NCBI GenBank assembly: GCA_020725385.1
Contig: DYFC01000014.1
Span: 1-28,950 of the forward strand
DNA: 28,950 bases
Reading direction: 5' to 3'
Source of the DNA: Nitrospira japonica
GTDB taxonomy: Bacteria > Nitrospirota > Thermodesulfovibrionia > Thermodesulfovibrionales > SM23-35
The notes under the pieces were generated by a model that saw nothing but the letters and a program-made list of their open reading frames with translations, did not search any database and was not told where the DNA came from. The number at the start of each line of letters is the position of its first letter. Within the stretch, counting starts at the first letter, position 1. Below are positions 1 to 28,950 of this stretch, one piece after another. Position numbers and translations under genes: made by a program.

Positions 1-230
1 ACGTACACTAAGGTATCGAAAAATAAATTTTTTCGCAATATCTGCATTACTTCAAATGCATTTTTATGGTTAATACGAATAATAATTGAACAAAATAACG
101 AAGTTGCCTGATATTAACAAATAGCTATGAAATTGAAAATAGGATGACATGAAATAGTGACTATTCATCAAAGTATAATAATAGCATTGCTGAAAGTTAT
201 GTAAGCTTAATTGGAAATAGGGTAAAATAC

Positions 231-1154
231 ATGGCTCTGGCAATAAAATATATGTATTATTCAAGCGAACAGAAATATGGTTTTATAGCATCTCTGATAA
301 TCCATTTACTGGTCTTTATTGTTTTTTTTACTTTTTCTACTTATAGGAAAAATGATGAAATTAAAACTTATTATATAGAGTTCGCACAATTTAATGAACA
401 AATTCCTGTTCAAACATCTAAATCTGTGAAACCTTTAAGACAAACTTTTTCTGATGAACCGCTAAAAAATGAAGAAATACAGGAACCCCGGCAGATTGAA
501 GAAATTCTGCCGAAAGAGCCTGAACCTGTTAAGCACGAGGTCAAACCCGAACCAATACCTGAACCTATAAAAGAAGTTGAAAAACCAAGAATTGTAGAAA
601 GAGAAGAAGCAAAGCTGGTTGAAGAAAAGTCTGCTATAAAAGACATTAAGAACAAAGAGCCTGAATCTGTTATTAGGAACCCCTCTTTCGACAGTCGGAA
701 TACTGTCAGGGTTGCAAGCAATCCTGTGCCTAAACCTCAATCCAATCCAGTATCGATTAATCAGCCTTTAATACAAACACAGCCGGTTAGAACAGATAAT
801 GCTCCACCGATAAAAACATCAACTTCTTCTACCACATATTCATCCGGGAAACCTTCATTAATCGAAACAGAATTCGGAAGAAGTGGAGCTCCTGTTTTTC
901 TGCACAGGCAAATGCCTGTTTATCCGATGATTGCAAGAAAGCTTGGGAAAGAAGGAAAAGTTGTTCTAAGGCTTCATATAAATGAGAAGGGGAAGCTATT
1001 GAACGTTGAAGTTGTTGAGCCGGCAGGATATGGTTTTACCGAATCTGCTATCGAAGCTGTTAAAATGTCAACTTTTGCGCCGGCTTATGATAATGGAATA
1101 AACATTGAGTCAAAAGCTTTGCTTACAATACGTTTTGTAATAAAGAAAACTTAA
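231..1154 (+). CDS. tonB: TonB family energy transducer
   Basis: N-terminal TM helix with SxxxH (ASLIIH), Pro/Glu/Lys-rich linker ([13 protein letters not shown]), C-terminal YPxxARxxGxEGxVxL TonB_C motif; followed by exbB/exbD. Start could be ATG 252. Confidence 0.9.
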
Positions 1155-1164
1155 AGGAGAAAAT

Positions 1165-1599
1165 ATGGTATGGATTTCTGCAGTAGTTGACTATGGAGTT
1201 GTCGGTCTTCTTATTCTGATGAGCATCATTGCTGTTTCGATTGCAATCGAACGCATGCTTACATACAAAAAGGTGAATGTTAAGGAATTCGATGATAAGA
1301 AATCTCTTGAAATCAGACTTACCGATAAACTTCATATCATTGCGACGATTGGTAGTAATGCTCCTTATATTGGCCTGCTTGGAACTGTGCTTGGAATTAT
1401 GCTTACTTTTTACAATATCGGCAAAGAAGGATTGGTTGATACAAGTAAAATAATGACCGGTCTGGCGCTTGCATTGAAAGCTACAGCTATAGGGCTTCTT
1501 GTCGCTATTCCGTCGATAACTTTTTATAACTTTCTACTCAGGAAAGTTAAAGTTTTACTCGTAGAATGGGAGAAAGTGAATGGAAGAAAAAGAATTTGA
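1165..1599 (+). CDS. exbB: ExbB (short MotA/TolQ/ExbB proton channel)
   Basis: [20 protein letters not shown] and [16 protein letters not shown] motifs; AAGGAG SD; short 144-aa form. Confidence 0.93.
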
Positions 1600-1957
1600 T
1601 TATATGAATGTTATTCCATTGGTTGATGTTATGCTTGTCTTGTTAACAATAGTTCTTACCACTTCGACTTTTATAGCTTCGGGAATGATAAATGTGTCTT
1701 TGCCAAAAGCATCCAATGAAAACAGAGAAGTTTTGAAAAACCAGACTATCACAATCAGTAAAGAAGGAACAATATATTTCAATTCAATCGCAATGACGCT
1801 TTATGATTTGAAAAATACAGTCCAAAATCTTGATAGAGAGACACCAATAATCATAAGAGCGGATAGGGATATAAGACTTCAAATTTTTGTTGACGTGCTT
1901 GATGTCATAAATAATTCTGGATTTAAGAAAGTAGCAATTCAGACAGAGAAAGAATAA
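1580..1957 (+). CDS. exbD: ExbD/TolR biopolymer transport protein
   Basis: [14 protein letters not shown] motif, LPKA, IRAD; overlaps exbB. Confidence 0.93.
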
Positions 1958-1995
1958 AATTTAAGAAATTAATAACCGCAAGTTTAATAATTCTC

Positions 1996-2025
1996 TTGAC
2001 ACAAATTTTATATATAAAATATACT
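1996..2025 (+). promoter_or_regulatory. sigma70-type promoter for porin-nikMNQO operon
   Basis: TTGACA (1996-2001) - 18 nt - TATACT (2020-2025); predicted TSS ~2032, just before the structured leader. Confidence 0.65.
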
Positions 2026-2036
2026 TAAAACAAATA

Positions 2037-2120
2037 AGCCACGAAGGCTAAAACAATGACCTGAAGGTCAAAAAGCTTTCGCGGCTATTTTTTTTGCCGC
2101 GAGAAGGGATTGTTCGGTCA
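2037..2120 (+). promoter_or_regulatory. candidate transcription attenuator / structured leader RNA
   Basis: AGCCACGAAGGCT (2037-2049) pairs 12/13 with AGCTTTCGCGGCT (2074-2086), followed by A and T8 (2088-2095); mutually exclusive small hairpin AGCC-ACGAA-GGCT; second hairpin TGACC-TGAA-GGTCA (2057-2070). Confidence 0.6.
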
Positions 2121-2200
2121 AAGAAAATTGTTTAACCCAAAAATGCAGATATTGCTCGAATACCGTAAAACGTAAAAAGTAAATTGTAAACTGTCAATTT

Positions 2201-2555
2201 GTCATTCTCTGGCCCTCTGGATAAGCCAGAGAGTATGCTTGAAACTTTAAAAAGTCAGCAGACGGTATCCAGTGATAAGGCTTGAAACTGGATTCCCCAA
2301 TCGAGTTGGGGAATGACGTTTATTTAGTTGTCATTCTTGGCTTGATTCTTGGGCTTGACTTGAAAATCCAGAATTTTCAGTCATACCACGACTTGATTGT
2401 GGTATCCAGATAACTTAAAACTGGATTCCCCGATTAAATCGGGGAATGACTCTTTTTTCTGTCATTCTCGGGCTTGACCCGAGAATCCAGAAAATTTAAA
2501 TAATGATTCTCCGATCCCGCTACAAAAACGGCGGGCAAGTAAATCGGGGAATGAC
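2201..2555. repeat. array of 7 REP-like palindromic units (GTCAT-stem-loop-stem-ATCCAG, 30-nt core), mostly in inverted pairs
   Basis: Units at 2201-2272(+, expanded), 2288-2317(-), 2330-2371(+, internal duplication), 2380-2409(+), 2421-2450(-), 2461-2490(+), 2502-2555(-, 24-nt insert). Confidence 0.85.
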
Positions 2556-2602
2556 TGAAAATATAGCATGTTTTGACAATACAGAAGAAAAAAGGAGGTT
2601 TT

Positions 2603-3742
2603 ATGTATTCTGACATCTCAAAAAGTTTGCGGGGGAAAGTGGCTGTTTTTTTATTATCTGTTTTAATTATATTTACTTCATCCATGTTTGCTTTTGCTTA
2701 TGATGTTAATGAAAAACTAACCATTGATGGTACGTTGACAGGTGTATATCAATATGGCAATTACGATGTTAAAGGTCTGGATAATAAAGACGGTGGAGCA
2801 GTTATTCTTGATCTCGGTTTTAATTTTCATCCTACAGAAACAGATGAATTTCAGATTACAGCAAGTTTTGCCGGGGGTAATGGACTTGATAAAGGGAATC
2901 CTTTTTCTTTGACACCATATGCAGATGATCTTGAGGATGGTCTGAAGAACATAAATGGAAGAAACAGGGATTATCTGCTTGAAGCATGGTATAAACATAC
3001 TTTTAAATTAGACGAAAAGACTTCTTTAGCATTAACCGGGGGAATTATAGATTCAACAAGATACATAGATGACAACGCATTTGCCAATTGCGAGACTTCT
3101 CAGTTTATGAATCAGATTTTTGTAAATCATAAAAATGTAAACCTTCCATCTTATGATATAGGTGGTGCTATTGAATTTAATATCTCAAACTTCTCTATCA
3201 GGAGCGTTGTAATGAATTCAAAATTTGAAGACGCTGAAGGTTCTTTAGAGAATTACAACTATTATGCATTGCAAGTCGGATATGTTCTTGAAACTCCTAT
3301 GGGAACAGGCAATTACAGGATTTACGGTTTTACTACAAGCAAAAGATTTAATGACTGGGATGGCACTAACAAAGAAAGATTGCAGGGACTCGGTATTTCT
3401 GCTGACCAGCAACTTAGCCCAATAATAGGGGTGTTTGCACGGGCTGGCTGGCAGGATGATGCTGCAATCATAGATCATCAGAATGTTTATTCAGCTGGGG
3501 TCAATATAAATGGCAAATTATGGGGTAGAGAAAAGGATGAGATAGGTCTTGGTTATGCTTATCTAACAGGCGCCGATGATTCTGAGATCGATAAAACCAA
3601 TGCATTCGAAAGTTACTTCAAACTCCAGATTTCTAAATACAATGATATAAGTTTTGATTTGCAATATATTAATGATAGTCTGAAGCAGGAAAGTGACAAA
3701 AGCGGTTTTGTTTACGGAGTAAGGCTTAATGCTTATTTTTAG
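2603..3742 (+). CDS. outer-membrane beta-barrel porin (OprB/carbohydrate-porin-like), probably metal-uptake associated
   Basis: AGGAGG SD before ATG 2603 (preferred over TTG 2573); signal peptide ending AFA; alternating beta-strand pattern, EAWY motif, C-terminal YGVRLNAYF with terminal Phe. Confidence 0.75.
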   Translation: MYSDISKSLRGKVAVFLLSVLIIFTSSMFAFAYDVNEKLTIDGTLTGVYQYGNYDVKGLDNKDGGAVILDLGFNFHPTETDEFQITASFAGGNGLDKGNPFSLTPYADDLEDGLKNINGRNRDYLLEAWYKHTFKLDEKTSLALTGGIIDSTRYIDDNAFANCETSQFMNQIFVNHKNVNLPSYDIGGAIEFNISNFSIRSVVMNSKFEDAEGSLENYNYYALQVGYVLETPMGTGNYRIYGFTTSKRFNDWDGTNKERLQGLGISADQQLSPIIGVFARAGWQDDAAIIDHQNVYSAGVNINGKLWGREKDEIGLGYAYLTGADDSEIDKTNAFESYFKLQISKYNDISFDLQYINDSLKQESDKSGFVYGVRLNAYF

Positions 3743-3768
3743 AGTTTTAAATTAAAAGGGGGTTTATT

Positions 3769-4806
3769 ATGCATATGGCAGATGCTTTATTGTCGCCTGC
3801 AGTAGGTGGAACTATGTGGGCAGGTTCTCTTGGCGTGATTGTTTATTGTGCTAAGAAACTAAGTGGCAAAATGGATGAAAAAATGATACCTCTGATGGGC
3901 GTGCTTGGCGCATTTATATTTGCTGGACAAATGATAAATTTTACAATTCCCGGAACAGGTTCAAGCGGACATATCGGAGGTGGAATGTTGCTTGCAATTT
4001 TGCTTGGCCCTTATGCTGCCTTTCTTGTAATTGCATCTGTTCTTGTTGTACAGGCATTGTTTTTTGCCGATGGCGGGCTCCTTGCACTTGGAGCTAATAT
4101 ATGGAATCTTGGAATTTATCCTGCTTTTATCGGGTACCCGCTTATTTATAGGGCTCTTGTAAAAAAGAGTTCTAATACTAAGGCCATAACAATTGCTTCT
4201 ATAATCAGCGTAATTATATCATTGCAATTAGGCGCATTCTCGGTTGTACTCGAAACAAAATTGTCAGGAATAACCGAATTGCCTTTCAGTACTTTTTTAA
4301 TAATGATGCAACCAATACACCTGGCAATTGGATTAATTGAAGGAATAGTAACAGCCGGTATAATTTTATATGTAAGAAGTTTAAGGCCCGATATAGTAGA
4401 TAATCTTGAAGTTGTTAAAAATACATATTCAGCAGGTTCATTGAAAAAAGTCTTGATTATCATGTCATTGCTTGCAATTATAACAGGTGGTGCTTTTTCC
4501 TGGTTTGCATCAACGAATCCGGACGGTCTTGAATGGTCTATCGAGAAGATATACGGTAAACCTGAAGTCCCTGAAAGAGGGAACCCTGTGACTGAAAACC
4601 TATCAAAAATACAGGAAAAAACAGCGATTCTGCCTGACTATACATTCCCCTCAAAAGGAGAAGAGCAAGAGAAATCGCCTTCATGGCCTGCAGTTGATAC
4701 AGGAACAACGGTATCGGGAATAATAGGTGGAATTATGGTGCTTGCTCTTGTTATAGTTTTTGGAATGGGCATAAGAATTATGAATAGAAACAGAGCAAAG
4801 ACGTGA
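3769..4806 (+). CDS. cbiM: ECF Ni/Co transporter substrate component, CbiM/NikM fused to PDGLE (NikN-like) domain
   Basis: N-terminal MH(M)AD metal-binding start, GSSGHIGGG, HLAIGLIEGIVT, ASTNPDGLE, LPDY motifs. Confidence 0.9.
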   Translation: MHMADALLSPAVGGTMWAGSLGVIVYCAKKLSGKMDEKMIPLMGVLGAFIFAGQMINFTIPGTGSSGHIGGGMLLAILLGPYAAFLVIASVLVVQALFFADGGLLALGANIWNLGIYPAFIGYPLIYRALVKKSSNTKAITIASIISVIISLQLGAFSVVLETKLSGITELPFSTFLIMMQPIHLAIGLIEGIVTAGIILYVRSLRPDIVDNLEVVKNTYSAGSLKKVLIIMSLLAIITGGAFSWFASTNPDGLEWSIEKIYGKPEVPERGNPVTENLSKIQEKTAILPDYTFPSKGEEQEKSPSWPAVDTGTTVSGIIGGIMVLALVIVFGMGIRIMNRNRAKT

Positions 4807-5603
4807 GATTCGATGAAGAGTTTTTTAATTTAGGTTATCTCGATACGCTTTCATATAAAGATACTTTTGTACACAGACTCGATCCGAGGATAAAGATAAT
4901 AGTTACTCTTATCTTTATCCTCTTTGTTATTTCATTCAATAAATATGAGATTTCCGGTTTGCTTCCATTCTTGCTTTTTCCGGTTTTCCTATTGACAGCG
5001 GGCAACATACCTCTTAAAGCAATTTTTAAAAAAGTGCTTTTTATTTCACCCTTTGCGATTTTTATCGGAATATTCAATCCAATTATTGACAGGCAGGTTT
5101 TAATAGCTCCTTTCGGGATTCCTGTCTCAGGAGGCTGGCTATCTTTCTTTTCAATAATAATTAAATTTATTTTAACAGTAAGCACTGCCTTGCTTCTCAT
5201 TGCAGTAACATCATTCCCGGGAATATGCGAGGCGCTTTCAAGAATGAAAATGCCAAAGCTTTTTGTAATTCAACTTCTTTTCTTATACAGATATATTTTT
5301 GTCCTGCTTGATGTTGCATTAAGAATGGTAAGAGCAAGGGATGCAAGGGCTTTCGGTAATAAAGGCAAAGACATTAAAACATTTATTAGGCTCATTTCTG
5401 TTTTGCTCATAAAAAGTATTGACAGAGCCGAAAGAGTATATCAGGCAATGCTGGCGCGTGGTTTTAACGGAGAGATAAAAGTATTGAAGAAATATAAGCT
5501 GGGTTTCACTGATTTAATTTTTGGAATATCTTCTGTTTTACTTTTTTATATATTCAGGAATTATAATATATCAAATTATTTCGGCGAAATTATAAAAAGA
5601 TAG
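4803..5603 (+). CDS. cbiQ: ECF transporter T component CbiQ/NikQ
   Basis: HRLDPRIK, YRYIFVL, ARDAR, RAERVYQAMLARGF motifs; GTG start overlaps cbiM stop. Confidence 0.92.
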   Translation: MRFDEEFFNLGYLDTLSYKDTFVHRLDPRIKIIVTLIFILFVISFNKYEISGLLPFLLFPVFLLTAGNIPLKAIFKKVLFISPFAIFIGIFNPIIDRQVLIAPFGIPVSGGWLSFFSIIIKFILTVSTALLLIAVTSFPGICEALSRMKMPKLFVIQLLFLYRYIFVLLDVALRMVRARDARAFGNKGKDIKTFIRLISVLLIKSIDRAERVYQAMLARGFNGEIKVLKKYKLGFTDLIFGISSVLLFYIFRNYNISNYFGEIIKR

Positions 5604-5609
5604 AAATCA

Positions 5610-6362
5610 ATGAGTCATCATATTGTTGAACTTAAAGATGCATATTTCACATATCCCGACGGCACCGAAGGGATGAGAGGTATATCTTTTAAAATCTTTC
5701 ACGGAGAATCTGTTGGAATAGCCGGTGCCAATGGAGCCGGAAAAACAACCCTTCTAATGAATCTAAGCGGACATCTTATTCCCACAAAAGGAGAAGTATC
5801 CATCGGCGAAATTACACTCTGTCATAAAACACGTCAGGAGATCAGACGCAAGGTGGGTTTTGTCTTTCAACGTACGGATGATCAATTATTCATGCCCACT
5901 GTATATGAAGATGTAGCATTCGGGCCGGTTAATCTTGGATTGCCGGAAAATAAAGTAAATGAAAGGGTAAAGAATGCACTCGAAATGGTAGGCTGTTATA
6001 ATCTTAAAGACAGACCACCTCACAGACTTTCCGAAGGACAAAAACGATCTGTTGCAATAGCAACGGTTATGGCTATGAAACCCGATATTTTAATCATGGA
6101 TGAACCTGCTTCGAATCTTGATCCGAGATCAAGAAGGCAATTGATAAATCTTTTGAATACATTCGAACATACAAAGATAATAGCATCACATGATCTTGAC
6201 CTTATCCTCGATGTTTGTGAAAGATGCATTATTATTAGAGATGGAAAAGTGTTTGCCGATGGTCCTTCAGAGAAGATATTATTGGATGAATCTTTGCTTG
6301 AGGAAAACGGTCTGGAACTGCCCCTGACAAGACAGTTTTACCATCTCAAGCGGTCTTCTTAA
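5610..6362 (+). CDS. cbiO: ECF transporter ATPase CbiO/NikO
   Basis: Walker A GANGAGKT, FQxxDDQLFMPTV, signature LSEGQK, Walker B ILIMDEP, H-loop SHD. Confidence 0.93.
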   Translation: MSHHIVELKDAYFTYPDGTEGMRGISFKIFHGESVGIAGANGAGKTTLLMNLSGHLIPTKGEVSIGEITLCHKTRQEIRRKVGFVFQRTDDQLFMPTVYEDVAFGPVNLGLPENKVNERVKNALEMVGCYNLKDRPPHRLSEGQKRSVAIATVMAMKPDILIMDEPASNLDPRSRRQLINLLNTFEHTKIIASHDLDLILDVCERCIIIRDGKVFADGPSEKILLDESLLEENGLELPLTRQFYHLKRSS

Positions 6363-6996
6363 CGTAAATTTCTTTTGCTATATCAGAATCAAGAGCAACT
6401 GTTGTTTCATCGACCTGAATAACATAAGAAGGTTTCCGCTGAATTAATTTTATTATGCTTCCTGCTGTTATTCCAAGTGAATTCAATTTGCTCAATCTCG
6501 ATGCATTTGTGGGAACAATAAATGTAATTTTTCCCCGTGAACCAACTTCAAATTCCGAAAGCCTTGTTACAACTGGTTCAACATCAATTTTATATTTCTT
6601 ACAGCATTCACCTCTGGGAATTGGCTTTCCATGAGGGCATGTCTGGGGATGTCCGAGAAATGTGCAAACACTATCTGTCAGTTCTTCACTTAGAATATGT
6701 TCCATTTTACATGCATCATTGATAACAGAGTCACCCCTCATCTCGAAGACATCCGTAAAAAGCCTCTCTGCAAGCCTTAGTCTCCTAATAAGGGCCTTTG
6801 CCATTTTATGACCTTTTTCAGTAAATTGAATCTTATCATCACTAACTGTTGCAAGACCTTCAGCTTTTAGGATCTGAATAAGGCGATCAATTTCATCATC
6901 TTCGGAGCTGAGCCTGAAGCGGTTTAAACCATTATGGCCTTCTTCATTTAATACCCATAAAAGTTCTATAGCCTCATCAATTCTTTCTTTATCCAT
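6346..6996 (-). CDS. DtxR/MntR-family metal-dependent regulator with C-terminal FeoA domain
   Basis: RRLRLAERLF, ACKMEH, CPHGKPIP motifs, FeoA-like LNSLGITAGSII; 17-bp convergent overlap with cbiO. Confidence 0.85.
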   Translation of the reverse strand: MDKERIDEAIELLWVLNEEGHNGLNRFRLSSEDDEIDRLIQILKAEGLATVSDDKIQFTEKGHKMAKALIRRLRLAERLFTDVFEMRGDSVINDACKMEHILSEELTDSVCTFLGHPQTCPHGKPIPRGECCKKYKIDVEPVVTRLSEFEVGSRGKITFIVPTNASRLSKLNSLGITAGSIIKLIQRKPSYVIQVDETTVALDSDIAKEIYVKKTA

Positions 6997-7028
6997 GATT
7001 AAAATTATATCATGTCCATGAAAAATAT

Positions 7029-7640
7029 TCAGAAGGGAAGTTGCAGGGTCTTAACCCTGCAGAAACTTTTACGATGAATAGGGCAGGGTCCATGAATACG
7101 GATGAGTTCAAGATGCTCGCTGGTTGAATATCCTTTATGCCTGTCAAAATGATATTGTGGATATATCTTATGGAAGTCCAGCATTATTCTATCCCTTGTG
7201 ACTTTTGCAATAATTGAAGCCGCAGCAACAGATGCACTTATGCTTTCACATTTTGTGTAAGAGATTTGTTTAATTGAAATCGATGGAATCTTAACCGCAT
7301 CAATAATAAGTAAATCAGGAATTATAGACAGGCTTTCAACTGCTGTCAGCATAGCAAGTCGGGTTGCTTTAAGTATATTGAGATTATCAATCTCTTCAGG
7401 TCCGATAATGCCAATTCCTATATCGAGTGCAGCATCTTTAACAGCAGTATAAAGAACTTCTCTTTCTTTCTCAGGAACTTTTTTAGAATCTCTAAGTCCA
7501 TTTATAAATATATTTTCTTTAAGGATTACTGCTGCAGCAACTACAGGGCCTGCTAAGGGTCCCCGTCCTGCTTCATCGATGCCTGCAATACGGAAGTATC
7601 CCTTTTTTCTGTAGAAATCATCATGCTGATATATGTCCAT
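7029..7640 (-). CDS. rnhB: ribonuclease HII
   Basis: GIDEAGRGPLAGPVVAAAV, DSKK, AAASIIAKVTRD, HKGY, IHRKSF. Confidence 0.96.
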   Translation of the reverse strand: MDIYQHDDFYRKKGYFRIAGIDEAGRGPLAGPVVAAAVILKENIFINGLRDSKKVPEKEREVLYTAVKDAALDIGIGIIGPEEIDNLNILKATRLAMLTAVESLSIIPDLLIIDAVKIPSISIKQISYTKCESISASVAAASIIAKVTRDRIMLDFHKIYPQYHFDRHKGYSTSEHLELIRIHGPCPIHRKSFCRVKTLQLPF

Positions 7641-7656
7641 ATCAGCTTTGGAATTA

Positions 7657-8097
7657 CTATTCTGTTGTTACATTATTCTGAGGTTCGGATAGTTGCTCTT
7701 CTTTTACCTGTGTATCCTGAGTAGCAACCGCGGCATTTGAAGCCTTAACCATAAAACCTCTATCCTTTTCTTTTATCTTTGCTGATTTGCCTTTTTTGCC
7801 ACGCAAATAATAAAGCTTTGCTCTTCTAACACGTCCTTTTTTAAGTACTTCAATTCTCTCAACAGAAGGTGAATGAACAGGAAATATTTTTTCAACCCCG
7901 ACACCAAAAGAAATTTTTCTTACAGTAAAGGTTTCTTTAGTATTACTTCCTTTTCTGGCAATAACAACACCATCAAAAGGCTGAAATCTCTCTTTATCAC
8001 CTTCAACAACTTTTACCATCACCCTTACTGTATCTCCAATATTGAATTCCGGTATATTCTTTTTTAACCCTTCTTCAACAGATGTTATAAGATTCAT
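7657..8097 (-). CDS. rplS: 50S ribosomal protein L19
   Basis: [30 protein letters not shown]. Confidence 0.97.
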
Positions 8098-8837
8098 TTT
8101 AAGTCTTCCTCCTTTATTTCTTGTAACAATTCATGGTCTTCATCACTAATTTCTTTTCTTGAAGTAAGCAGATCGGGTCTCCTATTTAAGGTACGCCTCA
8201 GTGCTTCTTTTCGCCTCCAGCGCTGAATATCTTTATGATTCCCTGAAAGTAAAACTTCCGGTACTTCGTATCCTCTATATGCCGGAGGTCTTGTATAATG
8301 AGGATAATCCAGTATTCCCCATGAAAATGATTCTTCCTCTACAGAATGTTCATCTCCAAGTACCCCGGGAATTAATCTTGAGACAGCATCTATTATAACT
8401 AATGCTGGTAATTCTCCGCCAGTCAAAACATAATCACCAATTGAAATTTCTTCATCTGCTAAAAAAGACGCCACACGTTCATCAATTGCTTCATACCTGC
8501 CGCAAAGTAATATCAATTGTTTCTTTTCTCTCGATAATTTCATCGCTTTTGTCTGATTAAAATTAACACCAGAAGGACTCAGCATAATCACCCTACGTTT
8601 TTCTTTATCAGGACATATTGCATCAACAGCCTCAAAAAAAGGCTCGGGTTTCATTACCATTCCTGACCCACCGCCATAGGGATAATCATCAACACTTTTA
8701 TGCCTGTTTTTAGCATAATCCCTGAGATTATGTATATTTATATCAATCAAACCTTTCTTTATGGCTCTTTTAATAATACTCTCATTTATGTAAGCACGGA
8801 AAATTTCAGGGAAAATACTTATAACATCAAATCTCAT
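8094..8837 (-). CDS. trmD: tRNA (guanine37-N1)-methyltransferase
   Basis: [46 protein letters not shown]. Confidence 0.97.
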
Positions 8838-8842
8838 AATAT

Positions 8843-8889
8843 AAGAAACAGCAAGGGGTAAAAGGACGGAGAAAACCTTCTACCCCTTG
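8843..8889 (-). terminator. 14-bp hairpin (possible weak terminator/attenuator) between khpA and trmD
   Basis: Minus strand CAAGGGGTAGAAGG-10 nt-CCTTTTACCCCTTG (one G-U), then CTGTTTCTT. Confidence 0.5.
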
Positions 8890-8955
8890 AATAGATAATT
8901 TTGAAAATTAAGGATGTATATAAATTTTACACCCTGCTATCAGGCGAATTAATTC

Positions 8956-9189
8956 TTATTCAAGAATTTCAAGTACGCAGCGTTTGCCAACCTTTGTTCC
9001 CGATGCGCTCAGGATTGTCCGCATTGCTCGTGCGGTTTTACCCTGTTTACCGATAACTTTCCCAAGATCACTCTGTGCAACCCTGAGTTCAAAAACAGTT
9101 GTTTTTTCTCCATCAACTTCGGTAACACTTACTTCTTCAGGTCTGTCAACCAGAGCCTTTGCCATTTTCTCAACTAATTCTTTCATCAT
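8956..9189 (-). CDS. khpA: KH-domain RNA-binding protein KhpA
   Basis: [25 protein letters not shown] GxxG KH motif; downstream of rpsP. Confidence 0.93.
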
Positions 9190-9219
9190 GTCCCACCTCC
9201 ATATGAGTTTAGGGCAAGA

Positions 9220-9456
9220 TTAAAGTCCAGCCCTTTGCATAAGCTTCTTTACTTTATCTGTAGGTTGTGCTCCATGTTGTAACCATATTTTAGCCTTCTC
9301 TATGTCAATCTTGACTTCAGAAGGTTCTTTTAAAGGATCATATGTCCCTAAAATTTCTATAAAAGGGCCGTCTCTTCTTGCCCTTGAATCTGCAACAACA
9401 ACCCTGTAGAAAGGTCTCTTATGCGCACCTAATCTTGTGAGCCTTATTTTTACCAA
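9220..9456 (-). CDS. rpsP: 30S ribosomal protein S16
   Basis: [31 protein letters not shown]; AGGAGGTGA SD with TTG start. Confidence 0.97.
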
Positions 9457-9568
9457 AACATCACCTCCTTCTTAAAGTTTATAATTTTAATATATTTCAA
9501 TTCATAAAGTAAATATTTATGTTCAACCAATTGATTTAAATCCATATTTTGAGTTATTATTACAATCT

Positions 9569-10765
9569 ATGGATACAAAAAAATATTTAGAAGAATCAAG
9601 CCGTTATATTATGAATACATACAATAGATATCCCATTATTCTTAGAAAAGGCAGGGGTATGAAAGTATGGAGTTCGGACGGAAAAGAATACCTTGATTTT
9701 GTGGGAGGCGTGGCTGTCAATATACTCGGGCATTGTCATCCCAGGGTTGTTGTTGCTATTCAGAAACAGGCGCAGAGACTTATTCATGTCTCGAATTATT
9801 ATCATATAGAGCCCCAGATAAAGCTAGCCCGGTTACTTGTTGAGAATTCGTTCGCAGAAAAAGTATTCTTCTGCAATTCAGGAGCAGAAGCGATAGAAGC
9901 TGCAATCAAACTTGCCCGGAAATACGCAAAAGAAAATTTAAGTCCCGAACGTTATGAAATTATTACAGCTGAAAATTCATTTCATGGAAGAACATACGCA
10001 GCTGTAACTGCAACAGCACAGGAAAAATTTCATAAGGGTTTTGAACCGCTGGTTCCAGGGTTTGTTTATGTGCCTTTTAATAATATAAATGCTTTAGAAA
10101 ATTCTATAAATGAAAGAACATGTGCAGTTTTGCTCGAACCGATTCAGGGTGAAGGCGGGGTAAGAGTACCGGATATGGACTATCTCAGGCGGGTAAGGGA
10201 AATATGTAATGGAAATAATATATTATTGATACTCGATGAAGTTCAGACAGGAATGGGCAGGACCGGAAAGTTTTTTGCTCATGAACATTTTGGTATTACA
10301 CCGGATATAATGACAATTGCAAAAGGTCTTGGCGGTGGAGCGCCGATAGGAGCTATGCTTGCAACCGATAGAGTAGCGTCAGCATTTGTGCCCGGAAATC
10401 ATGCATCAACGTTTGGCGGTAATCCATTAGTCTGTGCTGCCGGCGTTGCTACTATAGAAACGTTGCTTGAAGATGGTTTTATCCTGGATCATTGCAAAAG
10501 AATGGGAAAGTATTTTATTGAAAAACTTCAAATTCTCAAAGAAAAATTTCCTTTGCTGGTTAAAGAGATAAGAGGGCTCGGATTGCTTATTGGCATGGAA
10601 TTAAATGCAGATTGTGCACGGATAGTTAAAACATGCATGGATAAGTGTGTTTTGATAAACTATACTTCCGGTAATGTACTTCGTTTTATTCCCCCTCTTA
10701 TTATTCAGAAAAAGGATATTGACCATTTAGTTGAAGTTCTTGAAGAAATTTTCCTCAAGATGTAG
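9569..10765 (+). CDS. argD: acetylornithine aminotransferase
   Basis: NSGAEA, SFHGRT, EPIQGEGG, DEVQTGMGRTG, AKGLGGG, HASTFGGNP; adjacent to argF. Confidence 0.94.
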   Translation: MDTKKYLEESSRYIMNTYNRYPIILRKGRGMKVWSSDGKEYLDFVGGVAVNILGHCHPRVVVAIQKQAQRLIHVSNYYHIEPQIKLARLLVENSFAEKVFFCNSGAEAIEAAIKLARKYAKENLSPERYEIITAENSFHGRTYAAVTATAQEKFHKGFEPLVPGFVYVPFNNINALENSINERTCAVLLEPIQGEGGVRVPDMDYLRRVREICNGNNILLILDEVQTGMGRTGKFFAHEHFGITPDIMTIAKGLGGGAPIGAMLATDRVASAFVPGNHASTFGGNPLVCAAGVATIETLLEDGFILDHCKRMGKYFIEKLQILKEKFPLLVKEIRGLGLLIGMELNADCARIVKTCMDKCVLINYTSGNVLRFIPPLIIQKKDIDHLVEVLEEIFLKM

Positions 10766-10810
10766 CCTTATTATCATTTCGTGTTTTGTTAAGGATGAGA
10801 GGTTATTTTT

Positions 10811-11704
10811 ATGAAAAGAGATTTTTTAACTGTAATGGATTTATCTTCTAATGAATTAAATATTTTGCTTAAAAGGTCAATTGATTTTAAAAAAGGTATT
10901 GATGCAAATAAATGTCCTTTAATAGGAAAGAGTATAGGTCTTCTTTTCGAAAAAGCATCGACAAGAACAAGAATATCTTTTGAGGTAGGAATATATCAAC
11001 TGGGGGCACAGGCAATATATATGAATCCCAAAGAAATACAGATAGGAAGGGGTGAAACTCTTCATGATACTGCAAAAGTAATGTCAAGGTACCTTCACGG
11101 AGTCATAATTCGCACTTTCAGTCATAAAACCCTTGAAGAATTTGCAAGATATTCTTCTGTTCCTGTAATAAACGGTCTTAGTGATAAACACCATCCCTGT
11201 CAGGCGCTTGCTGATCTGATGACAATTCTTGAAAAGAAAGGAACCCTCGAGGGGATTAAACTTGCTTTTGTTGGAGATGGCAATAATGTCGCAAATTCAC
11301 TCATTGAAGCTTCTTCAATAGCAAAGATTAAGATGAAAATTGCATGTCCCAAAGGATATGAACCCGCCCCGGATGTATTAAAACGCGCAAATGGATATGT
11401 AGAAGTTTTGAACGATCCTCTTAAAGCTGTTGAAAATGCAGATGTTGTGTATACCGATGTATGGGTAAGTATGGGACAGGAAAAGGAAGCTTTAATGAAA
11501 AGAAAAAAGTTTAAAAAATATCAGATTAATAAAAAAATCCTCGAGCGCGCAAAAAAAGATGCCATCGTTCTACACTGTATGCCAGCTCATAGAGGCGAGG
11601 AAATAACTGATGAAGTAATGGATGGACCGCAAAGTGTTGTTTTTGATCAGGCAGAAAATAGACTCCATACCCAAAAGGCTTTGCTTGAGTTTTTAATGTC
11701 TTAA
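10811..11704 (+). CDS. argF: ornithine carbamoyltransferase
   Basis: STRTR, HPCQALAD, GDGNNV, DVWVSMG, HCMPAHRGEE, DQAENRLH. Confidence 0.96.
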   Translation: MKRDFLTVMDLSSNELNILLKRSIDFKKGIDANKCPLIGKSIGLLFEKASTRTRISFEVGIYQLGAQAIYMNPKEIQIGRGETLHDTAKVMSRYLHGVIIRTFSHKTLEEFARYSSVPVINGLSDKHHPCQALADLMTILEKKGTLEGIKLAFVGDGNNVANSLIEASSIAKIKMKIACPKGYEPAPDVLKRANGYVEVLNDPLKAVENADVVYTDVWVSMGQEKEALMKRKKFKKYQINKKILERAKKDAIVLHCMPAHRGEEITDEVMDGPQSVVFDQAENRLHTQKALLEFLMS

Positions 11705-11720
11705 TATTGAAAATGCTTTT

Positions 11721-12566
11721 ATGAAAAACTCTTTTCTTTTTTTATTTCTTTTAGCGATTATATTTTTGCCTGAATCTGTTTTTGGAAAGTCAGTTATTAT
11801 ACAGACTACACCTGAAAAAATTTATCCGGGAGATGCTTTTTTAATTAAAATTAAAAATTTAAGAAGCAAAAATATCCCTGTTGCTATTGTTAATAAAAAA
11901 GAATTTGTTTTTGTTGAAAATGACAAAAATTCCTATATTGCGATAGGGGCAATGGATATAAATTCCAAACCCAAAAAATATAAGATTAGAATTAAGTCGG
12001 GTAATAAAATTTTTTGGAGTTATTTACATGTTAAAAAGAAAAAATTTCCTTCAATACACATAAATCTTCCTGAAGAAAAAGTTTTTCCAAATGAAATTGA
12101 TCAATTAAGAATTGCAGATGAAAAATGTAAAATGGAACAGATATGGCAGTTAACTACTGAAAAAAAATGGGAAGGAAGTTTTATACTGCCTATTAAAAAT
12201 GAAATATCAACAAAATTTGGTGCAAAAAGAATAATGAATCAAAAGTTGACAAGCATTCACTGGGGAATAGACTTCAAAGCACAAGAAGGTGAAGGAATTA
12301 AAGCTTCAAATAATGGAAAAGTTGTTTTGACCGAGAATCTGTTCTACGGTGGAAATACAATTGTGATTGATCATGGTCTTGGAATCTATTCAATATATAT
12401 GCATTTATCTGATATAAAAGTGAAACCCAATGATGAAATTAAAAAAGGCGAAGTAATCGGGAATGTTGGTTCAACAGGCAGGGCTACCGGACCGCATTTA
12501 CATTTTGGAATCAAAATAAACGGGATTAATGTGAGCCCGGTTTCATTAATAAAACTAAATATTTAA
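11721..12566 (+). CDS. secreted M23 family metallopeptidase
   Basis: Signal peptide; HxxxD (HWGID), YMHL, GSTGRATGPHLHF. Confidence 0.9.
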   Translation: MKNSFLFLFLLAIIFLPESVFGKSVIIQTTPEKIYPGDAFLIKIKNLRSKNIPVAIVNKKEFVFVENDKNSYIAIGAMDINSKPKKYKIRIKSGNKIFWSYLHVKKKKFPSIHINLPEEKVFPNEIDQLRIADEKCKMEQIWQLTTEKKWEGSFILPIKNEISTKFGAKRIMNQKLTSIHWGIDFKAQEGEGIKASNNGKVVLTENLFYGGNTIVIDHGLGIYSIYMHLSDIKVKPNDEIKKGEVIGNVGSTGRATGPHLHFGIKINGINVSPVSLIKLNI

Positions 12567-12587
12567 GATGTTCCACCCTGGATACAG

Positions 12588-12875
12588 TTATTCTATAATT
12601 TTTGGAACCCTGTAAAATATTTCTGTATGTGACGGGCAATTTTTGAGAGCTTCTTCAACTGATAATGAAGTGCCGGGAATATCTTCACGCATAACATTAT
12701 TTAGTGAAATCACATGGGAAGTTGGTTCTATATCTTTGGTATCAAGTTTATTTAACTGTTCTACATAATCAAGGATACTGCTTAGCTGTGAACCAAATAG
12801 TTCTTTTTCCCCTTCGGTAAGATTAAGTCTGGCCAGAGTTGCAATATGCTCTATTTCTTTTTTAGAAATTTTCAT
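12588..12875 (-). CDS. gatC: Asp/Glu-tRNA amidotransferase subunit C
   Basis: IEHIATLARL, ILDYVEQL, EPTSH, MRED, YRVPKIIE; start set to ATG 12875, right after the pcrA stop. Confidence 0.94.
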   Translation of the reverse strand: MKISKKEIEHIATLARLNLTEGEKELFGSQLSSILDYVEQLNKLDTKDIEPTSHVISLNNVMREDIPGTSLSVEEALKNCPSHTEIFYRVPKIIE

Positions 12876-12876
12876 G

Positions 12877-14976
12877 CTAAATTTTTTCGAGATTTGCGAA
12901 ACGAACCGCAAGGCGCTTTATCCCTATATTGGGAAAATTTACCATAACCTTAGCGTCATCGCCATCACCGTAACAATCCCGTACCACACCGATTCCCCAT
13001 GATGGATGTTTTACCCTGCATCCGGTTGTATATATAGTGAAGTTCTCTGCTATTTTAATTTTTTGTTTTATGGTGGAGATTTGAATTGGATGATTAAAAG
13101 AGATTTTTTCCATCCATTTGCAACATTCTTTCGGGACATCTTTGAGAAAGCGGGAGGGTTCCTGTTCCTGTAACTTTGCATAAAGCTTTCGTTTTCTGGC
13201 TCCTGTAAGCCAGAGTATATCTTTTGCCCTTGTCATGCCAACATAGAACAATCTTCTTTCCTCTGCTATTTCTTCTTCATTATTAAGGGCTTTACAATAA
13301 GGAAGCACTCCTTCTTCAAGACCTGTTATAAAGACTACCGGGAATTCAAGTCCTTTTGCATTATGCAAGGTCATTAATGAAACACAGTCTGTGTTACATG
13401 GTTCGTCCATGTTTGTTATCAGAGATATTCTATCAATGAAATCTTTTATATCTTTATTATTAGAGGAAGAGATAAGGTCTTCAATATTGTTTTTTCTCTC
13501 TTCTTCAAAAAATTCAGAAAGCCCGGTTATTTCATAAATATGTTCGAGCATATCCCCGGCTGATTTATATTTTGTTGCAGAAAATGTATCTATCATATTT
13601 ACAAACTCGGTGAGTTTTTCTTTAACTGCAGGCGCAAAGCTTTCTCCCTTTAATGATAATTTTAAAGCATCAAAAAGAGATAGGGATTTTTTTCTGGCTT
13701 CATGTTCTATTTTTGATATTGTAGCAGAACCTATACCACGGTGCGGAATATTTATAATTCTTCTGAAACTCACATTATCACCATGATTTAGAGCCAGCCT
13801 CATGAATGCTATAATATCTTTTATTTCTTTCCTTTGGTAAAAACTAATTCCCCCGACGATTCTATATGGAATCCCGTTGTCTCTTAGTGCGTCTTCCAGT
13901 ACCCTTGCCTGAAGGTTAACTCTATAGAAAACTGCAAAATCCCTGTAAGAATTAGTTCCTTTGAGATAATATTCTTTAATGACCCTTGCAATATATTTTG
14001 CTTCATCCTCGTAAGTATTAAACCAGCAGAATTGGACTTTTTCACCCCTTCCTTTTTCGGTCCAGAGGTTCTTATTTTTTCTTTTTGAATTTCGTGAAAT
14101 TACAGCTCCGGAAACATCAAGAATATGCTGGGTGCATCTATAGTTTTGTTCGAGTTTTATTATCTTTGTGCCAGTAAAGTCTTTTTCGAAGTTGTAAATA
14201 TTATTGATGTTTGCTCCTCTGAATTTATAGATACTCTGGTCATCATCTCCAACAACACATATGTTTTTATGTCCGGATGCAAGCAGTTTTAAAAGGTGGT
14301 ATTGTGCAAAATTTGTGTCCTGGAATTCGTCAACGAGGATATATTGAAATTTATTCTGATACATTTCGAGAATATCACGGTATTCTTTGAACAGCTTTAC
14401 GGTTAGCATGATAAGATCATCAAAATCGAGTGCGTTACATCTTTTTAATTCATCCTGATACCTTACATAGACTTTTGCAAGTTTTTCATCGAATCCAAAT
14501 CCGTCTCCTGTTGAAAGAAAGTCCTGGGGGCTTATTAAAGATGATTTAAGGAAGCTAATGCGTGTAACGATACCCTTATAGAGAGCTTCATATATTTTGA
14601 ATTCTTTGAGTATATGTCTAACAAGATTATACTGGTCATCTTCGTCGTAAATCGTGAAATTATTGTTATACCCGAGTACTTTTATTTCTTTTCTTAATAT
14701 TCTGCTACATTGAGAATGAAATGTACCGATCCATGCTCCATTAATATCTTTTTCAATTAATCTACTTATCCGCTCCTTCATTTCATCGGCAGCTTTATTT
14801 GTGAATGTTACAGTAAAAATTGAGTCATGAGATAGTTTTTTTACTTTTGTGAGGTGAATGAATTTATGAGCTATTAATCTTGTCTTACCACTTCCTGCAC
14901 CTGCGAATACAAGCATCGGCCCCTCTGAATAATTAAGGGCTTCTTTTTGTTTGGGATTTAGATCATACATGGGCAT
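12877..14976 (-). CDS. pcrA: UvrD/PcrA SF1 DNA helicase
   Basis: AGAGSGKT, TFTNKAA, DEFQDTN, VGDDDQSIY, LEQNYR, HNAKGLEF, EERRLFYVGMTRA; C-terminal Tudor-like HPSWGIG domain. Confidence 0.92.
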   Translation of the reverse strand: MPMYDLNPKQKEALNYSEGPMLVFAGAGSGKTRLIAHKFIHLTKVKKLSHDSIFTVTFTNKAADEMKERISRLIEKDINGAWIGTFHSQCSRILRKEIKVLGYNNNFTIYDEDDQYNLVRHILKEFKIYEALYKGIVTRISFLKSSLISPQDFLSTGDGFGFDEKLAKVYVRYQDELKRCNALDFDDLIMLTVKLFKEYRDILEMYQNKFQYILVDEFQDTNFAQYHLLKLLASGHKNICVVGDDDQSIYKFRGANINNIYNFEKDFTGTKIIKLEQNYRCTQHILDVSGAVISRNSKRKNKNLWTEKGRGEKVQFCWFNTYEDEAKYIARVIKEYYLKGTNSYRDFAVFYRVNLQARVLEDALRDNGIPYRIVGGISFYQRKEIKDIIAFMRLALNHGDNVSFRRIINIPHRGIGSATISKIEHEARKKSLSLFDALKLSLKGESFAPAVKEKLTEFVNMIDTFSATKYKSAGDMLEHIYEITGLSEFFEEERKNNIEDLISSSNNKDIKDFIDRISLITNMDEPCNTDCVSLMTLHNAKGLEFPVVFITGLEEGVLPYCKALNNEEEIAEERRLFYVGMTRAKDILWLTGARKRKLYAKLQEQEPSRFLKDVPKECCKWMEKISFNHPIQISTIKQKIKIAENFTIYTTGCRVKHPSWGIGVVRDCYGDGDDAKVMVNFPNIGIKRLAVRFANLEKI

Positions 14977-15067
14977 CTCCTTTGACGTATAAATAATATA
15001 ACAGATTTAAGACTAAAAAATCCAGAAATCATAAAGGGTTACAAATTTTTTATACATCAAACCCTTC

Positions 15068-16894
15068 TTATTCTACAGTAACACTCTTGGCAAGATTACG
15101 TGGTTGATCAACATCACATCCTCTTAAAACAGCAATATGATAGGCAAGAAGCTGCATCGGAACTGTAAAAATAATTGTTGCCAGGAATGTACTGGTCTCA
15201 GGAACTATGATACATCTGTCAGAGAAACTACAGATGTCATTTGTGCCTGAGTTTGTAAAAGCTATGATCTTCCCCCCTCTGCTTTTAACCTCCTGAATAT
15301 TTGATAAAATTTTACTCTGAAGTTCATCCTTTGGAGCAAGCACAACAACTGGAAGTTCTTCATCAATCAAAGCTATAGGTCCGTGTTTCATTTCACCTGC
15401 GGGATAACCTTCAGCATGTATATATGATATTTCTTTTAGTTTCAAAGCTCCTTCAAGAGCAACAGGAAAACATATGCCTCTTGCAAGATACAGAAAATCT
15501 GTTACCTTAAAAAACTCACGGGCAATATTTTTTATCTGATTATCTGATTGAAGTGTTTCTTCTACTTTTCCTGGAAGAAGAAGAATTTCTCTTAACATGT
15601 CTTGAGCTTTTTGTTTTGAGATCATTTCTTTAATAATACCAAGCGCAATTGTGAAAAGGTATATCCCAACAATTTGAGTAGTGAAAGCTTTTGTGGAAGC
15701 GACTCCTATTTCAGGACCAGAATGAGTGTAAAAAACTCCATCAGCTTCTCTTGAAGATGTGCTTCCGACAACATTGCATATCGAGAGAACTGTTGCTCCA
15801 AGTTTTTTTGCCTCTCTTTGTGCAGCAAGTGTATCAGCGGTTTCACCTGATTGTGTTATTACAATCATTAGATCACCTTTATTGATAATTGGTTTTCTGT
15901 AACGGAATTCAGACGCAATATCAACTTCAACAGGTATTCTTACGAGTTCTTCGATCATGTATTTCCCAATAAGCGCTGCATGATATGAAGTCCCACAGGC
16001 TACGATGAAGATTTTATTGATATTTTTTAATTTTCCCTCTGTAACCGCAAATTCTTCGAGATTGACTTCACCTGTTTCAGCATTAAATCTTCCTCTTAAA
16101 GTATCAGCAATAGCTCTTGGCTGTTCATATATTTCTTTGAGCATGAAATGTCTGAACCCACCTTTTTCAGCCATTGAAGGGCTCCACGAAATTGTCTGGA
16201 TTGTTTTATCAAGAATCTTTCCTTCGAGATCAGTAAAAACAGCCTCATCTTTTGAGAGAATAACCATCTCACAATCATTTAGGAAGGCTACTTTGTTTGT
16301 ATAATTTAAAAATGGTGGGATGTCTGAAGCCAAAAAGTATTCACCTTCACTAATTCCTGCAACTAAAGGGCTATCTTTTCTTACACCTACTATTTTATCA
16401 GGTTCTTTTTCATTTATAACTGCGATAGCATAAGCTCCTTTAACTTCTTTTAAAGCTGCTCTAACAGCATCCTCAAGAGAGAGTGTCTTAGAATAATAAT
16501 TAATGAGGTGAGACAATACTTCTGTATCGGTTTCGGATTTAAAAACATAGCCTTTTTCAATTAATTGTTTTTTCAAATCAAGATAGTTTTCGATTATGCC
16601 ATTATGAACAAGAACAATTCCATCTGACCTGTGTGGATGTGCATTTTCTTCAGAAGGTTTACCATGAGTAGCCCATCTTGTATGCCCTATTGCTGTAAAG
16701 CTTTCAGGATTCTCTGCTTCAAGCATTGAAGAGAGTTCTTTTATTTTTCCTGTCTTGCGTCTGACTTCAATCTTGCCATTTGAGAAGAAAGCTATTCCAG
16801 CAGAGTCATAACCTCTGTATTCAAGACGTTTGAGTCCTTCAATGACTATTTGAACTGCATTTCGATTTCCGATATATCCTATTATGCCGCACAT
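15068..16894 (-). CDS. glmS: glutamine-fructose-6-phosphate aminotransferase
   Basis: MCGIIG, LEYRGYDSAG, HTRWATHG, QSGETADT, PRNLAKSVTVE. Confidence 0.98.
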   Translation of the reverse strand: MCGIIGYIGNRNAVQIVIEGLKRLEYRGYDSAGIAFFSNGKIEVRRKTGKIKELSSMLEAENPESFTAIGHTRWATHGKPSEENAHPHRSDGIVLVHNGIIENYLDLKKQLIEKGYVFKSETDTEVLSHLINYYSKTLSLEDAVRAALKEVKGAYAIAVINEKEPDKIVGVRKDSPLVAGISEGEYFLASDIPPFLNYTNKVAFLNDCEMVILSKDEAVFTDLEGKILDKTIQTISWSPSMAEKGGFRHFMLKEIYEQPRAIADTLRGRFNAETGEVNLEEFAVTEGKLKNINKIFIVACGTSYHAALIGKYMIEELVRIPVEVDIASEFRYRKPIINKGDLMIVITQSGETADTLAAQREAKKLGATVLSICNVVGSTSSREADGVFYTHSGPEIGVASTKAFTTQIVGIYLFTIALGIIKEMISKQKAQDMLREILLLPGKVEETLQSDNQIKNIAREFFKVTDFLYLARGICFPVALEGALKLKEISYIHAEGYPAGEMKHGPIALIDEELPVVVLAPKDELQSKILSNIQEVKSRGGKIIAFTNSGTNDICSFSDRCIIVPETSTFLATIIFTVPMQLLAYHIAVLRGCDVDQPRNLAKSVTVE

Positions 16895-16895
16895 A

Positions 16896-18290
16896 TTATT
16901 TCTTTTTTGTTTTCTTTTCTTTTAATCGCCTTTTAATCGCCCAACCTTCTATATTTTTTTGTTCAACTCTACTTAAAGCAAGAGAATCCGGAGGAACATT
17001 TACTGTAATTGTAGAGCCTGCTCCAACAAAAGCTCCTTTGCCTACTGTAACCGGAGCAACAAGCTGGGTATCACTTCCTATAAAAACATTATCTTCAATA
17101 GTAGTTATATATTTGTTTTTACCATCATAATTGCATGTTATTGTCCCTGCACCAATATTTACATTATTGCCAATTTTTGCATCTCCTAAATAAGACAAAT
17201 GGGAGGCTTTTGTGCCTTGACCGATAATTGATTTTTTTACCTCAACAAAATTTCCGATTTTAGCATTTTCGCAAACAACCGACCCCGGACGTATATGTGC
17301 AAAAGGTCCTATTACAGCATTGCTTTTTATAATAGAGCCCTCAATAAGTGTTGAATCTTTTATTGTAGCTTTATCACCTATTTCACTGTTAATTATTCTA
17401 ACGTTCGGATATATATTGCATCCTTCTCCGATGGTGGTATATCCTTCAATGATTACATTAGGGTAAATAACTGTTCCACGTCCTATTTGTACATTAGGTG
17501 AGATAAATGTGGAATTTGAATCAATAAAAGTAACGCCTGATTCAAGAAATTTTTTTATAATACGGTATCTCATAGTAGTTGCAACAAGATTAAGTTCTTC
17601 CTGGGTGTTGACTCCTGTTAGTTCATCCTCGAAACCGATACAGATTGCATCTGTTTGAAATCCTTTGTTTCTGGCTATTTCTACAATATCTGTTAAGTAA
17701 TATTCACCTTTTGATTTGTTTACCGGTATTTTCTTAAGAAGATTCAATGCATTATTTTCAATTGCGTATATTCCGCTGTTTACTTCTTTTATTTTTTTCT
17801 GTTCTTCCGATGCATCTCTTTGCTCTATTATTGAAGTAACCCTGCCTTTTTCATCCCTTAAAATCCTGCCATAGGATGAAGGTTCTTTTGATTCAAAAGA
17901 TAGAACAGATACCTGATTTTTCCTTTTTTTATGAAGTGCTATAAAATTTAAGATAGTGCTTTTTGTAATCAGCGGAGTATCACCATTTGCAATAAGTACA
18001 GTACCTTTAAAACCTTTAAGTGAAGGTAAAGCTTTCAGCGCAGCATTTCCTGTGCCTTTAGGTTCTGCCTGTTTTGCGAATATTATATCATTATGCTTTG
18101 GAATTGCTTCTTTTATCTCGTTAATATTCTTGCCTGCAACTATGATTAATTTCTCCGGGTTAATAGATTTAATTGTATCAATTACATATTGAAGCATTGG
18201 TTTGCCGAGTATTCGATGAAGAACCTTTGGAATATTAGATTTCATCCTTGTCCCAAGGCCAGCAGCAAGTACGACAGCGGAAAGTTTCAT
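16896..18290 (-). CDS. glmU: bifunctional UDP-GlcNAc pyrophosphorylase / glucosamine-1-P acetyltransferase
   Basis: LAAGLGTRMKS, EYYLTD, hexapeptide repeats, HLSYLGDA, CNYDG. Confidence 0.97.
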   Translation of the reverse strand: MKLSAVVLAAGLGTRMKSNIPKVLHRILGKPMLQYVIDTIKSINPEKLIIVAGKNINEIKEAIPKHNDIIFAKQAEPKGTGNAALKALPSLKGFKGTVLIANGDTPLITKSTILNFIALHKKRKNQVSVLSFESKEPSSYGRILRDEKGRVTSIIEQRDASEEQKKIKEVNSGIYAIENNALNLLKKIPVNKSKGEYYLTDIVEIARNKGFQTDAICIGFEDELTGVNTQEELNLVATTMRYRIIKKFLESGVTFIDSNSTFISPNVQIGRGTVIYPNVIIEGYTTIGEGCNIYPNVRIINSEIGDKATIKDSTLIEGSIIKSNAVIGPFAHIRPGSVVCENAKIGNFVEVKKSIIGQGTKASHLSYLGDAKIGNNVNIGAGTITCNYDGKNKYITTIEDNVFIGSDTQLVAPVTVGKGAFVGAGSTITVNVPPDSLALSRVEQKNIEGWAIKRRLKEKKTKKK

Positions 18291-18907
18291 TCTTTTGCCT
18301 CTATTAGTTTTGATGGAGTAGCAATTCCACCTGAGAGAATGACTTTAATACCTTCATCAATAGGAATATCGGTATAAAACATATTTTCTTCCTTAAAAAG
18401 CACAATCTCACCAAGATAAAGATTGTTTGTGGGGATATATACTGCATTCAATTTAGATTCATTCCCGTCCCGGTCCTTTTTAATAACACTTCCTTTTGTA
18501 AGAAAACCAAAAGAAAAAACACCCGGACGGGGATACTCTACTAATACAAATTTTTTAAATGATACTTCTTTGCTCTCTGGTGAAAAAGCATCAACAAGCT
18601 GTTTAACAGCAGTGTAAATACCCTTGAATACCGGAATCCTGAGCATAATTTTTTCAGCATATCCTATTATCCTCTGACCTATGACATTTGTAGAAATTAT
18701 TCCTATGATAAATATGATGACAATAGCTGAAATAAATCCGAGACCCCGTACATGGTAGCCGAGAAGATTATAATAGAAGGGTTCAAGCAATCCATCAACA
18801 AGCTTGAAAAACCAGCTAATTACAATTAATGTTACTATTGCCGGTATGGAAATTATTAACCCTGCAAAGAATCTGCGCTTGAAAGTTGAACGTATGGAAG
18901 TATGCAT
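18287..18907 (-). CDS. DUF502 family membrane protein
   Basis: FFAGL, RIPVFKGIYTAVKQ, VLVEYPRPG, VYIPT, ILSGG; ATG 18907 chosen (next to yebC stop). Confidence 0.85.
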   Translation of the reverse strand: MHTSIRSTFKRRFFAGLIISIPAIVTLIVISWFFKLVDGLLEPFYYNLLGYHVRGLGFISAIVIIFIIGIISTNVIGQRIIGYAEKIMLRIPVFKGIYTAVKQLVDAFSPESKEVSFKKFVLVEYPRPGVFSFGFLTKGSVIKKDRDGNESKLNAVYIPTNNLYLGEIVLFKEENMFYTDIPIDEGIKVILSGGIATPSKLIEAKE

Positions 18908-18908
18908 A

Positions 18909-19664
18909 TTACTTCCCAACTTTACTAATTACCTCATCAGGCGCATCAAAATTTGTATAAACATTCTGAATATCGTCATGATCTTCAAGAGCTTCAATCA
19001 GACGTATCATTTGTTCGGCATTTTTACCATCAAGTGTGGCATAGTTCTTTGGAAGCATAGTTATTTCGGCAAATGATACCTGAATACCTGCTTTTTCAAT
19101 GCTTGATTTTACAATATTCATATTCTCTGGAGTTGTTATAATCTCAAAACTATCTTCTTTGGGGTCATTTTTCATGTCTTCAGCACCTGCTTCAAGTACA
19201 ATTGACATGAGCGAGTCCTCATCTATCTTTGTTTTATCAACAAGAATATAACCTTTTTTCTGAAACATCCATGCAACACATCCGGACTCGCCAAGATTGC
19301 CACCATTTTTTGACATTATATGTCTTATTTCAGAGCTTGTTCTATTTTTATTATCAGTCACAATTTCCATAAGAATTGCAGCGCCACCGGGTCCATAACC
19401 TTCATAAACCAATTCTTCATAGGTAACACCTGGAAGTTCCCCGGTGCCTTTCATAATTGCCCGTTTGATGTTATCTGCAGGCATATTAACTTCCTTAGCT
19501 TTTTCAATTGCTGTTCTCAGTCTTGGATTTCCTGAAGGGTCACTGCCGCCGATTCTTGCTGCAACAGTGAGTTCTTTAACAATTTTTGTAAAGATTTTCC
19601 CGCGTTTTGCGTCAGTACTTGCTTTTTTATGCTTTATCTGAGCCCATTTAGAGTGTCCAGCCAC
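18909..19664 (-). CDS. yebC: YebC/PmpR family protein
   Basis: [43 protein letters not shown]. Confidence 0.96.
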
Positions 19665-19731
19665 AACAATCCTCCGGTTAAATTATTGAAGAATAAGATA
19701 AATTTATGATAATTCTATATGAATGATACTG

Positions 19732-21102
19732 TCAAGCCTCAATCCCGTACTCCTTAATCTTAGTTAACAAGGTCTTATAACTTACCTGAAGTATTTCTGC
19801 GGCTTTTGTCTTGTTACCTTTGGTTTGTTTAAGTACATCGAGTATCCGCTGTGTTTCAACTTTTCTTGTGGCTTCTTTTGAGACGTATTCAAGTGTTCCG
19901 CTAATCATTTCAGGTTTTTCTCCAGGAGAGGTTTTTGTGTATTTATCAAGAATAAAATGTTCGGGAGTAATAATATCTCCTTCACAAAGTATGACAGCCC
20001 TTTCTATTGCGTTCTCGAGCTCTCTAACGTTCCCTTTCCAGTAATAATTTGAAAGAAGCTCAAGAGCTTCTTTCGATATTTCCTTAACAGGTGTTTTAAT
20101 TTCCTGACAGTATTTCTTAATAAAGAAATCTACGAGTAAAGGTATATCTTCTTTTCTTTCGCGAAGTGGAGGTATTTGTATAGGAAATACATTCAACCTG
20201 TAAAACAGATCTTCACGAAACTTTTTTTCTTCAACAGCTTTCTCAAGGTCTTTATTGCTTGCAGCAACTATTCTGACATCAACTCTTACTGGTTTGATAG
20301 CTCCAACCCTTTCGATCTCGCCTGTTTCGATTGCGCGAAGCAATTTAGATTGCAGGGTTAAATCCATGTCTCCAACCTCATCAAGAAAAATAGTTCCATG
20401 ATCAGCTAGTTCAAATTTGCCAAGTTTTTTTGTATCAGCACTTGTAAAAGAACCTTTTTCGTGTCCGAATAATTCTGATTCGAGTAAATCTCTCGGTATA
20501 GCAGCACAATTAATAGGTACAAATGGATATTCTTTTCTTGGACTAAGATTATGTATTGCTCTTGCAAAAAGTTCTTTGCCTGTTCCGCTTTCACCGATAA
20601 GAAGTACCGTTGTTTTTGTTGGCGCAACTTTTTGAACAATCTGTGCTACATTTATAATACTTTTACTTTTTCCAATTATGCGGGGAATTCCGAGTTTTGT
20701 AGCAAATTCTTCTTTCAAGAGAAGATTTTCTGTGATAAGCCTCTGGGTTTCGATTGCTCTCTTTATCATCATTAGAAGATGGTCAGTATCAAAAGGCTTT
20801 GTGATGAAATCAAAAGCTCCCAGTTTCATGGCTTCTACAGCAGTTTCAACAGAACCATAGGCAGTCATTATTATTACAGGAACCATGGAATTTTCTTCCT
20901 TAGATGCTTTAAGGACATCTATCCCGTCTTTTATCGGGACTTTGAGATCTGTAAGAACAAGGTCAATTCTGTTTTCCCTGAGAAGTTTGATTCCTTTCTC
21001 ACCATCTTCTGCTATAAATACACTATATCCCTCTGATTCAAGAGTTTCTTTGAGCATTTCTGCCATTGATTCCTTGTCTTCAATTACAAGAATGGTTTCC
21101 AT
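19732..21102 (-). CDS. sigma54-dependent response regulator (NtrC/AtoC family; REC-AAA+-Fis HTH)
   Basis: REC (IED, LTDL, KPF), GESGTGKE, ESELFGHEKGSFTSA, FLDEVG, FREDLFYRL, WKGNVRELEN, NKTKAAEILQVS. Confidence 0.95.
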   Translation of the reverse strand: METILVIEDKESMAEMLKETLESEGYSVFIAEDGEKGIKLLRENRIDLVLTDLKVPIKDGIDVLKASKEENSMVPVIIMTAYGSVETAVEAMKLGAFDFITKPFDTDHLLMMIKRAIETQRLITENLLLKEEFATKLGIPRIIGKSKSIINVAQIVQKVAPTKTTVLLIGESGTGKELFARAIHNLSPRKEYPFVPINCAAIPRDLLESELFGHEKGSFTSADTKKLGKFELADHGTIFLDEVGDMDLTLQSKLLRAIETGEIERVGAIKPVRVDVRIVAASNKDLEKAVEEKKFREDLFYRLNVFPIQIPPLRERKEDIPLLVDFFIKKYCQEIKTPVKEISKEALELLSNYYWKGNVRELENAIERAVILCEGDIITPEHFILDKYTKTSPGEKPEMISGTLEYVSKEATRKVETQRILDVLKQTKGNKTKAAEILQVSYKTLLTKIKEYGIEA

Positions 21103-21896
21103 TAGTTTACTTTTGCATTGGTTAGTGCTTCCTTACAGGAACATTTTCTGATTTCTGGTAAAAGTAATATAGTTTTCTTTATGAGATTTTTCAATAAAGC
21201 ATTGGTTTTATCCATGTTTTCAATAACTTCAGTCGCTGTAAGTTTTTTAGCAGTAATTCCTGCTGCATAATTGGTGACAATTGCAATAGAAGCATAACAG
21301 ATTTCTGCTTCTCTGGCAAGACAGGCTTCAGGCATTCCTGTCATTCCAACAATATCGGCTCTTATTTGAGAGTAGAATTCTATTTCTGCTTTTGTTTCAA
21401 GTCTTGGACCATTTGTACAGAGATAGGTTCCGGATTTCCTCAGGTTAATTCCAAGAGTATTTCCTGCTTCAATAATAAAGTTTCTCAATTCCGGGCAATA
21501 AGGTTCGGTGAAATCAATATGAACTACACCTTCTTTGCCATCAAAAAAAGTTGTTTCTCTGCCATTTGTCATATCTATTATCTGATCAGGAACAACAATT
21601 GTACCCGGAGACATTAAAGCATCTATGCTACCTGTTGCTCCTGTTGCAATTATTCTTTCAATGCCGAGCTTCTTAAATCCCCAGATATTTGCCCTGTAAT
21701 TTATTTTATGCGGCGGAATAGTATGATTTGTTCCGTGTCTTGGCAAGAAAGCTAAATTTATGCCCGATAAATCAACAATAGTATAAGAGTCCGAAGGAGT
21801 TCCATAAGGAGTAGAAATATCTATCTTTTCTCTAATTATTGCTCCTTCGATATTATATAGACCGCTACCACCAATTATGCCGATCATAATTTTCAT
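21102..21896 (-). CDS. mtnP: S-methyl-5'-thioadenosine/thioinosine phosphorylase
   Basis: IGIIGGSGLY, TPYG, PRHG, NYRANI, GPRLETKAE, VGMTGMPEA; TNYA rather than TDYD suggests a 6-oxopurine (MTI) preference. Confidence 0.9.
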   Translation of the reverse strand: MKIMIGIIGGSGLYNIEGAIIREKIDISTPYGTPSDSYTIVDLSGINLAFLPRHGTNHTIPPHKINYRANIWGFKKLGIERIIATGATGSIDALMSPGTIVVPDQIIDMTNGRETTFFDGKEGVVHIDFTEPYCPELRNFIIEAGNTLGINLRKSGTYLCTNGPRLETKAEIEFYSQIRADIVGMTGMPEACLAREAEICYASIAIVTNYAAGITAKKLTATEVIENMDKTNALLKNLIKKTILLLPEIRKCSCKEALTNAKVN

Positions 21897-22089
21897 TCAA
21901 ACATTTTACCATAATATTAATCATGAAAATATATAAATGTTGTGTTGTAATTTAACCACACTGAATATTAAGACATAACACAAAAGGTCTAATTTACAAC
22001 TTAAAGTAATACTTTATCTGTCGTTGTAAAGATGCTGTTTTGAGACAATATGTTATATGTTAAAGTAAAAAATAATAATATTCCATGTC

Positions 22090-22105
22090 TGGCATTTTAT
22101 TTGCT
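22090..22105 (+). promoter_or_regulatory. sigma54 (-24/-12) promoter of lpxC
   Basis: TGGCAT-TTTAT-TTGCT, GG-N10-GC spacing, ends 14 nt before the lpxC ATG. Confidence 0.8.
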
Positions 22106-22119
22106 TTCATATAATAACG

Positions 22120-22998
22120 ATGCGTTTACAGAGAACTATAAGAGAAGAAATTATTATAGAAGGTATAGGTTTACACACAGGAAGTTTCTCAAGGGTGTGT
22201 ATAAAACCAGCACCGCGTGATAATGGTATTGTTTTTATTCGTACTGACAAGAATGTTTCTATAAGAGCGAATGTTAATTCAGTATCTGACACAGCATTCG
22301 CGACTACGCTCGGTTATAATGGAACAAAAGTAAGAACTGTTGAACATGTGCTTGCAGCACTTTCAGGACTTGGGATAGACAATGCTTTTATTGAGGTTTA
22401 CGGTAAGGAGATACCCATTCTCGATGGCAGTTCTCTTGAGATTTCAGACATGATAATAAAAAGTGGAATAGCGAAGCAAAGCAAGAAAAGACCTTATATA
22501 AAAATTACATCACCGGTTACTCTATCCGATGGAAATGCAGAAATAGCTGTAGTTCCTTACAATGGAAGACGCATTACTTACAGAATTCACTTTAATCACC
22601 ATTTGCTCGGAGAACAGGCTATGAGTATTGAGCTTACAGAAGAAAATTTTATCATGGAAATTGCTCCTGCAAGGACATTCGGATTCCTCAAAGATGTCGA
22701 ATATCTTAAAGCCAATGGTTTTGCGCGTGGCGGCTCATTTGAGAATGCAATTATTCTTGGTGATCATGGTGTGCTGAATTCAACAGGATTGAGATACAAA
22801 GATGAGTTTGTAAGACATAAGATACTTGATTTGATAGGGGATTTTTCATTATGCGGGTTCCCCATATACGGCCATATTATTGCAAATAAATCAGGACATA
22901 CCACAAATATAAAGTTCCTAAAAAAGCTTCTTATGAGTAACGACCATTGGGAGCTTGTCTCTGAAAATTTACAACAGCCTGCCGTGATATATTCTTAA
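22120..22998 (+). CDS. lpxC: UDP-3-O-acyl-GlcNAc deacetylase
   Basis: QRTI, GIGLHTG, TVEH, PILDGS, ARTFGF, EFVRHKILDLIGD, SGH. Confidence 0.97.
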   Translation: MRLQRTIREEIIIEGIGLHTGSFSRVCIKPAPRDNGIVFIRTDKNVSIRANVNSVSDTAFATTLGYNGTKVRTVEHVLAALSGLGIDNAFIEVYGKEIPILDGSSLEISDMIIKSGIAKQSKKRPYIKITSPVTLSDGNAEIAVVPYNGRRITYRIHFNHHLLGEQAMSIELTEENFIMEIAPARTFGFLKDVEYLKANGFARGGSFENAIILGDHGVLNSTGLRYKDEFVRHKILDLIGDFSLCGFPIYGHIIANKSGHTTNIKFLKKLLMSNDHWELVSENLQQPAVIYS

Positions 22999-23082
22999 AA
23001 AATCATTTAAAAACAATGTGTTATAAATTTTACTTGAATTTTCCCCCCATAATAGAGTTACATATTTAGGTAAGAAGACCGC

Positions 23083-23115
23083 AAAAGAAAGGCTGGAGAG
23101 GTTCATCCCCAGCCT
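23083..23115 (-). terminator. intrinsic terminator of the wHTH-micropeptide unit
   Basis: Minus strand AGGCTGGGGA-TGAACC-TCTCCAGCCT then TTCTTTT; the G-U pair works only on the minus strand. Confidence 0.75.
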
Positions 23116-23147
23116 CAAATAATGAGTCAGTACTTTTGAATGGTAAC

Positions 23148-23207
23148 TTATTTTTTCTTTGCGGTCTTCTTTGCCGGTTTCTTTGCTGCTTTCTTTGTTG
23201 CTGCCAT
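23148..23207 (-). CDS. 19-aa Lys/Ala-rich histone-H1-like micropeptide MAATKKAAKKPAKKTAKKK (absent from the ORF track)
   Basis: Strong SD GGGGGTGA (23214-23221) 6 nt before ATG; ATG GCA start; xAKK repeats; TAA stop followed by a terminator. Confidence 0.75.
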   Translation of the reverse strand: MAATKKAAKKPAKKTAKKK

Positions 23208-23225
23208 TTATATTCACCCCCTTTC

Positions 23226-23253
23226 TTTCCGCACATTTAAAAATATGCGGAAA
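23226..23253 (-). other. intercistronic hairpin upstream of micropeptide SD
   Basis: TTTCCGCA-CATTT-AA-AAATA-TGCGGAAA inverted repeat; no U-tract on the minus strand, so more likely a stabiliser or processing stem than a terminator. Confidence 0.5.
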
Positions 23254-23263
23254 TAATCCTCAC

Positions 23264-23812
23264 CTATAGTCTTCCTATAAGTGTAATCCGCTTGCCTGAT
23301 AAAATCTTTTTCAGGCTTGAATCACCTTTTTTCTTTTTAACCTTATATTCGTCTTCGTCCATAAGAATGTAATCTATCTCATGGTTGAATCTTCTTTCTA
23401 TATCTTTTAGATCTTTTGCCAGCGAAGAAGATGAAGCGCCGAGAACAAAAAGATTAACAGGGGCTTCGTCATCACCTTCAGCATAAGGCCCGAAAATAAA
23501 GGCAGCCTTGGCGCCTGAAGCTCTAAGGACAGCTTTAAGAGCACCGGGCAATCCAAGGGATTTTGTAATAAGATTTTTAAGTTCTGAAAAGAGAGGAGAT
23601 TCTTTGTTAGCCTGAAAGTATTTTAGGTTGACAATTTTTTCGCTCGTAACGATTCCCATTTTTTCAAGATTATCGAGCTCACGCTTAATGCCTGAAGGAT
23701 TCTTGCGGAGGAGTTTGGCTATCTCCCTGATGTAAAACTGTTCATCAGGGCTATTAAGCAACAAAGAAAGAACATCTGCTCTTATTGATGATGAAAATAA
23801 ATTTTTTAGCAT
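23264..23812 (-). CDS. winged-HTH protein fused to a degenerate minimal nucleotidyltransferase (MNT)-like domain
   Basis: LFSSSIRADVL..FYIREIAKLL..IKRELDNLEKMGIV wHTH; AFIFGPYAEG...VNLFVLG resembles the GS..DxD fold with catalytic residues lost. ATG 23812 chosen because the promoter lies inside the longer ORF call. Confidence 0.8.
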   Translation of the reverse strand: MLKNLFSSSIRADVLSLLLNSPDEQFYIREIAKLLRKNPSGIKRELDNLEKMGIVTSEKIVNLKYFQANKESPLFSELKNLITKSLGLPGALKAVLRASGAKAAFIFGPYAEGDDEAPVNLFVLGASSSSLAKDLKDIERRFNHEIDYILMDEDEYKVKKKKGDSSLKKILSGKRITLIGRL

Positions 23813-23823
23813 TTTTATATACC

Positions 23824-23860
23824 TGTATATGTTTATACAATAAAAAATTCTATTTGTCAA
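23824..23860 (-). promoter_or_regulatory. sigma70 promoter with overlapping palindromic operator
   Basis: TTGACA (23855-23860) - 17 nt - TATAAA (23832-23837); perfect inverted repeat TGTATA-N4-TATACA (23824-23839). Confidence 0.7.
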
Positions 23861-23940
23861 CAAAAAAATTATATTTGAGAACAAATGATGCAAATTTGTG
23901 AACGATTATATATTTGGTACAGTTGTTTACAATTAATCAA

Positions 23941-24801
23941 CTATTGTTGTCTGTTAATCATATTTAATACTTTTGCAATATTTTCGGGATCGTCTCCTGG
24001 TTTCTTTTTTGGCGTTTCAAGAATGATGGGTATGTACCTGAAAGATGGATGATTAATGAATGTCTCTAATCCTTTTATTCCGATTTTCCCCAAGCCTATA
24101 TGTTCATGACGGTCAAGTCCCGAGCCTGCATTTCCTTTTGAATCATTCAGGTGTATAAGCTTAATCATATTAAGCCCCGTGTACTTTTTCAGTTCATATA
24201 CTGTTTTTTTAATGGCAGCTTCTGTGCTTATATCATAACCGGCAGTAAAAGCATGACATGTATCTAAACAGATACCGCCAATTAAATATTCAGGCAAAGA
24301 AGCAATGATTTTAGATATGTCATTAAAGGAAGATGATATGTCCCCGGATTTGCCCGATGTATTCTCGATAAGAATCTTTGTTTTCCATCTCTTTATTTTG
24401 GAAACTTCTGTTAGGCTGGCTATAGCTCTCTTTAATGAAATATCTTTATCTTCTCCTGATGAACTGCCCGGATGCAATATTACATATTCTGCTCCAATTT
24501 GGTCAGCTATATCTAATTCTAATGAGAGTAAGGTAATGGATTTATCCCTTAATTCTTGATTCCCAGACGCAATATTAATAAGGTAAGATGCGTGTATAAA
24601 AACAGGTGAAATATCAAATTTTGAACGCCACTCTTTAAATCGAACAACTTCAACTGGTTCGATTTGCTTCAAATTCCATGTTCTCGGATTGTGCGAAAAA
24701 ATCTGAATAGTTTTACACCCGAGTTCATGTGCTCTCTGAAGGCTAAGGGAAATTCCTCCTGCTATTGATGTATGTACTCCAATCCTTCTTTTGCATTTCA
24801 T
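23941..24801 (-). CDS. nfo: endonuclease IV
   Basis: IGVHTSIAGG, QIF, HASYLIN, HPGS, IENTSG, CLDTCH, HLNDSK, DRHEHIG, ILETP. Confidence 0.96.
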   Translation of the reverse strand: MKCKRRIGVHTSIAGGISLSLQRAHELGCKTIQIFSHNPRTWNLKQIEPVEVVRFKEWRSKFDISPVFIHASYLINIASGNQELRDKSITLLSLELDIADQIGAEYVILHPGSSSGEDKDISLKRAIASLTEVSKIKRWKTKILIENTSGKSGDISSSFNDISKIIASLPEYLIGGICLDTCHAFTAGYDISTEAAIKKTVYELKKYTGLNMIKLIHLNDSKGNAGSGLDRHEHIGLGKIGIKGLETFINHPSFRYIPIILETPKKKPGDDPENIAKVLNMINRQQ

Positions 24802-24804
24802 GTA

Positions 24805-26091
<1,287 letters not shown>

Positions 26092-26192
26092 TTAATTTTC
26101 ATAAAAACATTTTATTTAAAATTGATTTGCTTTACAATAAAAAAATACACTAAATCAAAAATTCAGCTTTTAAGAATAATAATCTGGTTATA

Positions 26193-27806
26193 TTGAAAAT
26201 GTTATATAAAGAAAAAAATCTCAGCTTTATATTAATTGTTTTAATTGTTTTATTTACATTTCTTTCCCTTTATAAATTGGGTTCTTTTACTCTTTTTGAT
26301 GTTGATGAGGCAGTTTTTGCTCAAGCCACAAAAGAAATGATAGAAAGCGGTGACTGGATTACTCCAACTTATAACGGTGAAAATCGATATGACAAACCTA
26401 TTCTTTTCTATTGGCTAATGGCTTTTTCATACAAAATATTCGGTGTCAATGAATTTGGAGCACGTTTTATATCAGCTTTTTCCGGGATTATCTTATGTAT
26501 TGCATTGTTTTTTTTCATCAGAAAATATTCGGATATAAAAACTGCAGCATATTCATCGGTTTCAATGGCGCTATCTCCTTTTTATTTTGGTTATTCGCAT
26601 GCTGCTGTTACGGATATGACACTTACATTATTTATAACACTGTCTTTATTTTCTTTTTTCCTTTCATTGAAAATAAATTCAAGATATATTTATGGTTTTT
26701 ATTTCTTTTCAGCACTTGCCTTTCTCACAAAGGGGCTCATAGGAATTTTGTTCCCTTTCGGGATTTCATTAATTTATCTTCTGTTGTCCGGACAGCACAA
26801 AAAAATCAAAACAATTTTTACTTTCGGCGGATTAATTGTTTTTTTGATTGTGGCACTGCCATGGTATGTTATTGAATACAAAATAAATGGATATGAGTTT
26901 ATAGACCAATTTTTTATAAAACATCATTTTAAAAGATACGCTGATGTTGTATCAGGGCACAAAGGAGTATTTTATTACTATATTCCTGTTATAGTCTTCG
27001 GGCTTTTCCCCTGGATTGTTTTTCTGCCGGCCGGGGTTCCAGGAATTTTAAAATACATGAGGGATTCTTATACGTTAAAAAATAATATCAGAAAAGATGA
27101 TTTTGATGTAAAATTTTTTGCAATAGTCTGGCTTTTATTTATTCTGGTATTTTTTACTTTTTCCACAACAAAACTTCCAAATTATATCTTGCCTGCTGTG
27201 CCCGCAGCCTGTTTGCTTATAGGATATGGCATTGTTAATGAACAAATTAAGTTTAAAAAGTATATTAATCTGACAGGTGGAATAGTTTCACTAATTCTCG
27301 CTGTGAGCTGTTTTTTTCTGAAGGGATATATTGAAAACATAACACCGGGAAATACTCAATGGATAATTATTGCCGGTTTTTTGCTGTTTTTATATAGTTT
27401 TTTAAATTTCTATTCTTATATATATGGTAAGACAATATTTGAAGTTAAATCTTTGTTAATATTTATTTTCTTTCTCTTTATATTAGTTAACGCAGTGCCT
27501 GTGTTAAATCAACAGCTTCAGGGAATGTTGTATAGATTTAGTATTTATGCGAAGGAACATTTCAAAAATGATGAGAAAATAATTCTATACAATACAAGCA
27601 ATCCGAGCATTGTTTTCTATTCAGGAATGAAAGTTATACATGAAACAAGGCTGGCAGGTCTGGATAATCTTCAAAAAAAATATCCTTGCATTTACATAAT
27701 AGCAAAAACACGTAGCGTAAAAAATTTATTGAATTCAGGTTATACAATCATAGAAAAAGACAGCAATTATGCGATATTCAAAAAAGGATGCAATGGCACA
27801 GGATGA
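26193..27806 (+). CDS. ArnT/PMT-like GT-C membrane glycosyltransferase
   Basis: DVDEAVFA, EMIESGDWITP, DKPILFYW, ARF, FLTKG, LPWY, TKLPNYILP; many TM helices. Start may be ATG 26199. Confidence 0.88.
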   Translation: MKMLYKEKNLSFILIVLIVLFTFLSLYKLGSFTLFDVDEAVFAQATKEMIESGDWITPTYNGENRYDKPILFYWLMAFSYKIFGVNEFGARFISAFSGIILCIALFFFIRKYSDIKTAAYSSVSMALSPFYFGYSHAAVTDMTLTLFITLSLFSFFLSLKINSRYIYGFYFFSALAFLTKGLIGILFPFGISLIYLLLSGQHKKIKTIFTFGGLIVFLIVALPWYVIEYKINGYEFIDQFFIKHHFKRYADVVSGHKGVFYYYIPVIVFGLFPWIVFLPAGVPGILKYMRDSYTLKNNIRKDDFDVKFFAIVWLLFILVFFTFSTTKLPNYILPAVPAACLLIGYGIVNEQIKFKKYINLTGGIVSLILAVSCFFLKGYIENITPGNTQWIIIAGFLLFLYSFLNFYSYIYGKTIFEVKSLLIFIFFLFILVNAVPVLNQQLQGMLYRFSIYAKEHFKNDEKIILYNTSNPSIVFYSGMKVIHETRLAGLDNLQKKYPCIYIIAKTRSVKNLLNSGYTIIEKDSNYAIFKKGCNGTG

Positions 27807-27818
27807 ATTCTTAAGGGA

Positions 27819-28526
27819 TTATTTATTTTGATGGCAATCTTTACACATGTTAGAACTGCTGTTATCCGCTCTGAGTAACAACTCTTGAGATTGTGAAGGT
27901 ACTAAATTGTTTGAAGGATAATGAGGATTATGGCAGGTTGTACATTCAAAGCGGGTATAATCCGGGCCATATAAAGGGTAATATGTGCCTGTCCTTAGAC
28001 CAAAGATTCCTTTTCTTATGATATTACCCGGGATAATTGTTATAGGTGGAAATTTGTTATTATCAATATCTTTCATTGGCTCGTATTGAAAACAGACAGG
28101 ATGATTTTTATTAAAATCTATTAATTCACTTACAGGGTCAGAGTAATTCTCTTCATCAAGAAAGGGAAGGGTATTAATCATCAATACACTGAAAACTCCA
28201 TTGTGGCAGCCCATACATAAAAAGGTTGTTGACTGTTCCTGAGGAGACATTTTCATATCATTTGTTGAAGAATTGTATAAATTATAACTTACGTTTCCCG
28301 TAGTTATTTCCCATAAGGGAATTTGCGTTTCCTCTGAAGTGAATACATGGCAAATGTTACATTGTTTTGTGCTCGAGTCATGTGGAGACCCTATAATTGA
28401 TGCATGAATAAAGCAAGGTAGGATGAAAAATATTGAGGCGAGGAAAAAAAGAAAAATAGCAGATTTATTTACAGACAAAAGTAAGATATTAAATTTAAAT
28501 TTAAACGTCAATGGATTTTCTCCCAT
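27819..28526 (-). CDS. secreted tetraheme c-type cytochrome, OmcE-like
   Basis: Four CxxCH motifs (CNICH, CMGCH, CTTCH, CKDCH), signal peptide ending IHA, PHD/PLW/NHPV/CHNPH/LRADN pattern. Start uncertain: ATG 28526, or TTG 28511 with a GGGAG SD. Confidence 0.8.
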   Translation of the reverse strand: MGENPLTFKFKFNILLLSVNKSAIFLFFLASIFFILPCFIHASIIGSPHDSSTKQCNICHVFTSEETQIPLWEITTGNVSYNLYNSSTNDMKMSPQEQSTTFLCMGCHNGVFSVLMINTLPFLDEENYSDPVSELIDFNKNHPVCFQYEPMKDIDNNKFPPITIIPGNIIRKGIFGLRTGTYYPLYGPDYTRFECTTCHNPHYPSNNLVPSQSQELLLRADNSSSNMCKDCHQNK

Positions 28527-28556
28527 GCAGTAAATTAAAGCAAAAGCTAATAATAG

Positions 28557-28586
28557 AATATAAGCAAAAGCTTTATTTATTGTCAA
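28557..28586 (-). promoter_or_regulatory. possible sigma70 promoter of the cytochrome gene
   Basis: TTGACA (28581-28586) - 18 nt - TATATT (28557-28562). Confidence 0.5.
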
Positions 28587-28815
28587 GGGAAAATTAAGGA
28601 AAGTCTTTCTGATAGGCTATCATCTTGATATTAATTGTTATTTGACTTTGAGAGTATGTTTAAATTGTTGTCAAAAAATTAACAGTTGCTATTTTAAGGT
28701 AACATTTTTTCGAGCATCTATAGGGTTTCATTTTAACCCGGAAAGTGCAAAGAACAAAAAGGGAAGAGAACAATGAGTGAAAATTAAAATGCGAAAGAAG
28801 GGGGTAAATAGTTAC

Positions 28816-28881
28816 CTGTTGCCTCACATAAAAATCTAAACGAAAAGTTTCTCTGTTGCCTCATTAAAATTATAAACGAAA
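28816..28881. repeat. imperfect tandem direct repeat (2 x ~30 nt, period 37)
   Basis: CTGTTGCCTCACATAAAAATCTAAACGAAA (28816-28845) / CTGTTGCCTCATTAAAATTATAAACGAAA (28853-28881). Confidence 0.7.
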
Positions 28882-28950
28882 TTACCTTTCTTTTTTATAT
28901 TGTTTTTTGATGTAACCAATCCCATAAGTTTATTTTGTAGCTTAGTAATA

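Follow-up and report, generated by a model that had tools for sequence, protein, structure and literature searches.

The window, i.e., the whole stretch of 28,950 nucleotides of Nitrospira japonica DNA that was analyzed (contig DYFC01000014.1), carries on its minus strand a compact unit that comprises a 182-aa regulator-like protein gene, followed by a sORF for a lysine-rich peptide of 19 residues, and that ends in a terminator facing the convergent gene lpxC. The following features were delineated:

23917..23930, minus strand: distal upstream element GTAAACAACTGTAC
23853..23904, minus strand: candidate operator array of three phased YGTTSWCAAA repeats (23904..23895, 23883..23874 and 23862..23853), 21 bp start-to-start
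23832..23860, minus strand: sigma-70-type promoter, with TTGACA (23860..23855), a 17-nt spacer and TATAAA (23837..23832)
23812..23264, minus strand: wHTH-dMNT gene (182 aa), an ArsR-type winged helix fused to a catalytically degenerate MntA-like MNT domain
23223..23256, minus strand: stem-loop (arms 23223-23238 and 23241-23256) without a U-tract, directly 5' of the ribosome-binding site of the sORF
23226..23214, minus strand: extended Shine-Dalgarno sequence AGAAAGGGGGTGA of 13 nt, 6 nt before the ATG
23207..23148, minus strand: sORF encoding the 19-aa peptide MAATKKAAKKPAKKTAKKK, with 10 Lys
23080..23116, minus strand: intrinsic terminator (hairpin 23116..23089; stem 23115..23090 with 11 pairs), followed by a T-run
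23072..23171, no strand: outer inverted repeat enclosing the terminator (arms 23072-23090 and 23153-23171; 19 nt, 89% complementary)

A sequence-only reading of the same DNA had proposed this series of operator-like palindromes, a sigma70 promoter, a wHTH-MNT-like gene of 182 aa with a degenerate enzyme motif, a hairpin between that gene and a strong Shine-Dalgarno sequence, a 19-aa Lys/Ala peptide, an intrinsic terminator behind it and a segment complementary to the peptide ORF. All of these are present as described, the palindromes as sequence elements over and upstream of the -35 hexamer.

The assignment of the regulator gene is supported by profile as well as by fold. The N-terminus of its product matches Pfam HTH_5 (25.3 bits; cut-off 22), and the PADLOC profile PDC-M05A matches the entire protein (E = 7.4e-38, 128 bits). 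In the AF2 model (pLDDT 88.7), the N-terminal 85 residues superpose by Foldseek on SqrR, CadC, CzrA and SmtB with an rmsd of ~2.1 Å, while the C-terminal domain matches the MntA folds 6m6u_A and 7bxo_E, and also 2rff. The profile of the wHTH-dMNT family matches MNT 8xeh at 4.4e-5. Pfam NTase models stay below threshold for the window's own protein and rise above it for a Nitrospiria-like homologue; NCBIfam gives no match above cut-off. At the catalytic motif, the family consensus reads GS..SDxDL and the window protein GP..PVNL, with a 3-residue deletion in the spacer and P-V-N in place of D-x-D, and Nitrospiria-like wHTH-dMNT proteins have SNINL at this position. GSX10DXD is degenerate across the whole sORF-linked clade. 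Substitutions in GSX10DXD are reported to abolish MntA activity (PMC7641770), and, as judged from its motif, the nucleotidyltransferase active site of the window protein is lost. With a pI of 9.45 (each half >9), the protein is basic overall; its dead domain contains the local acidic stretches EGDDE and DEDEY. The earlier idea that these patches bind the basic peptide appears weak in view of this net charge. For the wHTH-dMNT of one relative (L024) and its 54-aa K-rich protein, the predicted complex scored 0.00 against a mark of 0.32, in a run without controls that speaks neither for nor against binding.

The promoter is kept in 67 out of 68 related loci; the remaining locus has too little upstream sequence, and a script anchored on the -35 hexamer gives no match there. 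In the window itself, an automatic promoter scan passed over TATAAA because its rule requires the sixth base of the -10 hexamer to be T. TGTTGACAAA together with a TATA-like hexamer recurs throughout the related loci and stands in the class consensus as well. YGTTSWCAAA occurs four times in the window against 0.88 expected (0/100 shuffles reach 4), and at its last unit in the array the palindrome TTTGT-TG-ACAAA takes in the -35 hexamer. The repeat columns are conserved among 50 distinct class sequences, and TTTGTTGACAAA is contained in the wHTH-dMNT promoter fragment. Farther upstream, GTAAACAACTGTAC is a degenerate copy of a palindrome, GAACAATTGTTC, which the relatives carry at the same position and for which the class consensus is aac.a..gtt. 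A putative autoregulation would fit with palindromes lying over the -35 hexamer; the repeats could instead represent phased A-tracts or the sites of another factor.

The Shine-Dalgarno motif of the sORF is also seen in the loci of relatives, and AAGGRGGTGA has only 37 occurrences in the 2.46-Mb genome of the window. Of the ORFs with 12 aa or more in that same genome, the sORF alone combines a K/R share of 35% or higher with a K/A/T/P/S share of 80% or higher. The region before the Shine-Dalgarno sequence folds at -10 kcal/mol or lower in 47 of 63 loci, compared to 218 of 1260 random windows. Among relatives it is the pairing of this stem-loop that recurs and not its sequence, and RNAalifold found no consensus structure in a MAFFT alignment of 30 such regions because the arms were not aligned. 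Codon positions vary very unequally: in the 19-aa forms, the third position varies in 18 of 18 columns, the first in nine and the second in seven. Other length classes have a similar third-position excess, except for the 17-aa class, in which the excess is small, and all length changes among relatives are in frame. By this coding signature, the sORF is a real protein-coding gene. Two alternative frames over the same DNA (ORFs of 56 and 82 aa) were rejected: they have no Shine-Dalgarno sequence, and conservation was tested, and confirmed, for the K/A frame only.

At the 3' end, the terminator stem GGCTGGAG..CTCCAGCC is conserved in family-level relatives. The outer repeat pairs the 3' end of the ORF (23153-23171) with the segment behind the terminator (23072-23090). 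An exact complementarity of at least 10 nt occurs in 24 of 63 loci, limited to family-level relatives and L067; in L017, both arms have changed. This repeat probably contributes to a terminator, compound or bidirectional, that is common with the convergent lpxC. A single promoter and a final terminator are likewise found in L053. The one metatranscriptome compared with the region contains next to none of its sequence words.

The pairing of regulator and sORF holds far beyond the window. A K-rich sORF accompanies the regulator in 68/68 Nitrospirota loci, and a uniform scan of 900 nt downstream on the same strand recovers one in 65/65 Nitrospirota loci and in 61/61 Methylomirabilota-like metagenome loci. 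The same scan yields none on the opposite strand, none upstream and none in 20 canonical and paralogous wHTH-MNT loci. The proposed search downstream of homologues for a basic sORF with its own Shine-Dalgarno sequence thus speaks for the pairing, as one is present in all loci of both groups. Conversely, one Lys-codon pattern searched for in four complete genomes without the regulator gave no real hit, and a search up to 1.5 kb from lpxC found no K-rich sORF in five genomes without the regulator. A hint of a tighter linkage comes from a single Portnoybacteria contig (L098), in which a K/R-rich tail of ~93 aa is in frame with a wHTH-dMNT-like protein; its start codon is uncertain, and Pfam gives no match on the fusion protein. 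Among the loci examined, the sORF-linked module is seen in two phyla, Nitrospirota and Methylomirabilota(-like).

The peptides are held together by composition. Over 81 units of 13-150 aa (60 distinct peptides), K amounts to 47.8%, A to 29.6%, T to 11.6% and P to 3.5%. A second set of loci has peptides of 10 to 34 aa, so that the overall range is about 10 to 150 aa. The sORFs occur in one to three copies per locus, tandem duplication of the sORF takes place without duplication of the regulator, and long forms built of repeats are found in four loci (L024, L027, L066 and L068). The window's peptide has a charge of about +10 in 19 residues and resembles the C-terminal tail of histone H1 in composition. 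Database searches returned little: an exact look-up of the K-rich products of 10 relatives (20-150 aa) in a collection of 15 billion proteins found none, the window's own 19-aa form being too short for such a look-up, and a HMMER search with a 67-aa K-rich form found no homologue at E <= 0.001. The ESM Atlas contains only unnamed clusters of 53-72-aa 'hypothetical proteins' from other phyla; in one of these clusters, 17% carry HC2. Rfam has no match at gathering thresholds over the whole window, and the literature searched holds no description of K-rich sORFs adjoining wHTH-MNT genes.

The relatives also reveal where the module comes from. As the sequence-only reading had assumed, its ancestry lies with the HEPN/MNT pairs, which PADLOC catalogs as PDC-M05. 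The gene order in Nitrospiria-like and Methylomirabilota-like loci is wHTH-dMNT, HEPN and sORF(s), and the HEPN genes of these sister lineages match PDC-M05B. Canonical HEPN partners carry R-x-K-R-[NH]-x3-Y; in the Nitrospiria-like loci examined residue by residue, the R-N and the Y of the family motif R-N-x3-Y are lost. In the window, no HEPN gene lies between the wHTH gene and the terminator, nor does the clade's HEPN profile detect one in the corresponding genome (96.6% complete). Of the earlier suggestion that the micropeptide occupies the HEPN position, the absence of HEPN next to the window gene therefore stands, but the peptide did not replace HEPN, as sister loci already have both. Since HEPN sits between regulator and sORFs in those lineages, it was most likely deleted in the class of the window's genome at a time when the module already included the sORF.

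Vertical retention, likewise put forward earlier, agrees with a regulator that is present as a single copy per genome, with a convergent lpxC synteny that is conserved across classes and with a one-sided placement in the tree. In that tree, all 37 sORF-linked proteins fall on one side of one branch (SH-aLRT 86), which takes one change compared to 16.9 in shuffles; with a value of 86, this branch is not strongly supported. Together, tree placement and synteny indicate, at the level of sequence comparison, a single vertical domestication of a wHTH-MNT/HEPN module. The module is present in 36 of 41 relatives and was not found in two families of the same order (f11, 0/11; f4, 0/8), so that it is dispensable. 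Neither mobility nor defence genes flank it in the window, in line with the earlier remark that mobility genes are missing nearby.

Our best explanation, to which we assign a probability of roughly 0.5, is that the locus goes back to a wHTH-MNT/HEPN module that has been domesticated, is inherited vertically and survives as a DNA-binding regulator in a putatively autoregulated operon making a histone-H1-tail-like polycation for DNA, RNA or polyphosphate. It builds on the gene anatomy, its conservation, the coding signature, the dead motifs and the common descent described above. From the near-consensus promoter, we infer that one transcript would run across the regulator gene and the sORF; in the sister lineages, the same transcript would also span the HEPN gene (motif-degenerate where examined) and one to three sORFs. 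The phased TTTGT..ACAAA elements, including the one that spans the -35 hexamer, may be bound by a dimer of the winged-helix protein, which would thereby limit expression of its own operon. The stem-loop and the 13-nt Shine-Dalgarno sequence would render the sORF segment highly stable and highly translated. The resulting peptide would act as a diffusible polycation that neutralizes and condenses polyanions, most likely nucleoid DNA, with RNA or polyphosphate as possible targets. A more speculative extension, which we consider doubtful, assigns the dead MNT domain (and the dead HEPN where it is kept) the role of sensor or chaperone for free oligolysine peptide. Unbound peptide would then fill the former nucleotide/HEPN cleft and strengthen repression by the winged helix, resulting in a homeostatic, protamine-like counter-ion control of nucleoid or ribosome compaction, e.g., during starvation or dormancy. 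If true, this would be a first example of an enzyme pair from defence/TA systems that has come to serve as the receptor of a genome-encoded polycation, conserved in Nitrospirota as well as Methylomirabilota.

Other readings of the same locus were weighed. Very small basic ribosomal proteins exist, e.g., Thx and bS22. The peptides might similarly be ribosome- or RNA-associated polycations, with the wHTH-dMNT merely residing in the same operon. They are indeed very small and extremely basic, and their Shine-Dalgarno sequence belongs to a class that highly expressed genes carry, bS16 of the window's genome among them. Yet a family that ranges from about 10 to 150 aa, with one to three copies and 60 distinct sequences in 81 units, is at odds with a fixed binding site on the ribosome. 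In addition, the sORF never adjoins ribosomal-protein genes in the loci read and whole families of the order lack the module, and we regard this reading as unlikely.

We are even more hesitant to view the module as a TA-like or defence pair still in function, in which the polycationic peptide would be a toxic, nucleic-acid-condensing effector that the wHTH-dMNT (with or without HEPN) neutralizes and represses. Descent from PDC-M05-type modules, an operon layout with a DNA-binding first gene and the acidic stretches of the dead domain are in its favor. A single-copy, lpxC-syntenic module that is inherited vertically across classes is nonetheless unlike mobile TA or defence genes (PMC2701414). 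The basic pI of the wHTH-dMNT, the tandem duplication of sORFs without that of the regulator and the lack of flanking mobility or defence genes in the window argue against it as well.

Polyphosphate granules instead of nucleic acid are an improbable exclusive target. The comparison is invited by AlgP, an H1-like protein rich in K, A and P that is reported to space polyP granules (PMC9239181) and that falls into the same composition class as the peptide. AlgP-type proteins are ten times longer, however, no linkage to ppk or ppx appears in the loci read, and the operon partner is, by its winged helix, a predicted DNA-binding protein. Finally, it is very improbable that the sORF is a cis-acting translation or termination element with an unselected product (either a lysine-codon sensor or an A-rich tract that pairs with the U-tract of a bidirectional terminator): its 3' end does pair with the post-terminator segment and its Lys codons supply an opposite-strand A-tract for the convergent lpxC, but this complementarity is confined to the 24 of 63 loci while the sORF is universal, the codon-position pattern indicates selection at the protein level, the sORF also comes in tandem copies and in forms of 54-150 aa, and there is no downstream gene to attenuate.

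Under the preferred reading of a domesticated, polycation-producing operon, a conserved protein-coding family that is too short for gene callers is brought to light, and the conserved pairing of sORF and regulator is pointing to a hidden, possibly regulated histone-tail-like polycation. Its carriers include nitrite oxidizers (Nitrospira-type) and NC10 methane oxidizers. At the same time, a widespread TA-like defence candidate, PDC-M05, would have been domesticated into a vertically inherited, catalytically dead regulator, a case of pseudo-enzyme exaptation with preserved intermediate stages, as a motif-degenerate HEPN is kept in one lineage and gone in another. Should the peptides prove to be minimal polycations of the H1-tail type, they would bear on how charge-based control of chromatin or condensates arose in bacteria and on what it minimally requires.

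Among the known systems, PDC-M05 (M05A nucleotidyltransferase and M05B HEPN; class II HEPN/MNT) is closest in having the same wHTH-MNT architecture and gene order; according to PMC12988326, it is without a confirmed antiviral role. The window family differs in the loss of GSX10DXD, in a HEPN that is motif-degenerate where examined and absent from the window's genome, in a vertical and syntenic instead of patchy distribution, and in the additional K-rich sORFs, for which canonical loci score 0/20. With the type VII TA system HepT/MntA (Shewanella oneidensis SO_3166/SO_3165), the MntA fold of the C-terminal domain is in common. In contrast to MntA, which needs GSX10DXD to AMPylate HepT according to PMC7641770, the window protein lacks this motif and has an N-terminal winged helix, which MntA has not, while the HEPN partner of the family is of the PF05168 type without RX4HXY. 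ArsR/SmtB repressors (SqrR, CadC, CzrA, SmtB) have the winged helix in common with the window family, in which the palindromic elements overlapping the promoter may play the part of an operator. Instead of a metal or sulfide site, the window family has a dead nucleotidyltransferase domain as its sensor part. A leader-peptide attenuator was rejected, given that the sORF is not located upstream of controlled genes but is the last gene of the operon, followed by the terminator and the convergent lpxC. Very small basic ribosomal proteins differ from the peptide family, which has neither a fixed length nor a conserved sequence (60 distinct in 81 units). Hc2 (Chlamydia, PF07382) and AlgP (Pseudomonas) have the Lys/Ala/Thr/Pro low-complexity composition and the variable repeat number of the peptide family, and Hc2 is reported to vary in length by its number of repeats (PMC2848022). 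Long forms of relatives, which measure 54-150 aa, score 28.5, 18.1 and 38.3 bits with PF07382 HC2, below its cut-off of 40, and a 24-aa form gives no hit. The likeness of the peptide to H1 tails is, as far as its sequence goes, compositional only: unlike Hc2 and AlgP, the window product counts 19 residues without a repeat array, and the family consists of one to three micro-genes tied to a specific regulator.

The elements of the locus, arranged on the minus strand between nfo and lpxC, were all found in the window as the sequence-only reading had named them (promoter, wHTH gene, hairpin, Shine-Dalgarno sequence (SD), small ORF, terminator and complementary segment):

24801..23941, minus strand: nfo, first in minus-strand order
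23860..23855 and 23837..23832, minus strand: promoter TTGACA - 17 nt - TATAAA, in the intergenic region between nfo and the 182-aa ORF
23812..23264, minus strand: 182-aa ORF (wHTH-dMNT)
23223-23256, minus strand: stem-loop with 16-nt arms, between the 182-aa ORF and the sORF
23226..23214, minus strand: SD of 13 nt, AGAAAGGGGGTGA
23207..23148, minus strand: K-rich sORF of 19 codons, product MAATKKAAKKPAKKTAKKK
23116..23089, minus strand: intrinsic terminator
23072-23090: segment 89% complementary to the 3' end of the sORF
22120..22998: lpxC, convergent, from the opposite side

The promoter is not listed by an automated scan because the scan rule demands a T at the last -10 position. Rfam gave no match in the whole window, and no mobility genes were seen within window 21000-26000. 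Judged by translation, the neighbours at 19732-21896 and 24805-26091 (both minus strand) are housekeeping or regulatory genes; they include a sigma-54-type response regulator (456 aa), an MTA-phosphorylase-like protein (264 aa) and an enolase (428 aa).

The sole Pfam match of the 182-aa protein is an ArsR-type HTH (HTH_5; 25.3 bits versus a cut-off of 22). In its AlphaFold2 model (pLDDT 88.7, built on 60 sequences), the N-terminal half matches ArsR/SmtB repressors (SqrR 6o8k, rmsd 2.1 Å) and the C-terminal half matches MntA (6m6u_A, 7bxo_E) and 2rff. The family profile matches the Legionella-type MNT 8xeh, and together these matches bear out the proposed wHTH plus MNT-like architecture. An exhaustive representative search at E <= 1e-10 yields 1261 cluster representatives, most of them 180-200 aa long, with the consensus IYGSxAxG...SDxDL, i.e., the GSX10DXD signature. 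According to PMC7641770, mutation of this motif abolishes MntA activity. The window protein reads FGPYAEGDD---EAPVNLF in this region, with Ser replaced by Pro, three residues deleted and both Asp gone, so that the enzyme motif is indeed degenerate, as had been claimed. The PADLOC model PDC-M05A covers the protein over its full length (E = 7.4e-38); PMC12988326 presents PDC-M05 as a putative defence candidate of a nucleotidyltransferase and a HEPN protein, its antiviral role being unconfirmed. The gene is single copy in the window's genome; of 41 relatives in its order 36 carry it (60-99% identity), as do 130 of the phylum's 301 genomes.

At least one K-rich sORF follows the regulator gene on the same strand in all 68 fetched loci, each preceded by AAAGGRGGTGA; a stricter SD/ATG filter recovers 64 of them and the remaining four were found only with a looser one. 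A further 80 loci came from metagenome contigs scanned with P0131, a relative at 42% identity that belongs to a 90% cluster with NCBI names from Methylomirabilota/NC10. In a uniform scan of 900 nt downstream, restricted to loci where the scanned side offered 800 nt or more, the downstream basic sORF, whose lack in homologues would have refuted the proposal, was found in 65/65 Nitrospirota and 61/61 Methylomirabilota-like loci, versus 0/20 canonical or paralogous wHTH-MNT loci. The same three groups gave 0/65, 0/61 and 0/20 on the downstream reverse complement, and 0/65, 0/55 and 0/21 upstream, both on the same strand and on the reverse complement. The contrast between linked and control loci is absolute, though kin loci are non-independent. 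Within the window's 2.46-Mb genome (GC 34.7%), no second ORF of 12 aa or more shows a comparably Lys-rich composition. The genome has just 37 instances of the SD class AAGGRGGTGA, among them one in front of the bS16 gene.

In the Nitrospiria-like class (~45% identity) and in Methylomirabilota-like loci, the sORFs are separated from the regulator gene by a 107-169-aa ORF, which comprises a PF05168 HEPN domain (27-42 bits in the best cases versus a cut-off of 22, three being weaker) and matches PDC-M05B. GS..SDxDL is intact in canonical members of other phyla and in Nitrospirota paralogues, and most of these are followed by a HEPN gene that overlaps them and has R-x-K-R-[NH]-x3-Y; this latter motif is gone from the HEPN of the Nitrospiria-like loci, where its residues were read. 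A profile search found no homologue of the HEPN partner in the window's genome. Some genomes (G021, G054, G147, G185) carry canonical PDC-M05-type paralogues with intact GS..SDxDL in addition to the dead module. Among the canonical paralogue loci, an overlapping HEPN ORF occurs in 4/5 (L078, L080, L083, L084) and is missing after the paralogue of L076; the K-rich sORF is absent from all five. In a third paralogue type (L077, L081, L082) the motif is degenerate, GDYAKG..GIIDL, and both HEPN and K-rich sORF are lacking; an ORF of ~285-295 aa follows it in L077 and L082. In a 92-member tree of the family, all 37 proteins linked to an sORF, with the two Methylomirabilota-named representatives within their set, fall on one side of a branch whose support is not strong (SH-aLRT 86); the sORF-linkage label needs 1 change versus 16.9 in shuffles. 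The convergent lpxC downstream is conserved across classes. The most parsimonious course would be one domestication event in which catalysis was lost and the sORFs were gained, HEPN being lost later in the class of the window. The idea that the micropeptide holds the HEPN position is therefore refined rather than confirmed: sister lineages have HEPN between regulator and sORFs.

The TGTTGACAAA element and the TATA-like hexamer after it are conserved in the related loci, GC-rich ones included. In the window's class YGTTSWCAAA is repeated three times at 21-bp spacing; the last copy holds the -35 hexamer inside TTTGT-TG-ACAAA, and relatives carry a distal palindrome, GAACAATTGTTC. The layout resembles what would be expected of an operator array for a dimeric winged-helix repressor. 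A fourth match to YGTTSWCAAA, TGTTGTCAAA, is located at window 28666-28675 (plus strand), far from the operon. At the related locus L053, one strong promoter precedes the regulator gene and a canonical terminator occurs only after the last sORF, signals that are compatible with one operon. In most loci a stem-loop of unrelated sequence ends a few nt before the SD (<= -10 kcal/mol in 47/63 loci versus 218/1260 random windows); it has no U-tract, and we infer a stabiliser or processing element. The sORF end and the post-terminator segment share at least 10 nt of exact complementarity in 24/63 loci (all family-level relatives plus L067), and in L017 both arms are changed. This repeat is probably the outer stem of a compound terminator that also serves lpxC.

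The 81 sORF units encode 60 distinct peptides of 13-150 aa, composed of K (47.8%), A (29.6%), T (11.6%) and P (3.5%). Copy number is 1-3 per locus, with 2-3 copies in 14/64 Nitrospirota loci (strict-filter set) and 54/61 Methylomirabilota-like loci. Tandem duplicates each have their own SD (L030, L041, L047, L048; L049-L064; L105-L184). The long forms of relatives (54-150 aa) are made of KKxTAKK-type repeats and match Pfam HC2 only below threshold. Some K-rich peptides downstream of HEPN end in a single C-terminal Cys (...GKC, ...KKKKC, ...GRGC; L056-L061 in Nitrospirota, L105-L110 in Methylomirabilota-like loci). In the ESM Atlas, large unnamed clusters of 53-72-aa 'hypothetical proteins' from Bacteroidota, Pseudomonadota and Verrucomicrobiota are similar to the 67-aa K/A/T-rich form, so that short stand-alone proteins of H1-like type may be widespread and uncharacterised.

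With ten Lys in 19 residues, the window peptide would, in the reading we prefer (probability about 0.5), neutralise polyanions as a diffusible polycation, its output being capped by wHTH-dMNT. A single in-frame case is a hint of a common object of action for polycation and regulator: in a 294-aa ORF on a Candidatus Portnoybacteria contig (L098:1222-2106, plus strand), a ~93-aa K/R/T-rich polybasic tail shares its frame with a protein of wHTH plus degenerate MNT-like type, which scores 62.8 bits with PDC-M05A and has no Pfam match. The usual Met of the family is residue 94 of this ORF, which is thus a fusion or else the result of read-through from an upstream K-rich ORF. The overall basic character of the window protein (pI 9.45) makes the suggestion that acidic patches of the dead domain bind the basic peptide a weak one. 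A ribosome-associated peptide is unlikely, a toxin-antitoxin-like module with the peptide as toxic polycation is doubtful, and polyphosphate is an improbable target of the polycation. Among peptides of equal length, nearly all columns vary at the third codon position and far fewer at the first and second (9, 7 and 18 of 18 variable columns at positions 1, 2 and 3 of the 19-mers; the 17-aa class has only a small third-position excess, 8, 8 and 10 of 16), and a purely cis-acting sORF is highly improbable.

Supplements aside, no description of K-rich micro-genes tied to HEPN/MNT-type modules was found in the literature. The parent module, PDC-M05, is already known as a candidate, and its dead-enzyme derivative with micropeptide genes appears undescribed. 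In composition, the window peptide is of the kind seen in H1 C-terminal tails, Hc2 and AlgP.
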